A DNA stretch of 64,000 bases. It comes from Patescibacteria group bacterium. GTDB lineage: Bacteria; Patescibacteriota; Patescibacteriia; UBA2591; UBA6264. Numbering within the stretch: position 1 is the stretch's first letter; every line of letters begins with the position of its first letter. The notes beneath the pieces are model-generated. The model made no database searches, had not been told where the DNA came from, and saw only the letters and a list, made by a program, of their open reading frames with translations. Made by a program: the position numbers and the translations under genes. Of the stretch, positions 1 to 64,000 are shown piece after piece. Where the stretch lies: positions 22,048 to 86,047 of the forward strand of contig JADHVF010000003.1 of NCBI GenBank assembly GCA_016784145.1, in the 5' to 3' direction.

Positions 1-972
1 CAACCAGGTGGTTGTAAGCTTGGGCAAAGAACAATCAAACCACATTTTTTTGCCTTAGAAAAAATGGGGGTTAAAATTGAAGCAAGGCCAAAATCATATT
101 CAATTAGAAACAAACAATTAACTCCAGCTAAAATCGTGCTTTATGAATCAGGAGATACTGTTACTGAAAATGCCATCATGGCAGCCAGTCGAATAAAAGG
201 CAAGACAACTATCAAGCTTGCTTCAGCAAATTACCAAGTTCAAGATTTGTGTTATTTCTTAAAAAAACTAGGCATTAAAATAAATGGAATTGGAACAACC
301 ACTTTAACTATTTTCGGCAACCCAAACATTGATAAACAAATAAAATACAATCTTAGCGAGGACCCAATTGAATCAATGCTTTTTATTTCTATTGCTGCCA
401 CCACTAATTCCAGCTTAACAATAAAAAGATGCCCAATTGAATTTTTGGAATTAGAATTATTAAAATTAGATAAAATGGGTTTTAATTTCAAAATTTTAAA
501 AAAATATAAATCTAAAAATGGATTTACCAAATTAGTTGATTTAAAAACATTTCCATCAAAATTAAAGGCATTAGAAGAAAAAATTTATGCCAGACCTTTC
601 CCTGGACTAAATATTGACAACTTGCCCTTTTTTGTACCAATAGCAACTCAAGCCAAAGGAACAACCCTGATTCATGACTGGATATATGAAGGGCGAGCTT
701 TATATTATATTGAACTCTCTAAAATGAATGCAAATATTATATTAGCAGACCCACACAGAATTTATATAAAAGGACCTGTAAAATTAAAAGCCAGTGAAAT
801 CATTTGTCCGCCAGCCTTACGTCCTTCTGCAATTATCTTGATTGCCATGTTGCAAGCCAAGGGAAAATCAATACTACGAAACGTTATCTCGATTTTAAGA
901 GGATATGAATCCTTGGCCAATAGATTAAACAAAATAGGAGCAGACATTCAAATAATTAAAAAAAATGACTGA
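1..972 (+). CDS. murA: UDP-N-acetylglucosamine 1-carboxyvinyltransferase MurA, 5'-truncated at window edge
   Basis: Reading frame is open from nt 1. Translation QPGGCKLGQRTIKPH matches the MurA PGGCAIGARPVDLH motif. Downstream ENAIMAASRIKGKTTI matches the MurA/EPSP-synthase fold. Confidence 0.7.
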   Translation, partial: QPGGCKLGQRTIKPHFFALEKMGVKIEARPKSYSIRNKQLTPAKIVLYESGDTVTENAIMAASRIKGKTTIKLASANYQVQDLCYFLKKLGIKINGIGTTTLTIFGNPNIDKQIKYNLSEDPIESMLFISIAATTNSSLTIKRCPIEFLELELLKLDKMGFNFKILKKYKSKNGFTKLVDLKTFPSKLKALEEKIYARPFPGLNIDNLPFFVPIATQAKGTTLIHDWIYEGRALYYIELSKMNANIILADPHRIYIKGPVKLKASEIICPPALRPSAIILIAMLQAKGKSILRNVISILRGYESLANRLNKIGADIQIIKKND

Positions 973-1561
973 CATGCAAATAACTAGAGGTTATGGATTT
1001 TTAGAAAATTTTTTAGCCAAACAAAGAGAAGGAGTCGCCAATAAGTTAATTTTAAACAAATATCGGCAAGGCAGAATCTTGGATATTGGGTGTGGATTAT
1101 TTCCCCTTTTTTTAACAAATACAAAATTTAAAGAAAAATATGGCTTGGATAAAATTCATTCAAGAAAATTAGAAAAATCTGATGTCTTGTTAATAAATCA
1201 CGACATTAAACAAGAAAAAAAACTACCTTTTGAAGATAATTTTTTTGATGTTATAACAATGTTAGCCGTGATTGAACATTTTGAAAAAAAATATGCAACA
1301 TTTACATTAAAAGAAATTTATAGAATATTAAAGCCAGGCGGAACATACATTTTAACAACCCCTAATAAATGGACTCATTCATTGTTAAAAATAATGGCCC
1401 GATTAAAATTAATAAGCCAACAAGAAATAGACGAACATATATCAAGATACAATCATAATGATGTTAAAAATATTCTTACTCAAGCAGGATTTGAAAGAAA
1501 AAAAATTCAATTAGGATATTTTGAATTTTTTATGAATATCTGGGGAAAAACAATTAAATAA
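965..1561 (+). CDS. class I SAM-dependent methyltransferase (type 11-like)
   Basis: ILDIGCGLFP glycine-rich SAM motif and LKPGGTYILTTPN motif. Start overlaps murA stop. Confidence 0.55.
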   Translation: MTDMQITRGYGFLENFLAKQREGVANKLILNKYRQGRILDIGCGLFPLFLTNTKFKEKYGLDKIHSRKLEKSDVLLINHDIKQEKKLPFEDNFFDVITMLAVIEHFEKKYATFTLKEIYRILKPGGTYILTTPNKWTHSLLKIMARLKLISQQEIDEHISRYNHNDVKNILTQAGFERKKIQLGYFEFFMNIWGKTIK

Positions 1562-1565
1562 ATAT

Positions 1566-3152
1566 TTAATTATATGTTATCTTGAAATTACTCTGGGGGA
1601 TTTCATATTTATCAATAACCTTTTTATTAAGGTTATTTTTTCTTAAAAAAATAATAATATTGCTATCAACAAAAACAGGCGCCCATTGTGAATCATTAAT
1701 TCTTGAAATTAAAAATTTTTGTGCCCAAGGAGTAATATCCCTGCGAAAGAAAAAAATTGAATTAAAATCATACAAAGATAATTTTGCTTGCCAGGTTGCT
1801 TCATCTGATTGCATTGGAATATAAGTATCTTGAAAAAATTTATTAGGATAAGATGCCGGCCTGTTATCAACAAAAACTTTTTCAATTGGATATAAATGAT
1901 AAATTAAATATCCGCCAACATCATAATTATTAAAAATAGGCCCTTTTAGATTGTTTTTATTCCAGAAATCTATGGAAGCATTATTGATTGACATTAGTCC
2001 AATCCCAAAATTATGTTGTTTGATTAAATTATAATTACCAACCAGCAAACAAAGTATTATTATTAAAAATATTATATTCAAAACAATTGATTGAAGCTGT
2101 TTAGATATTTTCTTAAAGTAAAAAACACTACCTCCTATATTAAAAGCAATCACTGGCAAGGCAAAAAAACCAAACAAAGATATGTTTCTATTCATTATCC
2201 ATGCCATGAAAGAAAAACCTAACATTAAGAAAAAGAGAGCCAGGGAAAATCTTTTTTTATTAAATATTAAAGCATATAAAAAACTTAACAAAGCAACCAA
2301 AAATATTATCTTAAAAAACAAATACCCTTGCGTGCCAAAATATCTATCCATAAACCAGATTGACTGATTTTCAATAATTTTATAACCATAATTTGTAACC
2401 ATATAATAAAAGGGATGCCAAACTCCTTTATAAAAAAATGGATTTACGAATTGAGCCAAATAGCAAATTATAAATATAATTCCATATTTTTGCCTATTGC
2501 TTGCCAAAGTTATTCGCCATGTAGATAGAATTTTTGGCTTTTTTTTACTGCTTGGCAAAATTAACTCTTCTAACCAAAAAGCCAATACTATTAATGGCCC
2601 TAAAAAGAAAAACACATGTAAGTTGACCCATAATATTTGGAGAATAGGCAATAAAAAAAGTGTTTTATAAGAAATTCTACCTTGTCTATAATTAAGCAAT
2701 ATATATATAAATAAAATACTGAAAAGATAAGAAAAAACTTCTGGACGGACTTCTGTCCTGGTTACTAAAATTGGAATTATTAATAATGATAGAATTATTG
2801 TTAAAAAATTATTTGAATATTGACGAGCCAAGATAAAAGAAAATCCAAAAATTATTAATGATAAAATTAAATAAACAATTGATATTCCTGAAAATCCTGA
2901 AAGCTTATTAATCCAAAAAAATAAAACGCCAGTTGCCCAATGATGATTAATTGTTCGAACAGTTGGATTTGTATAAGAATAAAAACTAGTAGTCATAACT
3001 TGCTTGTTCCCCTCTAATACAAGCTCTCCGTTTTTTAGGTGACGACCAATATCTGAATTAGTCAGATTAATTGGAGTGGCCATTAAAAAACAATACCAGC
3101 CAAAAATTAAGAATATAAGCAAAAAAATTAAATATTTGGAAAATATATTCAT
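1566..3152 (-). CDS. polytopic membrane protein, possible GT-C-type glycosyltransferase
   Basis: 528 aa with more than 10 predicted hydrophobic helices followed by a C-terminal soluble domain. No specific family motif recognised. Confidence 0.3.
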   Translation of the reverse strand: MNIFSKYLIFLLIFLIFGWYCFLMATPINLTNSDIGRHLKNGELVLEGNKQVMTTSFYSYTNPTVRTINHHWATGVLFFWINKLSGFSGISIVYLILSLIIFGFSFILARQYSNNFLTIILSLLIIPILVTRTEVRPEVFSYLFSILFIYILLNYRQGRISYKTLFLLPILQILWVNLHVFFFLGPLIVLAFWLEELILPSSKKKPKILSTWRITLASNRQKYGIIFIICYLAQFVNPFFYKGVWHPFYYMVTNYGYKIIENQSIWFMDRYFGTQGYLFFKIIFLVALLSFLYALIFNKKRFSLALFFLMLGFSFMAWIMNRNISLFGFFALPVIAFNIGGSVFYFKKISKQLQSIVLNIIFLIIILCLLVGNYNLIKQHNFGIGLMSINNASIDFWNKNNLKGPIFNNYDVGGYLIYHLYPIEKVFVDNRPASYPNKFFQDTYIPMQSDEATWQAKLSLYDFNSIFFFRRDITPWAQKFLISRINDSQWAPVFVDSNIIIFLRKNNLNKKVIDKYEIPQSNFKITYN

Positions 3153-3216
3153 ACATTATATTTTATTATGTTTTTTTAATATTGCCAACACATAATATGG
3201 TGTTATAATAATTAAT

Positions 3217-3774
3217 ATGATAAAAGATAAGATCCCGGGAGGTAAAAAATTAATTGATGCAAAAACTCTCTTAGAAAAAACAGGCATTGGTAAAAAAATG
3301 TCTGTAGCAGATCTTGGCTGTGGGAGAAGAGGACACTTTTCTCTTCAATCAGCTAAATTGGTTGGCCCCCAAGGAGTTGTTTATGCCATTGATATTGTAA
3401 AAGACGCTTTAGCTAGCGTAGAGGGAGCTTCTAAGGTTTTTGGCGTAATGAATCTAAAAACAATTTGGGCTGATTTAGAAATTTACGGCTCAACAAAATT
3501 AAAAGATGATTCCATTGATTTAGTTATATTAAATAATGTATTATTCCAGACAACCAAAGAAAAAGAGATAATAAAAGAAGGTATAAGAATATTAAAAAAA
3601 ACAGGCAAATTTTTAATTGTTGACTGGAAAAAATCATCAACCCTTTTCGGGCCTCCAATGGAAAATAGAGTTAGTATTGATGAAATAAAACAAACTACAA
3701 GAGAAGTCGGATTAAAATTAGTTAAAGAATTTACAGCCGGACCAAGTCACTACGCCTTGATATTCAAAAAATAA
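3217..3774 (+). CDS. class I SAM-dependent methyltransferase
   Basis: DLGCGRRGHF SAM-binding motif I. Motif II-like VILNNVL. Confidence 0.5.
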   Translation: MIKDKIPGGKKLIDAKTLLEKTGIGKKMSVADLGCGRRGHFSLQSAKLVGPQGVVYAIDIVKDALASVEGASKVFGVMNLKTIWADLEIYGSTKLKDDSIDLVILNNVLFQTTKEKEIIKEGIRILKKTGKFLIVDWKKSSTLFGPPMENRVSIDEIKQTTREVGLKLVKEFTAGPSHYALIFKK

Positions 3775-3958
3775 CCTACTTAGGATTGCTTGGGATTTGG
3801 GCTCCAAGTATTAATAACTGATGTTTGTATGACCTCTGCTTTTTTAGAAAAGAAGAGGATTTGTATTTAGAAGACCATTGGGAAACCAGGGAAAATATTT
3901 AATAATTAAAATACTTATTTTTTGCCGAACAAGAAGCAAGGCCTCTTGATGTCAAGTA

Positions 3959-3987
3959 TTGACAAAAACAAAAAAATTTGCTACCAT
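3959..3987 (+). promoter_or_regulatory. sigma70-like promoter (TTGACA-17-TACCAT) for small membrane protein gene
   Basis: Exact TTGACA at 3959-3964, 17-nt spacer, weak -10 TACCAT. AAGGAGG SD at 4004-4010. Confidence 0.35.
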
Positions 3988-4016
3988 ATATATACAATCT
4001 AAAAAAGGAGGATACT

Positions 4017-4244
4017 TTGAAAAAATATACTGCAAGAAGAAAAATGATTCACAGAATCATATCCGGGCCATTATTTATGGCTATTGGGACATATCTCGTG
4101 TTTCAAACAAGCGGGGCTGGTTCAACTCCCGGAGAAATAGTTGTCTCCACGATATTATTCCCTGTCTGGTTATTTGGAATAGCAATGACAACATTCGGCA
4201 TTTATGTCCTTTTTCTTCCATTAATCAGGAAATACGATTTATAA
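4017..4244 (+). CDS. small two-helix membrane protein (hypothetical)
   Basis: ORF track starts at TTG 3978. AAGGAGG at 4004-4010 favours TTG 4017 or ATG 4044 as the real start. Two hydrophobic helices. Confidence 0.4.
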   Translation: MKKYTARRKMIHRIISGPLFMAIGTYLVFQTSGAGSTPGEIVVSTILFPVWLFGIAMTTFGIYVLFLPLIRKYDL

Positions 4245-4256
4245 AACAAAGTAAAC

Positions 4257-4285
4257 AAAAGCCGGCTAATTAAAGCCGGCTTTTC
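4257..4285 (+). terminator. rho-independent terminator
   Basis: AAAGCCGGCT-aatta-AAGCCGGCTTTT hairpin with T-run. Confidence 0.55.
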
Positions 4286-4334
4286 CCTTGTTTAAAATAA
4301 TAAGACACAAAACAACCTTTAATTAAACTTGCCA

Positions 4335-4523
4335 CCAAGTAGGCCCTACTTAGAGGCCTTTACCTCACTTAGAGGCCTTGCCCCTAAGTAGATATTGAGC
4401 ACGAATCTTACTGAGGGTTTTACTTAGAGGCCTTGCCCCTAAGTAGGGTAGAAATCAATAATCAGTAATCAATAATCAACAACCTCGCTGAGGGTTTTAC
4501 TTAGAGGCCTTGCCCCTAAGTAG
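4335..4523. repeat. cluster A of GC-rich palindromic repeat (core ACTTAGAGGCCTTGCCCCTAAGTAG) with degenerate copies and an ATCAATA heptad tract
   Basis: Exact cores at 4368-4391, 4422-4446 and 4499-4523. Partial copies at 4335-4359 and 4411-4420. Heptads at 4449-4481. Confidence 0.8.
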
Positions 4524-4546
4524 ATATTGAGCACAAATATCATGTA

Positions 4547-4575
4547 TTGACAACCGAAGAAGAATTTGTTATTAT
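4547..4575 (+). promoter_or_regulatory. sigma70-like promoter TTGACA-17-TATTAT
   Basis: TTGACA 4547-4552, 17-nt spacer, TATTAT 4570-4575. AAGGAGGA SD about 9 nt upstream of ATG 4620. Confidence 0.45.
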
Positions 4576-4619
4576 ATTATACACTAAATTATTTAACATA
4601 AAAAAGGAGGATAGAATAA

Positions 4620-4880
4620 ATGGATTCAATTAGCTTTATTGAAAACGGATTAAAAATAGAATTCTCAATCGAAAAATTGCCAACCATTAATCACAAGATT
4701 AATGAAAAAATTAGTAAGACAATTTTAGAAAAAATGGGAAAAGCAATTGAAAAAAACGCTTCCATAGGAATAATAGAAGAATATACCAAAATCATTAAGG
4801 AAAAATTTCCTAACAAAATAAATGATTTTGATAAAATATTACACTATTCCATGGATAATCTAAAAAAAAGCCAACTTTAA
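4620..4880 (+). CDS. hypothetical small protein (86 aa)
   Basis: ORF with strong SD. Hairpin overlapping stop codon (AAGCCAACT/AGTTGGCTT 4868-4891). Confidence 0.4.
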   Translation: MDSISFIENGLKIEFSIEKLPTINHKINEKISKTILEKMGKAIEKNASIGIIEEYTKIIKEKFPNKINDFDKILHYSMDNLKKSQL

Positions 4881-4988
4881 TTAGTTGGCTTTATCCTTGC
4901 TTTTTTAAAAAAAAACTTTATAATATTATTATAACTAACCCATTATAAATAGGTTAGTTATTTGCTAAATTATTAATCTTAAAAAAAA

Positions 4989-6299
4989 ATGATAGAAAAC
5001 ATTTTACTAGCAATTGAACAAATTTCCGAAGAAAAAGGAATTAAAAAAGAACAAGTTCTAGAAGCAATCGAGCAAGCTTTGGCCGCTGCCTATAGAAAAG
5101 ACTTTGGGAATAAATTGCAAAACATAAAAATAGAATTTGACCCAGAATCTGGAAAAATGAAGGCCTTTGATGAAAAGACAGTAGTTAAAGATGCAGAAGA
5201 AAATGATGATGAAGAAGAAGAGGAAGAGAAGAATGCTGAAACAAAAGAAGAAGAAGGAGAACCAATAAAAAGATTTAACCCAAAAACTGAAATCTATTTA
5301 TCTGATGCAATTAAAATTAAAGCAAAAGCAATCATAGATGACATCATTAAAATGCCATTAGAAATTCCTTCTAATTTTGGCCGAATAGCTGCCCAAACTG
5401 CCAAACAAGTAATAATCCAACGATTAAGAGAAACTGAAAGAGAAGTTATATATGAAAGATTTAAAGAAAAAGCAGGAACAATTATAAGCGGGGTTGTTCA
5501 AAGAATAGAAAGACAAGCCATATTTGTTGATGTAGAAAATACAGTTGCGAAAATGCCTTATGAAGAGCAAGTTAAAGAAGAAAAATATTTTTTAGAACAA
5601 AAACTTAAATTTTATATTGTTAATGTTTCAATGACACCAAAAGGACCTGAAATAATTATATCTAGAAAACATCCAGACATTTTGAAAGAATTATTTATTT
5701 CAGAAATTCCCGAAATAGGAAATAATTTAATAAAAATAGAAGCAATTGCCAGAGAACCTGGGTCAAGAGCAAAAATAGCTGTCTGGACAAAAGAAAAATC
5801 AATCGACCCAATAGGAGCTTGTATTGGCCAACGAGGAAGTAGGATTCAAACAATTATAAATGAAGTTGGCGGAGAAAAAATAGACATTGTTGAATTTGAT
5901 AAAGATATTGAAAAATACATAGCCAATTCTCTTTCTCCAGCCAAAATATCGTCAATTAAACTAAAGAAAAAAGAAAAAATAGCTATTGTCAGAGTAAAAA
6001 AAGACCAACTCTCTTTAGCCATAGGAAAATTTGGACAAAATGTTCGTTTAGCGTCAAGGTTAACTGAATGGAAAATTAGCATTGAAGAAGAAGCAACAAA
6101 AGAATCACTAGATGACAAACAAACAAAAGACAAGGATGCTCCAGAAGAAACAGTCACAACCAAAGATAAAATTGAAAACGAGCAAAAGGTAGTCGAAACT
6201 AAATCTACTAAAAGCAAGGCCGGGGGAAAGAAAAAACTTACTGACAAGAAAAAAACCTCTAAAAATACAAAGAAAACCAAAGAAAAAGAGAAAGAATAA
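4989..6299 (+). CDS. nusA: transcription termination/antitermination factor NusA
   Basis: N-terminal IENILLAIEQISEEKGI...EAIEQALAAAYRK, S1 domain, tandem KH domains. Acidic insert and lysine-rich C-terminal tail. Confidence 0.8.
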   Translation: MIENILLAIEQISEEKGIKKEQVLEAIEQALAAAYRKDFGNKLQNIKIEFDPESGKMKAFDEKTVVKDAEENDDEEEEEEKNAETKEEEGEPIKRFNPKTEIYLSDAIKIKAKAIIDDIIKMPLEIPSNFGRIAAQTAKQVIIQRLRETEREVIYERFKEKAGTIISGVVQRIERQAIFVDVENTVAKMPYEEQVKEEKYFLEQKLKFYIVNVSMTPKGPEIIISRKHPDILKELFISEIPEIGNNLIKIEAIAREPGSRAKIAVWTKEKSIDPIGACIGQRGSRIQTIINEVGGEKIDIVEFDKDIEKYIANSLSPAKISSIKLKKKEKIAIVRVKKDQLSLAIGKFGQNVRLASRLTEWKISIEEEATKESLDDKQTKDKDAPEETVTTKDKIENEQKVVETKSTKSKAGGKKKLTDKKKTSKNTKKTKEKEKE

Positions 6300-6387
6300 T
6301 TAATTAACATTGTGCTCGCTGAGAACCATGGGCAAGATGGGTGTAAAAAAAATATTAATTATTGATTATTAAAATAAATTAAATTAT

Positions 6388-8343
6388 ATGCTTTATTTTT
6401 CTATTGTTATTTCTATGCTAGGGCTTTTAATCGCTTTTTATTTAGCAAATAAAATAAAAAGAATAAATACAAATAGCCATTCAGCCGAGCAAATAGCAGA
6501 ATTAATAAAAAATGGAGCAATGTCTTTTTTAAAAGAAGAATATAGAGTTTTAAAAATATCTGTAATCATCGTATTTTTCCTCCTCTTTATTTTTTTATCA
6601 ATCAAAATAGCCATTACATTTATTTTTGGAGCTATTTTAGCCGCCTTGTCTGGAAACATTGGCATGCGGATTGCAACTATTGCCAACATACGAACAGCTG
6701 AAGCAGTGCAATCAAAAATAATTCCTGGACTTAAAATAGCCTTTAATTCTGGCACTGTAATGGGGCTAACAACTGCTTGTTTTGGATTAACTGGAATAAG
6801 TATTTTTTATATTATTTTTCAAGACATCCAAATTATTTATGGATTTGGATTAGGAGCATCTTTGGTGGCATTATTTGCCAGAGTAGGTGGAGGAATATAT
6901 ACCAAAGCAGCTGATGTTGGGGCAGATTTAGCTGGCAAAATTGAAGCAAGTATTCCGGAAGACGATCCCAGAAATCCAGCTATAATCGCGGACAATGTTG
7001 GCGATAACGTAGGAGATGTGGCTGGCATGGGGGCTGACTTATTTGAAAGTTATGTTAATTCCTTGATTGCCAGCATGGCTTTGGGTATGATTGGAATTCA
7101 ACTTATAGGAAAAAATATTATATTTATTCCGCTAACAATAGCTGCCATTGGAATAATCTCTAGTTTGATTGGGTATTTAACTGTTTATTTTTCAAAATCA
7201 AGCAAACCAGCCAAAATACTTGATAAAACAATATGGGCTTCTTCTGTTTCGACAATAATTGGTTCTCTTATATTTTTAAAAATATTTTCTTTCGATATAA
7301 AAATTTTAGGTGCAATTATTGCTGGTCTTGTTTGTGGAGTAATAATCGGAGCAACTACCCAATATTTTACATCAAATAAATATAGTCCTACAAAAAACTT
7401 GGCCAAAGCATCTATTACGGGAGCTGGTACAAATATTATTTCTGGAATATCATTGGGAATGAAAAGCACATTAATTCCAATGTTAGCAATTTCAGCTACA
7501 ATTTTAATTTCTCATAAAATTGCAGGTGTCTATGGAGTCAGTCTAGCGGCTATTGGAATGCTATCAATATTAACAACAATTATTGCCATTGATGCCTATG
7601 GGTCTATCTCTGACAATGCAGCTGGCATTGCTGAAATGGCTAAAATGGGGAAATCAACCAGAAAAAATGCTGAAAGATTAGATTCAATTGGAAATACAAC
7701 CGCAGCTATTGGGAAAGGGTTTGCCATTGGCTCGGCAGCATTGACTGCCATTGTCTTGTTAACTAGCTATCTTCAATCAATACAAGTAAAAATTATTGAT
7801 TTAAATAGGCCAGAAATTATTGTTGGACTATTTATTGGTGGATTAATGCCATTTTTATTCTCATCCATTACAATGCAAGCTGTTAGCAAAACTGCTGAAA
7901 AAATTGTTCAAGAAGTGCGCAGGCAATTCAAAGAAATAAAAGGGCTAATCCAAGGAGAAACAAAGCCTGATTATCAAAAATGTATTACAATATCAACCAA
8001 TGCTGCTTTAGGCAAAATGGTTCTGCCTAGCATAATAACAATTATAGCTCCCATTCTTATTGGGATAGTCCTTGGCAAGCAAGCATTAGGAGGATTTCTT
8101 GTTGGAGCAATTTTAGTTGGGTTCTTGTTGGCCGTAATGATGGCCAATTCAGGCGGGGCATGGGATAATGCTAAAAAATATATTGAGCAAGGAAATCTAG
8201 GAGGCAAGGGTTCTGATGCTCACAAGTCATCCATTATCGGAGATACTGTAGGAGACCCTTTTAAAGATACGGCTGGGCCAAGCTTGAACATTCTTATCAA
8301 GTTAATGTCAATTGTATCTTTAATTATTGCTCCATTATTATAA
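6388..8343 (+). CDS. hppA: membrane-bound H+(or Na+)-translocating pyrophosphatase
   Basis: [49 protein letters not shown] signature motifs. About 15 predicted TM helices. Confidence 0.9.
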
Positions 8344-8365
8344 TAAATAAAAAAATAAACAAAAT

Positions 8366-9673
8366 ATGAATATTAAAAAAAACCAACTTGACCAAAGTTT
8401 AATTGAATTTATTGTAGAATTATCTACTTTAGAAATGGCTCCCTTTATAAAACAAGCAACAGCAGAGCTCTCAAAAGATATTGAAGTAGCTGGATTTCGT
8501 AAAGGAAAAGCTCCTGCCAATATTGTTCAGCAAGAAATTGGGGAAGATAAAATCTTGCAAGCCTCAGCAGAAAAAGCAATTAATCAAAAATATCCTGAAA
8601 TAATTGCTAAAGAAAAACTTCAACCAATTGATCAGCCAAAAATTGAAATTCAGAAAATAGCCAAAGATAATCCTCTTATTTTTAAAGTTATAGTTGCAAT
8701 CATCCCAAGTGTAAAAGTAGGAGATTATAAAAAAATTAAGATTAAACAAGAAGTTAAAGAAATAAAAAAACAAGACGTTGATAATGTTATTAAAGAGCTT
8801 CAAATGGCCAAGAAAAAAGAAATCCTTGTTCAAAGAAAAGCTAACAAGGGAGATAAAATAGAGGTTGATTTAAATCTTTTTATTGATAAAGTCCCAGTGG
8901 AAAACGGACAAGTTAAAAACTTTTCAACAATATTGGGAGGACAAGAACAAATTCCTGGCATATCCAAAAATCTTGAAGGATTAAAAAAGGGAGATAAAAA
9001 AGAATTTTCATTTAAATATCCTGATTCTCATTATGACAAAGTCCTGGCCGGGAAATTAGTAGATTTTAAAGCTGAAGTTAAAAATGTATATGAAATAGAA
9101 TTACCAAAACTTGATAATGATTTTGCCAAAGGATTAGGAAAATTTAAGACAGTTGAAGAATTAAAAAATAAAATTAAAGAGAATGTAGAGGCCGAACAAA
9201 AAAACAAACAATCTCAAAAAGCAGAAAAAGAAATATTAGAACAATTAGTTAAAATGTCTGAAATAGATAAAATCCCGACCATACTTGTTGATAAAGAAAC
9301 AGATAAAATGCTAGAAGAAATTAAAATGTCTATCAAAAATTATAATGACTTTTCTAATTTTGAGGATTATTTAAAAAATATCAAAAAAACAGAAGAACAA
9401 TTAAAAAAAGAACTTGGTCAAAGCGCTGAGCAAAGAGTAAAAACCTCTTTATGTATAAGGCAACTAGCAATTGATGAAAAAATAACAATTTCTGACAAAG
9501 AAGTGAAAGCTGAAATCGAAAAAATCCAAGCAATGTATAAAATGCAAGGCCAAGGAGAAGAACAAATACAAGAGATGGTAAACAATCTTCAAACTACTAA
9601 TGGACAAATTTATATTAAAAATCTATTGACAAATCGTAAAATTATTGAAAAATTAAAAGAAGAAATATTATAA
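8366..9673 (+). CDS. tig: trigger factor
   Basis: GFRKGKAP ribosome-binding signature. 435 aa with FKBP-like middle region. Confidence 0.8.
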
Positions 9674-9678
9674 GTTTT

Positions 9679-9750
9679 GCGGGCGTCGTATAGTGGCTAT
9701 TATACGTCCTTGCCAAGGATGAGACGGCGGTTCAATTCCGCTCGCCCGCT
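9679..9750 (+). tRNA. tRNA-Gly (GCC)
   Basis: Cloverleaf with acceptor GCGGGCG/CGCCCGC, anticodon loop TTGCCAA, T-loop TTCAATT. Confidence 0.8.
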
Positions 9751-9810
9751 TTTTCAAGAATTTATGCACAAAGACTATTCCCTATTTCGGAAATATGTCT
9801 TTTTTTTTTA

Positions 9811-10067
9811 TTACCTCACTTAGAGGCCTTGCCCCTAAGTAGGGTACAAATCAATAATCAGTAATCAATAATCAACAACCTCACTGAGGGTTCTACTTAG
9901 AGTTTACTTAGAGGCCTTGCCCCTAAGTAGAGTATAAATCAATAATCAGTAATCAATAATCAACAACCTCACTTAGAGGCCTTGCCCCTAAGTAGAATAA
10001 TCAACAATCTCCCTTAGAGTTTTACTTAGAGGCCTTGCCCCTAAGTAGACTCACTTAGAGGCCTTGA
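9811..10067. repeat. cluster B of the GC-rich palindromic repeat
   Basis: Cores at 9818-9842, 9906-9930, 9971-9995, 10024-10048, truncated copy 10051-10067. Spacings 88/65/53. ATCAATA heptads interleaved. Confidence 0.8.
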
Positions 10068-10126
10068 TTATACTTAAGAGGTCCAGCCTCCAAGAAGAGG
10101 GTGGACCTCAATAAAATTACTAAAAA

Positions 10127-10209
10127 TGGGTGGGGCAGGATTCGAACCTACGAAGGTAATCACCGTCAGATTTACAGTCTGATGCATTTGGCCGCTTTGC
10201 TACCCACCC
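10127..10209 (-). tRNA. tRNA-Tyr (GTA), long variable arm
   Basis: Reverse complement folds with acceptor GGGTGGG, anticodon loop CTGTAAA, T-arm GTAGG-TTCGAAT-CCTGC. Confidence 0.8.
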
Positions 10210-10216
10210 GTAAATT

Positions 10217-10289
<73 letters not shown>

Positions 10290-10342
10290 CAGGGGGTCAG
10301 TCTCCCTTTAGAGAGGTCTAACCCCTGTGTATAATTATACTT

Positions 10343-10705
10343 TTATGATTTTGATTTATGACTATGTTTTAATGATTCTCTTATTTTAGCTAGTTTTCTA
10401 AAAAAATCAAGATTAGTTAATTTTTTGAAAATATATTTTAAAATTAAATAAGTTTTTTTAAAAAACACATTAATCTTTTGAATATATTTTTTAATCAATA
10501 AAATTCTTCTAGAGAAACTATCTTTTATTTTATTTATTTTTCTATCAACCTTTTTTAGTAATAATCTCTTTTTAATTTCTGAAATTTCATCTGCTGTTGT
10601 ATCTGATAAATTAATTTTTGATAAAAAAAGAATTTTTTTTAAAAGAATATAAAAAATACCTCCCAAACAAGAAAAAGTAATAATTAAAAGAATAATATTA
10701 ATCAT
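10343..10705 (-). CDS. hypothetical small basic membrane protein
   Basis: N-terminal hydrophobic helix, K/R-rich remainder. Last gene of the fba-tpiA minus-strand string. Confidence 0.35.
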   Translation of the reverse strand: MINIILLIITFSCLGGIFYILLKKILFLSKINLSDTTADEISEIKKRLLLKKVDRKINKIKDSFSRRILLIKKYIQKINVFFKKTYLILKYIFKKLTNLDFFRKLAKIRESLKHSHKSKS

Positions 10706-10707
10706 TT

Positions 10708-11577
10708 TTAAAGTTTTTTATCATTTTTAAAAACTAAAATTTTGTTAGCAACAACATCAGAAATTTCATCTATTACTGGTGTTAATATTTTTCTAGGATC
10801 ATATTGGTCTTTGACTTTTAATGACTCTATTAAACTAGTCCTAAAGGCATATCTTATCTCTGTATCAATGTTAATTACTCTAACTCCAAGAGAAATTGCT
10901 TTTTTTATATCATGGTCTGGAATTTTAGATGCTCCATGAAGCACTAATGGAATTTTAACTTGTTTGGAAATATCTGCCAATCTATCTAAGTAAAGCTTTG
11001 GTGCTTTATGTTTAATTTTATAAAGTCCATGAATATTGCCAACTGCTATTGCTAGTGTATCAATTTTTGTTTTAGCAACAAATTCTTGTGCCTGGTCTGG
11101 GTCTGTCAAAAACTTGCTTGGATTAGATATCATTTCATTAATGTCTTGTTTATCCTTGACTATCATGCCTAGTTCTCCTTGGGCCCAAGCATTATGCTTG
11201 TGAGCATATTCAGTTGCTTTCTTGGTTATATTAATATTTTCACTAAAACTAGATTCTGAAGCATCAATCATAATAGAGGAAAAACCAGCCTCAATGCACT
11301 CGATTACAGATGAAAATTTTTTGCCATGATCTAAATGAAGGGCAATCGGAATATGTTTAAACTTATTTTTCGCAATCGTTCGCACAATATTCGCAATTAC
11401 TTTTGCACCAGCATATTTAAGGGTTGTTTCGCTTACCTGAATAATTATCGAACCATTAACCTTGTTAGCCCCAACCGCAATTGCATTTGTTATTTCTAGG
11501 TTAAAAGTATTAAAAGCTCCGACTGCATAACCTTTTTTATTAGCATTATCAATGATTTGTTTTATATGAACAAGCAT
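10708..11577 (-). CDS. fba: class II fructose-bisphosphate aldolase
   Basis: N-terminal KGYAVGAFN, ALHLDHG and IMIDAS zinc-aldolase motifs. Confidence 0.8.
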   Translation of the reverse strand: MLVHIKQIIDNANKKGYAVGAFNTFNLEITNAIAVGANKVNGSIIIQVSETTLKYAGAKVIANIVRTIAKNKFKHIPIALHLDHGKKFSSVIECIEAGFSSIMIDASESSFSENINITKKATEYAHKHNAWAQGELGMIVKDKQDINEMISNPSKFLTDPDQAQEFVAKTKIDTLAIAVGNIHGLYKIKHKAPKLYLDRLADISKQVKIPLVLHGASKIPDHDIKKAISLGVRVINIDTEIRYAFRTSLIESLKVKDQYDPRKILTPVIDEISDVVANKILVFKNDKKL

Positions 11578-11582
11578 AAAAT

Positions 11583-12359
11583 TTAAATTATTAATTCACA
11601 CATTTTTATAAACTCTTTTGGATCTAATGATGCTCTGCCAATCAAAACGCCATCAATTAAATCTTTGGCTACAAACGAAGATATATTTTTAGAATTAACG
11701 CTGCCGCCATAAATAATTCTAATATTATTTTGAACTATTTTTAATGGGAAGATATCAATCATTGCTTGTTTTATTATTTTACTCATATATTCTGCGTGAG
11801 ATGGACGAATAGCTCTACCCGTGCCAATGGCCCATGAGGGCTCATAAGCAATGATAATTTCTTCTGCTGAAGTAATTTTAACTCCTGACAAAACCTTTAT
11901 TAGCCAGTCAAGAACAACATAATTATTAATCCCTTTAGCAAAATCATCTAATGTTTCTCCAACACAAACTACTGGCGTCATCTTATTTTTAACAACTGCT
12001 TTTATTTTTTCTTGAATCATCTCCCCTGTTTCCCTTAATTCTCTCATTCTTTCTGAATGACCTAAAATTACATATTTGCATCCTGTTTTAGCAAGCCAAG
12101 CAGGAGAAACTTCTCCTGTAAAGTTTCCTTTATCTTGCCAAAAACAATTTTGAGCCCCTAAAAAATAATTTTTGAACAATCTTGAATTAAGCAATTTAGA
12201 CATATCTGCCAAACCGAGAAAAGATGGGCAATAAACAATATCAAGATTAGATATTTTTTTATTTTTATTTATTTTCTTGGCAATTTTACGAACAATCTTC
12301 ATTCCATCTCCTGGAAAGACATTCATTTTCCAATTACCAATAATTATTGATTTTTTCAT
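11583..12359 (-). CDS. tpiA: triosephosphate isomerase
   Basis: IIGNWKMN, ILGHSERR, AYEPSWAIGTG signature motifs. Confidence 0.85.
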   Translation of the reverse strand: MKKSIIIGNWKMNVFPGDGMKIVRKIAKKINKNKKISNLDIVYCPSFLGLADMSKLLNSRLFKNYFLGAQNCFWQDKGNFTGEVSPAWLAKTGCKYVILGHSERMRELRETGEMIQEKIKAVVKNKMTPVVCVGETLDDFAKGINNYVVLDWLIKVLSGVKITSAEEIIIAYEPSWAIGTGRAIRPSHAEYMSKIIKQAMIDIFPLKIVQNNIRIIYGGSVNSKNISSFVAKDLIDGVLIGRASLDPKEFIKMCELII

Positions 12360-12368
12360 AAAAAAATA

Positions 12369-12833
12369 TTAATTAATCATAGCAACAACTCCCATTGTAG
12401 ACAAAGTAACTATAATTCCGGCTATCACAACACCAAGAGAAATTAAACTTAAAGCCCTGTGGTAAGAAATATTAAACAAGAAAGCAGCTACTGTCCCTGT
12501 CCAAGCTCCAGTAAAGGGCAGGGGGATAGCAACTAACAAAATTAGAGCAATGTCTCCATAAACTTTGTGTTTTTTATAAAAACGATTATATGTTCTTTTG
12601 AATATCCATTGAAAAAAATAATTTATTCTTTTACTAGCTTTCATTAATTTAGTTGATAAATATTTCCAAAACCATAAAAGAAAAAAAACAGGAATCATGT
12701 TTCCAAGCACTGCCAAACAAAATGTTTTCAAAACTGGCAAATCAAGCATTGTGATTGCAAATGGAATTGTTCCTCTTAATTCATTAACCGGAGTCATTGC
12801 CAATAAAATTGTTTTTATCTCGGGAGTCATCAT
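12369..12833 (-). CDS. small polytopic membrane protein (COG2426-like, putative small exporter)
   Basis: 154 aa, four hydrophobic segments, ELRGTIPFAI N-terminal motif. Confidence 0.3.
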   Translation of the reverse strand: MMTPEIKTILLAMTPVNELRGTIPFAITMLDLPVLKTFCLAVLGNMIPVFFLLWFWKYLSTKLMKASKRINYFFQWIFKRTYNRFYKKHKVYGDIALILLVAIPLPFTGAWTGTVAAFLFNISYHRALSLISLGVVIAGIIVTLSTMGVVAMIN

Positions 12834-12859
12834 TAATTAATATAACACAACTATTTGTT

Positions 12860-13819
12860 TTATTGAATAAGCTTTTTTTTATTTAATTGATTAGCCCCCC
12901 AATAAATTAGGGATTTTACCTGTTCAAACCTGCTTTCACTGGTGGCTGCTCCTAAAATAACAACTATCACCTTTTGACCAAGATACTCTCCTGTGCCAGC
13001 AAAGCAATATCCCCCTTCATCAAGATAGCCTGTTTTTCCATAAATATTATCAATAAAACTATTTAATAAAATGTTTGTATTATAAATTGCCTGCGTTTTT
13101 TTATTTTTACTTGAATCAATTATGTTAATTCTATGAAATTTTTTTTCTAAAGCACTTGTAATGTCTTGATTTTTACTTATTTCTAATATTAATTTTGCTA
13201 AATCTTGAGTAGTTGAATAATTTTTATGATTCAACCCAGTTGAGTCAACAAAATGCGTATTAAGCATTCCAATGTCTTGAGCTTTTTCATTCATTAAATC
13301 AATAAAAGTTTTTCCACAACAAGGAATAGATGAGATTCTAGCTAAAACATTAGAGGCATTGTTGGCGGATTTAATCATTGTCCCATAAAAAATATCTTGG
13401 ACTGTAATTTTATCTCCCTGACTTATTTTAAGACCTGATGGCTCTAAATCACTTTCTATATATGCTTTTAAATCAGAAGTATAAGGAGACTCTGTGTCCA
13501 GATTTAAGTACTGTGGTTTAATCAAAATTAAATCATTCCAATTCTTTTCATTGTTATTTAAAAATACCAAAGCTGTCATTAATTTTGTGATACTAGCAAT
13601 TGGCAAAATAGATTGTTTTGACTTGTCCAATAAAACTTTCCCGGTTTCAGCGTCAATCACAATAGCACTCTGGGCGTCCAGTACTGGCCCAAGAGAAACT
13701 GTTGAAATTTCTGCCAATGCTGCATCTTCTTGAGATAAAACATTGTCCCAAAAAATAACCGAGCTTAATGCTGGTGATGATGAAACTAAAAAAAATAAAA
13801 ATAAAATTTTTGTTATCAT
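12860..13819 (-). CDS. serine-type D-Ala-D-Ala carboxypeptidase (S11/PBP5 family)
   Basis: Signal peptide, SITK (SxxK), SANNAS (SxN), GKTGY (KTG) motifs. Confidence 0.75.
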   Translation of the reverse strand: MITKILFLFFLVSSSPALSSVIFWDNVLSQEDAALAEISTVSLGPVLDAQSAIVIDAETGKVLLDKSKQSILPIASITKLMTALVFLNNNEKNWNDLILIKPQYLNLDTESPYTSDLKAYIESDLEPSGLKISQGDKITVQDIFYGTMIKSANNASNVLARISSIPCCGKTFIDLMNEKAQDIGMLNTHFVDSTGLNHKNYSTTQDLAKLILEISKNQDITSALEKKFHRINIIDSSKNKKTQAIYNTNILLNSFIDNIYGKTGYLDEGGYCFAGTGEYLGQKVIVVILGAATSESRFEQVKSLIYWGANQLNKKKLIQ

Positions 13820-14787
13820 AATTTAATAATCTTTCCTAATTTATATAACCAATACCACCTAGAAGAATTAATAACATCAAATGTGCCTAAATATTTCACA
13901 GTGTTCCCGCCAAAACTTTTTTTAAATCGCGTTAAATTGATCCATTTTAACTTATTTATTCCCCAAAAATCATATTGTTTAACTCCTTGCTTAATTGCTT
14001 GTTGAATAATGCTCCAATGAAGCAAATGAGGAGCCATTACATTTTTATTAACAAGAGATGACCCTCCATGAAGATAAAAAGCTGTATCTTTCCAAAAAAG
14101 AACAAGATATCCGCACAATATCTTGTTTTTATATTTAGCAAAATAAAGAGAAATTTTTGATTTATTAAAATTTATAAGTTTTTTATAATAATCGTCTGAA
14201 TGAATATTAAATTTTTGTCGACTGGCTGTTTTGTGTAGAAGATTCAAGAAAATTTCTATATATTTATCAGAATTATCTTGAAAAACCTGAACATTATGCC
14301 TATCTGCTAATTTAATATTATATCTTGTTTTATAATGCATGTTAGCTAAAATTTCTTGTTTTGGAATACTGATATCCAAAATAGTTGTAATTGAAGGTTG
14401 AATATCTTTTATTCTTTTAAAATGTAAATTGAGTTGGTCTAATGCAATGTCTGTGGATGGCTCAATTCTAAAAAAAATAGCATTAGATTGACTAGATATT
14501 TGTTTTATTTTATTAAAAAACAATTTTAAAGCAAGCTCGTCAATTTTTAAAGGAAAAACAGGCCCCCTGGGGATATAAAAATAACTCCTTCTAAAAGGTA
14601 AATTATATTTTATAATTAGCCCCGCCAAAATAATCTTGTCATTTTGTTTAACCGCCAATCTCCAAACCTGTCTATTTAATTTTTTTTGAAAATCTCCCCA
14701 AAACCATGATTGAAGAAAATCACCGTGCAATAATATAAAATCATCCCACTCTTGCTTGGATTGCTTGGTTACTTCAATTATTTCCAT
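13816..14787 (-). CDS. FemAB-family aminoacyltransferase (peptidoglycan interpeptide bridge, FemX-like)
   Basis: FLQSWFW...YFYIPRGPV parallels the FemX YFYSNRGPV N-terminal region. 323 aa, no coiled-coil insert. Confidence 0.6.
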   Translation of the reverse strand: MEIIEVTKQSKQEWDDFILLHGDFLQSWFWGDFQKKLNRQVWRLAVKQNDKIILAGLIIKYNLPFRRSYFYIPRGPVFPLKIDELALKLFFNKIKQISSQSNAIFFRIEPSTDIALDQLNLHFKRIKDIQPSITTILDISIPKQEILANMHYKTRYNIKLADRHNVQVFQDNSDKYIEIFLNLLHKTASRQKFNIHSDDYYKKLINFNKSKISLYFAKYKNKILCGYLVLFWKDTAFYLHGGSSLVNKNVMAPHLLHWSIIQQAIKQGVKQYDFWGINKLKWINLTRFKKSFGGNTVKYLGTFDVINSSRWYWLYKLGKIIKL

Positions 14788-14826
14788 TTTTCTATTTTAA
14801 CACAAATTGAATTAAAATAAAAATAA

Positions 14827-14849
14827 AAAAAGCAAAAATATTTGCTTTT
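14827..14849 (-). terminator. rho-independent terminator for the mscS-like gene (hairpin is bidirectional)
   Basis: AAAAGCAAA-aata-TTTGCTTTT hairpin flanked by A-run and T-run. Confidence 0.5.
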
Positions 14850-14862
14850 GTTTAGAAATGAC

Positions 14863-14984
14863 TATTGATTAGTGATTATTGATTATTGATTATTGATTAT
14901 TAATTATTGATTAGTGATTATTGATTAGTGATTATTGATTATTGATTAGTGATTATTAATTAGTGATTATTGATTATTATTCTG
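14863..14984. repeat. TGATTAn heptad microsatellite (about 17 units)
   Basis: ttgattagtgattattgattattgatta... period 7, between mscS stop (14977) and terminator. Confidence 0.85.
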
Positions 14985-16032
14985 TTTTTTCAATATAAAT
15001 ACTTTGCGTTGGAAAAGCCATTGAAATTCCTTCTTTGGTAAAAGATTTTTTAATCCCAAAAAGAATATTCTGATGAACGTCTCTATAATCTCTGTATTCA
15101 GAAGAAAGAACATAATAAATAACATCAAAACTAAGCGAAGAATCTCCAAATTCAACAAAATGAACTCTATCAAAGCGAGCTTTTGGTTCAGAATCTATTA
15201 CATGCTCAACGATTTTATTAACCTTAACTAGATTTTCAGAAGAAGTGCGATAATCAACTCCAAATGAAAATACTGCTCTCCTTTCTTCCATGCTCTTAAA
15301 ATTGGCTATCCTTGATGAAGTTAATTCTTTATTAGAGATAATAATTTCTTCTCCTTGTAAAGACCTGATACGAGTTGTTTTTATCCCTATTTTTTCTACA
15401 ATACCATTATGCTTACCAACTACAATAAAATCACCAATAACAAATGGTTTGTCAAAATAAATTGCAAAAGAAGAAAATAAATCTTCTAAAATATTTTGAA
15501 GTGCTATGGCAACGGCTATTCCACCTACTCCTAATCCAGCAACAAGGGAATTAATATTAACGCCCAAGTTTGATAGAACCATTAATGATCCAATTGACCA
15601 TAAAACCCATTTAATTATTTTTTTTATTAAAATAATGGCTGTTTTGGATTCAGTTTGTTTTTCTTTTTTTAATTTTTCTGCAATAACATAATCAAGTAAA
15701 ATTTGAAATGCCAATACAACCTGATAAATAATACTAACTGATAAAAAAGCTGTAATTATTTTTTGAATAACATCACTAATGTTCAAAAAAAATAAAGCAA
15801 AATAAATTGCTAATAATAAATAAAAATACGATTTAATTGATTGAACTATTTTAATTAAAACATCGTCAACATTTGTCTTTGTTTTCTGAGCAATTTTTTT
15901 TAATCGCATTATAATCACCCCCTGAAATGCTTTAAAGAAAATGAAAAAAAATAAGAAAGCAAATAATGCCAACGAATAATCTTTGATTGAATTTGATGAA
16001 AAATTATATTCTAAAAATTCAAAACTAAACAT
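14977..16032 (-). CDS. small-conductance mechanosensitive channel (MscS family)
   Basis: TM3-beta domain motif FDKPFVIGDFIVVGKHNGIVEKIGIKTTRIRSLQGEEIIISN. Confidence 0.8.
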   Translation of the reverse strand: MFSFEFLEYNFSSNSIKDYSLALFAFLFFFIFFKAFQGVIIMRLKKIAQKTKTNVDDVLIKIVQSIKSYFYLLLAIYFALFFLNISDVIQKIITAFLSVSIIYQVVLAFQILLDYVIAEKLKKEKQTESKTAIILIKKIIKWVLWSIGSLMVLSNLGVNINSLVAGLGVGGIAVAIALQNILEDLFSSFAIYFDKPFVIGDFIVVGKHNGIVEKIGIKTTRIRSLQGEEIIISNKELTSSRIANFKSMEERRAVFSFGVDYRTSSENLVKVNKIVEHVIDSEPKARFDRVHFVEFGDSSLSFDVIYYVLSSEYRDYRDVHQNILFGIKKSFTKEGISMAFPTQSIYIEKTE

Positions 16033-16043
16033 AATTATAATTA

Positions 16044-17465
16044 TTAAAACGGGTCTTCAACACTTATTTTATCAGATTCTCCTGAATAAGCAAGTCTTTT
16101 TTCTAAATTTTTAAAACTAGCCGATGCTTCATTGAAATACATTTTAATCATACCACCAGCTGGACCATGACGATGTTTAGCAACATGAATTTCGGCTATG
16201 TTTCTTTCTTCGTCAGGGCAAACCTTAATCCCCTTGTCCATAATTTTACGATATATAAACATAACCACATCTGCATCTTGTTCTAAACTGCCTGATTCAC
16301 GTAAGTCAGATAATTTTGGAATTGACGGAGTTCTTGCTTCTGGAGCACGCGAAAGTTGAGAAAGCGCTAAGACTGGAATGTCTAATTCTCTGGCAATTGC
16401 CTTCAATGCCCTTGATATTGCTGAAACTTCTTGAACCCTGCCTTCACTAGATCTTAATCCTGAATCCATTAACTGTAAGTAATCCAAAATCAATAGTCCT
16501 AAGCCATGTTCTGCCTTTAATCTTCTTGCTTTTGTCTTAATTTCAATGCTATTTACAATTGGAGAATCATCCATATATATAGGAGCTTCTGATAATGCGC
16601 CAAAAGCATTACCAAGCTTTTGAAAATCGCCACCAGCGTCCTCTTGCTTGCCTGTTAATTGCCCTGTTCTCATTTTCCAAATATTTACATCAGCATGAGC
16701 GCATATTAGCCTGTCAGTTAATTGCTCTTTTGACATTTCTAAACTAAAAATACCAACTGGAACTTTTTGATAAACCGCCACTTGTCTAGCAATGTCTAAT
16801 GCTAAAGAAGATTTTCCAATTGATGGTCTAGCTGCTAGTATAATTAATTCAGATGGCTGAAGCCCTGCTAAAACATTATCCAAGTCAACAAAACCAGTTG
16901 GAACACCTCTGAAACTTTTTTCTCCTTTATGTAGTTCGTCTACTCTTTCAAATGCTTCTGTCAAGGTACTCTTAAGTGGGACAAACTTTTGTTTTAAAAT
17001 TGCTTGAGAAACAGAAAATATTTTTTGTTCTGCTTTATCTAAAATTTTAACAAGATCCTTGCCCTTGGAATAAGCTAATTGAATTGTTTCTGTTGAAAAC
17101 TTTATTAATTTTCTAAGAGAAGATTTTTTTTGGATAATCTTAGCATAAGAAATGGCATTACTTGAATCAGGAACACTGTTGGACAAAGAAGCTAAATAAC
17201 TTCTTCCACCAATGTCTTTTAATTGATTTTTCTCCTCTAAAAGGTCAGCAATACTCAATGTATCAATTGGCTCTCTTTTGTCCCAAGCATCTATCATTGC
17301 CAAAAAAATCATTTTATGAGAATCTTTATAAAAATCATCTGCAATAACAATGTCAGCAATTTTAATCATAACATCTTTATCAATCAACAAAGACCCAAGC
17401 AATGCTTGTTCTGCTTCTATGTTCTGAGGAGGCAATTTTTCTATTGATTCTTTCTTTTTAGCCAT
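16044..17465 (-). CDS. dnaB: replicative DNA helicase DnaB
   Basis: PPQNIEAEQALLGSLLID N-terminal signature, Walker A ARPSIGKSSLALDIA, RecA-like C-terminal domain. Length 473 aa (no intein). Confidence 0.85.
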   Translation of the reverse strand: MAKKKESIEKLPPQNIEAEQALLGSLLIDKDVMIKIADIVIADDFYKDSHKMIFLAMIDAWDKREPIDTLSIADLLEEKNQLKDIGGRSYLASLSNSVPDSSNAISYAKIIQKKSSLRKLIKFSTETIQLAYSKGKDLVKILDKAEQKIFSVSQAILKQKFVPLKSTLTEAFERVDELHKGEKSFRGVPTGFVDLDNVLAGLQPSELIILAARPSIGKSSLALDIARQVAVYQKVPVGIFSLEMSKEQLTDRLICAHADVNIWKMRTGQLTGKQEDAGGDFQKLGNAFGALSEAPIYMDDSPIVNSIEIKTKARRLKAEHGLGLLILDYLQLMDSGLRSSEGRVQEVSAISRALKAIARELDIPVLALSQLSRAPEARTPSIPKLSDLRESGSLEQDADVVMFIYRKIMDKGIKVCPDEERNIAEIHVAKHRHGPAGGMIKMYFNEASASFKNLEKRLAYSGESDKISVEDPF

Positions 17466-17530
17466 AAAAACGTATTTACAAATTATATTTTATATATTAT
17501 AATATTTTTACAACTTTTACAACAAAAACT

Positions 17531-17785
17531 TTGCACATTTTATTAACATTATTTTTTATGAACCAAAAAAACATTAGAGGATTCACCGTACTGTTTCGTG
17601 CTCCAGCCAAACAAGGAGTTGACCATCTTGCTTATACCTTGAGTTCTACTGAGATGAACTCTATTTTTCGTAATGCTCGTATATCTGGAAAAATAAAATT
17701 TGAAGACAGGCAAGGCAGAAACTTTACTTTGATATCTAAACACAACGGGAAATATGTAGTGAAAAAAAGAAGCGGTTGGTTCTAA
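17531..17785 (+). CDS. hypothetical protein (84 aa)
   Basis: ORF only. No recognised motif. Confidence 0.25.
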   Translation: MHILLTLFFMNQKNIRGFTVLFRAPAKQGVDHLAYTLSSTEMNSIFRNARISGKIKFEDRQGRNFTLISKHNGKYVVKKRSGWF

Positions 17786-17798
17786 TCCTAATTAACAA

Positions 17799-17869
17799 GC
17801 CCCCATAGCTCAATGGTAGAGCAGCTGCCTTTTAAGCAGTTGATGTGTGTTCGATTCCCTCTGGGGGCA
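17799..17869 (+). tRNA. tRNA-Lys (TTT)
   Basis: Acceptor GCCCCCA/TGGGGGC, D-arm GCTC-AATGGTA-GAGC, anticodon loop CTTTTAA. T-stem pairing looks weak in my manual fold. Confidence 0.6.
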
Positions 17870-17930
17870 TAAATTTTCTCAAACTAGTTTGAGGATTTTT
17901 TATTTTTAAAAATATGATATAATAATTTAT

Positions 17931-20546
17931 ATGATAGAAAAAAATTGGCACAATTTATCAATAGAAAATATTTTTCAAAAATTAGGCACAAATGAAAATG
18001 GAATCAACAATGAGCAAGCAAAAGAGAGATTAAAAAAATATAAAGAAAATATTTTGCCCAAAGAAAAAAAATTTTCAATAATAAAAATTATTATTGAACA
18101 ATTTAAAAGTCCGTTGGTTTATATCTTATTAATAGCTTCTATAATTTCTTTTTTATTGAAAGAATTTATTGATATGTGGATAATTTTATCCGCTGTTTTT
18201 ATTAATGCCATAATTGGTTTTTTTCAAGAATACAAAGCAGAAAAAACCTTTCTTCATTTAAGAAAATTGGTTCAATACAAATCAAGAGTTTTAAGAAAAG
18301 ACATGGCTTCAAATAAAAGCAATGAAAGTATTATAAATAACAAATATATTGTACCAGGTGATATTATTATATTAAAACCAGGCGATGTAGTAGGAGCTGA
18401 CGCCAGAATAATTAAATCCAATGGACTAAAAGTAAAAGAGGCGATTTTAACAGGCGAATCAACTCCTTCTCTTAAACATTCTAACAAATTGTCTAAAAAT
18501 ATTGGGTTGGCTGACAAAGAAAATATGATTTATGCTGGCACAAATATAGTTGGAGGCACTGCCATGGCTATTGTTATAGCCACTGGCAGTAATACTGAAT
18601 TAGGGAAAATTGCTAACCTAATTAAATCAACCACCAAGGAAAAAACCCCGCTTCAAAACAAAATTGCTCATATGGCTGGTTGGCTAGGAATTATCATTGG
18701 AATAATGTGTTTAATATTATTCGTATCTGGAGTTATGCTGGGCAGACCATTTTTTGAAATGCTTTTAATTTCTGTGGCCGTGGCCGTGGCTGGTATTCCT
18801 GAAGGACTAGCCATTGCGGTAACAGTTTGTTTAGCTGTTGGCATGCAAGCAATTTTACAAAAAAAAGCATTAATTAAAAAATTAATCGCTACTGAAACAC
18901 TAGGGTCAATCACTGTTATTGCTTCTGACAAAACAGGCACATTAACTGAGGGGCGAATGACTGTAGTGGATATAATCCCACACCTTTCTAAAACAGGATC
19001 ACAAGAATTATTAAAAATTGGCCTACTTTGTAATAATGCTATAATTAAACTCCCTGAAGATAAAACAGACAACCCCATAATCAATGGTGACCCAACTGAA
19101 ATAGCTCTTTTAACCGCTTCCATGGCCTCTGAACTTGAAAGAAAAGCTATCTTAAAAAAATATCCTCGAATTGATGAACTCCCGTTTGAATCAAAAAACA
19201 TGTATATGGCAACGCTTCATAAAGTATTAGACAAGCAAAACAAGAAAGAACTATTAGTGAAAGGAGCTCCTGAAAAAATTATAAATTTATCTAGCCTAAA
19301 CAACGCAGACAAACAAGCGATAATAACTAAAACAAACACCCTAACAAGTAAAGGATTAAGAGTCATTGCCTTTGCTAAAAAAATAAGTAGCCAACAAAAT
19401 AATACAATCCTAAAAGAAGATTTACAAAATCTTGAATTTATTGGCCTAATTGCAATCAAAGATCCTTTAAGAAAAAACGCCAAACAAACCATTAAAACCT
19501 GCGAATTAGCAGGCATAAAACCAATTATAATGACTGGTGACCATGAACTAACAGCCAAAGCGATTGCAATAGAGATAGGATTAATCAAGAAAAATGAAAA
19601 AATATTAATAGGCAAAGAATTAGACAAAATGTCAGACAAAGAACTAGGCTCTGTTTTAAAAACTAGTAATGTTTATGCGCGAGTTGAACCAAAACATAAA
19701 ATTAGAATTATTAATTTACTACAAAAACAAGGAGAAATCGTGGCCATGGCCGGAGACGGAGTAAATGATGCCCCGGCCATAAAAGCAGCTAATATAGGGA
19801 TATCACTTGGATCTGGATCTGAAATAACCAAACAAACAGCTGAAATGATTTTAATTGATAATAATTTTCAAACCATACTTGAAGCAATCAAACAGGGGAG
19901 AAATATATTTCAAAATATAAAAAAAATTATATTATTCTTGCTAGCTGATATTTTTACTGAATTTATCCTAATAGGAAGTACATTGCTAATGGGATTTCCG
20001 TTACCATTAATAGCCGGGCAAATTTTATGGATAAACATCATAGAAGACACATTGCCTGCCATGGCTTTGTCTTATGAGAAAGGAAACAAAAATATATTAA
20101 AAGAGAAAAAAACAAAGACAGACAGCAAATTATTAGACTCGGAAATGAAAGTCTTAATATTTATTATTGGCATAATTACTGATTTTATATTATTTGGATT
20201 ATTCTTATACCTTTATTATTATAAAAATCTAGACATCTCATATATAAGAACAATGATTTTCGCAGGACTAGGCATTGATACTCTTTTTATTGTGTTTTCC
20301 TGCAAAAACTTAAGACAAAAAATATGGGAATACAACCCTTTTGATAATTATTTTTTAAACCTTAGCGTTATCTTTGGTTGGGCAATGTTAATAATCGCAG
20401 TTTATTTGCCATTTTTTCAAAAAATCCTACAAACAACCTCTCTTAATTATAATGATTGGTTAATATTAATTTCACTTGGACTTATAAACCTTGTATTAAT
20501 AGAAATAGGAAAATCTTTTTATATCACTAAAAAACAAAAAACATGA
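17931..20546 (+). CDS. P-type cation-transporting ATPase (Ca2+/Mg2+ type, P2)
   Basis: DKTGTLTEG phosphorylation site, GDGVNDAPAIKAANIG hinge, TGES actuator motif (LTGES), 10 TM helices. Confidence 0.85.
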   Translation: MIEKNWHNLSIENIFQKLGTNENGINNEQAKERLKKYKENILPKEKKFSIIKIIIEQFKSPLVYILLIASIISFLLKEFIDMWIILSAVFINAIIGFFQEYKAEKTFLHLRKLVQYKSRVLRKDMASNKSNESIINNKYIVPGDIIILKPGDVVGADARIIKSNGLKVKEAILTGESTPSLKHSNKLSKNIGLADKENMIYAGTNIVGGTAMAIVIATGSNTELGKIANLIKSTTKEKTPLQNKIAHMAGWLGIIIGIMCLILFVSGVMLGRPFFEMLLISVAVAVAGIPEGLAIAVTVCLAVGMQAILQKKALIKKLIATETLGSITVIASDKTGTLTEGRMTVVDIIPHLSKTGSQELLKIGLLCNNAIIKLPEDKTDNPIINGDPTEIALLTASMASELERKAILKKYPRIDELPFESKNMYMATLHKVLDKQNKKELLVKGAPEKIINLSSLNNADKQAIITKTNTLTSKGLRVIAFAKKISSQQNNTILKEDLQNLEFIGLIAIKDPLRKNAKQTIKTCELAGIKPIIMTGDHELTAKAIAIEIGLIKKNEKILIGKELDKMSDKELGSVLKTSNVYARVEPKHKIRIINLLQKQGEIVAMAGDGVNDAPAIKAANIGISLGSGSEITKQTAEMILIDNNFQTILEAIKQGRNIFQNIKKIILFLLADIFTEFILIGSTLLMGFPLPLIAGQILWINIIEDTLPAMALSYEKGNKNILKEKKTKTDSKLLDSEMKVLIFIIGIITDFILFGLFLYLYYYKNLDISYIRTMIFAGLGIDTLFIVFSCKNLRQKIWEYNPFDNYFLNLSVIFGWAMLIIAVYLPFFQKILQTTSLNYNDWLILISLGLINLVLIEIGKSFYITKKQKT

Positions 20547-21481
20547 TTCTTTTATACATAACCGTAATCTTGGTTGCTTCGATTGCTCTTGTGAAAAGCA
20601 CTCAAGCAATAATAAAAACAATGGACTACATTGCTAAATATTTTCATATTCCTGAGTTCGTAATTGCTTTCATTCTAGCTGGGATTATTACTTCTTTCCC
20701 TGAACTTTTTATAGGAATAACCTCAGCAATTAATAATACCCCTGTGCTTGGTTTTAGTAATGTTATTGGATCAAATATTGCTGACTTAACATTAATTTTA
20801 GGATTGATTATTATTTTAGCCAGAGGGATAAAATATGAGTCAAGAATTATTTCGCAAAATATTATCTACACATTTATTTTAATTATTTATCCAATCTTAT
20901 TAGCATCTGATGGGCTAGTGTCAAGAATTGATGGAGTCGGGTTGTTAATTATTTTTATTTTATATAATGTAATCCTGTTTTTTCAAAGCCAAGATTTTAG
21001 TAAAACTTTTTCAGGGGCTAGAAGAAAAGATTTAATAAAAAACATCTGGATACTTAGTATTAGCATAATTTTTATAATAATTAGCTCAAGTATTATTGTT
21101 AAGATGTCTCAGATTCTTGCTTTAAAAATAAATGCATCATTATTTGTAGTTGGTTTATTTTTAGTTGCAGTGGCTACTTCTTTGCCAGAACTAACACTTG
21201 GCATAAAGTTAATATCTGAAAAACGAAAAGAAATAATTATAGGAAATATATTAGGGTCTTTAGCTGCTAATTCAACCGCCATTATCGGCATCATAGCCAT
21301 AATATCTCCTATCATGATAAAAACATATAAAGAATTTTTGAGCAGTGTTATTTTTATGATTGCCTCTTATTTCATCTTTGTTTGGTTTTCCAAAACAGAC
21401 AAGGGTTTTACGAAAAAAGAAGGATTGATTTTGTTATTAGCTTATATTAGTTTTATTATTATTCAATCTTTGATAAAATAA
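20543..21481 (+). CDS. Ca2+:cation antiporter (CaCA/YrbG family)
   Basis: Two alpha-repeats GSNIADLTLILG and GNILGSLAANSTAII. ATGA overlap with upstream ATPase. Confidence 0.7.
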   Translation: MILLYITVILVASIALVKSTQAIIKTMDYIAKYFHIPEFVIAFILAGIITSFPELFIGITSAINNTPVLGFSNVIGSNIADLTLILGLIIILARGIKYESRIISQNIIYTFILIIYPILLASDGLVSRIDGVGLLIIFILYNVILFFQSQDFSKTFSGARRKDLIKNIWILSISIIFIIISSSIIVKMSQILALKINASLFVVGLFLVAVATSLPELTLGIKLISEKRKEIIIGNILGSLAANSTAIIGIIAIISPIMIKTYKEFLSSVIFMIASYFIFVWFSKTDKGFTKKEGLILLLAYISFIIIQSLIK

Positions 21482-21485
21482 CAAT

Positions 21486-22775
21486 ATGTATATATATTTA
21501 AAAAACATTACTAAACATCTAAACAAGGAAGTTGTTCTTAAGGGGTGGGTTTTTAATTTTCGATCAGCTGGTTCTCTTTATTTTATTCAATTCAGAGACG
21601 GCACAGGAGAAATTCAGGGCATAATATCAAAAAAAGATATTGACAATCAGTCATGGGAAAATTGTAATAAATTAACAATTGAATCGTCTATAAAAATACA
21701 AGGCAAAGTTTATGCTGACAAAAGATCTCCGTCTGGATATGAAATGCAAGTAAATAAAATGGAAATCATCTCTGTGGCCGAAGAATACCCCATCGGAAAA
21801 AAAGCTCATGGTTCTAATTTTCTAATGAATAATAGACATTTATGGGTTAGGTCAAATAAACAAAGAGCTATTTTAAAAATAAGAGATGAAGTCATATTTT
21901 CTATTCGTTCATTTTTTAAAGAACAGGGCTTTATTCTAACTGATTCTCCTGTTTTAACTCCCACTTCATGCGAAGGCACAACTAATCTTTTTAAAACAAA
22001 ATACTTTGACAAAAATGCATTTTTATCTCAAACAGGACAATTGTATATTGAATCACTAATATATTCATTCGGCAAAGTTTATGATTTTGGTCCAACTTTT
22101 AGGGCTGAAAAATCGAAAACACGCCGACATTTAACAGAATTTTGGATGATGGATGCAGAAGCCGCCTTTGTTGAACATCAAGCTAATATGAAAACACAGG
22201 AAGAGTTGATTGCATGGATAATTAAATGGGTGCTTAAAAATTGTTCCAAAGAATTAGCCATAATAGAAAGAGACATTACTTTATTAAAAAAAATAAAAAC
22301 TCCATTTCCTGTTGTCACTTACAAAGAAATGATAACTGAATTACAAAACCAGGGAGTAAAAATAAAAATGGGAGACGATTTTGGTGGAGACCATGAAACA
22401 ATCATATCATCAATGTTTAACTCACCAGTGTTTATTGAAAAATATCCAGCTAAAATCAAGGCATTTTACATGAAGCCTGATTCAATAAATTCAGAATTTG
22501 TTTTAAACAATGATTTAATTGCCCCAGAAGGATATGGAGAAATTATTGGTGGCTCTCAAAGAATTGATGACGTAGACACATTAAAGAAAAAAATAAAAGA
22601 ATTTAAGCTCGACCCAAAACCATTAGAATGGTATATTGACTTAAGAAGATATGGTTCCGTGCCACACTCTGGTTTCGGATTAGGATTAGAGAGAATCATC
22701 ACTTGGATTTGCAAATTATCACATGTTAGAGAGTCTATTCCATTTCCAAGATTGATAAATAGACTAAATCCATAA
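21486..22775 (+). CDS. asnS: asparagine--tRNA ligase (class IIb)
   Basis: OB anticodon-binding N-domain. FRAEKSKTRRHLTEFWMMD (motif 2), GGSQRIDD, GFGLGLERI (motif 3). 429 aa. Confidence 0.6.
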   Translation: MYIYLKNITKHLNKEVVLKGWVFNFRSAGSLYFIQFRDGTGEIQGIISKKDIDNQSWENCNKLTIESSIKIQGKVYADKRSPSGYEMQVNKMEIISVAEEYPIGKKAHGSNFLMNNRHLWVRSNKQRAILKIRDEVIFSIRSFFKEQGFILTDSPVLTPTSCEGTTNLFKTKYFDKNAFLSQTGQLYIESLIYSFGKVYDFGPTFRAEKSKTRRHLTEFWMMDAEAAFVEHQANMKTQEELIAWIIKWVLKNCSKELAIIERDITLLKKIKTPFPVVTYKEMITELQNQGVKIKMGDDFGGDHETIISSMFNSPVFIEKYPAKIKAFYMKPDSINSEFVLNNDLIAPEGYGEIIGGSQRIDDVDTLKKKIKEFKLDPKPLEWYIDLRRYGSVPHSGFGLGLERIITWICKLSHVRESIPFPRLINRLNP

Positions 22776-22784
22776 GAACAACAT

Positions 22785-22813
22785 TTGACACAAACTTATA
22801 ATTATGATATAAT
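22785..22813 (+). promoter_or_regulatory. strong sigma70-like promoter TTGACA-17-TATAAT with extended -10 (TGaTATAAT)
   Basis: Exact consensus hexamers at 22785-22790 and 22808-22813. Confidence 0.55.
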
Positions 22814-22820
22814 ATAAATA

Positions 22821-22880
22821 ATGAAATATATTAAAAAAATAAATAATAATAATGATGATAACCGTTTCCAGCGGACTTGA
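22821..22880 (+). CDS. candidate leaderless leader peptide MKYIKKINNNNDDNRFQRT (Asn/Asp codon run)
   Basis: ATG 7 nt after the -10. 5 Asn and 2 Asp codons. Stop TGA overlaps the 5' arm of a potential antiterminator. Confidence 0.3.
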   Translation: MKYIKKINNNNDDNRFQRT

Positions 22881-22913
22881 TTTGTTATTAAAGCAACACA
22901 AAAACAACCAATG

Positions 22914-22936
22914 TCCGCTAAATAGGCGGATTTTTT
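22914..22936 (+). terminator. intrinsic terminator / attenuator hairpin upstream of tRNA-Asn
   Basis: TCCGC-taaatag-GCGGA + TTTTTT. Alternative pairing AGCGGAC(22869-22875)/GTCCGCT(22913-22919). Confidence 0.5.
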
Positions 22937-22947
22937 AGTATCATTGT

Positions 22948-23020
22948 TCTCCCGTAGTTCAATTGGCAGAACGCTACACTGTTAATGTAGATGTTGCAAG
23001 TTCGAATCTTGCCGGGAGAG
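22948..23020 (+). tRNA. tRNA-Asn (GTT)
   Basis: Canonical cloverleaf, anticodon loop CTGTTAA, T-arm GCAAG-TTCGAAT-CTTGC. Confidence 0.85.
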
Positions 23021-23129
23021 CAATGCTACTAAACACTATCAATGTCAGTCCCTGACAAGTATCTAGTGAAAAGAAATAACAAGAGATTTCTGTTTGAATA
23101 AAAATACATGTATGGTATAATAAAAACAT

Positions 23130-24533
23130 ATGAAAAGAATTTGGGCTAAGCAAGCAACAAAAAAAATTAACTCAACTATTAAACTTTGTGGTTGGATTAA
23201 TACAAAAAGAAGCATGGGAGAAATTGTATTCATTGACCTAAGAGATAGGTCTGGAATAATACAAATTGTTTTTGTTGAAAAAGAACTCGACCAAGAATCA
23301 AGACAAACAATCAAAGAGATTAGAAATGAATTTGTAGTTGAAATAGAAGGAATCGTGAACAAGCGACCTCTTAATCAAATAAATAAAAACATTGTTTGCG
23401 GAGAAATAGAGGTGTTGGCTAAAAAAATAACCATATTAAGCAAAGCAAAAACTCCTGTATTTGAAATTAACAACGAAAAACTTCAAGCAAATGAAGAAAT
23501 GCGCTTAAAATATAGATACTTGGACCTGCGACATGAACGCATGAAAGATAATCTTGTTCTTAGACACAAAATAACAAAAACTATTCGTGATTTTTTAGAT
23601 AAAGAAGATTTTCTAGAAGTTGAAACACCTATTTTAACCAAAGGGACGCCTGAAGGAGCTAGAGAATACATTGTGCCCTCTCGACTTTATCCAGGAGAAT
23701 TTTACGTATTACCACAAGCACCGCAACAATTCAAACAACTCTTAATGGTCGGGGGCATTGAAAAATATTTTCAAATAGCTCGCTGTTTTAGAGACGAAGA
23801 CACTAGAGGAGATAGACAGCCTGAATTTACTCAAATCGATATAGAGATGAGCTTTATTTCACAATCAGACATACTAGATTTAATAGAAAAAATGATTATA
23901 GAAATTATTAAAAAAACATCTCCTCAAAAAAAAATAACTAAAATTCCTTTTCCAAGAATTACTTACAAACAAGCAATGACAAAATATAAGTCAGACAAAC
24001 CTGACATACGACAAAATAAAAATGATAAAGATGAATTAGCTTTTTGTTTTATCACTGACTTTCCTTTGTTCTCACCCACTAATTCTAAAAAAGGACTAAC
24101 CTCAACTCATCACCCTTTTACGTCTCCGATTAAGAAAGATATTAAAACGTTTGTTGATGACCCTCTTAATGCAACTGCCCTCCAGTATGACCTTGCTTGC
24201 AATGGAATGGAGTTAGGAGGCGGTTCAATCAGGATACATAAAAGAGAAACACAAGAAAAAATATTTAAAATATTAAAATTATCAGACAAAGAAATCAAAA
24301 GAAGATTTAATCATCTTTTGAATGCTTTTGAATATGGCGTTCCTCCTCATGGAGGAGTTGCCCTTGGCTTGGATAGAATTGCGATGATGTTGGCTAATGA
24401 AAAAAATATTAGAGAAGTAATTGCTTTTCCAAAAACATCTGATGCTAGAGATTTAATGATGGGAGCCCCAAGTGAAATACCAGCTAAACAAATCAAAGAA
24501 TCAAATATCAAAATTATTAATGAAAAAAAATGA
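23130..24533 (+). CDS. aspS: aspartate--tRNA ligase, bacterial-type catalytic core but lacking the GAD insertion (467 aa)
   Basis: FRDEDTRGDRQPEFTQIDIEMSF, GGGSIRIH, GLDRIAMMLA motifs. Confidence 0.8.
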   Translation: MKRIWAKQATKKINSTIKLCGWINTKRSMGEIVFIDLRDRSGIIQIVFVEKELDQESRQTIKEIRNEFVVEIEGIVNKRPLNQINKNIVCGEIEVLAKKITILSKAKTPVFEINNEKLQANEEMRLKYRYLDLRHERMKDNLVLRHKITKTIRDFLDKEDFLEVETPILTKGTPEGAREYIVPSRLYPGEFYVLPQAPQQFKQLLMVGGIEKYFQIARCFRDEDTRGDRQPEFTQIDIEMSFISQSDILDLIEKMIIEIIKKTSPQKKITKIPFPRITYKQAMTKYKSDKPDIRQNKNDKDELAFCFITDFPLFSPTNSKKGLTSTHHPFTSPIKKDIKTFVDDPLNATALQYDLACNGMELGGGSIRIHKRETQEKIFKILKLSDKEIKRRFNHLLNAFEYGVPPHGGVALGLDRIAMMLANEKNIREVIAFPKTSDARDLMMGAPSEIPAKQIKESNIKIINEKK

Positions 24534-25426
24534 ATATTTTAATTTCTGCTTTTAAAAATATTTTTCGAAATTTTTGGCTATCAATAGCAAGCATAGTAAT
24601 TATTCTCTTAATGCTTTTCTCTATAAGCTTAATCTATACAATAAATACAATCAGCCAAACAATGCTTGAGTCCTTTGAACAAAAAATGGATTTAAGCATT
24701 TACCTCAAGCAAAATATCAATCAAGATACAATTGAATCACTTAAAGCAGAATTAAAAAAACTTGAACAAGTGAAAGAAATTAAATACTTAAACCCAGCTG
24801 AATCGCTTGAAAAATTTAAAGAAAGGCACAAGGCCAACCAGGATATCTTAAATTCGCTTGAAGAACTAGGAGAAAATCCACTAGGAGCAACAATTACTCT
24901 AAAATTTCAAGACCCAACTGCCTATCAATCAGTTTTATCAATAATTAGCAACCCAAATTATGAAAAAATAATTCAAGACCAAGATTTTCATGATTATCAA
25001 AAATTAATAGATACTTTTAATAATTTTAATAGAAAAATATATTTTATTGGGTCATTTATTAGCATATTATTTTTGTTAATATCTTTGCTAGTTATTTTTA
25101 ATTCTATTAAATTAGGAGCTATTCACAAACAAGAAGAAATACAAATAATGAGATTAATGGGAGCCACTTCGTGGCTTATTAAGGCTCCGTTCTTAATAGA
25201 AGGCATTATTTATGCCACATCAGCATGGATACTGAATGTTCTAATTTTGGCTGGAATATCATGGTCAATAGAATCTCGTATTCAAAAATTTTTAGAAATA
25301 GATTTTAATATTTATGAACAATTAGAAACAAATGGAATTAGTTTTCTATTTATTCTGTTAATATATGCTGTTATAATTTCAATAACTGGCAGTAGTTTAG
25401 CTATAAAGAAATATCTAAAATTTTAA
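24530..25426 (+). CDS. FtsX-like ABC-transporter permease (cell division)
   Basis: N-terminal TM helix, large extracytoplasmic loop, three C-terminal TM helices. MRLMGATSWLIKAPFLIEG motif. Confidence 0.6.
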   Translation: MNILISAFKNIFRNFWLSIASIVIILLMLFSISLIYTINTISQTMLESFEQKMDLSIYLKQNINQDTIESLKAELKKLEQVKEIKYLNPAESLEKFKERHKANQDILNSLEELGENPLGATITLKFQDPTAYQSVLSIISNPNYEKIIQDQDFHDYQKLIDTFNNFNRKIYFIGSFISILFLLISLLVIFNSIKLGAIHKQEEIQIMRLMGATSWLIKAPFLIEGIIYATSAWILNVLILAGISWSIESRIQKFLEIDFNIYEQLETNGISFLFILLIYAVIISITGSSLAIKKYLKF

Positions 25427-26481
25427 TGAAAATAAAAGAATTTGATTATTTTCTTCCTAAAAAAAATATTGCTCAATCACCATGTAAGCCTCGAGATAAT
25501 GCGAGGCTTATGATTTTAGATGTAAAGAATAAATCCATTAAACATGACTATTTTTATAACATTCATAAATATTTAAAAGCCACAGATGTATTGGTGGCTA
25601 ACAACACAAAAGTTATTCCAGCTCGTATTTATGGCAAAAAAATAAATAAAAATTCCTTGGAAGGAAAAATAGAAATTTTATTATTAAAACAAATAAAACT
25701 ACCTGCTAGAACGTGCTCTTGGGAAGCAATGGCAAAGGGACGAATCAAGGCAGGCAAGCAAGTTGAATTTGACAAAGAATTAATTGGTATTTTCAATAAA
25801 AAAATAACAAAACAAACCTGGCAGATTAACTTTAACTTAAGCAATGATAATTTTATTAAAAAAATAAATAAAATAGGCCAAACCCCAACCCCTCCATACA
25901 TAAAACAGCTGTCTAATTTAAAAGAATACCAAACAATATATGCGGTTCATCCTGGGTCAGCTGCTGCCCCAACAGCAGGATTCCATTTTACAAAAAAATT
26001 AATAACCAAAATAAAAAATAAAAAAATCTCATTTGAATTTATCACTCTTCACGTTGGCTTAGGAACATTCCAGCCAATAAGAACTAATAATATTAAAGAA
26101 CATAAAATTCATCCTGAATGGGCATCAATAAATATACAGACCAAAACAAAACTAAATAAAGCTAAACAAAATAACCAAAGAATAATAGCAGTCGGCACCA
26201 CCACAACCAGGGCAATAGAATCTTTTGCCAGTCCAGACAAATTATTGCGTTCAAGTAAAAAATGGGTAGATCTTTTTATTGTGCCTGGATATAAATTTAA
26301 ATTTATTGACGGCTTAATCACTAACTTTCATCTACCAAAATCAAGCTTGTTAATGATGGTGTCTGCTTTGGCTGGCCAAAAATTCATACTAAAAGCATAT
26401 AAGCAGGCAATTGTCAAAAATTATAGATTTTATTCATTTGGTGATGCAATGTTTATAAAAAACTTTAATAATATTGATTAA
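25426..26481 (+). CDS. queA: S-adenosylmethionine:tRNA ribosyltransferase-isomerase
   Basis: N-terminal FDYFLPKKNIAQSP...RDNARLMIL and overall length typical of QueA. Confidence 0.7.
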   Translation: MKIKEFDYFLPKKNIAQSPCKPRDNARLMILDVKNKSIKHDYFYNIHKYLKATDVLVANNTKVIPARIYGKKINKNSLEGKIEILLLKQIKLPARTCSWEAMAKGRIKAGKQVEFDKELIGIFNKKITKQTWQINFNLSNDNFIKKINKIGQTPTPPYIKQLSNLKEYQTIYAVHPGSAAAPTAGFHFTKKLITKIKNKKISFEFITLHVGLGTFQPIRTNNIKEHKIHPEWASINIQTKTKLNKAKQNNQRIIAVGTTTTRAIESFASPDKLLRSSKKWVDLFIVPGYKFKFIDGLITNFHLPKSSLLMMVSALAGQKFILKAYKQAIVKNYRFYSFGDAMFIKNFNNID

Positions 26482-26522
26482 GCTTGATTTTTTTTAAAAA
26501 AAAAGTAAAATAAAAATATATT

Positions 26523-26594
26523 GGCCAGGTAGCCAAGTGGTAAGGCATGTGTCTGCAAAACACTTATACGCGGGTTCGATTCCCGTCCTGGCCT
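26523..26594 (+). tRNA. tRNA-Cys (GCA), CCA encoded (to 26597)
   Basis: Acceptor GGCCAGG/CCTGGCC, anticodon loop CTGCAAA. Confidence 0.8.
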
Positions 26595-26632
26595 CCATAA
26601 AGCGATAATTAATTAATAATTATTAATAATGT

Positions 26633-27556
26633 ATGGAGAGAAAAAAATTTATAATTATTGATGCTTCTGCCACATTACATCGATCATGGCATGCTATTCC
26701 AAAATTAACCGACCCAAAAGGTCGGATAATTAATGCTGTTTATGGATTTACTGTATTATTACTAAAACTAATAAGAGAACAAAACCCCGAGTACATTGTA
26801 GTTGCTCTTGATACAAAAGGGCCAACTTTTAGACACAAAAAATACAAAGAATACAAAGCCGGCAGGACAAAACAACCACAAGAATTTTATGACCAATTTC
26901 CAATCATGAAAAAAGTGTTAGATTGTTTTTCAATTCCTTATTTTGAAAAAAAAGGACTAGAGGCAGACGACATAATAGGGACTATTACAAATAAAATAAA
27001 TAAAAAAAATACCGACTTTATTATTATAAGTAGCGATGCTGATTTATTTCAATTAATCAACAAAAATTCATTTGTCTATTATTTAGGACATGGAATTTCC
27101 AAGGCAAAAATTTATAAACAAAAGGATATTATTAAAAAATTTGGCATACTACCAGAACAGTTAGTAGAAATGAAGGCATTAACAGGCGACCCAAGTGATA
27201 ATATTAAGGGAATAAAAGGCATTGGGCTGAAAACAGCTACTAATTTAATAAAAGAATTTAAAAATATTGAAAATCTTTATAAATATTTAAAAAAACAAGA
27301 AACAATGTCTTCTAAAAAACCCTGCCTGCCAAAGCCTTTAGTAGAATTACTTATAAAAAATAAAAAAAATGCTTACTTGTCAAAAGAGCTTGTAACTATT
27401 GAAAAAAATATCAAAAAATTATCTCTTGATAAAATAAAACCATTTAATGAAACAAATTTAAATGAAATTAAAAAAATTTTTGAAAAATTAGGATTTAATA
27501 ATCTTTTAAAAAAAATTGCCAAGCAAGGACTTGGACAAAAAAATAAATTATTTTAA
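26633..27556 (+). CDS. 5'-3' exonuclease / flap endonuclease (Pol I N-terminal domain homolog)
   Basis: LTGDPSDNIKGIKGIGLKTA H3TH motif, acidic metal-binding residues. Confidence 0.75.
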   Translation: MERKKFIIIDASATLHRSWHAIPKLTDPKGRIINAVYGFTVLLLKLIREQNPEYIVVALDTKGPTFRHKKYKEYKAGRTKQPQEFYDQFPIMKKVLDCFSIPYFEKKGLEADDIIGTITNKINKKNTDFIIISSDADLFQLINKNSFVYYLGHGISKAKIYKQKDIIKKFGILPEQLVEMKALTGDPSDNIKGIKGIGLKTATNLIKEFKNIENLYKYLKKQETMSSKKPCLPKPLVELLIKNKKNAYLSKELVTIEKNIKKLSLDKIKPFNETNLNEIKKIFEKLGFNNLLKKIAKQGLGQKNKLF

Positions 27557-27561
27557 TTATT

Positions 27562-28329
27562 ATGCTTACTTTTTTTTACGGAAATGATGTAATAAATTCA
27601 AGGCAAGCCTTGAATAAAAAAATAAATGATGAAAAACAAATATCAAATTTGGATGTATTAAATATTTCTGGAGAAAAAGTAACAATTGACAACTTACGAA
27701 AAAAAACTTTGACAAATAGAATGTTCTCAAGAAAAAAAATAATTATTATTGAACGGATAATCACAGAAAATGAACTACTAAAAGACAAGCAAGCAACAGA
27801 AGAAATAATAAATATCTTGAAGCAATTTAAAGGCAAACAAAATATCGACAAGACCATTATTGTTTGGGATGAAAAAATCGAAGAAAGAAAACTAAATATA
27901 AATCAAACAAAAATATTAAAAATATTGAAACAAGCTGATAAAATAACTAAATTTGAAATACCAGAAAAAACATGGAGCCTAGTTGATGCCATAATAGATA
28001 AAAATAAAATTACAGCAATCAAACTTCTGTCTCAAGAAATAAATAAAAAAAATTTTAATCAATTTCTATCTATTTTGTCTTCTCAATATATATCAATCAT
28101 AAAAATAAAAGAATATATTAGTGCCAAACAAAACTACTCCATAGAAACAATGGCCAAAGAATTATCATTGCATCCATTTGTTTGTAAAAAATCATTAACA
28201 AGAGCAAATAATTACAAAGCAAATGAATTAAAAAAAATCCATCATAAACTTTTAATGATAGATCTCTGGAGTAAAACCAAATCAATTAACCCAAAAATTC
28301 TTTTAGAGTTATTTGTATTAAAAAATTAA
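27562..28329 (+). CDS. holA: DNA polymerase III delta subunit-like (HolA)
   Basis: Length and C-terminal helical pattern (WSLVDAIIDKNKITAIKLL) resemble HolA. Weak. Confidence 0.4.
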   Translation: MLTFFYGNDVINSRQALNKKINDEKQISNLDVLNISGEKVTIDNLRKKTLTNRMFSRKKIIIIERIITENELLKDKQATEEIINILKQFKGKQNIDKTIIVWDEKIEERKLNINQTKILKILKQADKITKFEIPEKTWSLVDAIIDKNKITAIKLLSQEINKKNFNQFLSILSSQYISIIKIKEYISAKQNYSIETMAKELSLHPFVCKKSLTRANNYKANELKKIHHKLLMIDLWSKTKSINPKILLELFVLKN

Positions 28330-28331
28330 TT

Positions 28332-28604
28332 TTATTTTTTAATTGTAAGTTCTTTTAACTTTTTATATAATCTAGATTTTTTTCTTGCACCAGTATTCTT
28401 TTTTAGCGTTCCTTTCTGAATTGCTTTATCAATTTCTTTTTGTAATTTTAAATACAATTCTGAAGCTTTCTTTGTGTTTTTAGCTAAAACTAATTTCAAA
28501 AATTTCTTTTGTGTCCACTTTATGGTGGCTTTTCTTTTTTTGTTTCTAATTTGTCTTTTATTTGACTGCCTCAAGGCTTTGATGGCAGATTTTTTAATTG
28601 GCAT
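28332..28604 (-). CDS. rpsT: 30S ribosomal protein S20
   Basis: MPIKKSAIKALRQSNKRQIRNKKRK, all-helical basic protein. Confidence 0.8.
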   Translation of the reverse strand: MPIKKSAIKALRQSNKRQIRNKKRKATIKWTQKKFLKLVLAKNTKKASELYLKLQKEIDKAIQKGTLKKNTGARKKSRLYKKLKELTIKK

Positions 28605-28616
28605 ATAATATATGGT

Positions 28617-28886
28617 TTAAAATTGCTCCTCTTCTTCAAGCATGCTTGATTCTTTTTCTATTAACTTGTCCCATTGATCTCTACCATCAATCAATATCTT
28701 TAATCTTGACTTAAAATCTTCATTAAACTCTTTTATCATTTTCGGGTCTTTAATAAAAATTTCACACAAATCTTCCATAGCTGGTTCTGGCAAGATAGGT
28801 AAAAAAATCAATAAATCATTTTGATCTTCAGCTGAAATATTTGAAGAAACAATAATATTTTTTATTTTATCTAAAATCTTAGACAT
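28617..28886 (-). CDS. small acidic hypothetical protein (paralog 1)
   Basis: Shares E-x-I-x-K/E-DP and LK-x5-RD-x3-LI-x-K blocks with the adjacent ORF. Confidence 0.4.
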   Translation of the reverse strand: MSKILDKIKNIIVSSNISAEDQNDLLIFLPILPEPAMEDLCEIFIKDPKMIKEFNEDFKSRLKILIDGRDQWDKLIEKESSMLEEEEQF

Positions 28887-28905
28887 TTATTTTTGCATTC
28901 AAAGC

Positions 28906-29172
28906 TTAATTTGAATCTTTAAGAAAAGATGGATTTTTTCTAATTAAATCAGCCATATCTCTACTGTATAAAAATACTTTCTTTAAATTGGATTCTGGAT
29001 ATTTCTTGATTTCATCCATGTTGCGAGAATCATTTTCAGTAAACAAATTTAAAACTTCCTGACTAGGGTCTTCCCATCTTTCAATAATTTGTTCAATTAT
29101 TTTGCCAGTGCTTTCTTTTTCTTGACTGGGAGCTTCTGGCATTTGCTCTGGTTGATTGAAGGAAAATTTCAT
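28906..29172 (-). CDS. small acidic hypothetical protein (paralog 2)
   Basis: See paralog 1. 88 aa. Confidence 0.4.
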   Translation of the reverse strand: MKFSFNQPEQMPEAPSQEKESTGKIIEQIIERWEDPSQEVLNLFTENDSRNMDEIKKYPESNLKKVFLYSRDMADLIRKNPSFLKDSN

Positions 29173-29251
29173 ATAATTTCTAAAATATAATCCCCCTCTC
29201 CTCTAATTAATTATCTTTAACTTAATAAGAGTATATAACATTTAAATTAAC

Positions 29252-29280
29252 TTGTCAATATTAATATAAAAACCTATAAT
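29252..29280 (+). promoter_or_regulatory. sigma70-like promoter TTGTCA-17-TATAAT immediately upstream of ruvA (leaderless or near-leaderless)
   Basis: TTGTCA 29252-29257. TATAAT 29275-29280. ruvA ATG at 29288. Confidence 0.45.
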
Positions 29281-29287
29281 TATTATC

Positions 29288-29854
29288 ATGATATATGCTA
29301 TTTTTGGAAAAATTTTAGCCAAGCAAACCAAGACAATAATACTTGAAGTAAATAATTTATTTTTTGAAATTTTTGTTACAAATTCTTTTATAAACAAAAC
29401 AAAAATAGACCAAGATATTAAATTGTTTACTTATTTAGCCGTAAAAGAAGAAGCATTTCAATTATATGGATTTGAAAGCGAAGAAGAGTTGAATTATTTT
29501 AAATTATTAAAAAAAATCTCTGGCATCGGACCCAAGTCAGCCATAAATATTTTATCTTTAGTTGGTATAAATAATTTGGAAAAAGCAATTTTAGAAAAAG
29601 ATTCTAACGTACTAACAAAAGTATCTGGAATTGGATCTAAAATTGCTGAAAAAATTATTTTAGAACTAAAAGGAAAAATCAAAGCAACAATTAAAACTTA
29701 TACATCTATTGATGATGAAACAACAATCGATGCACTAACAAGTCTAGGATATTCCATGCAAGAATCTAGGCAAGTAATAAAAAAAATTCCAGATAATATG
29801 ATAAATGCTGAAGATAGAGTTAAACAAGCATTAAAAATTTTATCTGGAAAATAA
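29288..29854 (+). CDS. ruvA: Holliday junction branch-migration protein RuvA
   Basis: OB N-domain, HhH motifs ISGIGPKSAINILS and VSGIGSKIAEKII. Confidence 0.8.
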   Translation: MIYAIFGKILAKQTKTIILEVNNLFFEIFVTNSFINKTKIDQDIKLFTYLAVKEEAFQLYGFESEEELNYFKLLKKISGIGPKSAINILSLVGINNLEKAILEKDSNVLTKVSGIGSKIAEKIILELKGKIKATIKTYTSIDDETTIDALTSLGYSMQESRQVIKKIPDNMINAEDRVKQALKILSGK

Positions 29855-29935
29855 ATAATTAATGATTAATGATTAGTGATTAGTGATTAGTGATTAATGA
29901 TTAATGATTAATAATTAATGATTAGTGATTAATGA
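29855..29935. repeat. TGATTAn heptad microsatellite filling the whole ruvA/rplU convergent spacer
   Basis: attaatgattaatgattagtgattagtgatta..., 11 to 12 units. Confidence 0.85.
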
Positions 29936-30325
29936 TTATTTCGTTTTCTTAACCGTGCTTTTAGCCGGTTTTTTCTTAACCGTGCTTTTAGCCGGTTTTT
30001 TTACTTGGGCAGAAGTAAATGACAAAATCTTGATTTTTGTCTGTAATTGTCTATGCCCTTGTTTTCTTTTATAACGATTTTTACTTTTGTATTTAATGAC
30101 AACAATCTTTGGAGCTTTTTGTTGCTCTAAAATTTCAGCCTTAACAACCATTTTAAGTAATGGTTTGCCTATTTCAATTTTTTTAGACAAATCAAAAAAC
30201 AACAAAACATTATCTAGCATTATTTTGTCACCTGGTTGGCCATCAATTTTCTCTATATTTAATAAATCTCCCTTTTTTACAAGATATTGTTTTCCTCCTG
30301 TTTTTAATACTACAAATTTTTCCAT
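29936..30325 (-). CDS. rplU: 50S ribosomal protein L21 with lysine-rich C-terminal extension
   Basis: MEKFVVLKTGGKQYLVKKGD matches the L21 start. C-terminal KKPAKSTVKK duplicated (27-bp DNA tandem duplication 29947-30000). Confidence 0.8.
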   Translation of the reverse strand: MEKFVVLKTGGKQYLVKKGDLLNIEKIDGQPGDKIMLDNVLLFFDLSKKIEIGKPLLKMVVKAEILEQQKAPKIVVIKYKSKNRYKRKQGHRQLQTKIKILSFTSAQVKKPAKSTVKKKPAKSTVKKTK

Positions 30326-30354
30326 ATTTAATTTATTTTAATAAAAAAACAAAC

Positions 30355-33060
30355 TTATAAAACATCTGCTTTTTCTATTCTTAGTTTACACTTTTTTTCT
30401 AAAATGACAATATCTCTACGAGATATTTTGCCTTCAAGTAAATATTTTGCCAGCACATTATTTATTTTATTTTGAATAACTCTACGTAATGGGCGTGCTC
30501 CAAAAAGAGGATCAAATCCTTGTTTAGCAATATCCACAAGCCCTTGTTCTGTTGTTTTGAAAATAATTCCTTTTTCTTCTAGCTGTTTTGTTAATTTATT
30601 TAACATTAATTGAGCAATTTGCTCGACTTCTTTTATTCCTAGTGGCTTAAAAACAACCACACCGTCATACCTATTCAAAAACTCTGGACGAAAATATGGA
30701 CTTAATTTTTCTCGAATTAATGTCTCTTGAATATCTAAAACTGGCGTTCCCTTACTTATTTCGTTTTGAATAAACTCTGTGCCAGCATTAGAAGTGCTAA
30801 TTAAAATAATATTATTAAATTTAATTGTTCTACCAAAAGCATCTGTTAGGCGTCCATCATCCATGACCTGTAAAAATACATTTAAAATATCTGGGTGGGC
30901 TTTTTCTATTTCATCAAGTAAAAGAAGAGAAGATGGATTTTGTCTGACTGCTTCTGTTAATTGCCCTTGCCTGTCTTGTTGTAAACTCCCTGTTAAACGT
31001 TCTATGCTTGACTTGGTTTGATATTCGCTCATATCTAATCTAATCATCTTTTTCCTGTCACCAAAATAAACATGGGCCACTGTTTTAGCAAGCTCTGTTT
31101 TACCAACTCCGGTTGGTCCTAAAAATAATAAATTAACAATCGGCCGATTAGCACTACGTAATTCTGTCCTTGCCCTCCTCAATGCAGAAGAAACCATATT
31201 GACTGCTTCGTTTTGATTTATTAAGTGTTCATGTATTTGTTCTTCTAAATTAAGTAATTTGGCTGATTCTTTGGCCGTAAGTTTTGTAACAGAGATTCCT
31301 GTTCTAGCTGAAATTAACTCAGCAACATCTTCAATTTTTACTACCGCATTCTGTCCATTTTTATTTTTAACAACTATGGCTGTTTCTTTTAATAAATTAA
31401 TTGCCTTGTCTGGTAAAAACTTTTCATATAAATATTGACTTGAAAATCTAACTGCTCCATCAATTGCCTTGTATGAAAAATATACCCCTTGTTTTGATTC
31501 TATGTAAGCTGAATGATATTCTAAAATTTGAATGGTAGTATTTTCATCTGGCTCTTTTATATTAATTTTTTGAAAAGCATTTCCAAGCTCCTTTCCTTCA
31601 ATTAGTCGCTTATATTCTGAAGGGGTTGATGTTGCTAAAACAAAAACTAAACCTGATTTAACTGCTTCTGCTAAAATCTCTGAAAGATCAAGCTCTCCTT
31701 GAGTTGTTTTAATTCCCACCATATTATGAATGTCTTTTATAAAAAGAATTATATTGCCAGACCTAGCAACCTCGCTAATAACAAATTGTAATCTTTGCTC
31801 TGCTTCTCCTTGATTAGATGCACCAGATATTAAAGCAGAAATACTTAAGTTTACTAACCGTTTGTCTTGTAAATTTTTTGGCATTTCTTCAGAAACCATT
31901 TTTCTGGCAATCCCGTTAATAATAGTTGTTTTGCCTACGCCTGGTTCTCCGACTAAAATTCCACCATTTTTGCCTGTTTGAAGAACTCTTAAAACTTCTT
32001 TTGTTTCTGCTTGCCTATCAATGCACATGCCAATACTTCTATTTCTGGCTTGCTGAGTCAAATCATAACTATATGCATCAAGGTTAGGAGTAGCAATTGC
32101 GGTATAAGAACGATTTATAGGGCCTTTTGGCTTGAATCGCGCCTTGCTAGCAAACTTACTCTGTTCCTCTCTAATTTGATTATAAACATCAATCCATAAA
32201 CAAGCGTTCTTAATATGAATCGGCTCTATTTCTATATCATAAAAAATATCCTTAACAAGTCCATCAAAACTAATCATTGATTCTAATATATCCACTGACG
32301 TCAATGAAATCCTTTGCTTGCTACCAGCTAATATATAGGCCTTTAAAATAACTTTTTTTAATTTTAAAGAATAGCTTGGGGCTTGTCCTTTTTTCTTTGG
32401 CATTTTCTTTAAAAACCTATCAATTTTTTTCTTCAAAACATTAGAACCTATACCAAGTCGATTAATAAGTGCTATCACATCCTTGGAATCCAAGTAAACG
32501 GCTAAAAGATGGATTGGCATTATTTTCTCATGCTTTAATTTCTTTGCCAAAGAATATGCCTTTTGGATAAATAAAGTAGTATTAGAAGAAAAAGCATCAG
32601 CTATTTCTATTTTAAATTTTTTATGCACCTTGTGTGTTTCATCCCAATTATCTGGAGCATTAAAATGTTTTCTAGAAGATTTTGGCCAAGATTTTTGCCT
32701 ATTTTCTTTTAAATGTTCATAAATATAAAATAAATACATGTCTGACAAAACTGAATACCAAAAAATTAATGATAAATTTTGATTAAACCCAATCAATCCG
32801 CAAGAATAAGAAATTAGTCCCTTTTCCTTTAAAAAAGCAAGTATTCCTATTATTCCAAAAACAAATAATAAAAAAACAACTATTATTCTTGATATTTTCT
32901 TGATCCAGAAATAAAATATATCTCCTTGTTTAAAACTTTTTTTAAAAAATAACACATAGCCACCAAACCAAACATAGGCGCCGATACCAAGACATTGCTT
33001 GCACTTATTTGACTGCTTAAATCCAGTCCCGCTACATTTAGGACAAATAATATAATTCAT
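30355..33060 (-). CDS. ClpC/ClpA-like double AAA+ ATPase with N-terminal zinc-ribbon and transmembrane anchor
   Basis: CPKC...CKQC, then 2-3 hydrophobic helices, a Clp-N-like repeat. D1 Walker A GEPGVGKTTII and D2 FLGPTGVGKTELAK. Short linker rather than a ClpB M-domain. Confidence 0.75.
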   Translation of the reverse strand: MNYIICPKCSGTGFKQSNKCKQCLGIGAYVWFGGYVLFFKKSFKQGDIFYFWIKKISRIIVVFLLFVFGIIGILAFLKEKGLISYSCGLIGFNQNLSLIFWYSVLSDMYLFYIYEHLKENRQKSWPKSSRKHFNAPDNWDETHKVHKKFKIEIADAFSSNTTLFIQKAYSLAKKLKHEKIMPIHLLAVYLDSKDVIALINRLGIGSNVLKKKIDRFLKKMPKKKGQAPSYSLKLKKVILKAYILAGSKQRISLTSVDILESMISFDGLVKDIFYDIEIEPIHIKNACLWIDVYNQIREEQSKFASKARFKPKGPINRSYTAIATPNLDAYSYDLTQQARNRSIGMCIDRQAETKEVLRVLQTGKNGGILVGEPGVGKTTIINGIARKMVSEEMPKNLQDKRLVNLSISALISGASNQGEAEQRLQFVISEVARSGNIILFIKDIHNMVGIKTTQGELDLSEILAEAVKSGLVFVLATSTPSEYKRLIEGKELGNAFQKINIKEPDENTTIQILEYHSAYIESKQGVYFSYKAIDGAVRFSSQYLYEKFLPDKAINLLKETAIVVKNKNGQNAVVKIEDVAELISARTGISVTKLTAKESAKLLNLEEQIHEHLINQNEAVNMVSSALRRARTELRSANRPIVNLLFLGPTGVGKTELAKTVAHVYFGDRKKMIRLDMSEYQTKSSIERLTGSLQQDRQGQLTEAVRQNPSSLLLLDEIEKAHPDILNVFLQVMDDGRLTDAFGRTIKFNNIILISTSNAGTEFIQNEISKGTPVLDIQETLIREKLSPYFRPEFLNRYDGVVVFKPLGIKEVEQIAQLMLNKLTKQLEEKGIIFKTTEQGLVDIAKQGFDPLFGARPLRRVIQNKINNVLAKYLLEGKISRRDIVILEKKCKLRIEKADVL

Positions 33061-33063
33061 AGA

Positions 33064-33420
33064 TTAAAATAAAATAATAATTTGAATAACAACTATTATT
33101 GGCAAAATTATCCAGCCAATCAGCAAAAATAACTTAAAAAATGTTCCTAATAAAAATAAAAAAATGCGCCAACATAAAAGAATTAAACGCATGAAAAAAC
33201 TGATTATTCTGCCTGACTTTGTGCTTTGCCCAAACATTGGCTTGAAAAGATATTTAAACATAATCCCTAGCGCAAGATTATGTGCAAGGCCTTTTGTACT
33301 ACGAATAAACCATAAAAATCTTCTTTTTAATCCACTTGTATACCACCAAAAAGGAAAATACAAAACACTCTGAATGCTGTCTAAAAATATAGATTTAATA
33401 ATAGATGTCATTAAAAGCAT
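33064..33420 (-). CDS. hypothetical membrane protein
   Basis: 118 aa, three hydrophobic helices. Confidence 0.3.
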   Translation of the reverse strand: MLLMTSIIKSIFLDSIQSVLYFPFWWYTSGLKRRFLWFIRSTKGLAHNLALGIMFKYLFKPMFGQSTKSGRIISFFMRLILLCWRIFLFLLGTFFKLFLLIGWIILPIIVVIQIIILF

Positions 33421-33431
33421 ATAAAAAATAT

Positions 33432-33692
33432 TTATCTTGCTACAGGAGCAGAGACTATTTGCTTTTCTTTTAATGAATTATCTTGGACAATCATTTTTTT
33501 GTCAGTAATAGACAAAACTTGAATTTTATTAATTATTAAACTACCTTTAAATAAATTTTTAATAAAATTACTACTCTTCACTATATAATTCAACAAATCG
33601 CCGTCTTTGTCAAACTCGACATCAATAATTTTTCCTAAATAATTGGCTGATTCTGTGTAAACTGGTAAATTTATAATTTTTTCTAATTTCAT
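33432..33692 (-). CDS. PRC-barrel-like small protein (YlmC/YmxH-like)
   Basis: YLGKIIDVEFDKDGDLLNYIV resembles the PRC-barrel core. Confidence 0.35.
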   Translation of the reverse strand: MKLEKIINLPVYTESANYLGKIIDVEFDKDGDLLNYIVKSSNFIKNLFKGSLIINKIQVLSITDKKMIVQDNSLKEKQIVSAPVAR

Positions 33693-34366
33693 ACATTAGA
33701 ATGTGAAAAAATAATTTTTTGCTCTAAAATACTTACAAAAATTCCTATTAACCAATATAACAACAAGGCACTTGGCATGCTAACACCGATAAAAAGAGTT
33801 ATCATTGGCATCATAAATTTCATTTGCTTATTCATGCTGGCCATCATTGATTCGTCTTTAGCTCCTTTTTTATTAGCTATATTCGTAGGAGGTTGCTTGT
33901 TTGATATCATCTTAGTTTGCCAATATTGAAATATTGCTGTAATTACAGCAATATAAATATTTGGCTCTGCTAGGTTTAAAATACCGAAACTAACTGGATT
34001 TAATGTATCTGGAATAGTTCTAAAAACCTTAAAAACAGCAATCAAAACAGGTAGTTGAATTAGAATTGGTAAACAAGAAGCAAAAGGATTAACTTTGTTT
34101 TCCTTATAAAAATTCATAATTGCCTGAGACTGCTTTTGCTTGTCTTTTGAATGCTTTTGCTTGATTTCTTCTAATTTCGGTTGTATTTCTTTTAAAGATT
34201 TTTGTGCTTTAACTGATTTTATAGAAAGAGGCAAAAGAAATGCCTTAATTATTAATGTCAAAACAATAATTGCTATTCCGAGATCATTCCATGGAGAAAA
34301 ATTATATAGAAACACCAACAACTTAAGCAATGGTTCATAGAGAAGAATATTGAATAGATCAGACAT
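33689..34366 (-). CDS. yidC: membrane protein insertase YidC (short Gram-positive type)
   Basis: Five TM helices. QPKLEEIKQKH...NPFASCLPILIQLPVLIAVF motif. Confidence 0.8.
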   Translation of the reverse strand: MSDLFNILLYEPLLKLLVFLYNFSPWNDLGIAIIVLTLIIKAFLLPLSIKSVKAQKSLKEIQPKLEEIKQKHSKDKQKQSQAIMNFYKENKVNPFASCLPILIQLPVLIAVFKVFRTIPDTLNPVSFGILNLAEPNIYIAVITAIFQYWQTKMISNKQPPTNIANKKGAKDESMMASMNKQMKFMMPMITLFIGVSMPSALLLYWLIGIFVSILEQKIIFSHSNV

Positions 34367-34393
34367 AAACTAATATTTTTTAATAAAAAATTA

Positions 34394-34630
34394 TTATGGT
34401 TTATCGTTTCCTCCGTCAGACCAAGGATGACATCTAAAGATTCTACCAGCTGCTTTTAGTCCTCCTCTTATAACCCCATATTTTTTTACTGCTAAATAAG
34501 CATACTCTGAGCAGGTAGGTTGGAACTTACATATTCCCGGACCATGATAAAAAAAAGATAACAATCCTTGATCAATAGAAAATATTTTTTGATAAAAACG
34601 AATTATTTTTAAAACAATGAATTTAATCAT
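34394..34630 (-). CDS. yidD: membrane protein insertion efficiency factor YidD
   Basis: [11 protein letters not shown] signature. Confidence 0.8.
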
Positions 34631-34967
34631 TAATTAATTTTTTCTTTTTTAAAATATTTAAAAAATTATTTTTAACTTCTGCATAAGTTAAATCCTTTAT
34701 TCCTTGCCTAGTTAAAATTAAAAAATCAAAACCTGATTTTATCTTACTTAAATCTTCTCTTATAATCGATCGAAACATTCTTTTTATTTTGTTTCTAATT
34801 ACAGCCTTTTTATCCACTTTTAAAGAAACAACAACTCCAAAACGAGAATGCTCTAATTCGTTTTTTATCCATTTAATTCCAAAACTTTTAAGAAAAAATT
34901 TATCACCTTCTTTTGAAACCTTTGTAAAATCTTTATTTTTCCTTAAACGATAAACTTTGGGCAACAT
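34623..34967 (-). CDS. rnpA: ribonuclease P protein component
   Basis: [16 protein letters not shown] start, basic 114-aa protein, classic position between rpmH and yidD. Confidence 0.75.
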
Positions 34968-34976
34968 AATAAGGCC

Positions 34977-35114
34977 TTAGACAGTTAATTTTGCTCTTTG
35001 TTTAAGTCTTCTATTTTTTAGAATCTTCTTACCTGCTTTTGTTTGCATTCTTTTTTTGAATCCATGTTTTTTGTTTCTTTTTCTTTGGTTAGGTTGATAT
35101 GTTCTTTTTGGCAT
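34977..35114 (-). CDS. rpmH: 50S ribosomal protein L34 (45 aa, absent from ORF track)
   Basis: Manual translation [45 protein letters not shown]. Confidence 0.85.
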
Positions 35115-35161
35115 ATTCTTAGTATATAATAAATTAATATTTATAACAATAATCAAATTAA

Positions 35162-36679
35162 TTATCTTGCATATTCTGTGATTCTGTTTTCTCTAATTAC
35201 TGTTACTTTTATTTCTCCTGGATATTTTAACTCCTCTTCTATTCTTTTACTAATTTTTTGAGCCATTTTACCAGCTATTAAATCATCAATTTCTCCTGAC
35301 TTTACAAAAACCCTTAACTCTCTACCTGCTTGAATTGCATAACTTTTTTCAACTCCTGGAAAAACTTTGGCTATTTCTTCTAATTCTTTTAATCTTTTAA
35401 CATACTTTTCATAGCTATCTCTTCTTGCCCCTGGCCTTGAACTTGATATAGCGTCAGCAACCTTAACAATCACCCCCTCTAAAGTTGAAGGGTGGTCATC
35501 ATGGTGCTCCATTGCAGCCGTAATTATTTTTTCCTGTATGTTATATTTTTCTGCTAGATCTTTCCCTAATTCTGTGTGTGTTCCCTGAATCTCAAAGTCA
35601 ATTGCCTTGCCAATATCGTGAATTAATCCTGCCTTTTTAGCAATGGCAACATTTGCTCCTAATTCTATGGCTAGCATTTCTGACAAATTTGCCACCTCAA
35701 TAGAGTGAAGCAAAACATTTTGCCCATAGCTTGTTCTATATTTTAACCTACCAAGAGCTTGAATAATTTTAGCATTAAGTCCGGCCACTCCTGTTTCTTG
35801 AACAGTTGCTTCCCCTGCTTTTTTTATTTCTTTAGCCAACTCTTTTTTTGTTTGAGAAATTACACTTTCAATACGAGCTGGCTGAATTCTCCCGTCTAAA
35901 ATTAATTTTTCAATAGAGAGCTTTGCTAATTGTCTCCTAATTGGATTAAAGGAAGATATAATTATTGCCTCTGGAGTATCGTCAACAATCACCTCCACTC
36001 CTGTAAGTTGTTCTATTACCTTTATGTTTCTTCCTTCTCTTCCTATGATGCGCCCCTTCATCTCGTCAGAAGGCAACAAAACAGTCGAAGATGATCTTTC
36101 TGAGAAATGAGACATATCCATTCGTTCCATTACATCAACCATTAATTGCTTTGTCTGTTTTTCAATTTCTTCTCCTCCTTCTTGTTTTAATTTTTTAATC
36201 CTCAAAAGCAAGTCATCTTTGAACTCTTTTTCTATTGAATCAAATAAAAGATCTTTTGCTTCTTGTTTGTTTAATCCTGAAATTTTTTCTAATTTAGCTT
36301 TTGCTTCTCTGTAAAGCTCTCTGACTTTGTCCTTTGCTCCTTCTATTTTGTTTAAATCAACAGAAATTTTATTTTGTTTTTTGTCTAATTCTAAAATCTT
36401 TTTTTCAAAAAGTTCTCTACGTTGTTCTAATCTATTTTCTAGCACCTTTAGCTCTTCTCTTCTTTTTGTTTCTTCTTTTTTACTTTTTTCAGCAAACTTT
36501 AAGGAATCTTCTCTAGCACTAAAAAATATTTCCTGCTGTTTTACCTTTGCTTTGGTTAAAATATTTTTTGCTCTTGTTTCTGCTGATGATATTGTTTTTT
36601 TACTTATTTGTTTACGTAAAAACCACCCAATTAAAAAGCTAAAAACAATTGCAATTAAAACGAAAATATAATAATTCAT
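35162..36679 (-). CDS. rny: ribonuclease Y
   Basis: N-terminal TM helix, coiled coil, KH domain, HD domain ([13 protein letters not shown]...LIHDIGKA). Confidence 0.85.
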
Positions 36680-36754
36680 ATAATTTTATTTTTTATTAAA
36701 ATTAAAAACCAAGACCTTTAAGTCCGGCTTTTTATTAAAATGTTTTAGCAAAAA

Positions 36755-37330
36755 TTACTTTATAATTTTGTCAATCAATCCATATTTCTTAGCTTGAACA
36801 GCAGACATAAAAAAATCTCTATCAATATCTTTTTGAATTTTGCTTATTTTTTGTCCTGTGTGTTTAGCTAAAATTTTATTAAGATTGTCTCTTATTTTTA
36901 AAATGTGCTCAGCTCTAATCTTAATATCAGATGCTTGTCCTTGTGTTCCACCCATTACTTGGTGTAACATTATTTCTGCATTAGGCAGAGCACAACGCTT
37001 TCCTTTACTTCCTCCTGACAGCAGAACTGCTCCCATAGAAGCTGCAATTCCAATACAAATAGTCATTATTTTTGGTTTAATGTATTGAATTGTATCATAA
37101 ATAGCCATGCCAGCTGTTACTGATCCTCCTGGACTATTAATATAAATTTTGATGTCTTTTTTTTCGTCTTCGCTTTCTAAAAATAAAAGTTGAGCTATTA
37201 TAGTATTCGCCAAACCATCTGTAATTTCATCTCCAAGAAAAATAATTCTTTCTTTCAAAAGCCGGGAATAAATATCATAAGCCCGTTCTCCGGTAGAAGA
37301 CTTTTCTACAACTGTTGGAACGAGATGCAT
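36755..37330 (-). CDS. clpP: ATP-dependent Clp protease proteolytic subunit
   Basis: [18 protein letters not shown], catalytic Ser context GIAASMGA, His/Asp downstream. Confidence 0.85.
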
Positions 37331-37399
37331 ACTTATATTAGTTTAAAGTTTATTTATTATGTTAATATTATAATATTATAAAATACATTAGTCAAGAAC

Positions 37400-37430
37400 A
37401 ATGGCCCTGTTTTCAGGGCCATTATTTTTA
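37400..37430 (-). terminator. terminator hairpin directly after the 314-aa ORF stop
   Basis: AATGGCCCTG-ttttc-AGGGCCATT with flanking T/A runs. Confidence 0.45.
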
Positions 37431-38372
37431 CAACTCTACAATTGGACGGAATGAAACATCTGCTCTATTTAAAACTCTTCTTTGACAATCAATATTAGTT
37501 AATCCGCCATAAACAGAACTCCCACCAAATCCTTGGATGCTTTTATTCCCCTTAAACCTTTCTTCATGCCAGACAAAAGTATCTGTATTTTTGTCTTCCC
37601 TTCTGGGCATATATGAATAAAGTTGGGGGATTATATTTGCTTCAATTACTCTTTCTAAGCGGATTTGATTTTTGGCAATGCCTATTTTTTTTGCCAAACG
37701 AGGCCTAATGGATTCATCAAATTCACGAGCAGAAATACCAAACCTTGACATTTTTGGAACATATTTATCATATGGCGTTATTTCGTTCTTATGTCTTAAC
37801 TTAGAAATAATATACCCTAACAAATTGTCATTTTCATAAATTTGTTTATTTTGTCTTCTGCGATTGGGTTTACACCTGGTATCGATTAAAACAACATTAC
37901 CATTGTTCTCCCCAAGCAGCAAGGCATTTGCTTCTATAAATTCATCAAATGACCTTCTTAGTATCTTTGCTTGTTTATTTTGAGAATAAAACCATTTACT
38001 TGGTTTAATTTTCCATCCTGGTAAATCATTATGGATTGACAAATCAATTGCTGGCAAGAAATGTGGCTCTAGTCCTATTCTTCCCCATTTTACAATTTTT
38101 TTAACTCCATAATATTCAATTGTTTCAGCAAACATATCTAATCTTGGATTTGTGCCAAAAAATTTAAAATGATGTCTTCTTTCTGCTTCAACAATCTCAT
38201 CTACCCATTCAGTGCTTCTTGGCTTGACTGAATGTCCTTCAATTATCAACTGCAAGGCATTAAGCACTTTGTCTGGATTTAGTAAATTTTTACGAAATCG
38301 AAACTGCAGTTCAAATAATTTATTGTAGAATTGGACTTTTTGTTTGTCAGCAACAACCTTTTTAGTCGTCAT
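37428..38372 (-). CDS. hypothetical protein (314 aa), monocistronic, no recognised domain
   Basis: GGAGG SD upstream of ATG. Hairpins on both sides. No Walker, nuclease or nucleotidyltransferase motifs recognised. Confidence 0.4.
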   Translation of the reverse strand: MTTKKVVADKQKVQFYNKLFELQFRFRKNLLNPDKVLNALQLIIEGHSVKPRSTEWVDEIVEAERRHHFKFFGTNPRLDMFAETIEYYGVKKIVKWGRIGLEPHFLPAIDLSIHNDLPGWKIKPSKWFYSQNKQAKILRRSFDEFIEANALLLGENNGNVVLIDTRCKPNRRRQNKQIYENDNLLGYIISKLRHKNEITPYDKYVPKMSRFGISAREFDESIRPRLAKKIGIAKNQIRLERVIEANIIPQLYSYMPRREDKNTDTFVWHEERFKGNKSIQGFGGSSVYGGLTNIDCQRRVLNRADVSFRPIVEL

Positions 38373-38411
38373 AACAAACCTCCTTTTCTTTTTTTTAATG
38401 AGCTAATCATA

Positions 38412-38456
38412 AATAACCATTGGTTATTTATGGCTATAACCCTGTATTATAGCCTC
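38412..38456. promoter_or_regulatory. 23-bp near-perfect palindrome ATAAATAACCA-t-TGGTTATTTAT plus adjacent hairpin GGCTATAA-n8-TTATAGCC, upstream of the 314-aa ORF
   Basis: 11-bp inverted arms with 1-nt spacer read directly from sequence. Confidence 0.4.
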
Positions 38457-38526
38457 TTTAGTATATAAAATCCTGGCAATTTGTCAATATTAAAAAAGGA
38501 GCCCTTTGCTGGACTCCTTTTGATTT

Positions 38527-38754
38527 TTATTTTTTACAAACAGAGCTAGTTAATGTCAATGGATTAACAAATTCTTCAAAAAAAGGAGATGGATGGTCCT
38601 TAATTTCCTGTCTTATCTTTTCCTGCTCTTCTTTTGTCAGTGCTGCTAATTGTCTTAAAACATTATCATTATCTTTTAAAATTTTTCCCTGCTTGTTCTT
38701 TCTTGCTCTCACATTATCCTCCTTGTTTATATTTCTAAGAAAAGTAAACAGCAC
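38527..38754 (-). CDS. hypothetical small protein (75 aa)
   Basis: ORF followed (on minus) by hairpin AAAGGAG.../...CTCCTTTT + T-run at 38470-38525. Confidence 0.3.
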   Translation of the reverse strand: MLFTFLRNINKEDNVRARKNKQGKILKDNDNVLRQLAALTKEEQEKIRQEIKDHPSPFFEEFVNPLTLTSSVCKK

Positions 38755-38786
38755 AATGCTATTTACTTTTTTTAGTTTATCAAAAT

Positions 38787-39299
38787 CTATACTTTTGTCA
38801 ACCTTTTATAAGATTCTATTGCCTGAATAACGTTTTTAAAAGCAAATTTTTTTGGGAGACTGTCAAGATTAACCCATTTTACACTCTTAACATCAGATGC
38901 TGGAATTATATTCCCTTTTGTTATTTTTGATAGATAACAAACATTTAAAGTGTATAAATCTTTGCCAGCAGATAGATATTTATCAATAAAAAATCCTATT
39001 ATTTTATCTAATTTTATTTCTACTCCTAACTCTTCCTTAACTTCTCTCTTAATGCCAGTTTTTGGATGTTCTCCTTCTTCTAAAAAACCGCCCGGCAAAT
39101 CCCAAAAACCCTTATATGGATCAATTCCTCTTTTTGTTAATAAAATTTTATCTTGTTTGACAATAATAGCAGTAACACATGGTCTTGAATTTTGATAAAA
39201 AAATAAATCACACCTATTACAATATTGCCTTGATGCTTTTTCGTGATTTATTTTCTTAACAAGCTTGTTGCCGCACTTTGAACAAAATTTATAAAACAT
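38787..39299 (-). CDS. NUDIX hydrolase with N-terminal C4 zinc ribbon
   Basis: CSKCGN...CNRCD, NUDIX box GGFLEEGEHPKTGIKREVKEELGV. Confidence 0.75.
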   Translation of the reverse strand: MFYKFCSKCGNKLVKKINHEKASRQYCNRCDLFFYQNSRPCVTAIIVKQDKILLTKRGIDPYKGFWDLPGGFLEEGEHPKTGIKREVKEELGVEIKLDKIIGFFIDKYLSAGKDLYTLNVCYLSKITKGNIIPASDVKSVKWVNLDSLPKKFAFKNVIQAIESYKRLTKV

Positions 39300-39388
39300 T
39301 AAAAAAATATTTAGCTTTTATTTCCCTAATTTTCATATAATATCAGTTATTGATTTGAATTTTATAATCTTTTGCCTCCAGACAAAAA

Positions 39389-39473
39389 CGGAGAGGGAGG
39401 GATTCGAACCCTCGATACCTTGCGATATACTGGTTTTCGAAACCAGCGCCTTCAACCACTCAGCCACCTCTCC
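39389..39473 (-). tRNA. tRNA-Ser (CGA), long variable arm
   Basis: Reverse complement GGAGAGGTGGCTGAGTGGTTGAAGGCG-CTGGT-TTCGAAA-ACCAG...GGTTCGAATCCCTC. Confidence 0.8.
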
Positions 39474-39518
39474 TTAATTTTATTTAAATTATATTTTTTC
39501 GTAAAACCTTCTATCTAC

Positions 39519-39900
39519 TTAATTTTCTACTTAGGTCTACTTAGGGGCAAGGCCTCTAAGTAAAACTCTCAGTGAGGTAGTTGATTATTGATTATTGATT
39601 ACTAATTACTGATTATTGATTACTGATTATTGATTTCTATTCTACTTAGGGGCAAGGCCTCTAAGTAAAGACATAAGTCAAGAAAAGCAAGTATTAACAC
39701 CAAAACCTCATCCTGTTCCTCGACCAAAACCTGACTTAGGGGCAAGGCCTCTAAGTGAGGTAGTTGATTATTGATTATTGATTATTGATTTGTACTCTAC
39801 TTAGGGGCAAGACCTCTAAGTGAGGTAGTTGATTATTGATTACTGATTATTGATTACTACTCTACTTAGGGGCAAGACCTCTAAGTGAGAGTAAGTGAGG
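39519..39900. repeat. cluster C of the GC-rich palindromic repeat (opposite orientation: CTACTTAGGGGCAAGGCCTCTAAGT) with TGATTAn heptads
   Basis: Cores at 39537-39561, 39642-39666, 39735-39758, 39797-39821, 39862-39886. Confidence 0.8.
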
Positions 39901-39966
39901 TAATTCAGGGAATCAATCCTCTTGTCAACTCTTGTCAGGGCCTAATACTAACATTCTATATCAGTG

Positions 39967-41244
39967 TCAATGTTCAGTGTTCAAGGATTGTTTTAAAAAT
40001 ATTACTAAAGCTATTAAGAACCAAAATAAAACTGCCAAATCATTCTTAAAATATGGCGTATCGACTAATCCATGAACAAGAACAACTAACATTGCTCCCA
40101 TAACACTTAATGCATATATTTCTTGTTTTTTTATGCATTGCCAAGCATTATGCCAAAACATTATTATTATAAATATAAATAGCAACCAACCGAGCAGGCC
40201 TATTTCTGACCACAAACTTAAAAATAAATTATGTGGATATGGATGTGTTTCAACTGAAATCAATTCGTTTGTGTCTGGATGATAATACCTTGCTTGAAAA
40301 TCAGGAATTAGTGTTTGATAACCACTTAGCCCTACCCCAATGACTGGGCTAGTTTTTAATAAACTAATTGCTCCTTGCCAGATATTAATTCTTAATTGTC
40401 CTGATAAATCATTAAAAAAAACTTTGGAAATAATATAATTATTAATTGGAGCGACAACTACAAATAATAAAACTCCAACAAGTAAAACGCTAACAACTAT
40501 TTTGCGAGATTGCCTGTGCATTAAGCCAATAAAAATAATTCCTGCCAGTGCTCCAATAATCGCTCCTTCTGATCGAGCAAAAATTAATGCTAAAAATGAA
40601 AATATTAAAAATATTACACCAAACAAAGAGTACAATCTTTTTAATTGAAAAAAATTAAAAACTATTAATCCAAAACTCAAAGCAATGATAGGTCCGAGCC
40701 AAAGTCCTAAAAAATTAGGATGAGGGAAAGGTCCGGTTACTCTTAATACCTGCGATGCCCCCCAAGCCTCTGTGCTTAAAACGCCTGTGCCAGTGATTTT
40801 CTGAAACAAAGCATAAATTGAAATATAAAATCCTGAGAAAACTAAAGAAAGTAAAGCAAAATTAAAATCTTGCTTATTTTTTATCAAAGCCAGAAATATT
40901 ATGACTAATAAAATTGGCTCTAAAAAATAGGCCTTCCAGATACCGGCCCCAGCCCGTAAATCAGGAGCTACAAAAATTGAGATTAATGATATTAACAACC
41001 AAGCCAACATTAAATAGGCCCATTTATCCAGTATAAAATAAACTTTTTTTACTTGGATTATTTTTTTTATTAAACAAACTATAAATAAAATCAAAATCAT
41101 TACCTCTAAAAAAGTCATTGGGATGGCTAAAAGCTCAAACCTAATTTGATAACTTGGAATAAAAACTAATAAACAAAACAAAGCATATTTTGGCTTAACC
41201 CAGGCAAAGATACTGTAAATTGTTGATATTAAAATATAAATCAT
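39967..41244 (-). CDS. O-antigen ligase/polymerase-like polytopic membrane protein (WaaL/Wzy family)
   Basis: 425 aa, about 12 TM helices with a large loop near the C-terminal third. Family call is tentative. Confidence 0.35.
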   Translation of the reverse strand: MIYILISTIYSIFAWVKPKYALFCLLVFIPSYQIRFELLAIPMTFLEVMILILFIVCLIKKIIQVKKVYFILDKWAYLMLAWLLISLISIFVAPDLRAGAGIWKAYFLEPILLVIIFLALIKNKQDFNFALLSLVFSGFYISIYALFQKITGTGVLSTEAWGASQVLRVTGPFPHPNFLGLWLGPIIALSFGLIVFNFFQLKRLYSLFGVIFLIFSFLALIFARSEGAIIGALAGIIFIGLMHRQSRKIVVSVLLVGVLLFVVVAPINNYIISKVFFNDLSGQLRINIWQGAISLLKTSPVIGVGLSGYQTLIPDFQARYYHPDTNELISVETHPYPHNLFLSLWSEIGLLGWLLFIFIIIMFWHNAWQCIKKQEIYALSVMGAMLVVLVHGLVDTPYFKNDLAVLFWFLIALVIFLKQSLNTEH

Positions 41245-41249
41245 AAAAA

Positions 41250-42674
41250 TTAATTTCTAAAATCAAGCATATTTTTAAAACTATCCCTTGAAAATGTATT
41301 TATGGAATACAAAACTAGGCCATAAACTATTAGAGAACTAATTAACAATAAAATCCAATTAATATTAGTCAAAATTATTAACCATGCTATCATTACTAAA
41401 CTAGCCAGAGTTGTTTTCCAAAAAACTTGTAACAAAGGAAGAAATTTCGTCGTCTTATATATAATAAGGAAAGCAAAAAAAGTAACCAAGAACTCTACCA
41501 AAACAGTTATGTAAGCAGCTCCAATATATGAATATTTCGGAATAAAAAGAAAATATCCAAACAAAGCTATTAAGGCTGATGCTCCATAAAATAATAACAT
41601 TTTTCTCTGCTGTTCGATTGCAATTATTGTATAAGTGACTAAACTGCTAAAGAATATTAACCCAATCGCAAAAATTAATATTTTTAACGGTTGAGCAGCT
41701 ATGGCAAATTCTTGCCCAGCCACAAAAATCATTATTTGTCTAGCAAAAAAATAAACAGAAATTACTAGAGGAAAAACAATTATAACGAAAAAATCAAAAG
41801 ATTTTTGAAAAATTTGATTAAATTTTTGTACATTTTGCTTTGCCCAAGCCCTGGTTAAAGGAGATAGAACCAATCCCATAAAAATAGGAGGAAACATAAT
41901 TAAGGCCTCCAATATTCTATAAGATGCTCCATAAATACCTACTTGGTCTGGACTCTTAAACAAAGAAAGGATAATTGTATCGCCTTTAAAATAAATTGTT
42001 GTAAAAATAATTGAAAGACCGACTGGCCAAGCTTTCTTCAATATATTTTTCCATAAATTAAAATCTATTTTTAATGTTATTGAAATTGTTTTTTTTAATG
42101 ACAAATAAAGAAAAATAAAATTTATAATTCCAGCCATAATTATTGCAAATAAAACTAAAAATATTCCATAATCCAGCCAAACCACCAATCCAATCAAGCA
42201 AACCAAGATAATTCTAGACAAAACCTCTGCACGGGCAACAATCTTCATGTTCATGTTTTTTTGAAAAAACCCTGTAATTAATTGGATTAATGAACCCGTT
42301 AAAAACGAAAGAGAAGTAATAGCAATACCTATTTTTACAATTTTAGAATACTGAGGAATGAAAAAAGCAACCAAAACTCCAATGAAAAGTACAATCGAAC
42401 TTAAAATAATTCTAAGAGTAAAAAAATTACTAATTAATATTTTTTTATTAATGTCTGGCAAAGATAACATTTGAATAAAAATCAAATAAAGACCAAAATC
42501 TGCAAGAATAGCCAAGGCCTGAAGATAAGCTATTATAATAGTAAATTGACCGAATCCAAATTGACCCAGATGTCTTGCTATAAATCCAAAAACAAGTAAA
42601 CTTAAAAAAAGTCCAATTAACTTTCCTAAAAAATGAATAACTGTATTTTTGGCAATTCTTTTAGATAGATTCAT
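41250..42674 (-). CDS. polysaccharide/lipid-linked oligosaccharide flippase (MOP superfamily, Wzx/MurJ-like)
   Basis: 474 aa, 12-14 TM helices, N-terminal KRIAKNTVIHFLGKLIGL typical of Wzx. Confidence 0.5.
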   Translation of the reverse strand: MNLSKRIAKNTVIHFLGKLIGLFLSLLVFGFIARHLGQFGFGQFTIIIAYLQALAILADFGLYLIFIQMLSLPDINKKILISNFFTLRIILSSIVLFIGVLVAFFIPQYSKIVKIGIAITSLSFLTGSLIQLITGFFQKNMNMKIVARAEVLSRIILVCLIGLVVWLDYGIFLVLFAIIMAGIINFIFLYLSLKKTISITLKIDFNLWKNILKKAWPVGLSIIFTTIYFKGDTIILSLFKSPDQVGIYGASYRILEALIMFPPIFMGLVLSPLTRAWAKQNVQKFNQIFQKSFDFFVIIVFPLVISVYFFARQIMIFVAGQEFAIAAQPLKILIFAIGLIFFSSLVTYTIIAIEQQRKMLLFYGASALIALFGYFLFIPKYSYIGAAYITVLVEFLVTFFAFLIIYKTTKFLPLLQVFWKTTLASLVMIAWLIILTNINWILLLISSLIVYGLVLYSINTFSRDSFKNMLDFRN

Positions 42675-42749
42675 AATTTTATCATAATCAAGAAATTTCT
42701 TTTAATCAAGTATATTGACGTTAAAAAAAATATATATAAACTAATAAAC

Positions 42750-44288
42750 ATGAATATTAAATATTTATTTTTAATAATATTTATAATAATAATTGCTTTT
42801 CCAAACCAAGTATTAGCCATTACTGGATATTCAGCCCTGCGAACAGGTCAAAATCCTGCGAGTATTCCTGAGCTATATCCCAACCAAATAATTGATTTTT
42901 GGGTTAAATTTAAAAATACTGGAGAGCAAATATGGGAAGGAAGAGGGACAAAAACAGTATCCCTAAGAACAATATCAGGACAAAAAAGTAAATTTTTATA
43001 TACAAATTGGTATAATTCATATACTCCCAATAAATTAAACCCTGTCTTAATTATTGGCTCCAACGAAGAATCTATTTTTCGATTTACTCTATCCGCTCCA
43101 AATAACCTCGGCATGCATTGGGAAAAATTTAATCTTTTTGCAGGCACAAATTTAATTTCTGGCGGAGAAATTGAAATAGGAATTAAAGTTGTTTCACGCG
43201 AACAAGAAGTCACAGCAATAACAGACCCAATTATAATAGAAGAAGAAGTAATTGAGATAGATCCTATAACAAAAGCTGACCCGATTATACCAACCCAAAC
43301 ATACTATTGGCAAGTAATCCCAAGCAATATAAATATTTTGAATAATCATATTTGGCCAACCAATGCCAATGGACCTGAAATTGAAATTGGTCTACTTTTT
43401 GTAGAAAAACAAGAAAAACCTGATTATTTACCATTTAAAATATCATCTTTAAATAATACTAGTTATGATATTTATGACCAAGACAATAAGCTACTAGTTC
43501 GCAATACATCCGGAGAATTGATTGAAGTTGATTATGATTATTCTCTAAATCGTTATTTTTTAAATTCAAGTGATGGTCAAAGAATTTTGATGACTGATTC
43601 TAAAATAAAACTTGCCAGTCCAAATGAAGAAGAAATTATATTCAAAATAGATAGTTGGCAAAGAGGACAATTCTGGGATGGAGGCATAAACGACAATGAA
43701 TTTAGAGATAAAATAGAAATAAAATATAATCCAAACACTGAACGATTATGGTTAGTAAATGAATTACCAATAGAGAAGTATCTTAGAGGATTAGCCGAGG
43801 TAACCGACAACACTCAGTCAGAATTTTTAAAAACCCAAGCCATTGCAGCTAGAACTTATGCTGCTTTTCGATTATTGACTCCGAAATACACAAATACTCC
43901 TGATGGGAATCCGTTTTTTACAGTCCGGGCCACTCAGGCTGATCAAGTCTACAGAGGATATAACAAAGAAAAAAGAGCCCCCAATATGTTAAATGCAATC
44001 AATCTAACCAAAGGAATATTGGCTGTTTATGAAAATGATCCAATTTTAGCTTATTATTTTGCTCAAAGCAATGGTCAAACAATCGCTTCTCATCAAGCCA
44101 GAATGACTAATTCTCCTGTAAATTACTTGCAATCAAAAATAGACCCTCCGGGACAAGGAAAACAATTAATTGGTCACGGCGTTGGACTGCCTCAAAACAG
44201 CGGCATCACAGCAGCTAGTCAAGGTGCAAATTATTCTCAGATATTAAAATATTATTATTCTGGAATTGATCTAAATAGAGCATATTAG
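42750..44288 (+). CDS. secreted SpoIID/LytB-domain protein
   Basis: Signal peptide. C-terminal FLKTQAIAARTYA...NPFFTVRATQADQVYRGY SpoIID/LytB motifs. Confidence 0.6.
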   Translation: MNIKYLFLIIFIIIIAFPNQVLAITGYSALRTGQNPASIPELYPNQIIDFWVKFKNTGEQIWEGRGTKTVSLRTISGQKSKFLYTNWYNSYTPNKLNPVLIIGSNEESIFRFTLSAPNNLGMHWEKFNLFAGTNLISGGEIEIGIKVVSREQEVTAITDPIIIEEEVIEIDPITKADPIIPTQTYYWQVIPSNINILNNHIWPTNANGPEIEIGLLFVEKQEKPDYLPFKISSLNNTSYDIYDQDNKLLVRNTSGELIEVDYDYSLNRYFLNSSDGQRILMTDSKIKLASPNEEEIIFKIDSWQRGQFWDGGINDNEFRDKIEIKYNPNTERLWLVNELPIEKYLRGLAEVTDNTQSEFLKTQAIAARTYAAFRLLTPKYTNTPDGNPFFTVRATQADQVYRGYNKEKRAPNMLNAINLTKGILAVYENDPILAYYFAQSNGQTIASHQARMTNSPVNYLQSKIDPPGQGKQLIGHGVGLPQNSGITAASQGANYSQILKYYYSGIDLNRAY

Positions 44289-44317
44289 TTTTTGTAAAAA
44301 TTTATAAAAAAAGAAAA

Positions 44318-44346
44318 ACAGGGCATTTTTTTTGCCCTGTTTTTTT
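44318..44346. terminator. bidirectional intrinsic terminator
   Basis: ACAGGGCA-ttttttt-TGCCCTGT flanked by A-run and T-run. Confidence 0.6.
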
Positions 44347-44353
44347 AATAATT

Positions 44354-44794
44354 TTAAATCCTCCTTACTAGTCTTTGTTCTTCCTTGCAAGAAACACAAT
44401 GAGTTGTGTGTGGAACATGCTCAAGCCTTTCTATTGGAATTGGTTCACCACAATCAATACAATAGCCATATTTTTCCAAAAATTGCACTAATCTTTCTCT
44501 TGACTGAATTAAATTCTCAAGAAAATCTTCCTGCCTATATATATTATTATACTCCATTTCTGTGTTTTTTGAAATACTAGCAGTTGTACCATCTTCTATT
44601 CCTTCAAACCCATTATTTGATTTATTCAAGGCTAAAACTCTTTTAAGTGCTCCTTTCTTTGCTTTATTCGCTTTATGAATATGTTGATCAATTGCGCTTG
44701 CAATTTTCCACACTCTTTCATTGTTACATTTTTTTAACTTAATCTGCTGTATCATAGTAAAATACATAAGATCTTTAAATGTTTGTTCTGCCAT
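44354..44794 (-). CDS. DksA/TraR-family C4 zinc-finger protein
   Basis: C-terminal CIDCGEPIPIERLEHVPHTTHCVSC. Confidence 0.55.
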   Translation of the reverse strand: MAEQTFKDLMYFTMIQQIKLKKCNNERVWKIASAIDQHIHKANKAKKGALKRVLALNKSNNGFEGIEDGTTASISKNTEMEYNNIYRQEDFLENLIQSRERLVQFLEKYGYCIDCGEPIPIERLEHVPHTTHCVSCKEEQRLVRRI

Positions 44795-44885
44795 TTACTA
44801 CTCCTTTTTTTTATTTTTTTAATGAACCCATTGATATAACTAGGTAATAGATATTATATAATAATTACCTAAAAAAGTCAATATA

Positions 44886-44913
44886 AAAACTGCTCTTTTT
44901 ATGGAGCAGTTTT
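44886..44913 (-). terminator. intrinsic terminator after small membrane protein gene
   Basis: AAAACTGCTC-n8-GAGCAGTTTT, T-run on minus strand. Confidence 0.5.
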
Positions 44914-44924
44914 TGATTGAAAAT

Positions 44925-45107
44925 TCAGCTATTACATGATTTAAAGTAAGCATACATTAGTATTCCACACGGAATAAACAAGATACTAATAGAAATAATC
45001 GTAACCAAGATTCCAATAAATATAACAATCGGAAGTAAAGCGCAAAAAAATAAATAACCGATTGATTCAATGCCTCTTTGTAGCTGAAAACGTGTATTTG
45101 AATTCAT
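44925..45107 (-). CDS. small two-helix membrane protein. Start moved to the ATG with the AAGGAGG SD.
   Basis: ORF track start is 45140. AAAAAGGAGGAAACATG places the likely start at 45107 (MNSNTRFQ...). Confidence 0.4.
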   Translation of the reverse strand: MNSNTRFQLQRGIESIGYLFFCALLPIVIFIGILVTIISISILFIPCGILMYAYFKSCNS

Positions 45108-45165
45108 GTTTCCTCCTTTTTTTAATGATAATGACAGCATAACAAATTTAAGGGATTTGTCAATA

Positions 45166-46323
45166 TTAGATATATTTAATAGTTGTATTTTTTAAAGCTA
45201 ATTTTATCAATTTTTTGATTTTTAATTTTTTAATTGCTTGGTCAACTTCTTTAATATTAGATTTTGTAGCTGGATGTTTTGGTAAAAACCTAGAACAACA
45301 ATCCTGGTCAGGCAAAATTGATATTTCATAAGTATTAATTTGTTTTGCTAAGTTAATTATAGCTTGTTTATTTTTTCCAACCAAAGGCCTAAAAATAAGC
45401 AAATCAATTGCATTGTTTATTACAGCCATGTTAGCAATTGTTTGCGAAGCAACTTGTCCTAAATTTTCTCCTGTTACCAGGGCTATAATTTTCTCTTTGG
45501 TTGCCACTTGCTCTGCTATTCTTAACATAAATATTCTATACAAAACAACTCTTAATTTGCCAGGGCATTTTAAAAAAATTTCTTGTTGAACATCTGCAAA
45601 AGGAACTAAATAAAGTTTTGCCTTGTTCTTTGCTTTAGATAATACTTGAATTACTTTAATTACCTTGTCTACTGACTCCTTGTTCGTATATGGATAAGCA
45701 TGAAAATGAATGAAAATCAACTCTACTCCTCTTTTAGCCATTAAATAAGAGGCCACTGGCGAATCAATGCCACCAGAAATCAACGATAATGCCCTGCCAC
45801 TGACACCAACTGGCAATCCCCCATAACAAATTATTTTTTCAAAATAAATAAAAGCATATTTTTCAACTATTTCAATAAAACATGTTAAGTCAGGGTTTGT
45901 TAAATTGATTTTCTTTTTGTTCATTTTTTTAAGAAGAAAAACAGCTATATTTTTATTTATATCCGGAGAAAGCATTGGAAAATCTTTTTTTGACCTCTGT
46001 GTTAACACTCTAAATGTTTTAAATTTCTTTTTTTCAATTAATTCAAAAATAATTGTTTGAATTGATTCAATATCTTGTTTAGCGCTATAAGCAAAGGCAA
46101 AATAAGCAAGTCCAAAAACATCTTTTAACTTAGTTGTTATTTCAACTATATTTTTTTCTCCTTTAGACGATAATTTAACAATAATTCTCCCCGAGATCCT
46201 TTTAATAAAAACAAAGAAAGCATTATCAATGTTTGTTTGAATATTGGTTACTAATTTTTCTTCAAAAAATCTCCGATTTTTCCCTTTTATTCCAATTTCA
46301 TCATAATGACAAATAATATACAT
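45166..46323 (-). CDS. thiI: tRNA 4-thiouridine synthase ThiI
   Basis: THUMP N-domain, PP-loop LISGGIDSPVASY. Confidence 0.8.
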   Translation of the reverse strand: MYIICHYDEIGIKGKNRRFFEEKLVTNIQTNIDNAFFVFIKRISGRIIVKLSSKGEKNIVEITTKLKDVFGLAYFAFAYSAKQDIESIQTIIFELIEKKKFKTFRVLTQRSKKDFPMLSPDINKNIAVFLLKKMNKKKINLTNPDLTCFIEIVEKYAFIYFEKIICYGGLPVGVSGRALSLISGGIDSPVASYLMAKRGVELIFIHFHAYPYTNKESVDKVIKVIQVLSKAKNKAKLYLVPFADVQQEIFLKCPGKLRVVLYRIFMLRIAEQVATKEKIIALVTGENLGQVASQTIANMAVINNAIDLLIFRPLVGKNKQAIINLAKQINTYEISILPDQDCCSRFLPKHPATKSNIKEVDQAIKKLKIKKLIKLALKNTTIKYI

Positions 46324-46411
46324 AATATGTATTATAACAATAATTTATAATATGTGATACATTAAAACAGGATTTACAAATTTTTCTTTTTGCTTTATAC
46401 TTATAAAATAT

Positions 46412-46485
46412 CGGGACGTGGCCTAGAGGCTTAAGGCGCCTGCTTTGGGAGCAGGAGATCGGGAGTTCGAATCTCCCCGTCCCGA
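46412..46485 (+). tRNA. tRNA-Pro (TGG)
   Basis: Acceptor CGGGACG/CGTCCCG, anticodon loop TTTGGGA, T-arm GGGAG-TTCGAAT-CTCCC. Confidence 0.8.
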
Positions 46486-46524
46486 CTTTTTATCATTAAT
46501 TCTATTAAATTAAAAAGTTGTATT

Positions 46525-47442
46525 ATGTTGGATTTAGTTATTATTGGTGCTTCAGCAGCAGGTGCTTCAGCAGGAATTTATGCTGCTCGCCAAAATTTAA
46601 ATTTTAAAATTATTACAATTGAAACCGGAGGAGAGGTGGCTATTTCTGGACAAATAAAAAATCTCCCTGGCTGGGGAGAAACAAATGGAGCTGATGTTTC
46701 TAGAAAATTCCAAGAACATCTTGGTTTTTATGGTATAAAACCAATCACAGGCATTAAAATAAAAAATATAAAAATTTTAGATGATAAATCATTAGAAATT
46801 CTAGCTGAAAAAGATGAAAAAAAAATTAAATATCACTCTAAAACCATAATCATTGCTACTGGTGTTCGCCCTAGAGAATTAAATATTCCAGGAGAAAAAG
46901 AATTCAGAAACAAAGGACTTAGTTATTGTACTGTTTGTGATGGACCTTTGTTTAACAACAAAACAGTAGCTATTATTGGCGGAGGCATGTCAGCCATGGA
47001 ATCAGTGTTAATGATGGATAAAATTGCATCTAAAATTTATTTAATCAATAAAAATCCTCAATTCAAAGGAGAAATAAGAACAATTGAAAAAATAAAAGCA
47101 GCGCAAAAAGTAAAAATTATTTACAATGCCCTGACTAGCAAAATTATTGGAACCAATTTTGTAAAAGGACTAGAATATAAAGATGGAAATAATCAAATTA
47201 AAGAATTGAAGATTGAGGGGATTTTTGTACATATTGGTATGACAACCAACTCTGATTTTATCCCAGCAGAACTAGATACAAATAAATTTAATGAGATTAA
47301 AATAAATAAAACTTGTGAAACCAATATTCCTGGCATTTTTGCTGCTGGAGACATTACTGACATTCCTCACAAACAGATAGTTATTGCTTCTGGACAAGGA
47401 GCATGTGCCGCTTTATCAGTAATCAAATATTTAAACAAATAA
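46525..47442 (+). CDS. trxB: thioredoxin reductase-like FAD/NAD(P) disulfide oxidoreductase
   Basis: GxGxxG FAD motif VIIGASAAGASAG, redox-active CTVCDG, second Rossmann IIGGGMSAME. Confidence 0.7.
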   Translation: MLDLVIIGASAAGASAGIYAARQNLNFKIITIETGGEVAISGQIKNLPGWGETNGADVSRKFQEHLGFYGIKPITGIKIKNIKILDDKSLEILAEKDEKKIKYHSKTIIIATGVRPRELNIPGEKEFRNKGLSYCTVCDGPLFNNKTVAIIGGGMSAMESVLMMDKIASKIYLINKNPQFKGEIRTIEKIKAAQKVKIIYNALTSKIIGTNFVKGLEYKDGNNQIKELKIEGIFVHIGMTTNSDFIPAELDTNKFNEIKINKTCETNIPGIFAAGDITDIPHKQIVIASGQGACAALSVIKYLNK

Positions 47443-47498
47443 AAATAATTAATAAATGATTATTAATTATTGATTAGTGATTAGCAATTATTGATTAA
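47443..47498. repeat. TGATTAn heptad tract between trxB stop and its terminator
   Basis: aataattaataaatgattattaattattgattagtgattagcaattattgatta. Confidence 0.7.
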
Positions 47499-47507
47499 AG
47501 GCCAGCC

Positions 47508-47540
47508 TACTGAGAAGCTTATGCTCTCAGTATTTTTTTT
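47508..47540 (+). terminator. intrinsic terminator of trxB, overlapping the 3' end of convergent tkt
   Basis: TACTGAGA-n9-TCTCAGTA + TTTTTTTT. Confidence 0.55.
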
Positions 47541-49357
47541 GTTTTAGAAATAATTGCATCAGAAGAAATTTCTTCAAAATTAAGTAATGTTTGTGTTGCT
47601 CCGCTTCTAGGAATTTTATTAACTGCTAATGAATAAATATTATAATCGCAATCACTTAAAATACTTTTAATTGCTTCTCCAATGCCTCCATCAGGATAAT
47701 GGTCTTCAACAGTGATTATTGATTTAATGTTTCCAATTGATTTTACTAATAAATCTTTGTTTATCGGTTTTATGCTATAAAGGTCAATAACTTTTACAAA
47801 TATATTCTGTTCTTTTAATTCTTTATATGCCTTAATTGCTTGATGAAGAGTAATGCCAGATCCAATGATAACCACTTTGTCATTGTTTGATTGTCGAACA
47901 ATTTTATTATCTCCAATTAAAAAATCTTCGTTGGATTCGTAAATAACAGGAGTATTATTCCTCGTTGTTCTAATATAAACCAGCCCTTTGTGTTCAGCAG
48001 CCTTAAGAATTAATTTTTCCATTGACATGGCATCGCTTGGATAAAGAACAACACTCTTTAATATGCTGCGAAACATTGATATGTCCTCTAATCCCATTTG
48101 AGACGGCCCATCTTGTCCGATTGAAACACCAGCATGAGAACCAATAAATTTTACATTATTATTAGAATATTGTGACATCCTAATCTGATCAAATCCTCTT
48201 GTTAAAAAAGCTGAGAAACTAGATACAAACGGAATCTTGTTTCTTAATGACAACCCTAATGCCGTTCCGACCATATTTTGTTCGGCAATAAACATTTCGA
48301 AAAAATTATTTGGGAATTTATCTTTAAAATCTTTAGAAAAAGTTGAATTACTAACATCTCCATCCAAAACAACTATATTAGGAAACTTGTGAATAATTGA
48401 AATTAAAGCATTTCCATAAACTTTTCTAGTGGCAACCTCTTCTCCTTGCTTATATTTTGGGATTTTAATTAAATCTATTGATTTGTTGTTTGGTTGTAAA
48501 TTATCGGGCTTTAAAAATTTAACTCTAATTTTTTTATCAATATCACCAAGCTCTTTAATTGCTTTAATTGCTTCATTATTATCTAATACTTTGCCATGAT
48601 ATCCATTTTTGTCTTCTAAAAAACTAACTCCCTTGCCTTTTATTGTTTTGGCAATAATCATTATCGGCGCTTTAGTTGATTTTAAGGCCTTGTTATAGGC
48701 TCTATTAATTTGTGGCAAAGAGTGTCCATTTTTTATAACAACAACCTGCCAGCCAAAAGATTTTAATTTGTTTTTGTAGGACTTTATGTCGTGCCCATAC
48801 ATTGTTTCGCCACATTGACCCAGGCGATTAACATCCAAAATACCTATTAAATTATTTAACTTATAGTGGGCTGCTAATTGAATTGCTTCCCACTGAGACC
48901 CTTCAGCCATTTCTCCATCTCCTATTAAAACAAATGTTTTGTATGGCAATTTGTCTAAATATTTGGCATTTATAGCCATGCCAACGCCTATTGATAATCC
49001 TTGTCCAAGAGACCCTGTAGCTGCTTCGGCGTATTTAAACCTTGAAGTAGGGTGACCTTCAAGATTGCTCTTAAACCTCCTTAAACACATCAAATCTGCT
49101 TCTTTTATCGCTCCTACTATAGCCCATAAAGAATAAAACAAAGGACTAGCATGCCCTTTTGAAAAAATAATCCTATCATTATTTGGGTTGGCAATGTTAT
49201 TCAAATCAAACTTAAATTTTTTGTTAAAAAACAAGCCAACCATTAATTCAACTGCTGAAAAAGATGAAGTTGGATGACCAGATTCTGCTTTAGTAGTTGA
49301 TTTTATAATCCAATATCTGATTAATTTTGATATTTCTTTTAATTTGTTCAAATCCAT
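47519..49357 (-). CDS. tkt: transketolase (single-chain)
   Basis: N-terminal SGHPTSSFSAVELMVGLF, TPP-binding GDGEMAEG, 612 aa. Confidence 0.85.
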   Translation of the reverse strand: MDLNKLKEISKLIRYWIIKSTTKAESGHPTSSFSAVELMVGLFFNKKFKFDLNNIANPNNDRIIFSKGHASPLFYSLWAIVGAIKEADLMCLRRFKSNLEGHPTSRFKYAEAATGSLGQGLSIGVGMAINAKYLDKLPYKTFVLIGDGEMAEGSQWEAIQLAAHYKLNNLIGILDVNRLGQCGETMYGHDIKSYKNKLKSFGWQVVVIKNGHSLPQINRAYNKALKSTKAPIMIIAKTIKGKGVSFLEDKNGYHGKVLDNNEAIKAIKELGDIDKKIRVKFLKPDNLQPNNKSIDLIKIPKYKQGEEVATRKVYGNALISIIHKFPNIVVLDGDVSNSTFSKDFKDKFPNNFFEMFIAEQNMVGTALGLSLRNKIPFVSSFSAFLTRGFDQIRMSQYSNNNVKFIGSHAGVSIGQDGPSQMGLEDISMFRSILKSVVLYPSDAMSMEKLILKAAEHKGLVYIRTTRNNTPVIYESNEDFLIGDNKIVRQSNNDKVVIIGSGITLHQAIKAYKELKEQNIFVKVIDLYSIKPINKDLLVKSIGNIKSIITVEDHYPDGGIGEAIKSILSDCDYNIYSLAVNKIPRSGATQTLLNFEEISSDAIISKTKKILRA

Positions 49358-49987
49358 TTATTTATTCTTTAAAAGGTTAAGTTGACTAGATATATTCTTG
49401 GAATTAAATACCCCCGAACCAATAACTAAATAATCTGCTCCTGCTTTTTTTATTTCAGAAATATTAGTTAAGTTTATGCCACCATCAACCCCTATTTTTA
49501 TGTTTGAATTAAATTTTCTCAATTTTTTTATTTTAGCAAGAACAGGTAGCTGGAACTCTTGCCCTCCAAATCCTGGCTTAACTCCTAAAAACAAAACCGC
49601 ATCAACTTGATTCAAAAAAGGTTTTATCTTGGCTACTTCAGTATTAGGATTAATTGCAATTCCTTTTTTAAAATCATATTTATTCATTCTCTCTAAAACA
49701 AACGAAACATCATTAACAGCTTCATAGTGGAAAATAACTCTTTTAGCCTTTATTTGTTTGCAAGCTTCTAAATATTTTTCCGGATTCAATGTCATTAAAT
49801 GAACTTCTATATTAAAGTTTAACTTAATATTTATTAAATCATTAAGATTAACTGAACTATTGTCAACAAATTTTTTGTCCATAATATCTATTTGAATCCA
49901 GTCAACAATATTTTCGATTTTGACTATCTTGTTTTTAAAATCTGTTAAATTATTTGTTAAAATTGCTAAAGTAATTTTTTGCTTCAT
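49358..49987 (-). CDS. rpe: ribulose-phosphate 3-epimerase
   Basis: IDIMDKKFVDN, TIM-barrel length 209 aa, GVDGGIN C-terminal motif. Confidence 0.8.
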   Translation of the reverse strand: MKQKITLAILTNNLTDFKNKIVKIENIVDWIQIDIMDKKFVDNSSVNLNDLINIKLNFNIEVHLMTLNPEKYLEACKQIKAKRVIFHYEAVNDVSFVLERMNKYDFKKGIAINPNTEVAKIKPFLNQVDAVLFLGVKPGFGGQEFQLPVLAKIKKLRKFNSNIKIGVDGGINLTNISEIKKAGADYLVIGSGVFNSKNISSQLNLLKNK

Positions 49988-49992
49988 TTTTA

Positions 49993-50433
49993 TTATTCAA
50001 TTTCCTTAATTTTGTTAAGACGACGTTGATGCCGAGAAGCATGACTAAACTCTGTATTAAGCCAAGCTTTAATAATTTTTTTTGCCTTATAAAAACTAAT
50101 ATGGTTATGTCCTAGACATAAAATATTTGTATTATTGTGTTGTCTGGCTCTGCTAGCCATTTTTTTATTAAAAACATTAGCAGCCATAATTCCTTTAACC
50201 TTATTAGCTGTGATACAAACGCCTATGCCTGTATCACAAATTATTATTCCTCTGCTATCTTTATTATTTTTGACCATCCTAGCAACCTTGATGGCAAAAT
50301 CTGGATAATCATCTTGTTTATCAATATCAAAACTACCTAAATCTTCATATTTAACATTTAATTTAACTAAATATTGTTTAATTTTTTCTTTTAAATTAAA
50401 TCCAGCATGGTCAGCCCCAATAAAAATTTTCAT
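49993..50433 (-). CDS. rpiB: ribose-5-phosphate isomerase B
   Basis: MKIFIGADHAGFNLKEKI start, 146 aa. Confidence 0.8.
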   Translation of the reverse strand: MKIFIGADHAGFNLKEKIKQYLVKLNVKYEDLGSFDIDKQDDYPDFAIKVARMVKNNKDSRGIIICDTGIGVCITANKVKGIMAANVFNKKMASRARQHNNTNILCLGHNHISFYKAKKIIKAWLNTEFSHASRHQRRLNKIKEIE

Positions 50434-50462
50434 ATTATTATTATATCAAAAAATATTAAATT

Positions 50463-50924
50463 TTAAAACATTTTTTCAATTAAATCATTAATTTGTATCT
50501 TGTTTTTATCACAAAATCCGGCTTGAACCTCTAAAACATATTTAATTGGTTGATTTGGCTTAAATTTAGCAGGAAAAGAAGCCGGGTCAATGTTTTTATT
50601 AATGTCAGCAATATAAAAGTCCTCTTTTACCCAAATAATATCTATTGGAAAATTCATGTCCTTCATCCAAAATGAATATTCGCCTGGTTTTTTATAAACA
50701 AAAAACATACCAAAATCTTCTGGTATATTTTTTCTACTTGAAAGACCTTTGGCTCTCTGACTAAAAGTATCAACAACTTCTACTTTAATTATCTGATTAT
50801 TAATTTTTAATTTATAATTATTGTTATGATTTTTTATTAAATTAGCACTTATATTTATCCAAGCAATAAAAATAACCAATAATCCTAAAAAAATAACTCC
50901 TGTTTTTAAAAATAATTCACTCAT
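50463..50924 (-). CDS. DUF192-like protein with N-terminal membrane anchor
   Basis: FPIDIIWV motif resembles COG1430/DUF192. Confidence 0.35.
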   Translation of the reverse strand: MSELFLKTGVIFLGLLVIFIAWINISANLIKNHNNNYKLKINNQIIKVEVVDTFSQRAKGLSSRKNIPEDFGMFFVYKKPGEYSFWMKDMNFPIDIIWVKEDFYIADINKNIDPASFPAKFKPNQPIKYVLEVQAGFCDKNKIQINDLIEKMF

Positions 50925-51469
50925 TTTAATACTGGCTCAATAAATGCCTTTAATTGATTTAATTCAACAGCCCCTTGAAACCTATTAATAATTTTTCCTG
51001 TCATGTCAATAAGAATGTGTTCTGGGGTTCCTCTAACTGAATAATATTTTGAAACATTACCCATTAGGTCAACTGAAATAAAAAAATTTATATTATTATC
51101 TTTAATATATTTTTGAATCTTTTCTTTGGATTCTCCACCAACAATTGCAATTATTTGAATACTATTTTTATATTCTTTGTTTAATTTTTTTAAACTTGGC
51201 AACTCTTTTATACAAAAAGGACATGTTGTTGACCAAAACAATAAAAGCACTGGTTTTTCTTGACGAAACATTGATAAATTCATCTTTAGTCCAGCTGGAT
51301 TTTCCAATATAAAATCAGGGGCCAGCCATCCAATAACTGGTTTTTCTAAAACACCTATTTCCTCTTGTTTGCTTTGTTCTGTTAAAGTGGTACTATTTTT
51401 TAGTATAAAAATAAAAACAACAACTAACAACAACAAGATTAATAAAATTATTTTATATTTAATTTTCAT
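50921..51469 (-). CDS. TlpA/ResA-like thiol-disulfide oxidoreductase (membrane-anchored thioredoxin fold)
   Basis: N-terminal TM helix, LLLFWSTTCPFCIKELP CxxC. Confidence 0.7.
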   Translation of the reverse strand: MKIKYKIILLILLLLVVVFIFILKNSTTLTEQSKQEEIGVLEKPVIGWLAPDFILENPAGLKMNLSMFRQEKPVLLLFWSTTCPFCIKELPSLKKLNKEYKNSIQIIAIVGGESKEKIQKYIKDNNINFFISVDLMGNVSKYYSVRGTPEHILIDMTGKIINRFQGAVELNQLKAFIEPVLK

Positions 51470-51523
51470 AAAACTAAAAGGAGTAAAATTTTACTTTTAA
51501 CTCCTTTTAATAATCCAAATATA

Positions 51524-52231
51524 TTATTTATTTAATTCTGCTTCAATTGCATCTTTTAATACATTATTTGGAACAGCTCCTATCAATGATTCATCGTTGA
51601 TAAAAGTAGCCGGAGTTCCACTTATGCCTGAATCAATCCCTTCTTGATAATCAGAACTAACCTTGTCCTTGTATTTTTCATCTTCAACACATTTTTTAAA
51701 CTGAGTTGAATTTAATCCAAGATTGGCAGCAACTTCAAAATAATAGTCATCACTAAACTTTGACTGATTATTAAATATTTCATCAACAAACTCCCAAAAC
51801 TTGTCCTGCTCTCCAGCACATTCTGAGGCTTGAGCAGCTGGTCTAGCATTTGGATGAATAGAGTCTAATGGAAAATGTTTTATGCTTAAATAAACTTTTG
51901 ATGAATATTCATCAAAAACATCCATGAGCGTTGAATGAAATCTTTGACAATAAGGACACTGCAAATCCGTGAAAACAGTAACTTTAACCTTGGCAGAAGA
52001 GCTCCCTTTGCCATGATCTGCTTTTGTTATTTTAAACTTTGGCTTAGGTGTTGGTCTGACAGGTGGAGCAGTTGGTTGGTTAGGCTGCTCTAAAGGTTCT
52101 TGAATCTCAGTTGGCTGAGTTGTGGCCACGCTTCCTGTTTTCCCTGAATAAATAATTGATCCTCCCAAGATTGCGCTTGCCAGAATAATAGCGCCTCCCA
52201 TAAAAAGAACATATGCTTTATAATCTTTCAT
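51524..52231 (-). CDS. DsbA/BdbD-like thiol:disulfide oxidoreductase
   Basis: TM anchor, Pro-rich linker, DLQCPYCQRFH active site. Confidence 0.7.
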   Translation of the reverse strand: MKDYKAYVLFMGGAIILASAILGGSIIYSGKTGSVATTQPTEIQEPLEQPNQPTAPPVRPTPKPKFKITKADHGKGSSSAKVKVTVFTDLQCPYCQRFHSTLMDVFDEYSSKVYLSIKHFPLDSIHPNARPAAQASECAGEQDKFWEFVDEIFNNQSKFSDDYYFEVAANLGLNSTQFKKCVEDEKYKDKVSSDYQEGIDSGISGTPATFINDESLIGAVPNNVLKDAIEAELNK

Positions 52232-52315
52232 AAATTTTTAAAAAATTAAATTAATTAATATTATATTTATAATAACAATTTTTCCTTGCTTATGCAAGTA
52301 TATTTCAGTACTTTA

Positions 52316-53089
52316 TTATATTTCACTAAAAATAGGCCTTAATTGCTTATAAAAAACTCCCAAAGGAATTTTTGATTGGGTTGCTGTAATCGTTTTTAGT
52401 GCTAATTCCTTGTTTTTAAAATTATAAGATTTACTTAAATTATAAACCCTATCTTTATACCATGAATAAGTATTTATATAATTAAAAGTAACACACGGTT
52501 GCAATATCTCAACAACTGCCAATCCCTTATGATTTATCGCCTGTTTTAATATTTTTGATAATCCGTCAACATCTCCCGTAAATGCCCTGGCTACAAAACT
52601 AGCCCCGGCCACAAGAGCAAGAGATAATGGATTGATTGGATCCTCAACAACTCCATCCGGGGTTGTCTTAGATTTATATGATTTCGGAGAAGTCGGGGAG
52701 GCCTGTCCAGTTGTTAATCCATAAACACGATTATTGTGAATCAAGCAAGTGACATCAATGTTTCTTTTACAAGCATGTATTAAATGATTTGTCCCTTCTC
52801 CAACCTGATCGCCATCTCCACCAACTGAAAGAACTGTTAATTTTTTATTAGCAATTTTTGCTCCTTGAGCAACTGGCAATGGTCGTCCATGTAATGTGCC
52901 AACACCAAAACAAGATAAATAATTTACCATATGAGCATGACAACCTACTCCATAAGTAATCAATATTTCGTATGGTTTTAGTTTTAGATCTATAAAAGTT
53001 TTTTTAAGACCAGCTAATATGCCAAAATTACCGCACCCAGTACACCAACTAATTTTATAATCCGTATCAAAGTTATTAATATATTTCAT
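52316..53089 (-). CDS. 2-oxoacid:ferredoxin oxidoreductase beta (TPP-binding) subunit
   Basis: WCTGCGNFGIL N-terminal motif, TPP-binding GDGD...N region. Confidence 0.8.
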   Translation of the reverse strand: MKYINNFDTDYKISWCTGCGNFGILAGLKKTFIDLKLKPYEILITYGVGCHAHMVNYLSCFGVGTLHGRPLPVAQGAKIANKKLTVLSVGGDGDQVGEGTNHLIHACKRNIDVTCLIHNNRVYGLTTGQASPTSPKSYKSKTTPDGVVEDPINPLSLALVAGASFVARAFTGDVDGLSKILKQAINHKGLAVVEILQPCVTFNYINTYSWYKDRVYNLSKSYNFKNKELALKTITATQSKIPLGVFYKQLRPIFSEI

Positions 53090-53094
53090 TATTG

Positions 53095-54819
53095 TTATTT
53101 TAAAATTTTATTTACCTTGTCAACTATGTCCTCAATAAAAAGTTGCCGACCATCATATTTTAGCAACTTATGTTCTATTCTTATGCCTGTTTTTTCTCTT
53201 ATTAATCCAGCGCATTGAGCTGATGCATTTTGCTCTATCATTAAAATATTTTTAGAAGATTTTAAAAATTTAACTACAAACTTAGCTGGAAATGGACTGA
53301 GATAATTTAAGTGAAGAAAATTACTTTTTATTCCTATTTTTTTTAATAATGCTTGTGCTTCCAATATAGGCCCCTTAGTAGATCCCCAGCCAACCAAGGT
53401 AATAGTTGCTTGCTTGGATCCATATATATTTGGATTTGGCATTTTTTTATAAAAAGATTCCATTTTTTTCATTCTTTTATCCATTTGCTTTATCCTGTTT
53501 TCTTTCCCCTCATCTGCAAAACCAAATTCATCATGCTCAACGCTATTAGCAATAAAAGTAAATCCTGGTCTACCCGGGATAGCCCTAGGAGATATACCCG
53601 AATCAGTTATCTTGTATCTTTTATATTCTTTTTGCTGTTCTTTTAATGACAATAATTTGCCTCTATTAATTTTTACTTTTAAATTTTTAAATAACGAAAT
53701 ACTTTGATGTGATTGAATAAGAAATTTATCAGCTAGTATAATTACTGGAACCTGATAAATATCAGCTAAATTAAATGCTTCTGCTGTGAGCAAAAACGCT
53801 TCTTTAATGCTCCCTGGAGCCAAGACAATTCTAGGAAAATCATCTTGAGCAGCATGCAAAACAAATCTTAAATCCCCTTGTCCCTGCCAGGTTGGTAACC
53901 CAGTAGCAGGGCCAGGCCTTTGACCATTAATAATTACCAATGGAGTCTCTGTAATACCAGCTAATCCAAGTGCTTCAACCATTAAAGAAAATCCTCCTCC
54001 AGATGTAGCCACCATTGCTCTTGCTCCTGAAATACTTGCTCCAATAGCCATGTTAATTCCTGCTATTTCGTCTTCTGGCTGAATATAAGTAATATTATTT
54101 TTTTTCTTATTTTTAACTATATGAGTGAGAATAGGATCTATGGGCGTCATTGGATAACAAGCAAAAAAATTTAACCCGGCTTTAGCAGCTCCCAGAGAAA
54201 TTGCCTCTCCTCCCGAAACAATGCTTTGCTTTAATGGTTGCTTGTTTTTCAAAAAATCTCCTGCCTTGGCTTGACTAAAGTTAAATCCTGCCTGAGCAGC
54301 TTTAATGTTTTGATTAATTATTTTCTTTGATTTTAAAAACAATGATTTTTTAATTAATAAAGATAAAATATTAAAATCCCCTCCAAGTAAAGAAATTGTG
54401 AATCCAATTGCTACACTATTCATCATTATCTCTCGACCACCTATTTTAGTTGCTAAAGAAATTAAAGGAACATAAAAAATCTTAACATTTTTAGATATTT
54501 GAACATTTTTTGCTAAAATCTTATCTGCATTAGCAATAATTATTGATTGAGATGATAAATATTTTTTATTTAATTCAATAGCATCTAAATTAAGCGCGAT
54601 TAAAACATCTATTGTTTTTTTATGTGCTTGAATTTTCTTAGAAGAAACCCTGGTTGTATAAATATTATGACCACCCCGAATCAATGATGGGTTTTCATTA
54701 AAATCAAAAATATAATATCCTGAATTTACACAAAAATTAGAAAAAAGGAGACCAGAGGACATTATCCCTTGCCCTGCTTCTCCTCCTATTCTCCATGTAA
54801 AATCTTTATTTTTAAGCAT
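53095..54819 (-). CDS. 2-oxoacid:ferredoxin oxidoreductase alpha subunit (fused gamma-alpha)
   Basis: GGEAGQGIMSSG gamma-domain motif. ORF track start 54915 overlaps nrdJ. Internal ATG at 54819 (MLKNKDF...) is more likely. Confidence 0.75.
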   Translation of the reverse strand: MLKNKDFTWRIGGEAGQGIMSSGLLFSNFCVNSGYYIFDFNENPSLIRGGHNIYTTRVSSKKIQAHKKTIDVLIALNLDAIELNKKYLSSQSIIIANADKILAKNVQISKNVKIFYVPLISLATKIGGREIMMNSVAIGFTISLLGGDFNILSLLIKKSLFLKSKKIINQNIKAAQAGFNFSQAKAGDFLKNKQPLKQSIVSGGEAISLGAAKAGLNFFACYPMTPIDPILTHIVKNKKKNNITYIQPEDEIAGINMAIGASISGARAMVATSGGGFSLMVEALGLAGITETPLVIINGQRPGPATGLPTWQGQGDLRFVLHAAQDDFPRIVLAPGSIKEAFLLTAEAFNLADIYQVPVIILADKFLIQSHQSISLFKNLKVKINRGKLLSLKEQQKEYKRYKITDSGISPRAIPGRPGFTFIANSVEHDEFGFADEGKENRIKQMDKRMKKMESFYKKMPNPNIYGSKQATITLVGWGSTKGPILEAQALLKKIGIKSNFLHLNYLSPFPAKFVVKFLKSSKNILMIEQNASAQCAGLIREKTGIRIEHKLLKYDGRQLFIEDIVDKVNKILK

Positions 54820-54841
54820 AATATTTATATAATATATTGTT

Positions 54842-57073
54842 TTAAGAAGAACACAACCCAAAACCACAATTAGGGCAAGAAAAGCAACCTTCTTGAGACA
54901 AAAGTTGACTACCACAATCAGGACAAAACTTGCCTGATGAATTTTTAATCTGATTTATTTTTGGTTGAGACTTTTTTAATAATGTTAAAACTTCACTCTT
55001 TCTTGAACCACTCCTATAAACAGTACAAGATTTACATTTTGATTTCCATGCTAAAAGATAAATATCCAAAACATCGGCCAGCGTAGCCCTGTTTGGCAAA
55101 TTAACTGTCTTTGAAATGCTATTGTCAACATATTTTTGAAAACTAGCCTGCATTTTTACATGGTCAATTGGAGCAATGTCCATTGAACCAACAAAAACAT
55201 CTTTTATATTTTTAGGAATTCCCTTTATGTTTTGAATACTCCCTTTCTCAACTATCTCTTGAGCTAATTCTTCTGTGTAAATATCTTTTTGCATTAATTT
55301 TTTGGTTAGATGTTTATTAGTATAATGAAGTTTTTGTCCTTTCATTACTTCTTTTGTGTATGAAAGAGCAAAGTATGGCTCAAGCCCTGAAGAACAATCA
55401 CATAACATTGAAGTTGAACCAGTTGGAGCAATGGTTGTTAAAGCAGTATTTCTCATTTTTATCCCTGTGTTTTTGTAAACACTTAAATCATAATTAGAAA
55501 AAACTCCCTTTTCTTTCGCTAACTGCTCTGACATTAAATGAGCTTGTTTGTTTATAAACTTCATTACTTTTTCTGCAACACCTCTCCCTGCCTTAGAATT
55601 ATAAGGCAAATTTAATTGAAAAAGCATATCAGAAAATCCCATAATACCTAATCCTATTCTTCTATTTTTCTTAAAAATATTATTAATTTTTTTTACTGAA
55701 AAAGTCGTTAAATCAATTACATTATCCAACATTCTTACAGCGGCCATAACAACCTCTTTTAATCTATCCCATTCAATCTCCTCATTTTTTACAAATTTAT
55801 CTAAATTAATAGACCCAAGATTACAAACATCTCTATCGTGAATAAATTGCTCACCACACGGATTACATGCTTCTATTCTGCCAATGCCTGGCAATTTATT
55901 CGTTCTATTAACTTCGTCTATAAAAATTACGCCTGGTTCTCCATTTGTCCAAGCTGATTCTACTATTTCTTCCATAATATCTTTGGCTGTAATTTCAATT
56001 TGTTTTATTTCTAAAACAACGCCGTGTTTATCTCTAATAATTTTCCTTGGCTTCATTCTTTTGCCGTTAAATTTACAAATCCATGGCTTAGTTGATTTAC
56101 TTTCAACCTGCTTCATAAATTTATCAGTAAGAGAAATTGAAATATTAAAATTTTTTATATCACCTTCTATGCTTTTACATTTTATAAAATCGAGAATATC
56201 AGGATGGTCAACTCTCATTACAGCCATATTAGCACCATGCCTCCCTTGTTGCTTAATGACTCCAAAAGCTTCATTGTAAACTCTCAAAAAAGAAACAGGA
56301 CCAGAGGCAACTCCTTTAGTCCTTTTAGCAATATTACCGGCTGGCCTTAACATATGAAACGGAAACCCTATGCCAGACCCACTTTGTTGTAATAAGGAAG
56401 CATCTCTTAAAGAAGAAAAAATTCCTTTCATGCTATCTTCTATATGGAGAACTATGCAATTAGAAACTATTGGCAAAGAAGTTCCTGCATTAGCTATTGT
56501 TCTGCCAGCAGGCAAAAATTCAAACCTTGAAATAATATTATAAAAATCTTTTTCAAATTTTTTTATCTCTGTTTTAGTTTTCTTATACTTTTTTTCTACT
56601 CCTGCCAATGCTTTGGCGATTCTTTTAAACATTTCTTCCGGTGATTCAACTATTTTTTCATAGTAGATGTCTTTTAAAAGATATCTATCTGCTAATACTC
56701 TTAAAGAATTTAATGATATCGGTAACTTAGTGGTTTTACCTGATAAAATTTCTTTTTTAATTTTTCTTATTTTATTATGTTCTTGTCTGTAAATAATATA
56801 TGACTTAGCTGCTTTTATAAATCCTTGTTTCATTAAAACAATTTCAACAATATCCTGAACCTCCTCAACAGTTGGACATGCCTGTCTGTCCTTGTAAACT
56901 TTATTTAGCATGTCAACAACTTTATTAGAAAGCATGATTGATTCTTTTGAATTGTATTCCTCAACTGATTGCCCTGCCTTTAAAATAGCATCTGTAATTT
57001 TTGATTGATTAAAATTAGCTATAGTTTTATCTCTTTTTTGAATTTTTTTAATTTGATTAATTATTTTTTCCAT
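54842..57073 (-). CDS. nrdJ: class II (adenosylcobalamin-type) ribonucleotide reductase with ATP-cone and C-terminal zinc ribbon
   Basis: ATP-cone N-terminus, active-site CNPCGEQ, C-terminal CPDCG...CPNCG. No glycyl-radical motif. Confidence 0.65.
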   Translation of the reverse strand: MEKIINQIKKIQKRDKTIANFNQSKITDAILKAGQSVEEYNSKESIMLSNKVVDMLNKVYKDRQACPTVEEVQDIVEIVLMKQGFIKAAKSYIIYRQEHNKIRKIKKEILSGKTTKLPISLNSLRVLADRYLLKDIYYEKIVESPEEMFKRIAKALAGVEKKYKKTKTEIKKFEKDFYNIISRFEFLPAGRTIANAGTSLPIVSNCIVLHIEDSMKGIFSSLRDASLLQQSGSGIGFPFHMLRPAGNIAKRTKGVASGPVSFLRVYNEAFGVIKQQGRHGANMAVMRVDHPDILDFIKCKSIEGDIKNFNISISLTDKFMKQVESKSTKPWICKFNGKRMKPRKIIRDKHGVVLEIKQIEITAKDIMEEIVESAWTNGEPGVIFIDEVNRTNKLPGIGRIEACNPCGEQFIHDRDVCNLGSINLDKFVKNEEIEWDRLKEVVMAAVRMLDNVIDLTTFSVKKINNIFKKNRRIGLGIMGFSDMLFQLNLPYNSKAGRGVAEKVMKFINKQAHLMSEQLAKEKGVFSNYDLSVYKNTGIKMRNTALTTIAPTGSTSMLCDCSSGLEPYFALSYTKEVMKGQKLHYTNKHLTKKLMQKDIYTEELAQEIVEKGSIQNIKGIPKNIKDVFVGSMDIAPIDHVKMQASFQKYVDNSISKTVNLPNRATLADVLDIYLLAWKSKCKSCTVYRSGSRKSEVLTLLKKSQPKINQIKNSSGKFCPDCGSQLLSQEGCFSCPNCGFGLCSS

Positions 57074-57168
57074 ATTATATTTTTTATATTATAAAATAAT
57101 TATACAACAACCAACACCAATTGTCAAAACCTTGATTTTTATTTTAATTATGTTAAAATTTTAATATT

Positions 57169-57240
57169 GCGGGTGTGGTATAGTGGCTATTATAACTCCC
57201 TTCCAAGGAGTAGACGGCAGTTCGATTCTGCTCACCCGCT
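57169..57240 (+). tRNA. tRNA-Gly (TCC)
   Basis: Near-duplicate of tRNA-Gly(GCC) body. Anticodon loop CTTCCAA. Confidence 0.8.
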
Positions 57241-57260
57241 CTTTTTTTAATTAAAAAAAT

Positions 57261-58703
57261 ATGAATACAATTGATTCTCTTTTTCGAAAAATATTAAAAT
57301 ACAACCAGCAAGCTGATATTAAAAAAATCAGACAAGCTTATGATTTTGCTAAAAAAATCCATAAAAATGAAAAGAGAATCTCTGGCGAACCAGTCATAAA
57401 ACACTTGTTAAAAATTGGTCACCTCTTAGTTGACCTTAAAATTGATGATATTTCTATTATGGCCGGCTTAATGCATCGAACTCTTAAATCTGACAAAGAT
57501 ATGCTGAACAAAATTGATGAAAAATTTGGAACAGAAGTGGCTCTAATAGTAAATGGATTAAACAACTTGAGTTCTAGCACTAAAAAATTTTCGATTCAAA
57601 AAGAAAATATTAAAAACTTTCGAAAACTTTTAATTGCATCAACCGACGATATTAGAATCTTAATTATTCGCTTAACTAATAAAATTTTAGATGGTCAAAC
57701 CGCCTCTTGGTTGCCAAAAGAAAAACAAGCAAGATTTGCTAAAAGAATTTTTTATTTATACGGGCCTTTATCTGAGTTTATTGGATTACATATATATAAA
57801 AAAGAACTTGAAGACATTGCCTTTAATATTTTGTTTCCAGATGATTATAAATGGATCACGAAAAAACTCGCTACCAGTAAAAAACAAGGCGAAAGAGATA
57901 TTAAAAATATAATTAAAAGCATTGAACAAGTACTATCTGAGAAAAAAATTAAATATATTGATATTTTTGGCAGAAGCAAGGGACGTTGGAGTACTTGGAA
58001 TAAAATAAAAAAATATATTAAATCAGGGAAAATAATATATAAAGACGCTACTGTTATACTAGATCGCATTGGTATAACTATTTTGTTAAAAGATGTTCCA
58101 TCATGCTATCTTGTTTTAGGAATAATTCACTCTCTCTGGCCTTATTCAAAAGAAAAGTTTAATGATTATATTTCACAGCCAAAACCAAACAAATACATGG
58201 CTATTCATACTAATGTTCAATTTGAAAAAAAGATTATTGAAATTCAGATTAAAACAACTAAGATGCATGAACACAATGAATTTGGACCTGCTTCACATAT
58301 TGCTTACAAAATAAAAGGGAATAAAAGTGTTGTTGATTATTCTTATAAATGGGCAAAAGATTTAATTTTATGGAAAGATAAATCTAAGACCCAACATTTT
58401 AAATTAAAAGTTTTTCAAGACTGTGTTTACGCTTTAACCCCTAAAGGAGATATTATTCAATTAAAAAAAGGCTCTTGCTCTCTTGATTTTGCTTATAAAA
58501 TTCATAATGGATTAGGAAATGCTTGCAGAGGTGTAAAAATAAATAAAAAAATGTGTAAAATAAGTCAATTAATCAAGAATGGAGATGTTGTTGAAATAAT
58601 AAAAAGTCGCGAGAAAAACCCTAGACCTTCTCTCGACTGGATAAAAATTGCACAAACAAAAGAAACAAAAGCTAAAATAAAAAAAGCTTTAAATCATTCC
58701 TAA
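57261..58703 (+). CDS. small RelA/SpoT homolog (480 aa) with degenerate HD domain, synthetase domain and TGS domain. No ACT/CTD.
   Basis: SGEPVIKHLL, LMHRTLKSD (HD changed to HR), RSKGRWSTWNKI, CYLVLGIIHSLW, EIQIKTTKMHE, TGS CVYALTPKGDIIQL. Confidence 0.7.
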   Translation: MNTIDSLFRKILKYNQQADIKKIRQAYDFAKKIHKNEKRISGEPVIKHLLKIGHLLVDLKIDDISIMAGLMHRTLKSDKDMLNKIDEKFGTEVALIVNGLNNLSSSTKKFSIQKENIKNFRKLLIASTDDIRILIIRLTNKILDGQTASWLPKEKQARFAKRIFYLYGPLSEFIGLHIYKKELEDIAFNILFPDDYKWITKKLATSKKQGERDIKNIIKSIEQVLSEKKIKYIDIFGRSKGRWSTWNKIKKYIKSGKIIYKDATVILDRIGITILLKDVPSCYLVLGIIHSLWPYSKEKFNDYISQPKPNKYMAIHTNVQFEKKIIEIQIKTTKMHEHNEFGPASHIAYKIKGNKSVVDYSYKWAKDLILWKDKSKTQHFKLKVFQDCVYALTPKGDIIQLKKGSCSLDFAYKIHNGLGNACRGVKINKKMCKISQLIKNGDVVEIIKSREKNPRPSLDWIKIAQTKETKAKIKKALNHS

Positions 58704-59963
58704 TATCATCAATATACCAATAATTAATATAATCAACCCTGATATTAAGTGCAAATATTGTATGTTTTTATCTTTCCAATTAGATAAATCATTAACTTTA
58801 AACAAGCTTGAATAAACTATTAAAACAATAATTAACATTGGCAAGACAAAGACAAAGTTATAAACTAAAAGCCATGGAATTGTTTTTACAATATCTAATT
58901 TAGACAAAATGCCTGCTCCAATTATATAGGGCCCAATAGTGCATGGCAGCAAAAACAAAGTAACAAATGACCCGATTGCAAATGCCCCTAAAGGAGAAGT
59001 TACTTTAGAAATTATATTTTTAACTTTTGGTCTTAAAAATAAAGGCATTTCTGTTGCAATCCTGCCTGGCTTGTATTTTATAAAATCTCTAATATTTAAA
59101 ATTCCCAAAACAATCGCCATTAACCCTAATATTTTATATATCCAGTTTCCAAGCGAAGACATAATATAAGTAATTTGAAAAAATTTAATAATTATTAATC
59201 CATAGAGAAAATACATTACAAAAACAGCTCCAATAAAAGAAAGTCCTGACAATAAAACCCTTAACTTTTTGTTTGGATTATAACTAATAAGGGTAATTAA
59301 CATTAAAAATAAAACAGCTAAAGCGCAAGGATTTATGGCGTCAACTATTGCTAAAGATAAAATCTTAAATAATGTTAATTCATTATTTATTCTTTCGCTA
59401 CTTTTGTCATCTTTAATTATAATTTCTTTGTTTGTTAATATTTCTGAATTACCTGGAAAATTATAAGCAATTTTTTCTGAAAAACTAACAGTTTCTCCGT
59501 TACTCAACAAGCATGGATTTCCTTTGTTTCGAATAATAAGGGAGTCAATATTTTTTATAATCTCTTTATCTCCAATCAAATAACTTTTTTTATCTAAAAT
59601 TATCAAAGGAATAGATAGCCCTGAATTATATTGTTTGTCATATTCAACAATCAAATCAATATTTTCCTTATTCTCATAAATCTCGTATTTAATAATATCT
59701 AACTCAGGATATTTCTTGAGCAATGATGAAGTTATTGCATCCACTTTTGCACAATGAGGACATCCTTTTCCAGTAAAATAAACAAGGCAGGTAGAATCTT
59801 CTGCTTGAACTGGGTTAAAAGGGATAACAACCAAAACAAGAAATAAGGAAAAAATAATAAAAAAATTTTTAAACATATGCCTTATTTTAACAAAAAAAAT
59901 TAAAAAATTAAAGTATTTACAAATTAATAAATATAAATTATAATAAAAAAAATAACTCATCAA
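58689..59963 (-). CDS. thioredoxin-CcdA fusion (DsbD-like membrane thiol-disulfide electron transporter)
   Basis: N-terminal secreted Trx domain GKGCPHCAKVD, then CcdA-type TM domain with DAINPCA and LLPCT motifs. Confidence 0.65.
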   Translation of the reverse strand: MMSYFFYYNLYLLICKYFNFLIFFVKIRHMFKNFFIIFSLFLVLVVIPFNPVQAEDSTCLVYFTGKGCPHCAKVDAITSSLLKKYPELDIIKYEIYENKENIDLIVEYDKQYNSGLSIPLIILDKKSYLIGDKEIIKNIDSLIIRNKGNPCLLSNGETVSFSEKIAYNFPGNSEILTNKEIIIKDDKSSERINNELTLFKILSLAIVDAINPCALAVLFLMLITLISYNPNKKLRVLLSGLSFIGAVFVMYFLYGLIIIKFFQITYIMSSLGNWIYKILGLMAIVLGILNIRDFIKYKPGRIATEMPLFLRPKVKNIISKVTSPLGAFAIGSFVTLFLLPCTIGPYIIGAGILSKLDIVKTIPWLLVYNFVFVLPMLIIVLIVYSSLFKVNDLSNWKDKNIQYLHLISGLIILIIGILMILGMI

Positions 59964-60112
59964 AGATAAATCTCTGAAAAAAAAGTAAAAAATGTTTCTT
60001 TTGTCATATCAACTAAAGCAAATGAAGCGAGGAAAACGAAGAGGCAAGCCAAAAATAAACATTTACTAATACATTGGGGTCAATCCCCTCCAAGTTAGGA
60101 CTGACTTCCTGC

Positions 60113-60184
60113 GCCGAGGTAGCTCAGTGGTAGAGCAGTAGACTGAAAATCTACGTGTCGGCAGTCCGATTCTGCCCCTCGGCA
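60113..60184 (+). tRNA. tRNA-Phe (GAA)
   Basis: GCCGAGGTAGCTCAGTGGTAGAGC, anticodon loop CTGAAAA. T-loop reads TCCGATT (C at position 55). Confidence 0.7.
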
Positions 60185-60200
60185 TTTTATATTATTAAAA

Positions 60201-60227
60201 AACCTGCACAATTTTGTGCAGGTTTTT
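60201..60227. terminator. bidirectional intrinsic terminator
   Basis: AACCTGCACA-attt-TGTGCAGGTT with A-run/T-run. Confidence 0.6.
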
Positions 60228-60238
60228 GAGTGGTCCTT

Positions 60239-60634
60239 TTAATCACTTTTTATAAATTTTTCAGCAGACATTAGCAAAGAATCGATTTGATTACTGTTGG
60301 TCGGGGAATAACCAAGCATTTCCATTTTTAATAAAACAAACTTTATGCTCACAACGCACGATTCAATATCAGTTCTTGTTAAAAAAGAATCATGTTTTGG
60401 CAAAAAATAATCATTTATTTCTTTGCTCTCAATTTCTTCTTCCCAGCCCAATGTTTTTTGGTGACTAGCAACAAGAATAGCCAGGTCATTTAATGAAGTA
60501 TTCAAATCTGTTACCAGAGTATCTATGGTTAATGTATCTATCATTATTTCTTCTACTGAAACTGTCTGCGAATAAATGCCCGTGAAACAGCCAACAACTA
60601 TTATGCTTACTAAAAACATTCTTAGTGCTCTCAT
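60239..60634 (-). CDS. hypothetical secreted protein (131 aa)
   Basis: Signal peptide MRALRMFLVSIIVVGCFTG. SD AAAGGAGAAC. Putative promoter TTGACA-16-TATATT on minus at about 60700-60732. Confidence 0.4.
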   Translation of the reverse strand: MRALRMFLVSIIVVGCFTGIYSQTVSVEEIMIDTLTIDTLVTDLNTSLNDLAILVASHQKTLGWEEEIESKEINDYFLPKHDSFLTRTDIESCVVSIKFVLLKMEMLGYSPTNSNQIDSLLMSAEKFIKSD

Positions 60635-60751
60635 TTTTTTTGTTCTCCTTTGATTATTAATGTACTTAACTACATTATGTATGCAGCCATTGTATTATTA
60701 ACCAATATAGCATATTTTAAGGTTTTGTCAATCGCAAACTGCCTAAATAAA

Positions 60752-61063
60752 AAATGTGCAATATCAAAGATCGCACACTCACAAGTAGTTACTTAGAGGC
60801 CTTGCCCCTAAGTAGATACACTTAGAGATATTACTTAGAGGCCTTGCCCCTAAGTAGATATTGAGCACGAATCAATAATCAATAATCAGTAATCATTCAC
60901 TTAGAGATATTACTTAGAGGCCTTGCCCCTAAGTAGAGTCACTTAGAGATATTACTTAGAGGCCTTGCCCCTAAGTAGAGTCACTTAGAGATATTACTTA
61001 GAGGCCTTGCCCCTAAGTAGATATTGAGCACAAAAAAGTGTGCAATATCAAAGGTTGCACACT
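60752..61063. repeat. cluster D: five palindromic-repeat cores in a 42-bp tandem unit, bounded by two copies of a second hairpin element (AGTGTGCAA-n9-TTGCACACT)
   Basis: Cores 60791-60815, 60833-60857, 60922-60946, 60954-60978, 60996-61020. Bounding hairpins 60752-60778 and 61037-61063. Confidence 0.8.
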
Positions 61064-61074
61064 AGAAGAAAAAA

Positions 61075-61146
61075 TGGACGGCATAGGACTCGAACCTACA
61101 ACCTCCGCGATGTAAACGCGATGCTCTACCATTGAGCTAGCCGTCC
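61075..61146 (-). tRNA. tRNA-Val (TAC)
   Basis: Reverse complement GGACGGCTAGCTCAATGGTAGAGC, anticodon loop TTTACAT. Confidence 0.8.
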
Positions 61147-61157
61147 CTAAACATAAT

Positions 61158-61871
61158 TCATGCCCATTTTTCTGTTTTTATATAATCTTCAGAAATGCCT
61201 AATTCTAACAAACAAGCAATTGTTAACTTTATGAACCTCTTTGGTCCACAAAGAAAAAAATATTTATTTTTAAAAGGAAAACAATACTTTTTAATCATTT
61301 GTTTATCAATTCTCTTTTTTTCTCCTTGCCAAAAAAATGGGACTTTGCTTGTTAAAGAAAAGACAACCTTGAAATTCTTGTTTTTTTTAATAATTGCTTT
61401 TAATTCTTTATAAAAAACAATATTTTGCTTGATTTTATTACTATAAATTAAAAATAATTTATTATTTAATTTTTTTTGAGAACAATATCTAATTATGCTC
61501 ATAAAAGGAGTCGCCCCGATTCCGCCAGCCAGTAAAACAACATTATTCATTCTATTCTCTTCAAAAACAAACTCACCAAAAGGACCAAAAACAACCACCT
61601 TGTCTCCTGTCTTTAGCTTATTAATTTTTTGAGTAAAACTTCCTCCTATTTTGATTACTAGTTCAATATATTCTTTATTTAAAGGAGAAGAACAAATTGA
61701 AAAAGCTCTTTTTTGCCAAATATTACCTAATTTATCATAAAGACCTAGCATAATAAATTGCCCAGGTCTAAAATCAAGAATATCTTTATTTTTTAAAACA
61801 ATTTTTAATTTAACAATATCTGACGTTAGGTTTTTCTTTGATTGAATTTTGCAAGAAAAATCTTGAAACAT
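61158..61871 (-). CDS. FNR-family FAD/NAD(P)-binding oxidoreductase (PyrK/ferredoxin-NADP reductase-like)
   Basis: RPGQFIMLGL, RAFSICS (RxYS), LLAGGIGATP, C-terminal CGP. Confidence 0.6.
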   Translation of the reverse strand: MFQDFSCKIQSKKNLTSDIVKLKIVLKNKDILDFRPGQFIMLGLYDKLGNIWQKRAFSICSSPLNKEYIELVIKIGGSFTQKINKLKTGDKVVVFGPFGEFVFEENRMNNVVLLAGGIGATPFMSIIRYCSQKKLNNKLFLIYSNKIKQNIVFYKELKAIIKKNKNFKVVFSLTSKVPFFWQGEKKRIDKQMIKKYCFPFKNKYFFLCGPKRFIKLTIACLLELGISEDYIKTEKWA

Positions 61872-61967
61872 ATTTTTAAATATTTGAAATTAAAAATTAT
61901 TAATTATTCTGTTCGTAAAAAATATTAATTATTAATTATTGATTATCCTGCTAAGCAAAGCAAAGAG

Positions 61968-62040
61968 TGGACCGTGCCGGATTCGAACCGGCGACCTCCT
62001 CGATGCCATCGAGGCGCTCTACCAACTGAGCCAACGGCCC
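61968..62040 (-). tRNA. tRNA-Ala (GGC)
   Basis: Reverse complement GGGCCGTTGGCTCAGTTGGTAGAGC with G3:U70, anticodon loop ATGGCAT. Confidence 0.75.
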
Positions 62041-62139
62041 CTTAAATTAATAATTAATAATTAAAATACAAGACGCCATCCTACATTCTGCTTCACAGAA
62101 TTTCGGCAGACACAACAATAACCAAACATTAGTCTGTGG

Positions 62140-62223
62140 TGCGGACGAGAGGACTCGAACCTCCACGAGGGAAACCCTCATAGGCCCTCAACCTATTGCG
62201 TATACCAATTCCGCCACGTCCGC
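62140..62223 (-). tRNA. tRNA-Leu (GAG), long variable arm, CCA encoded (to 62137)
   Basis: Reverse complement GCGGACGTGGCGGAATTGGTA...anticodon loop TTGAGGG...GGTTCGAGTCCTC. Confidence 0.8.
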
Positions 62224-62238
62224 ATAAAAACTAACTTT

Positions 62239-62715
62239 TTACTTCTTAATTTTATCTTTGATTTCCTTTAATTTCTTCTTGTATTTTCCTCTTAAATAAT
62301 ACAATTTTGCTCTTCTTGTTTTGTGTTCTTTTACTATTTCTATTTTTTTTATTGAAGGTAAATATAGTGGAAAAATCTTTTCAACCCCAACCCCGCCAGT
62401 AGCAATTTTTCGAACCGTAAAAGTTGCTTCAGGAGATTTTCCTCTGTGCACAGAAATAACTATCCCCTCAAATACTTGAATTCTTTGCTTTTCCTTTCCT
62501 TTTGCATCCGTTTCTTTAATTTCTTGATGAACACGAATAATCATGCCAGGACTTATATTAGTAACTTTTTGTTCTACTTCTTCTCCAGCAGATTCTTCCT
62601 TTTTTATTTGTTCTCCTTTTTCTTGTGCTTTCAAATCTTTATGCGCAGAAGGAACACTTTCTACTTCTTTTTCAGAAGAGTTTTCTTTTGTTTCTTTTTT
62701 TTCTTCGTTAGTCAT
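62239..62715 (-). CDS. rplS: 50S ribosomal protein L19 with N-terminal charged extension
   Basis: RIQVFEGIVISVHRGKSPEATFTVRKIATGGVGVEKIFPL...RRAKLYYLR. Confidence 0.8.
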   Translation of the reverse strand: MTNEEKKETKENSSEKEVESVPSAHKDLKAQEKGEQIKKEESAGEEVEQKVTNISPGMIIRVHQEIKETDAKGKEKQRIQVFEGIVISVHRGKSPEATFTVRKIATGGVGVEKIFPLYLPSIKKIEIVKEHKTRRAKLYYLRGKYKKKLKEIKDKIKK

Positions 62716-62725
62716 ATTGTTTATT

Positions 62726-63298
62726 CTATTTATTAATTTTGTTAATTATTTTTTGCTTTAATTTATTTATACCTGGTTCATTGTTTTTTATAATAACATT
62801 ATATATGTTTTTCTCATCTAAATCAATTTTATAAAGTCTTTTATATCTATTTTTGTCTCTCTTGTCTCTTCTAATTATTCTCTCTCTGGCTTGCTCTTGA
62901 GTTATATTTTCTCTTTTACTTACCCTTTTTATTCTAACCTGCTGACTACAATCAACAAAAATTCTATATTTAGCAAAATCTCCTGCTACCCAAGCAGCCA
63001 ATCTGCCAACTAAAACATATCCTCCTTTTGTTGCTAATTCAAGTGTTTTTTTATCCATAAAATGATCAATGTCCGCTGGCAAAACTTTTGATGCTTTGTC
63101 TAAAGAAATATTCATTTTTTGAGCGTATTGCCTCTGAATATCCCCTGCATTAACAAATTTTAACTTAAAAACGTCAGCAATGTGCTCAGCAATTGTATTT
63201 TTGCCTGAACCTGCCTGTCCTGAGACAGTGATTGTTAGTTTTTTAGATTGTTTATTAGTTTTTTGGTATTTTTTTAAATAATCTAAATATGTTCCCAT
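62726..63298 (-). CDS. cmk: archaeal-type cytidylate (CMP) kinase
   Basis: ITVSGQAGSGKNTIA P-loop, SKRENI, RYKRLYKIDLDEKNIYNVII, parallel to the archaeal Cmk layout. Confidence 0.65.
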   Translation of the reverse strand: MGTYLDYLKKYQKTNKQSKKLTITVSGQAGSGKNTIAEHIADVFKLKFVNAGDIQRQYAQKMNISLDKASKVLPADIDHFMDKKTLELATKGGYVLVGRLAAWVAGDFAKYRIFVDCSQQVRIKRVSKRENITQEQARERIIRRDKRDKNRYKRLYKIDLDEKNIYNVIIKNNEPGINKLKQKIINKINK

Positions 63299-63307
63299 TG
63301 CTTATTA

Positions 63308-64000
63308 TTATTTTTTTAAAGTAAGTAAAAAATTATTTAATTTTTTTGGCAAATTACTATTTATAATATTATACTTATTATTTAAATCATAAAACCCCAA
63401 ACAATAAGCATGTAAAAATATTCTATCTATGTCCGTGCTTAAATTTTTAAATTTATATTTTTTGTCCCCAACTATTGGAAACCCGAACGCCTTGAGATGA
63501 ACTCTTATTTGGTTTGTTCTGCCTGTTACTGGCTCTACTTTTAACAAACTATACTTTGATGGAAAATTAAACTCTGTCACTACTTCATATTTTGTTAAAG
63601 CTGATTTTTTGAATTTAATTTTTTTATCATATTTAACAGACACAATCTTGCCTTTTGGATTTCTCCCAATTTCAAAATCAATTTCGCCTTGTTTGACAGG
63701 CAAATGTCCATAAACAAGCGCATAATAATATTTAGTTATTCTTTTCTGCTTAAATTGCTCTATAAAATAATCATATACTGTTTGTGAAAGAGCAAGCATA
63801 AGCACTCCTGAAACATCTCTATCAAGTCGATGAATAATTCCATTTCTACCTACTTGTCCAATGTTTTTAACTTGCGGATAATTATCCAAAAGCCAACTAA
63901 ATAATGTTGGTTGTGTTTGAATATTTTTTATTGGGTGCATTAAAATCCCTGCAGGCTTGGCTACTACCAACAAATCATCTCGTTCATACAATATCTTAAT
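63308..64000 (-). CDS. RluA-family pseudouridine synthase, N-terminus probably beyond window end
   Basis: LLVVAKPAGILMHP and catalytic HRLDRDVSGVLMLA. Frame stays open to nt 64000 upstream of the TTG at 63991. Confidence 0.7.
   Translation of the reverse strand: MKILYERDDLLVVAKPAGILMHPIKNIQTQPTLFSWLLDNYPQVKNIGQVGRNGIIHRLDRDVSGVLMLALSQTVYDYFIEQFKQKRITKYYYALVYGHLPVKQGEIDFEIGRNPKGKIVSVKYDKKIKFKKSALTKYEVVTEFNFPSKYSLLKVEPVTGRTNQIRVHLKAFGFPIVGDKKYKFKNLSTDIDRIFLHAYCLGFYDLNNKYNIINSNLPKKLNNFLLTLKK

What the first reader, a model, noticed from the sequence alone, without database searches (positions are those of the whole stretch)
4335..4523. Family of GC-rich 27-nt hairpin repeats (CTACTTAGAGGCCTTGCCCCTAAGTAG) at four loci in the window
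The same 25-27-nt GC-rich unit recurs at least 18 times in four clusters (4335-4523, 9811-10067, 39519-39900, 60752-61063) in a genome of about 30% GC. The outer arms CTACTTAG and CTAAGTAG are exact inverted repeats. The unit can form a 10-bp stem with one A·C mismatch and a CCTTG loop. Spacings are irregular (32-89 bp). Intervening DNA consists of degenerate copies (CTCACTGAGGGTT), a recurrent ATATTGAGCAC tag and ATCAATA heptads. This fits neither CRISPR, rRNA/tRNA nor a coding region. It resembles REP/BIME-type or MITE-like extragenic palindromes, which to my knowledge are not catalogued for this kind of organism. Three of four clusters abut tRNA genes.
Basis: seen in the sequence. Interest (0 to 1): 0.7.

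Follow-up and report, generated by a model that had tools for sequence, protein, structure and literature searches.

The report
REP-type hairpin repeat arrays, Patescibacteria
The GC-rich 27-base hairpins are a real family of non-coding palindromic repeats, and the same hairpin flanks and sits inside a RAYT-like transposase gene in related ultra-small bacteria, so this is an ordinary kind of selfish repeat seen in an unusual host group.

Summary
There are 17 full and 2 truncated copies of (T/C)(T/C)ACTTAGAGG(C/T)CTTGCCCCTAAGTAG, in four intergenic head-to-tail arrays; 0 are expected by chance. Independent assemblies give identical arrays. The host is an uncultured Patescibacteria (CPR) bacterium whose nearest NusA relative is only 64% identical.

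The unit matches no Rfam family. It has stops in all six frames, and its irregular spacing and recurring spacers rule out CRISPR.

The same stem and apex (ACTTAGAGGC-CTT-GCCTCTAAGT) flanks a ~220-aa HUH/Y1 transposase gene common in Patescibacteria, and also lies in frame inside it. That protein hits Pfam Y1_Tnp, and its best structural match is the E. coli RAYT-REP complex 4ER8. Hairpin and gene co-vary from locus to locus through compensatory changes.

I therefore read the window repeats as a REP-type family cognate to a CPR RAYT-like transposase. They look locally amplified together with a small set of spacer modules: half-sites, an ATATTGAGCAC tag and AATCAAT heptads.

Three caveats remain:
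- No RAYT gene was found in the ~81 kb of this organism I could reach.
- All copies are tandem, not inverted as in BIMEs or REPINs.
- The GTAG lies 3' of the hairpin and is base-paired.

Verdict: a new member of a known kind, of moderate interest.

The parts
4333..4534 (+). Array c1. Left end is CACCAAGTAG, followed by a truncated copy at 4346-4364. Full hairpins lie at 4365-4391, 4420-4446 and 4497-4523. ATATTGAGCAC tags lie at 4392-4402 and 4524-4534, and a heptad spacer at 4453-4479. The array sits between a terminator (4257-4284) and a strong promoter (4547-4575).
9811..10067 (+). Array c2. Hairpins lie at 9816-9842, 9904-9930, 9969-9995 and 10022-10048, with a truncated copy at 10051-10067. 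Heptad spacers and CACTGAGGG/CTTAGAG half-sites are present. It lies between the convergent tRNA-Gly (9679-9750) and tRNA-Tyr (10127-10209) genes, beyond their terminator-like hairpins.
39519..39900 (-). Array c3. Hairpins lie at 39537-39563, 39642-39668, 39732-39758, 39797-39823 and 39862-39888. The last two carry the GAGGTC variant. The 65-nt unit (hairpin plus heptad spacer) is repeated 2.4 times at 95% identity. One unique 62-nt spacer is present. The array lies between the Wzy-like gene and tRNA-Ser.
60780..61031 (+). Array c4. Left end is CACAAGTAG. Hairpins lie at 60789-60815, 60831-60857, 60910-60936, 60952-60978 and 60994-61020, in 42-nt units that include a CACTTAGAGATA half-site. 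ATATTGAGCAC tags lie at 60858-60868 and 61021-61031. Its orientation is opposite to both flanking genes.
60749..60779 (.). Left copy of a 31-nt direct repeat that brackets array c4. On the - strand it is a terminator-like hairpin followed by a T run.
   Evidence: 28 of 31 bases identical to 61032-61063
61032..61063 (.). Right copy of the same 31-nt direct repeat. On the - strand it is the terminator-like hairpin of tRNA-Val.
14859..14978 (-). Heptad-only array (AATCAAT/AATCACT, 17 copies). It is the same module as the spacers inside c1-c4 but has no hairpin. Whether it belongs to the element is uncertain.
29854..29938 (+). Heptad-only array (AATGATT, 12 copies) that fills the convergent ruvA/rplU spacer. 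Whether it belongs to the element is uncertain.

Best explanation
The 27-nt units are a lineage-specific family of REP-type (repetitive extragenic palindrome) hairpins. They carry the same stem and apex (ACTTAGAGGC-CTT-GCCTCTAAGT) that marks a Patescibacteria-wide clade of RAYT-like HUH/Y1 single-strand DNA transposases. The window copies differ by one T-to-C change, which creates an A.C mismatch in the stem.

Shown:
- The units are non-coding, intergenic and hairpin-forming.
- They occur only as head-to-tail arrays at four loci.
- The cognate hairpin flanks, and is embedded in frame in, RAYT-like genes of other CPR bacteria, and co-varies with those genes.

Inferred:
- A RAYT of this type seeded copies into permissive spacers, by binding the folded single-stranded hairpin and cutting and rejoining at its foot. 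Such a gene may be present elsewhere in this genome, or may have been lost.
- The permissive spacers lie downstream of terminators and next to tRNA genes.
- The arrays then grew by tandem duplication (slipped-strand or unequal recombination between copies). That growth dragged along a small set of spacer modules and, at c4, 31 nt of flanking terminator.
- The elements are most likely selfish or neutral passengers. Any effect on mRNA ends or DNA topology would be secondary.
For: Reality and non-coding nature of the repeats:
- Copy numbers far exceed chance.
- All four arrays lie in the 11% of the window that is intergenic. Together they make up 15% of all intergenic DNA.
- The unit has TAG or TAA stops in all six frames (read directly from the sequence).
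- There are no Rfam matches at gathering score, and only noise at E<=10.
- The arrays are identical across independent assemblies.

Link to RAYT:
- A degenerate scan of JGI metagenomes hit L049, a 1.2-kb contig of 34% GC. It has 3 copies of CTTAGAGGCCTTGCCTCTAAGT in and around an ORF that passes Pfam Y1_Tnp (28.4 bits against a cutoff of 23).
- It also hit L031, where the hairpin lies just upstream and a compensated variant just downstream of a homologue.
- Homologues fetched by protein similarity show the same layout of upstream, in-gene and downstream hairpins: L064, L067, L068 and L070.
- The stem differs between loci by compensatory changes, yet is the same within a locus. Examples are ATTTGGAAGC..GCTTCCAAAT in L068 and ATTGATAGGC..GCCTATCAAT in L070, whose protein is 85% identical to that of L049.
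- On 14 DNA hairpins, 6 of 11 pairs show changes on both sides, and 0 of 500 shuffles reach the observed covariation.
- In 105 homologous proteins, the heptapeptide at site 2 (L-G/R-G/S-x-A/T-S-K) is compatible with a perfect 9-bp hairpin in 88 cases. The codon 3-5 pair is compatible in 89 cases, against a mean of 65 and a maximum of 74 in shuffles.
- The AlphaFold2 model of P0132 (pLDDT 80) best matches 4ER8, E. coli RAYT bound to REP (E 2e-4, probability 1.00), followed by the IS608 and ISDra2 TnpA structures.
- JGI names some members 'REP element-mobilizing transposase RayT'.

Local amplification:
- c4 contains identical 42-nt units and c3 contains 65-nt units at 95% identity.
- A 31-nt flank duplication brackets c4.
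- L070 shows tandem half-sites next to a full hairpin, the same architecture as the window arrays.

Lineage specificity:
- The motif is absent from GTDB representatives, JGI metagenomes and IMG/VR.
- Syntenic loci of the nearest relatives have no such repeats, and their methyltransferase-to-nusA spacer is 90-160 nt against 1215 nt here.
Against: - No Y1/RAYT gene was found in the window or in the ~17 kb of flanking sequence I could fetch (tblastn; Pfam).
- In the 7-20 kb seen around RAYT genes of other CPR bacteria, the hairpins occur only at the gene, so proliferation into arrays has not been shown to be typical.
- All copies are head-to-tail. In classical REP families, inverted (HH/TT) pairs dominate and HT dimers are rare (PMC3733652).
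- The GTAG is on the 3' side and is mostly base-paired, unlike the unpaired 5' GT[AG]G guide of canonical REPs (PMC6006769).
- The CPR protein scores only 17-22 bits on NCBIfam REP_Tyr_transpos, whose cutoff is 80.
- No mobility, excision or copy-number polymorphism was observed. All available assemblies are the same clone.
Confidence: 0.7

Rival explanations
1. The arrays are recombination-driven minisatellites with no transposase involved now. The hairpin originally came from a RAYT locus, or was shared with one, but every copy here arose by tandem duplication and occasional ectopic recombination. The elements are orphan relics.
For: No RAYT gene was found in ~81 kb. Every copy lies in a tandem array and none is solitary. 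Perfectly repeated 42-nt and 65-nt units are present. A flank duplication brackets c4.
Against: Four separate loci share the same unit and the same end modules: c1 and c4 both start CAC(C)AAGTAG and both end ATATTGAGCAC. Tandem duplication alone cannot move the unit between loci. The cognate hairpin-RAYT pairing is strong in relatives.
Confidence: 0.17
2. The hairpins are domesticated cis-acting RNA or DNA elements. They might protect 3' ends, insulate transcription or direct processing around tRNA genes and operon boundaries, or they might bind a nucleoid or partition-type protein through the heptad spacers.
For: The arrays sit at gene and operon boundaries. Three of four lie next to tRNA genes. 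c1 lies between a terminator and a promoter. The reverse strand folds as RNA into a perfect 11-bp stem using a G.U pair (-15.3 kcal/mol). AATCAAT/AATCACT heptad arrays also occur alone in other spacers.
Against: Orientation relative to flanking transcription is inconsistent: two arrays are co-directional, one is opposite and one lies between convergent genes. No T-tract follows the hairpins. c1 and c2 lie beyond terminators, so they are probably little transcribed. The repeats are absent from the nearest relatives at syntenic sites. The tRNA association is not significant once spacer length is considered.
Confidence: 0.1
3. The arrays are degenerate or orphan CRISPR arrays.
For: The repeat is 27 nt long and partly palindromic, and it occurs in same-orientation arrays.
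Against: Spacing is irregular at 42-105 nt. The 'spacers' are themselves repeated within and between arrays: heptads, half-sites and the ATATTGAGCAC tag. No cas genes occur among the annotated ORFs. The same hairpin lies inside Y1 transposase ORFs elsewhere.
Confidence: 0.01

Closest known systems
REP sequences with their RAYT / TnpA(REP) transposase (REPtrons) of Escherichia, Pseudomonas and Stenotrophomonas (PMC3479197, PMC3116915, PMC3733652)
   Same: Both are short imperfect palindromes, extragenic and species-specific, and often clustered and reiterated in tandem together with flanking DNA. In both, the same hairpin flanks a single HUH/Y1 transposase gene. The best structural match of the CPR protein is the E. 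coli RAYT-REP complex 4ER8.
   Different: The host is Patescibacteria, which is absent from the published phylum lists. All copies are head-to-tail, with no inverted doublets. The GTAG is 3' of the hairpin and base-paired, rather than an unpaired 5' guide. The protein is about 220 aa and falls far below the NCBIfam RAYT cutoff. A cognate gene has not been found in this genome.
TnpA(Y1) subclass 2.4, with in-frame REP insertions and 'double-foot' REPs (Quentin et al. 2018, PMC6006769)
   Same: REP hairpins lie inside the transposase ORF without breaking the reading frame. The hairpins carry a GTAG/CTAC-type foot on both sides.
   Different: In the CPR family the in-gene hairpins occupy two fixed positions (about residues 60 and 155) that bracket the HUH and Tyr motifs, not between them. 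They are conserved across more than 100 proteins with codon-level covariation. The order of the feet is CTAC...GTAG rather than GTAG...CTAC.
BIMEs of E. coli (bacterial interspersed mosaic elements)
   Same: Both are mosaics of a palindromic unit plus a small repertoire of recurring inter-unit motifs, and both are intergenic.
   Different: BIMEs alternate REP orientation, whereas every unit here points the same way within an array. The motifs are unrelated.
STAR elements of Staphylococcus aureus, Neisseria NIME/dRS3 arrays and pneumococcal BOX elements (recalled from memory, not tested)
   Same: All are GC-rich or palindromic short units, reiterated in intergenic arrays with semi-conserved spacers in a low-GC or small genome, and built from modules.
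   Different: There is no sequence relationship. Those families have no demonstrated Y1 transposase partner.
IS200/IS605 insertion sequences (IS608, ISDra2)
   Same: The transposase has the same fold and recognises subterminal hairpins on single-stranded DNA. Hairpins lie upstream and downstream of the gene.
   Different: The window arrays carry no transposase ORF. The CPR genes appear to be present in low copy number, with hairpins also inside the ORF.

Membership tests
REP (repetitive extragenic palindrome) family | A short (20-40 nt) imperfect palindrome that folds into a stem-loop | tested here: met
   The unit is 27 nt with 10 of 11 stem positions paired. RNA energy is -11.4 or -15.3 kcal/mol by strand, and DNA energy -5.7 or -7.3 kcal/mol; 0 of 200 shuffles fold as well. 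Covariation across loci supports the stem.
REP (repetitive extragenic palindrome) family | Extragenic and present in many copies at dispersed loci | tested here: met
   There are 17 full and 2 truncated copies at four intergenic loci in 64 kb. The genome-wide count could not be obtained.
REP (repetitive extragenic palindrome) family | An unpaired 5' GT[AG]G guide tetranucleotide at the foot of the hairpin (PMC6006769, PMC3733652) | tested here: inconclusive
   A GTAG is present in 16 of 17 copies, but on the 3' side, where it pairs with the 5' (T/C)(T/C)AC. A 5' GTAG directly precedes only the first unit of c1 and of c4.
REP (repetitive extragenic palindrome) family | A cognate RAYT gene flanked by the same hairpin (REPtron) in the same genome | not testable with these tools
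   None was found in the window or in ~17 kb of flanks. The rest of the genome could not be fetched. The feature is met in other Patescibacteria: L049, L031, L064, L067, L068 and L070.
BIME / REPIN | REP units in alternating or inverted orientation (HH/TT doublets that form a larger hairpin) | tested here: not met
   All units within each array share one orientation.
MITE | Terminal inverted repeats plus short, regular target-site duplications | tested here: not met
   The arrays have no terminal inverted repeats at their ends. Only c4 has a flanking direct repeat, and it is 31 nt long.
CRISPR array | Regular repeat-spacer period with unique spacers, usually with cas genes | tested here: not met
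   Spacing is 42-105 nt, and the spacers recur within and between arrays. No cas domains were found.
Known structured RNA (Rfam) | A match to a curated covariance model | tested here: not met
   Only tRNAs reach gathering score. Sub-threshold hits on c2 and c4 have E>=0.3 and score far below their cutoffs.
RAYT / Y1_Tnp (for the CPR protein linked to the hairpin) | HUH motif and catalytic Tyr in a Y1 transposase fold | tested here: met
   Pfam PF01797 scores above its cutoff and is precomputed for most homologues. NHYHF and YVNLN are invariant or nearly so. The best fold match is 4ER8, followed by the IS608 and ISDra2 TnpA structures. NCBIfam REP_Tyr_transpos scores only 17-22 bits against a cutoff of 80, so the protein is not an equivalog.

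The most novel reading that the evidence does not exclude
Patescibacteria may carry a distinct REP-RAYT variant in which the transposase gene permanently hosts its own recognition hairpin in frame at two fixed sites. These sites bracket the HUH-Tyr catalytic core, and further copies lie in the 5' and 3' flanks. All copies evolve in concert with the genome's dispersed repeats. The in-gene hairpins would then be functional cis sites, for example for autoregulation, self-cleavage or gene conversion that keeps protein and target matched. In some lineages, such as this one, the system would have produced head-to-tail REP arrays with heptad spacers that take up about 15% of the intergenic DNA of a streamlined genome.
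Probability: 0.25. Interest if true: 0.65.

Novelty: new member of a known kind. Interest (0 to 1): 0.45.

Why it matters
CPR/Patescibacteria genomes are small and streamlined, and are usually described as poor in repeats and mobile DNA. Here a REP-type family fills about 15% of the intergenic DNA in a 64-kb stretch. It can be tied to a RAYT-like transposase clade that is widespread in the group, with more than 2,000 database homologues.

This extends REP-RAYT biology to a major uncultured radiation. It explains why short-read contigs of this organism break at these sites. It also gives a testable protein-DNA pair: the hairpin and protein co-vary, and the hairpins sit in frame inside the gene.

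The finding does not reveal a new kind of system.

Tried and rejected
- Exact 25-mer scans of the GTDB representatives, JGI metagenomes and IMG/VR found nothing.
- The NusA-based locus search in genome contigs picked low-complexity peptide patterns and returned only relatives at or below 41% identity.
- The apparent doubling of c2 in L001/L018 contains a run of N. I discounted it as a scaffolding artefact rather than copy-number polymorphism.
- Most single hits of the degenerate metagenome scan are perfect hairpins in unrelated contexts. I judged them to be chance terminator-like hairpins or a separate family, not relatives.
- Sub-threshold Rfam hits (miRNA precursors, RAGATH-22, psm_mec) were rejected as noise.
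- I could not find the organism's own RAYT. tblastn over all fetched loci was negative. Candidate homologues with the LRGKASK peptide (P0132, P0138) came from other organisms. A short-peptide homologue search aimed at the LRGKASK subtype failed, first because the query was too short and then because no candidate shared three words with it. That spent the last protein search.
- A profile search of the CPR family against PDB sequences gave nothing. The fold search was needed instead.
- I considered strand bias relative to replication and dropped it. Four arrays and an ambiguous GC-skew profile cannot support any inference.
- The tRNA association was examined and judged not significant.
- A literature search for the hairpin sequence, and for REP or RAYT in Patescibacteria, found nothing relevant.

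Full report
**Observation**

The window is about 30% GC. A core regex finds 17 full copies, and the left arm plus GGCC occurs 19 times once two truncated copies are counted.

The copies form four arrays:
- c1, 4333-4534, + strand
- c2, 9811-10067, + strand
- c3, 39519-39900, - strand
- c4, 60780-61031, + strand

Within each array every unit points the same way. Real copies begin TTAC or TCAC, and the idealised CTAC is seen only in a truncated copy. Start-to-start spacing is 42-105 nt.

Between hairpins there is a small repertoire of modules:
- half-sites (CACTTAGAG, CACTGAGGG)
- the tag ATATTGAGCAC, four copies, always directly 3' of a hairpin and twice at an array end
- runs of AATCAAT-type heptads

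c1 and c4 share both end modules: CAC(C)AAGTAG on the left and ATATTGAGCAC on the right.

The unit folds as 7 bp, an A.C mismatch, then 3 bp. The reverse strand gives a perfect 11-bp stem through a G.U or G.T pair. No shuffle folds as well, either as RNA or as DNA. Independent ENA assemblies reproduce c1, c3 and c4 base for base, and short-read contigs end at the first hairpin. The repeats are therefore real and not an assembly artefact.

**Context**

The window is a housekeeping stretch of a bacterial chromosome. It encodes NusA, trigger factor, H+-PPase, DnaB, AspRS, ClpB/ClpP, RNase Y, NrdJ, transketolase, ribosomal proteins and 13 scattered tRNAs. NCBI names the exact NusA protein as 'Patescibacteria group bacterium', and the next-best NusA is only 64% identical.

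Protein genes cover 89% of the window. All four arrays lie in intergenic spacers and account for 15% of intergenic DNA. c1 lies between a terminator and an 11/12-match promoter. c2 lies between convergent tRNA genes, beyond their terminator-like hairpins. c3 and c4 each lie between a protein gene and a tRNA gene. Orientation relative to the neighbouring genes is inconsistent.

The tRNA adjacency is real but is explained by spacer length.

**What it is not**

- Only tRNAs reach Rfam gathering scores, and permissive scans of c2 and c4 give noise.
- The unit has TAG or TAA stops in all six frames.
- The irregular spacing and the recurring 'spacers' exclude CRISPR.
- There are no terminal inverted repeats or regular target duplications, as a MITE would have.

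**The link to a transposase**

The exact motif is absent from GTDB species representatives, JGI metagenomes and IMG/VR. A scan that allowed transitions found 30 JGI contigs. Most are isolated perfect hairpins in unrelated contexts.

L049 is different. It is 1.2 kb long and 34% GC, and carries three copies of CTTAGAGGCCTTGCCTCTAAGT in and around an ORF with an HUH motif (NHYHF). That ORF passes Pfam Y1_Tnp. L031 has the hairpin just upstream of a homologous gene, and a compensated variant (CACTGAGAGG..CCTCTCAGTG) just downstream.

The ORF has more than 2,000 database homologues of about 215-225 aa. Where they are named, they come from Paceibacteria, Parcubacteria, Kaiserbacteria, Yonathbacteria, Minisyncoccia and 'Patescibacteria group'. 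JGI calls some of them RayT.

DNA fetched for five homologues shows the same layout each time:
- one hairpin 15-50 nt upstream of the start codon
- one or two hairpins in frame inside the gene
- one hairpin within a few bases of the stop codon

Within a locus the copies agree. Between loci the lower stem changes by compensatory substitutions while the GGC-CTT/AAG-GCC apex is kept. Examples are ATTTGGAAGC in L068 and ATTGATAGGC in L070, although the L070 protein is 85% identical to that of L049.

On an alignment of 14 hairpins, six of eleven pairs show changes on both sides, and no shuffle reaches the observed covariation.

The in-gene hairpins translate to L-(G/R)-(G/S)-x-(A/T)-S-K at about residues 60 and 155. 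In 105 homologues, 88 site-2 heptapeptides are compatible with a perfect 9-bp stem encoded by reverse-complementary codons. The codon 3-5 pairing (G-A, S-A, G-T, N-V, H-M, D-V) exceeds every shuffle, at 89 against a maximum of 74.

An AlphaFold2 model of P0132 has pLDDT 80, with the first hairpin peptide in a segment below 50. Its best match is 4ER8, E. coli RAYT bound to a REP hairpin, followed by the IS608 and ISDra2 transposases. By sequence the family is remote from canonical RAYTs: NCBIfam gives 17-22 bits against a cutoff of 80, and the PDB sequence profile search gives no hit.

**Interpretation**

The window unit differs from the L049, L064 and L031 hairpin by one T-to-C change, which produces the A.C mismatch. 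It also shares the flanking (T)(C/T)AC...GTA(G/A) bases. I therefore read the arrays as a REP-type family cognate to this CPR RAYT-like clade.

Growth by local tandem duplication is supported by:
- identical 42-nt units in c4 and 65-nt units at 95% identity in c3
- a 31-nt duplicated terminator bracketing c4
- the half-site-plus-hairpin pattern also seen beside the L070 gene

Dispersal to four loci with shared end modules needs something more than slippage, and a Y1 transposase is the obvious candidate.

Published work already describes the main features of such systems:
- REPs clustered and reiterated in tandem with flanking DNA
- intragenic REPs
- in-frame REPs within tnpA(REP) of subclass 2.4
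- 'double-foot' REPs

These are reported in PMC3733652 and PMC6006769, so the kind of system is known.

**Limits**

- No RAYT gene was found in the roughly 81 kb of this organism that I could reach. The rest of the genome was inaccessible with the permitted look-ups, and my last protein search failed.
- Around RAYT genes of other CPR bacteria I saw hairpins only at the gene itself, so array proliferation may be peculiar to this lineage.
- The nearest relatives (64% NusA identity) have no such repeats at syntenic loci, and they have a 90-160-nt spacer where this genome has 1215 nt containing c1.
- The head-to-tail arrangement and the 3', base-paired GTAG depart from canonical REP, BIME and REPIN features.
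- No mobility or polymorphism was observed, because all assemblies are the same clone.

**Verdict**

This is a new member of a known kind in a phylum-level group where I found no prior description. Interest is moderate.

The more novel thread concerns the CPR RAYT gene itself. It carries its own recognition hairpin in frame at two fixed sites, with concerted evolution. That deserves separate follow-up.

Noticed in passing
window 14859-14978, 29854-29938 and 47448-47497; also L014 near 271 and 6994, and L017 near 3940 and 4080: Heptad microsatellites (AATCAAT/AATCACT/AATGATT, up to 17 copies) occur alone in several intergenic spacers. One sits between the mscS stop codon and its terminator. Another fills the whole convergent ruvA/rplU spacer, and an ENA contig ends there. 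They are the same module as the spacers inside the hairpin arrays. From memory they resemble heptad iterons bound by ribbon-helix-helix proteins; I did not test this.
   Followed up: partly
window 60749-60779 and 61032-61063; L069 9880-10000 and 10691-10790: Array c4 is bracketed by a 31-nt direct repeat of the tRNA-Val terminator (28 of 31 bases identical). In L069 a RAYT-like gene is bracketed by a 71-nt duplication of the 3' end of the upstream prfA gene. Long flank duplications are not expected for IS200/IS605-type transposition.
   Followed up: partly
L064, L067, L068, L070, L049 and proteins P0121-P0240: The CPR RAYT-like genes carry their flanking hairpin in frame at two fixed positions (about residues 60 and 155) that bracket the HUH and Tyr motifs. 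The two copies within a protein resemble each other more than they resemble copies in other proteins. This points to concerted evolution of the gene-internal hairpins with the genome's repeat.
   Followed up: yes
L026, L030, L033, L034, L037-L039, L042, L043, L046, L048, L051, L053, L054 (JGI/ENA metagenome contigs, mostly 50-60% GC): A separate conserved element recurs in these contigs. It consists of a variable hairpin, then AAAAANNNGA, then CTTAGGGGCCTTGCCCCTAAG, then AACCCCGC. The first hairpin shows compensatory changes. No Rfam family overlaps it. It is probably an undescribed structured RNA or a mobile-element end, unrelated to the window.
   Followed up: no
window 3775-4988: The spacer between the methyltransferase gene and nusA is 1215 nt here. 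It holds two small ORFs with no Pfam match (3978-4244 and 4620-4880) plus array c1. In the nearest relatives the spacer is 90-160 nt. hppA is also inserted between nusA and tig.
   Followed up: partly
L040 near 160-180 and other Ga0209542 contigs (L028, L029, L055): The same 21-nt hairpin tip, CTTAGAGGCCTTGCCTCTAAG, forms the centre of a much longer perfect palindrome in 44-49% GC contigs from one metagenome. No Y1 homologue was detected in the fetched stretches.
   Followed up: no
L014 5181-5927 (about 5 kb to the right of the window end): A LAGLIDADG_2 homing-endonuclease ORF lies in a gene-poor stretch next to trmD.
   Followed up: no

What the first reader, a model, noticed from the sequence alone, without database searches (positions are those of the whole stretch)
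9811..10110. Repeat cluster B sits between convergent tRNA-Gly and tRNA-Tyr/Thr and ends in a separate GC hairpin
Four and a half cores with spacings of 88, 65 and 53 bp lie exactly between the 3' ends of tRNA-Gly(GCC) (+) and tRNA-Tyr (-). A distinct hairpin GAGGTCCA-n16-TGGACCTC (10078-10110) follows. Stable hairpins between convergent tRNA transcription units could act as a terminator or insulator, or as RNase processing sites. Alternatively, tRNA loci may be preferred insertion sites for the element.
Basis: partly seen in the sequence, partly recalled or inferred. Interest (0 to 1): 0.55.

Follow-up and report, generated by a model that had tools for sequence, protein, structure and literature searches.

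The report
Species-specific palindromic intergenic repeat array
The repeats between the convergent tRNA genes are one of at least four arrays of a short palindromic DNA repeat private to this tiny-genome (Patescibacteria) bacterium; the array sits between terminators the tRNA genes already have, so it looks like ordinary REP-like filler or selfish DNA, not a dedicated terminator.

Summary
Four exact 21-nt cores (CTTAGAGGCCTTGCCCCTAAG), a half core and a separate GC hairpin (10078-10109) lie between tRNA-Gly(GCC)+ and tRNA-Tyr/Thr-.

The array is not special to this locus. The window holds 17 cores (0 expected by chance) in four head-to-tail arrays: A ~4.4 kb, B here, C ~39.7 kb, D ~60.9 kb. 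Each array is a mosaic of the GC-rich imperfect palindrome plus AT-rich linker modules, including (AATCAAT/AATCAGT)n heptads. An 85-nt composite unit is 96% identical between arrays A and B.

The host is a ~30% GC Patescibacteria MAG. The core was not found as a repeat in any of the five other sequence collections searched. A relative that keeps the same gene and tRNA order has only a 209-bp spacer with two canonical terminators and no repeats.

In the window, tRNA-Gly already has a hairpin+T10 terminator and tRNA-Tyr has the GC hairpin. The cores lack U-tracts and face either way relative to transcription. Association with tRNA genes is not significant (p≈0.22).

Best reading: a lineage-specific REP/BIME- or NIME-like intergenic mosaic repeat, inserted and locally amplified in a permissive 3'-end spacer. 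The mobilising enzyme is unknown. Modest interest: a new member of a known kind.

The parts
9679..9750 (+). tRNA-Gly(GCC), left boundary of the spacer
   Evidence: ARAGORN; Rfam tRNA 55.9 bits
9770..9809 (+). Intrinsic terminator of tRNA-Gly: hairpin 9770-9802 plus a T10 run 9800-9809. It lies proximal to the repeats.
   Evidence: Sequence; fold -8.3 kcal/mol, z -2.3
9813..10066 (+). Repeat array B. Four head-to-tail units of 88, 65, 53 and ~29 nt, each beginning with the palindromic core, followed by a truncated half core.
9819..9839 (+). Core 1 (CTTAGAGGCCTTGCCCCTAAG). The stem extends to ACCTCAC.../...GTAGGGT.
9849..9875 (+). Heptad linker (AATCAAT/AATCAGT), 3.9 copies
   Evidence: TRF
9907..9927 (+). 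Core 2
9937..9963 (+). Heptad linker, 3.9 copies
   Evidence: TRF
9972..9992 (+). Core 3
10025..10045 (+). Core 4
10054..10066 (+). Truncated left half core (CTTAGAGGCCTTG) at the right edge of the array
10078..10109 (-). Unique GC-rich hairpin, unrelated to the repeat family, 17 nt downstream of the tRNA-Tyr 3' end. Probable terminator or 3'-end stabiliser of the tRNA-Thr/tRNA-Tyr unit, though its tail (UUAAGUAUAAU) is only weakly U-rich.
   Evidence: (I7). A canonical terminator occupies the same position in relative L009.
10127..10209 (-). tRNA-Tyr(GTA), right boundary of the spacer
10217..10288 (-). tRNA-Thr(GGT), co-oriented with and upstream of tRNA-Tyr
4329..4524 (+). Array A of the same family: three exact cores (4368, 4423, 4500) plus degenerate half cores at its left edge. 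It lies between terminator 4260-4285 and a TTGACA-17-TATTAT promoter. No tRNA is adjacent.
39526..39900 (-). Array C: five cores on the - strand (two carry a C>T change), long heptad runs and one unique 66-nt linker. It lies between the Wzy_C-family (O-antigen ligase-like, Pfam PF04932) gene and tRNA-Ser.
60789..61030 (+). Array D: five cores with 42-nt and 79-nt units, downstream of tRNA-Val (-) and antisense to local transcription
61038..61068 (-). tRNA-Val terminator hairpin plus U-run. A diverged second copy at 60750-60781 brackets array D on its other side.

Best explanation
Cluster B is one locus of a lineage-specific, dispersed intergenic mosaic repeat.

Building block. The unit is a ~26-bp GC-rich imperfect palindrome (TACTTAGAGGCCTTGCCCCTAAGTAG) with an invariant A.C mismatch. 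It is joined to AT-rich linker modules: AATCAAT/AATCAGT heptads, AACAACCTCACTGAGGGTT, ATATTGAGCAC and CACTTAGAGATATT. Composite units of 42-105 nt are arranged strictly head-to-tail.

Mechanism. These steps are inferred, not shown:
1. Composite units were copied between intergenic sites, by transposition or gene conversion carried out by an enzyme encoded elsewhere in the genome. One possibility is an HUH/Y1 (RAYT or IS200/IS605-type) enzyme, or a recombinase, that recognises the single-stranded hairpin.
2. Units were then amplified and reshuffled locally by slippage or unequal recombination. This left truncated half cores at the array edges.
3. Arrays persist where they do little harm: at gene 3' ends, between a terminator and the next promoter, or between convergent units.

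At this locus the array was added between two transcription units that already end on their own. tRNA-Gly has a hairpin plus T10. tRNA-Thr/Tyr has the unique GC hairpin. Termination or insulation is therefore at most a side effect of the array.
For: Shown:
- 17 cores against 0 expected, all in four arrays, with no solitary copies and no moderately diverged copies.
- Modular units are shared between arrays, and an 85-nt unit is 96% identical between A and B (D7).
- Heptad orientation relative to the core is fixed. Embedded heptads use T or C at the variable position, whereas stand-alone arrays use T, G or A.
- Independent assemblies of the same strain break or gap exactly in the cores, as expected for a multi-copy repeat.
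- The syntenic relative L009 (tig - tRNA-Gly+ / tRNA-Tyr-, tRNA-Thr- - FBA - TIM) has a 209-bp spacer with two canonical terminators and no core, even allowing 5 mismatches.
- The intergenic region orthologous to array A is only 113-258 bp in relatives.
- The core is absent as a repeat from GTDB representative genomes, JGI metagenomes, IMG/VR, phages and plasmids.
- Arrays A, B and D lie distal to canonical terminators.
- The cores have no U-tract and no fixed orientation relative to transcription.
- Size, extragenic position and 3'-end/convergent placement match published REP descriptions (PMC3733652, PMC2817692).
Against: - No transposase, RAYT or recombinase is encoded in the 64-kb window or in ~16 kb of flanks, so the mobilising activity is unidentified.
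- Only one strain (~99.9% identical contigs) carries the repeat. Arrays A, C and D are invariant among samples, so no ongoing mobility or copy-number change is demonstrated. The one variant of B (L001/L026) is interrupted by scaffold Ns.
- The strictly head-to-tail arrangement is atypical for REP/BIME/REPIN. GTAG sits at the 3' side of the palindrome and is largely base-paired.
- The near-perfect identity of the cores, set in variable linkers, could equally reflect selection for protein binding.
- Array C follows a protein-coding gene with no recognisable terminator, so an RNA-level role there is open.
- The relative used for the empty-site comparison is distant (51% trigger-factor identity), so gain cannot be formally separated from loss.
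Confidence: 0.6

Rival explanations
1. RNA-level function. The core hairpins act as terminators, insulators, RNase-processing sites or exonuclease blocks between the convergent tRNA units.
For: The hairpins are stable (-13 to -15 kcal/mol; spacer z-scores -8.0 and -8.5). On the - strand the A.C mismatch becomes G.U, and the hairpin is followed by U-rich (UUGAUUA)n. E. coli REPs can act as partly Rho-dependent attenuators and mRNA stabilisers (bioRxiv 10.64898/2026.03.23.713779). Array C sits directly in the 3' region of the Wzy_C-family gene with no other terminator.
Against: No U-tract abuts the stem on either strand; the scan found 1 marginal site against 0.8 expected. Both tRNA units already have their own terminal structures, and 7 of 13 tRNAs, including these, have a T4-T7 run right after the 3' end. 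Core orientation relative to transcription is mixed (A and C sense, D antisense). The genome otherwise uses canonical hairpin+T terminators. The syntenic relative manages with two plain terminators.
Confidence: 0.15
2. Site-specific targeting of tRNA loci. The element integrates preferentially next to tRNA genes, as integrases do.
For: Three of four arrays abut a tRNA gene. The region downstream of tRNA-Gly(GCC) is variable in relatives: a large serine recombinase with 48-nt inverted repeats in L012/L013, and an unrelated 3x69-nt tandem repeat in L011.
Against: 15 of 34 intergenic gaps of 40 bp or more flank a tRNA, giving p=0.22. Array A has no tRNA nearby, and C is 5' whereas B and D are 3' of their tRNAs. 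Thirteen of the 17 tRNA genes in about 80 kb have no array. The unit has no sequence similarity to any tRNA.
Confidence: 0.1
3. DNA-level host function. The arrays are clustered binding sites for a sequence-specific protein (recombinase, nucleoid or topology factor), in the way dRS3 sites in neisserial NIME arrays are proposed to promote recombination.
For: 15 of 17 cores are identical while the linkers vary. A GC-rich core alternates with AT-rich linkers, giving a %GC wave like the one described for NIMEs (PMC1797815). The palindrome has half-sites CTTAG/CTAAG. The arrays were invariant among population samples.
Against: No candidate binding protein is known. The flanking genes are unrelated housekeeping genes, and the small ORFs next to the arrays are unrelated to each other. 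The family is absent from relatives, so it cannot serve a conserved core function.
Confidence: 0.13
4. Degenerate or orphan CRISPR array, or an assembly artefact.
For: Short, partly palindromic direct repeats are separated by variable spacers. Metagenome assemblies break at them.
Against: The 'spacers' are themselves repeated modules of very unequal length (16-79 nt) shared between arrays. There are no cas genes in about 80 kb. The same arrays were assembled identically in several ENA and Logan samples, including a 92.5-kb contig spanning C and D.
Confidence: 0.02

Closest known systems
REP elements and BIME clusters of Proteobacteria (GTAG/CGTC-tagged REPs; REPINs mobilised by RAYT Y1 transposases)
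   Same: A 20-40-bp imperfect palindrome with a short loop and conserved stem mismatches. Extragenic, multi-copy and species-specific. Clustered with linker motifs. Placed mainly at gene 3' ends and between convergent or unidirectional genes. A GTAG motif lies at one end. G.T pairing occurs in the stem (PMC3733652, PMC2817692, PMC3333891).
   Different: Every copy is head-to-tail, whereas BIMEs and REPINs use alternating or inverted orientation and head-to-tail dimers are rare. GTAG lies 3' of the palindrome and is mostly base-paired, not an unpaired 5' head. No RAYT was seen. The host is an AT-rich Patescibacteria, and none of the three full-text searches for such repeats in this group returned a report.
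Neisserial intergenic mosaic elements (NIMEs: 20-bp dRS3 palindromes flanking families of RS elements)
   Same: Arrays in which one short GC-richer palindrome alternates with several families of 20-150-bp AT-richer repeat segments, giving a %GC wave. Arrays lie in intergenic DNA, and array edges are irregular (PMC1797815).
   Different: There is no sequence relationship. dRS3 is a known phage/transposase integration site, and NIMEs flank variable surface-protein genes. Here the neighbours are housekeeping genes and tRNAs, and no cognate recombinase is known.
Thermomicrobium roseum GTAG-23 REP blocks
   Same: REP units concentrated in large tandem blocks at a few loci, reiterated together with segments of flanking DNA (PMC3733652).
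   Different: A different sequence family and phylum. The orientation rules were not compared.
IS200/IS605-derived palindrome-associated elements and MITEs
   Same: A short non-coding unit with a sub-terminal imperfect hairpin. The 5' flank of the cores is TTAC or TCAC, which resembles the tetranucleotide targets of this IS family. That resemblance rests on my own knowledge and was not tested.
   Different: There are no terminal inverted repeats around a unit and no clear target-site signature. The units are far shorter than typical MITEs. Mobility is not demonstrated.

Membership tests
REP (repetitive extragenic palindrome) | 20-40-bp imperfect palindrome able to form a stem-loop | tested here: met
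   26-bp TACTTAGAGGCCTTGCCCCTAAGTAG: an 11-12-bp stem with one A.C (or G.U) mismatch and a 3-nt loop. RNA -13.1 and -15.3 kcal/mol; DNA -5.7 and -7.3 kcal/mol.
REP (repetitive extragenic palindrome) | Extragenic location, mainly at 3' ends or between convergent or unidirectional genes | tested here: met
   All 17 cores are intergenic. B lies between convergent units; A, C and D between unidirectional ones.
REP (repetitive extragenic palindrome) | High copy number spread over the genome (usually more than 100 per genome) | not testable with these tools
   17 cores in 64 kb and none in a further ~16 kb. The whole genome is not available here, but contig breaks at the cores imply multi-copy status.
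REP (GTAG/CGTC super-families) | Unpaired GT(A/G)G or CGTC head at the 5' end of the palindrome | tested here: not met
   GTAG follows 16 of 17 cores but lies on the 3' side and pairs with the 5' TAC. The 5' flank is TTAC or TCAC. This is the mirror of the canonical arrangement (PMC2817692 Table 1).
BIME / REPIN | Neighbouring REPs in alternating or inverted orientation at regular spacing | tested here: not met
   All cores within each of the four arrays share one orientation, with spacings of 42-105 nt.
REP/RAYT system | A cognate RAYT (Y1/HUH transposase) gene flanked by inverted REPs in the same genome | not testable with these tools
   None in the window or flanks. The rest of the genome could not be searched.
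NIME-like mosaic array | A short palindrome alternating with several families of repeat segments, with a %GC wave | tested here: met
   At least four linker module types are shared among arrays. 24-nt GC oscillates between 0.17 and 0.58 along the core/linker units of B. This is architectural resemblance only, not homology.
Intrinsic (Rho-independent) terminator | GC-rich hairpin immediately followed by a U-tract on the transcribed strand | tested here: not met
   The cores have no T-run within 0-2 nt of the stem on either strand. The feature is met by the separate tRNA-Gly terminator 9770-9809. It is only weakly met by the GC hairpin 10078-10109, whose tail is UUAAGUAUAAU.
CRISPR array | Regularly spaced repeats with unique spacers of uniform length, usually with cas genes | tested here: not met
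   Spacers are 16-79 nt, are themselves repeated and are shared between arrays. No cas genes were found.
Rfam RNA families | A match to any curated covariance model | tested here: not met
   Only tRNAs reach gathering score. The best other hit in 9740-10360 scores 22.5 bits against a gathering score of 42.5.

The most novel reading that the evidence does not exclude
The arrays could represent a previously undescribed mobile or recombinogenic repeat system of the Candidate Phyla Radiation. In this reading, a composite unit (palindromic core plus heptad tail) is propagated strictly head-to-tail by an enzyme other than a classical RAYT. The abundant stand-alone (TGATTAN)n heptad arrays at gene 3' ends would be its precursors or landing pads. 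The arrays would then shape transcription-unit boundaries in a streamlined ~1-Mb genome.
Probability: 0.15. Interest if true: 0.55.

Novelty: new member of a known kind. Interest (0 to 1): 0.3.

Why it matters
Patescibacteria genomes are small and gene-dense, so roughly 1 kb of one repeat family plus several heptad arrays in 64 kb is a visible share of the non-coding DNA.

Practical consequences:
- These repeats break metagenome assemblies of this organism. Contigs from several samples end or carry N gaps exactly at the cores.
- They could be mis-called as CRISPRs, small RNAs or terminators.

Biological consequences: if a cognate enzyme is found, this would extend REP-like systems to the Candidate Phyla Radiation. 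It would also offer a head-to-tail variant for comparison with REPIN/RAYT biology.

For the question actually asked, the answer is mostly deflationary. The convergent tRNA units already have their own 3'-end structures, and the link between the repeats and tRNA genes is within chance.

Tried and rejected
1. Exact or loop-degenerate core searches in other collections.
- GTDB representative genomes gave one hit, inside an RNase R-like coding region of a Bacteroidales MAG. I treat it as chance.
- JGI metagenomes gave four contigs, all the same locus of a 64-68% GC organism. There a single hairpin plus T-run follows a tRNA. With 19 specified bases this is chance-level similarity, not the family.
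- IMG/VR, phage and plasmid collections gave nothing.

2. Copy-number polymorphism among samples. All contigs are about 99.9% identical, and arrays A, C and D are invariant. The one variant of B (12-nt insertion and altered linkers in ERZ24794647) is interrupted by scaffold Ns, so it is inconclusive.

3. A transposase, RAYT or cas gene in the window or flanks. Only housekeeping genes were found.

4. A shared small protein next to the arrays. The 86-, 120- and 131-aa ORFs are unrelated to each other.

5. Derivation of the unit from a tRNA. There is no similarity above shuffled controls.

6. Rfam at relaxed thresholds gave only sub-threshold noise.

7. Diverged cores in relatives or in the window. 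None exist with 2-5 mismatches.

8. The idea that cores were inserted into pre-existing heptad arrays. This is weakened because embedded heptads use T/C at the variable position and stand-alone arrays use T/G/A.

9. Replication terminus or dif at the strand switch near 10 kb. The GC skew simply follows coding strand, so I did not pursue it.

10. Literature searches for such repeats in Patescibacteria/CPR returned nothing relevant.

I ran no further search on walking along the 92.5-kb contig or on a RAYT query, because the expected yield was low.

Full report
**1. What is there**

The spacer 9751-10126 lies between tRNA-Gly(GCC) (+, 9679-9750) and tRNA-Tyr(GTA) (-, 10127-10209). tRNA-Thr(GGT) (-, 10217-10288) lies just beyond. 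ARAGORN and Rfam agree on all three.

The spacer contains four exact copies of CTTAGAGGCCTTGCCCCTAAG, starting at 9819, 9907, 9972 and 10025, with spacings of 88, 65 and 53. A truncated left half lies at 10054-10066. A further ACTTAGAG fragment lies at 9895-9902.

The separate hairpin GAGGTCCA-n16-TGGACCTC is at 10078-10109. It extends to 13-nt arms, folds at -23 to -24 kcal/mol, and has no other copy in the window.

The core occurs 17 times in the window against 0.00 expected in shuffles.

**2. Anatomy of the repeat**

With its flanks the core is a 26-bp imperfect palindrome, TACTTAGAGGCCTTGCCCCTAAGTAG.
- It has a 3-nt loop and one invariant mismatch: A.C on the + strand, G.U on the complement.
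- As RNA it folds at -13.1 and -15.3 kcal/mol. As DNA it folds at -5.7 and -7.3 kcal/mol.

Splitting all arrays at the core shows a mosaic. Each core is followed by one of a few linker modules:
- GTAG(G/A)GTA plus (AATCAAT/AATCAGT)n heptads plus AACAACCTC, with or without ACTGAGGGTTYT;
- ATATTGAGCAC(G/A)AA;
- (A/G)(T/G)(A/T)CACTTAGAGATATT.

Units are 42-105 nt long and always head-to-tail within an array. An 85-nt composite unit is 96% identical between array A (4422-4506) and array B (9818-9902) (D7). What is shared between loci is therefore larger than the palindrome.

Of the 17 cores, 15 are identical and two in array C carry a single C>T change. There are no copies with 2-5 mismatches and no solitary copies. 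Truncated or degenerate half cores mark the array edges.

The GC-rich cores (about 50-57% GC) alternate with AT-rich linkers in a 30% GC genome.

**3. The four arrays and their surroundings**

- Array A (about 4329-4524, + cores) lies between the terminator of a small unannotated membrane-protein gene (hairpin 4260-4285) and a TTGACA-17-TATTAT promoter. No tRNA is nearby.
- Array B is the finding.
- Array C (39526-39900, - cores) lies between a Wzy_C-family (O-antigen ligase-like) gene and tRNA-Ser, upstream of the tRNA. No canonical terminator precedes it.
- Array D (60789-61030, + cores) lies downstream of tRNA-Val (-). It is bracketed by two diverged copies of the tRNA-Val terminator hairpin.

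Relative to local transcription the cores are sense in A and C, antisense in D, and both in B.

All neighbouring genes are unrelated housekeeping genes: NusA, H+-PPase, trigger factor, aldolase, TIM, Nudix, a ferredoxin-reductase-like gene, L19 and others. Small ORFs next to the arrays are unrelated to each other.

No transposase, RAYT, recombinase or cas gene occurs in the window or in about 16 kb of extra flank.

**4. Organism and relatives**

The trigger factor next to the finding is 100% identical to MBL7054031.1, annotated 'Patescibacteria group bacterium'. The next best homologues are only 51-54% identical.

Contigs from several ENA and Logan samples are about 99.9% identical to the window.
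- They end or carry N gaps exactly in the cores, the heptad arrays and the GC hairpin. This is typical of multi-copy repeats.
- Arrays A, C and D are otherwise invariant between samples.
- One sample shows a variant of B with different linkers, but the contig is interrupted by Ns, so it is inconclusive.

The most informative relative is L009. It keeps NusA - H+-PPase - tig - tRNA-Gly(GCC)+ / tRNA-Tyr-, tRNA-Thr- - ORF - aldolase - TIM. Its inter-tRNA spacer is only 209 bp, it contains two canonical hairpin+T terminators, and it has no core even at 5 mismatches.

In other relatives the region after tRNA-Gly(GCC) differs again:
- L011 has two tRNA-Leu genes and an unrelated 3x69-nt hairpin tandem repeat.
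- L012/L013 have a large serine recombinase gene with 48-nt inverted repeats.

The intergenic region orthologous to array A is 113-258 bp in relatives, against 1.2 kb here.

Outside this strain the core was not found as a repeat:
- GTDB representative genomes gave one hit inside a Bacteroidales coding region.
- JGI metagenomes gave one high-GC tRNA terminator locus on four contigs, which is chance-level for 19 specified bases.
- IMG/VR, phage and plasmid collections gave nothing.

**5. Does it terminate or insulate?**

tRNA-Gly has its own hairpin+T10 terminator (9770-9809) before the first core. tRNA-Tyr is followed after 17 nt by the unique GC hairpin, at the position where L009 has a canonical terminator. 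Seven of the 13 tRNA genes, including Gly, Tyr, Ser and Val, also have T4-T7 directly after the discriminator base.

The cores themselves have no U-tract adjacent to the stem on either strand. A consensus scan of 9500-10500 finds one marginal terminator-like site against 0.8 expected. Elsewhere the genome uses ordinary hairpin+T terminators.

The mixed orientation of the cores adds to this. Together these points argue against a dedicated terminator or insulator role. A secondary REP-like effect on RNA is still possible, particularly for array C. Such effects (exonuclease block, Rho-dependent attenuation) have been shown for an E. coli REP cluster (bioRxiv 10.64898/2026.03.23.713779).

The GC hairpin is a separate feature. 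It is most simply the 3'-end structure of the tRNA-Thr/Tyr unit, although its tail (UUAAGUAUAAU) is only weakly U-rich.

**6. Are tRNA loci preferred?**

Three of four arrays touch a tRNA gene. In this compact genome, however, 15 of the 34 intergenic gaps of 40 bp or more also flank a tRNA, which gives P(3 or more of 4) = 0.22.
- Array A has no tRNA neighbour.
- Array C is 5' of its tRNA, while B and D are 3'.
- Thirteen of the 17 tRNA genes in about 80 kb have no array.
- The unit has no similarity to any tRNA.

Both tRNA genes and repeats occupy operon boundaries, and that is enough to explain the co-occurrence. The variability downstream of tRNA-Gly(GCC) in relatives does suggest that this particular spacer is permissive.

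**7. Best explanation and comparison with known systems**

The evidence fits a lineage-specific, dispersed intergenic mosaic repeat. A hairpin-forming palindromic core with AT-rich linkers was copied between permissive 3'-end spacers, then expanded and reshuffled locally.

It works like REP/BIME elements in these respects: size, imperfect palindrome, extragenic 3'-end or convergent placement, clustering with linker motifs, and species specificity (PMC3733652, PMC2817692, PMC3333891). Architecturally it also resembles neisserial NIME arrays, where a short palindrome alternates with families of repeat segments and produces a %GC wave (PMC1797815).

Membership in REP/RAYT proper is not established.
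- The GT(A/G)G head is on the wrong (3') side and is base-paired.
- Orientation is strictly head-to-tail, not alternating.
- No RAYT could be looked for outside the window.

The invariant mismatch and the near-perfect conservation of the cores within variable linkers fit recognition by a strand-specific hairpin-binding enzyme or another protein. That is inference only.

**8. Verdict**

It is partly unsupported: the cores do not look like terminators, and tRNA targeting is not shown.

The finding is a new member of a known kind of bacterial repeat, in a phylum where three full-text literature searches returned no description of such repeats. Interest is modest.

Noticed in passing
window 14859-14978, 29854-29938, 47457-47497; also L025 3942-4100, L022 289-330 and 7012-7040: Stand-alone heptamer arrays (TGATTAN)n of up to 17 or more copies sit at gene 3' ends. 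Some exactly fill the gap between convergent stop codons (ruvA/rplU) or lie between a stop codon and its terminator. They carry stop codons in all frames on both strands. They use T, G or A at the variable position, whereas heptads embedded in the core arrays use T or C.
   Followed up: partly
window 60750-60781 and 61038-61068: Array D is bracketed by two diverged direct copies (~33 nt) of the tRNA-Val terminator hairpin plus U-run. This may be a footprint of how the array was inserted or expanded. The ATATTGAGCAC linker module is also partly complementary to the left arm of that hairpin.
   Followed up: partly
window 10289-10345 (-) and 60053-60112 (+): tRNA-Thr and tRNA-Phe share a ~65-nt promoter/leader module, 68% identical without gaps. 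It includes a GC-rich leader hairpin that ends 2 nt before the tRNA 5' end and a common GGACTGAC..CCTG motif. Both tRNAs start with GCCGAG.
   Followed up: partly
window, 3' flanks of tRNAs at 9751, 10126, 39388, 46487, 57242, 60185, 61074: Seven of 13 tRNA genes have a T4-T7 run immediately after the discriminator base, and no CCA is encoded. The acceptor stem plus T-run may itself contribute to termination.
   Followed up: no
window 29944-30001: A perfect 27-nt tandem duplication (2.1 copies, 100% match) lies inside the 3' part of the ribosomal protein L21 gene (29936-30325, -). It amounts to an in-frame 9-aa duplication.
   Followed up: no
window 4017-4244 (+): A likely unannotated ~75-aa small membrane-protein gene with an AGGAGG ribosome-binding site, a TTG start and its own terminator (4260-4285). 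The listed ORF 3959-4273 is in a different frame and is probably spurious.
   Followed up: partly
L012 5312-7077 and L013 (relative, trigger factor 49% identical): A large serine recombinase gene (Resolvase + Recombinase + Zn_ribbon_recom domains) flanked by 48-nt, 96% complementary inverted repeats lies directly after, and overlapping, tRNA-Gly(GCC). It is probably an integrative element at the same tRNA.
   Followed up: partly
L011 5616-5822; L009 5880-5999: Relatives carry their own unrelated tandem hairpin repeats next to the same tRNA neighbourhood. L011 has a 3x69-nt repeat after tRNA-Gly-Leu-Leu. L009 has a 2x60-nt repeat upstream of tRNA-Thr; each unit contains two small inverted repeats, one of which differs between the copies as GCCGC/GCGGC versus CCTGC/GCAGG (read from the sequence, not folded).
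   Followed up: no
window 4647-4820, 16088-16218, 45591-45796, 46072-46145: SNPs between samples of the same ~99.9% identical population are tightly clustered in a few 100-200-bp tracts. This suggests recombination imports, not uniform drift.
   Followed up: no
L022 5181-5927 (about 3.4-4.1 kb beyond the right end of the window): A LAGLIDADG_2 homing-endonuclease ORF sits in a gene-poor stretch between trmD and tRNA-Ile. It may lie in an intron or another mobile insertion.
   Followed up: no
L014-L017 (JGI metagenome contigs, 64-68% GC): An unrelated high-GC organism uses a hairpin with the same 19 stem bases (ACTTAGAGGC-GAG/CAG-GCCCCTAAGT, including the A.C mismatch) plus a T-run as the terminator directly after a tRNA gene. 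I judged this a chance coincidence.
   Followed up: partly

What the first reader, a model, noticed from the sequence alone, without database searches (positions are those of the whole stretch)
22785..22940. Candidate leader-peptide attenuator rich in Asn/Asp codons between asnS and tRNA-Asn-aspS
A consensus extended -10 promoter (TTGACA-17-TGaTATAAT) is followed 7 nt later by ATG of a 19-codon ORF MKYIKKINNNNDDNRFQRT (AAT x4, GAT x2, AAC). Its stop codon abuts AGCGGAC (22869-22875). That segment is perfectly complementary to GTCCGCT (22913-22919), which overlaps the 5' arm of a terminator (TCCGC-taaatag-GCGGA-TTTTTT, 22914-22936) located 11 nt before tRNA-Asn(GTT) and 190 nt before aspS. A ribosome reaching the stop would mask the antiterminator arm and favour termination. 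Stalling at Asn/Asp codons would free it and allow read-through. This is the classic trp/his-type attenuation logic applied to Asn/Asp, and the mRNA would be leaderless. The A+T-rich background makes AAT runs common, so this is a hypothesis.
Basis: partly seen in the sequence, partly recalled or inferred. Interest (0 to 1): 0.7.

Follow-up and report, generated by a model that had tools for sequence, protein, structure and literature searches.

The report
Asparagine-sensing attenuator controlling a tRNA gene
A tiny Asn-rich upstream reading frame and a switchable terminator sit directly in front of the tRNA-Asn gene in this and at least six other Patescibacteria lineages, so the cell appears to set tRNA-Asn production by how well its ribosomes read Asn codons, a target for this classic mechanism that I could not find described.

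Summary
A perfect promoter (TTGACA-17-TGaTATAAT) lies 7 nt before the ATG of a 19-codon ORF, MKYIKKINNNNDDNRFQRT. Its stop codon overlaps an antiterminator arm. A terminator follows, and tRNA-Asn(GTT) starts 11 nt after it.

The attenuator reading is supported by comparison. Seven lineages of Patescibacteria, including this window, share the anatomy with largely different sequences. Each has a short ORF with 5-18 Asn codons using mixed AAT/AAC. In each, the antiterminator's 5' arm starts within -9 to +4 nt of the stop codon. A terminator follows, and tRNA-Asn or a copy of its 5' end begins 2-15 nt later. Six of the seven also have a -35/-10 pair 7-10 nt before the ATG.

The constant target is the tRNA-Asn gene, which has no room for a promoter of its own. 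aspS follows only in the window and its nearest relative. Those are the only two leaders with Asp codons.

Constrained folding gives the expected switch in every lineage. Rfam shows no T-box or other family. Literature searches found no leader-peptide attenuator before a tRNA gene, no Asn leader, and none in this phylum.

Verdict: a new variant of ribosome-mediated attenuation. All evidence is computational.

The parts
21486..22775 (+). asnS (asparagine--tRNA ligase, 429 aa). It is the upstream neighbour. No terminator lies between it and the leader, so the attenuator's terminator probably also ends asnS transcripts.
   Evidence: NCBIfam NF003037, 544.8 bits. The terminator scan lists none between 22775 and 22862.
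22785..22813 (+). Promoter: -35 TTGACA (22785-22790), 17-nt spacer, extended -10 TGaTATAAT (22805-22813).
   Evidence: Only 12/12 match in 17-28 kb. TTGACA-16/17-TAnnnT lies 7-10 nt before the leader ATG in L114, L109, L110, L118 and L120.
22821..22880 (+). Leader ORF of 19 codons plus TGA: MKYIKKINNNNDDNRFQRT. It probably sits at the 5' end of a leaderless transcript.
   Evidence: Homologous 19-codon ORFs occur in L114, L091 and L113, and analogous ORFs of 15-29 codons in L109, L110, L118 and L120. Leaderless-type starts are common in the window.
22842..22862 (+). Regulatory codon run: AAT x4, GAT x2, AAC (codons 8-14).
   Evidence: There are 5-18 Asn codons in every lineage. Only two runs of four or more AAY triplets occur in the window.
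22862..22866 (+). Segment 1 (CCGTT). It pairs with AGCGG 22870-22874 to form a small 1:2 hairpin, a possible pause element.
   Evidence: One search lists the hairpin 22862-22874. T22866-A22870 is replaced by C-G in L091 and L114.
22870..22879 (+). Segment 2, the 5' arm of the antiterminator (AGCGGACUUG). It ends inside the stop codon TGA 22878-22880.
   Evidence: Constrained folds. It is masked when a ribosome sits at the stop codon.
22882..22907 (+). Small inner hairpin inside the antiterminator (22882-22886 pairs with 22903-22907).
   Evidence: An inner hairpin at the same place is predicted in all the other lineages.
22909..22919 (+). Segment 3. It is the 3' arm of the antiterminator (22909-22919), and its last 7 nt (GUCCGCU, 22913-22919) are the 5' arm of the terminator.
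   Evidence: All 7 terminator-arm bases are paired in the antiterminator.
22925..22936 (+). Segment 4, the terminator 3' arm (GGCGGAU, 22925-22931), and the T-run (22931-22936).
   Evidence: Terminator scan. The hairpin is -9.8 kcal/mol.
22948..23021 (+). tRNA-Asn (anticodon GTT), the regulated gene.
   Evidence: ARAGORN. Rfam tRNA, 70.6 bits. tRNA-Asn follows the element in all seven lineages.
23094..23121 (+). aspS's own promoter, TTGAAT-16-TGgTATAAT, 8 nt before the aspS ATG.
   Evidence: (10/12 with TG). In L002 and L003 a -10-like box lies within about 10 nt of the aspS start.
23130..24533 (+). aspS (aspartate--tRNA ligase, 467 aa, no insertion domain). It may be an additional read-through target in this genome only.
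   Evidence: NCBIfam NF001750, 657.8 bits in two stretches. No terminator-like site lies between the tRNA and aspS. Asp codons occur in the leader only here and in L114.

Best explanation
This is a ribosome-mediated (leader-peptide) transcription attenuator that senses Asn-tRNA(Asn) and controls transcription of the tRNA-Asn gene itself.

Transcription starts at the consensus promoter, about at the A of ATG 22821, giving a leaderless RNA. A ribosome translates the 19-codon leader while RNA polymerase moves on.

- If Asn-tRNA(Asn) is plentiful, the ribosome reaches the stop codon at 22878-22880. It then covers segment 2 (22870-22879). Segment 3 stays free, the terminator (22913-22931 plus T6) forms, and a transcript of about 116 nt ends at about 22936.
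- If Asn-tRNA(Asn) is scarce, the ribosome stalls in the Asn run (22842-22862). In this genome scarce Asp-tRNA may have the same effect. Segment 2 is then exposed and pairs with segment 3 before segment 4 is made. The terminator cannot form, and the polymerase reads into tRNA-Asn. Here it possibly continues into aspS.

RNase P would then release the tRNA from the leader. The result is a negative feedback loop that holds tRNA-Asn decoding capacity steady.

Shown by computation: the sequence features, their conservation, and the alternative pairings. Inferred: the transcription start, translation of the leader, coupling of ribosome and polymerase, regulated read-through, and RNase P processing.
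For: 1. The anatomy is present as described.

2. The same anatomy lies directly upstream of tRNA-Asn(GTT) in six further Patescibacteria lineages, with largely different sequences:
- L114: MFKQIVQNLNDNNNRLWRT
- L091 and L113: MTILI[S/A]KFSNNNNNRLWRN
- L109: MKQTLRTNNNNNTTA
- L110: MKLICNNNNNNNPPCCG
- L118: MQFTR, then 18 N, then KPPCCE
- L120: MKKFTTIVANNNNNNNPLV

3. The metagenome pattern constrained only a T-run and the tRNA's 5' half. All 5 hits nevertheless carried an Asn-run ORF.

4. The Asn runs mix AAT and AAC. The residue is kept, not a simple repeat. The rest of each peptide is not conserved, except where it overlaps RNA pairing.

5. Folding gives the expected switch in all lineages.
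- With a ribosome at the stop codon, only the terminator forms (-9.8 to -17.2 kcal/mol).
- With a ribosome stalled in the run and the 3' arm not yet transcribed, an antiterminator forms (-12.9 to -17.4 kcal/mol). It pairs 6-10 bases of the terminator's 5' arm.
- The antiterminator's 5' arm starts -9 to +4 nt from the stop codon.
- The run ends 7-13 nt before that arm.

6. Complementarity between the stop-codon window and the terminator's 5' arm exceeds shuffles. In one search, p was 0.001-0.011 in five lineages, with a Fisher combined p of 1.4e-8. In one search, p was 0.08-0.11 in L118 and L120. Three of the five combined lineages (window, L114, L091) are homologous, so the combined value overstates independence.

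7. There is one compensatory change. Window T22866, A22870 and T22919 become C, G and C in L091. The helices are wholly replaced in L109, L110, L118 and L120.

8. The T-run ends 2-15 nt before the tRNA, or in L120 before a 13-nt copy of its 5' end. No promoter-like site lies between the ORF and the tRNA. Other tRNAs in the window have a -10 box 7-15 nt upstream. The tRNA must therefore be transcribed through the terminator.

9. Leaderless-type starts (TGnTATAAT, 6-8 nt, ATG) are common in the window.

10. Eleven distinct phage tRNA-Asn upstream regions had Asn-codon runs of 1. Two further copies of one locus had 3, with no ATG-started ORF visible.
Against: - There are no expression data. The transcription start, leader translation and regulated read-through are all inferred.
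- The window's terminator is modest (-9.8 kcal/mol, 7 pairs of which 2 are G-U).
- In the window, L114 and L120, the equilibrium fold of the free RNA is the antiterminator, not the 1:2-plus-terminator state of the classical model.
- In L091, L110 and L118 the terminator is as stable as or more stable than the antiterminator (L091 -17.2 vs -17.4 kcal/mol). The choice must be kinetic there.
- The L091-type leader has no convincing promoter or Shine-Dalgarno sequence.
- A weak TAGTAT at 22937-22942 could in principle be a -10 for the tRNA.
- Making more tRNA does not relieve a shortage of asparagine itself, so the physiological benefit is an argument, not a result.
- Only seven lineages were sampled. 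The three closest to the window are homologous and not independent.
Confidence: 0.8

Rival explanations
1. Separate units. The promoter, small ORF and terminator form an independent small-protein or small-RNA gene, and the terminator also ends asnS. tRNA-Asn is then transcribed from its own weak promoter, and nothing is regulated.
For: A TAGTAT hexamer at 22937-22942 lies 5 nt before the tRNA. In the window, L114 and L091 the terminator is the first one after asnS.
Against: In L114, L109 and L110 the T-run ends only 2-3 nt before the tRNA. Any -10 or -35 would then lie inside the terminator. The promoter scan finds no site between the ORF and the tRNA. Peptide sequences are not conserved apart from the Asn run and the part that overlaps RNA pairing. 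L109, L110, L118 and L120 are not next to asnS. The link to tRNA-Asn is constant.
Confidence: 0.06
2. General translation sensor. The attenuator works as described, but it reports overall ribosome or translation capacity, or poly-Asn nascent-chain stalling. It does not report Asn-tRNA(Asn) supply specifically.
For: Any slowdown of the lead ribosome before the stop codon would expose segment 2. L118 has 18 Asn codons in a row, which could act as a generally slow stretch.
Against: The run is always Asn and the gene is always tRNA-Asn in all seven lineages. That pairing is the signature of amino-acid-specific attenuators. Run length varies from 5 to 18 and the neighbouring residues are not conserved, which argues against a specific arrest peptide.
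Confidence: 0.07
3. RNA-level sensing without translation. The leader would be a T-box-like or protein-binding riboswitch in which uncharged tRNA-Asn or a protein stabilises the antiterminator.
For: The gene context, aaRS and tRNA genes, is typical of T-box control in Firmicutes (established knowledge). AAC/AAU triplets could pair with the GUU anticodon.
Against: Rfam at E <= 10 gives no T-box or any riboswitch. The only leader-type match is Trp_leader at E = 0.23, on the terminator alone. The leader is only 98-142 nt. Between lineages the only sequence features kept are the in-frame ATG, the Asn run, the stop codon position and the complementarity.
Confidence: 0.04
4. Chance arrangement. A leaky terminator stands in an A+T-rich spacer and the ORF is incidental.
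Against: Only two runs of four or more AAY triplets occur in 128 kb of sequence counting both strands. From base composition, a run of 5 has a probability of about 1e-6 per codon position. The run recurs in frame in seven lineages. The unbiased scan returns almost only these leaders.
Confidence: 0.02

Closest known systems
Classical leader-peptide attenuators of amino-acid biosynthesis operons (E. coli trpL, hisL, leuL, thrL, pheL; Rfam Trp_leader, His_leader and others)
   Same: A short ORF with a run of regulatory codons, segments that pair 1:2, 2:3 and 3:4, an intrinsic terminator, and a stop codon placed so that a terminating ribosome masks segment 2. The logic is the same: stalling gives read-through.
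   Different: The regulated gene is a tRNA gene, not an mRNA for biosynthetic enzymes. The amino acid is Asn, and my searches found no described Asn leader. The transcript is leaderless. The host phylum is Patescibacteria. There is no sequence or Rfam-model similarity beyond the terminator.
pheST attenuator of E. coli (pheM leader peptide), from established knowledge
   Same: A leader-peptide attenuator that controls a component of the translation apparatus for the same amino acid as its regulatory codons.
   Different: The pheM attenuator controls the synthetase genes. Here the constant target is the tRNA. A synthetase (aspS) is at most an optional downstream passenger in two lineages.
Leaderless leader peptides of Deinococcus deserti (14 predicted, before aaRS and amino-acid biosynthesis genes; PMC4007540, read)
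   Same: The leader peptide's AUG lies at the very 5' end of the transcript, so there is no Shine-Dalgarno sequence. The regulatory residues match the downstream gene's amino acid.
   Different: The targets there are protein-coding genes such as cysS and trpEGD. The phylum differs. None is described for Asn or for a tRNA gene.
T-box riboswitches
   Same: They sense the charging state of a specific tRNA and switch between a terminator and an antiterminator. They are typical upstream of aaRS genes.
   Different: A T-box binds the tRNA directly and needs no translation. Its Stem I, specifier loop and T-box sequence are absent here.

Membership tests
Ribosome-mediated (leader-peptide) transcription attenuator | Short ORF in the leader, enriched in codons for one amino acid | tested here: met
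   The ORFs have 15-29 codons with 5-18 Asn codons in all seven lineages. Runs of four or more AAY triplets are rare in the window.
Ribosome-mediated (leader-peptide) transcription attenuator | Intrinsic terminator between the leader ORF and the regulated gene | tested here: met
   for the window. Hairpins of -9.8 to -17.2 kcal/mol followed by a run of five or more U occur in all lineages.
Ribosome-mediated (leader-peptide) transcription attenuator | Antiterminator mutually exclusive with the terminator (2:3 against 3:4) | tested here: met
   The antiterminator pairs 6-10 bases of the terminator's 5' arm. Shuffle p is 0.001-0.011 in five lineages and 0.08-0.11 in two.
Ribosome-mediated (leader-peptide) transcription attenuator | Geometry: a ribosome at the stop codon covers segment 2, and a ribosome stalled at the regulatory codons leaves it free | tested here: met
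   The arm starts -9 to +4 nt from the stop codon, and the run ends 7-13 nt before the arm. This holds under an assumed footprint reaching 12 nt past the first base of the A-site codon.
Ribosome-mediated (leader-peptide) transcription attenuator | A 1:2 pairing that sequesters segment 2 when the leader is not translated | tested here: inconclusive
   It is present in the free-RNA folds of L091, L113, L109, L110 and L118. It is weak or not in the minimum-energy fold in the window, L114 and L120. The window has only a 5-bp CCGTT/AGCGG hairpin.
Ribosome-mediated (leader-peptide) transcription attenuator | Regulated gene functionally tied to the sensed amino acid | tested here: met
   tRNA-Asn(GTT) follows in all seven lineages.
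Ribosome-mediated (leader-peptide) transcription attenuator | The leader is translated, and read-through responds to aminoacyl-tRNA supply | not testable with these tools
   This needs Term-seq or RNA-seq, ribosome profiling, or coupled in vitro assays.
T-box riboswitch (Rfam RF00230) | Stem I with specifier loop, the conserved T-box sequence and an antiterminator bulge that binds the tRNA 3' end | tested here: not met
   No T-box hit even at E <= 10 in 22600-23300, or at gathering score in the whole window.
Existing Rfam leader families (Trp_leader RF00513 and others) | Score at or above the family's gathering threshold | tested here: not met
   Trp_leader scored 19.8 bits against a gathering score of 41 (E = 0.23), aligned over the terminator only. 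No other leader family was reported.

The most novel reading that the evidence does not exclude
In a branch of Patescibacteria that includes Magasanikbacteria-like lineages and this organism's clade, the tRNA-Asn gene is transcribed only through a leaderless Asn-codon attenuator. The level of the tRNA would then be set directly by how fast ribosomes decode its own codons. That would be the first tRNA gene found under ribosome-mediated attenuation, the first Asn leader peptide, and the first attenuator of this class in the candidate phyla radiation. Where aspS lies downstream, the leader has also acquired Asp codons, so one switch would integrate two aminoacyl-tRNA pools.
Probability: 0.7. Interest if true: 0.8.

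Novelty: new variant of a known kind. Interest (0 to 1): 0.72.

Why it matters
Leader-peptide attenuation is a textbook mechanism. As far as I know, and as far as my searches show, it has been described only for protein-coding operons, namely amino-acid biosynthesis, some aaRS genes and resistance genes.

Here the product of the regulated gene is the molecule whose shortage is sensed. That makes the shortest feedback loop one could build for tRNA homeostasis.

- It shows that ultra-small Patescibacteria, whose gene regulation is little studied, use translation-coupled RNA switches.
- It gives a concrete, testable case of gene-specific control of a bacterial tRNA, beyond growth-rate and stringent control.
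- It supplies a compact natural sensor for Asn-tRNA, about 100-140 nt long. Its sensitivity may be tunable, since the run varies from 5 to 18 codons.
- Genome annotation should mark these leaders. Terminators just upstream of tRNA genes should be checked before being treated as the end of the preceding gene.

Tried and rejected
- Rfam at E <= 10 on 22600-23300 and at gathering score on the whole window found only tRNAs. There was no T-box, riboswitch or sRNA family.
- Same-species contigs L081-L088 are 99.97-100% identical to the window, so they carry no informative variation.
- The genome-contig scan with aspS returned only three close relatives (L001-L003). None has tRNA-Asn next to aspS.
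- Several syntenic relatives (L001, L089, L090, L115, L117) have asnS followed by a small ORF or a short spacer and then aspS, with no tRNA and no leader there. L092 and L116 lack asnS nearby. Their tRNA-Asn loci lie elsewhere and could not be fetched. How widespread the element is within the clade therefore remains unknown.
- A tRNA-only pattern proved not to be clade-specific, since it hit phage tRNA-Asn genes without leaders. Those hits served as negative controls.
- L119, a trpS relative, has no tRNA-Asn nearby.
- Equilibrium folding alone does not reproduce the switch in L091 and L110, because their terminators dominate at equilibrium. The switch appears only when the transcript is truncated before the 3' arm, as it would be during transcription.
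- The MAFFT alignment of the window-group leaders (A1) misaligns segment 3 by one base in L114. I therefore did not run the count of structure pairs on it. I relied on per-lineage folds and direct reading instead.
- A scan for analogous leaders for other amino acids in the window and 17 related loci found none that was convincing.

Full report
**Observation.**
- asnS ends at 22775.
- The promoter is TTGACA (22785-22790), a 17-nt spacer, and TGaTATAAT (22805-22813). It is the only 12/12 promoter match between 17 and 28 kb.
- Seven nucleotides after the -10 lies ATG 22821. It opens a 19-codon ORF, MKYIKKINNNNDDNRFQRT, with stop codon TGA at 22878-22880.
It is perfectly complementary to GTCCGCT at 22913-22919.
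- GTCCGCT is also the 5' arm of a terminator-like hairpin (22913-22931) followed by T6 (22931-22936).
- tRNA-Asn(GTT) occupies 22948-23021.
- asnS and aspS were confirmed with NCBIfam.
It supplies the 1:2 element of a classical attenuator.

**Organism and background.**
- The window has about 30% G+C.
- With the standard code, about 89% of it is coding, so TGA is a stop codon.
- Its aspS is identical to a protein named as coming from a 'Patescibacteria group bacterium'.
- Many genes in the window start 6-8 nt after a TGnTATAAT box with no Shine-Dalgarno sequence (3217, 17931, 23130, 45166, 49993, 29288 and others). A leader ORF that starts 7 nt after an extended -10 therefore looks like a normal leaderless gene start for this organism.
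Runs of four or more AAY triplets occur only twice on both strands of the window.

**Relatives.** Contigs of the same species are identical and uninformative. The next nearest aspS proteins are only 69% identical. Even so, the element turned up again in six further lineages.
- L114, the nearest relative, has TTGACA overlapping the asnS stop codon, TGtTAGTTT, 7 nt, and then ATG. The ORF is MFKQIVQNLNDNNNRLWRT*. It is followed by GGCGGACTT ... AAGTCCGCT ... GGCGGA-T6, then 2 nt, tRNA-Asn and aspS.
- L091 and its close variant L113 encode MTILI[S/A]KFSNNNNNRLWRN*. The same segments follow, then tRNA-Asn, a strong terminator and an opposite-strand gene.
- I scanned metagenomes with a pattern that constrained only a T-run and the 5' half of the tRNA. 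The leader was left free. All five hits had an Asn-run ORF. They were the L091 type twice, L109 once, and L110 with its identical copy L112.
- L109 has TTGACA-17-TAGAGT, 8 nt, and MKQTLRTNNNNNTTA*.
- L110 and L112 have TTGACA-17-TAAGGT, 8 nt, and MKLICNNNNNNNPPCCG*.
- Relatives of L110 were found through its trpS. The best named hits are Candidatus Magasanikbacteria. They gave L118 and L120.
- L118 has TTGACA-17-TAGGAT, 8 nt, and an ORF with 18 consecutive Asn codons.
- L120 has TTGACA-17-TATAAT, 10 nt, and MKKFTTIVANNNNNNNPLV*.

**What is conserved.** Across the seven lineages the peptides share nothing except the Asn run and the residues encoded by the RNA-pairing segments. The runs mix AAT and AAC, which is what selection on the encoded residue, or on the decoding tRNA, would give. 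A simple repeat would not show that mix.

**Structure.** I folded each leader under three conditions.
- With a ribosome at the stop codon (masked to 12 nt past the first base of the A-site codon), only the terminator forms, at -9.8 to -17.2 kcal/mol.
- With the transcript truncated before the terminator's 3' arm and a ribosome stalled in the Asn run, an antiterminator of -12.9 to -17.4 kcal/mol forms. It pairs 6-10 bases of the terminator's 5' arm.
- With no ribosome, in L091, L113, L109, L110 and L118 the 5' part of the ORF pairs with segment 2 and the terminator forms. That is the classical 'no translation, terminate' state. In the window, L114 and L120 the free-RNA minimum is the antiterminator instead, so this feature is inconclusive there.

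The geometry is conserved. The antiterminator's 5' arm begins -9 to +4 nt from the stop codon, and the Asn run ends 7-13 nt before that arm.

The 25 nt around the stop codon are more complementary to the terminator's 5' arm than shuffles are. p is 0.001-0.011 in five lineages, with a Fisher combined value of 1.4e-8, and 0.08-0.11 in L118 and L120. Three of those five lineages are homologous, so the combined value overstates independence.

Within the window group, A22870 pairs with T22866 in the 1:2 hairpin and with T22919 in the 2:3 helix. In L091 these three bases are G, C and C. In the distant lineages the helices are entirely different sequences: GCGGGU/ACCCGC, then UGCGGG..GUUU/AAAC..CCUGCA, then GGUGAAUUUAAU/AUUAAAUCCGCC. 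Each has the same three-way relationship.

**What is regulated.** The constant downstream gene is tRNA-Asn.
- The T-run ends 2-15 nt before the tRNA, or in L120 before a 13-nt copy of its 5' end.
- The promoter scan finds nothing between the ORF and the tRNA.
- The other tRNAs of the window have a -10 box 7-15 nt upstream of their mature 5' end.

The tRNA-Asn gene must therefore be transcribed from the leader promoter, through the terminator.

aspS is not the conserved target. It has its own leaderless-type promoter (23094-23121). In L002 and L003 a -10-like box also sits within about 10 nt of the aspS start. aspS follows the tRNA only in the window and in L114.

Those two are also the only leaders with Asp codons, GAT x2 and GAT x1. 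No terminator separates the tRNA from aspS in the window. Read-through into aspS with an added Asp input is therefore plausible here. The two loci are sister lineages, though, so the correlation is weak evidence.

**Mechanism.** I commit to an Asn-tRNA(Asn)-sensing, ribosome-mediated attenuator on a leaderless transcript that gives negative feedback on tRNA-Asn synthesis (confidence 0.8). The alternative pairings, their geometry and their conservation are shown by computation. The start site, leader translation, ribosome-polymerase coupling, regulated read-through and RNase P processing are inferred.

Rivals:
- separate transcription units with a tRNA promoter of its own (0.06)
- a general translation-rate sensor (0.07)
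- translation-independent RNA sensing (0.04)
- chance (0.02)

**Comparison with what is known.** It works like the trp, his and pheST attenuators. It shares the leaderless start with the leader peptides predicted in Deinococcus deserti (PMC4007540). It matches no Rfam family, since Trp_leader reaches only E = 0.23 on the terminator alone, and it has no T-box features.

Eight full-text searches were run, and three of the papers they returned were read. They found no leader-peptide attenuator in front of a tRNA gene, no Asn leader peptide, and no attenuation described in the candidate phyla radiation. The searchable library is incomplete, so this is absence of evidence. I rate the element a new variant of a known kind.

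**Limits.**
- All evidence is computational.
- Only seven lineages were sampled.
- In several syntenic relatives the tRNA-Asn gene lies elsewhere, and I could not fetch it.
- The L091-type promoter is unclear.
- L120 carries an insertion of about 95 nt between the attenuator and the intact tRNA.

Noticed in passing
window 10289-10326 (- strand) and 60074-60112 (+ strand): Related sequences of about 38 nt lie immediately 5' of tRNA-Thr and tRNA-Phe. They read CAGGGGTTAGACCTCTCTAAAGGGAGACTGACCCCCTGT and TTGGGGTCAATCCCCTCCAAGTTAGGACTGACTTCCTGC, and both are followed by GCCGAG. They share GGGGT...GACTGAC..CCTG. The Thr copy folds into a -20.9 kcal/mol hairpin just downstream of a TATAAT box. Function is unknown, and Rfam gives no hit.
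   Followed up: partly
window 25426-26481 (+): queA, which makes queuosine at position 34 of tRNA, lies in the same co-directional cluster: asnS, tRNA-Asn, aspS, ftsX, queA. By established knowledge, queuosine modifies tRNAs with GUN anticodons, including tRNA-Asn and tRNA-Asp, and affects NAU versus NAC decoding. The window's leader uses mostly AAT and GAT, so its read-out could depend on queuosine status. This is speculation.
   Followed up: no
window, many gene starts (e.g. 3217, 12833, 17931, 23130, 29288, 45166-46323 on the - strand, 49993-50433 on the - strand): Many genes start 6-8 nt after a TGnTATAAT-like extended -10 and have no Shine-Dalgarno sequence. This points to widespread leaderless mRNAs in this Patescibacteria genome. 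A few genes (4620, 37428-38372, 44354-44794, 60239-60634) have clear AGGAGG-type sites instead.
   Followed up: partly
L120 6160-6254: The first 13 nt of tRNA-Asn (TTCCGGGATAGTT) occur 2 nt after the attenuator's T-run. An insert of about 95 nt follows, and only then the intact tRNA-Asn, which starts with the same 13 nt. The insert has its own hairpin plus T-run (TCCGCtttgGGCGGA...TTTTT). It looks like an insertion into the tRNA gene with a target duplication, and it may disturb the attenuator-tRNA coupling in that lineage.
   Followed up: no
L118 5192-5360: About 150 nt downstream of tRNA-Asn, its 3' end (CCTGCCCTGGCAGC) is repeated. This suggests a small insertion or integration scar at the tRNA's 3' end.
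   Followed up: no
L118 4977-5030: The Asn run has expanded to 18 codons: 6 mixed AAC/AAT followed by 12 AAT. This looks like triplet-repeat slippage, which could tune attenuator sensitivity or vary between strains.
   Followed up: no
window 23130-24533 (+): AspRS is a bacterial-type enzyme of only 467 aa. It matches the 590-aa NCBIfam profile in two stretches, which indicates that it lacks the bacterial insertion domain. The roughly 460-480-aa form is shared by the top 120 Patescibacteria homologues.
   Followed up: partly
window about 39480-39650 (- strand, upstream of tRNA-Ser) and 61870-61966: Short A+T-rich repeats of the form AATCAATAATCAGTAAT, and repeated 'CCCCTAAGTAGA' units, lie upstream of tRNA-Ser. 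Similar 'AATAATTAATAATTAAT' stretches occur near tRNA-Ala. I did not analyse them.
   Followed up: no
L001 2703-3000; L089 9706-10020; L115 1831-2166; L117 3677-3985: In relatives that lack the tRNA-Asn and leader between asnS and aspS, the gap holds a small ORF of about 100-110 aa with no Pfam hit. It abuts or overlaps the aspS start. In those four loci it occupies the position that the leader and tRNA occupy in the window.
   Followed up: no
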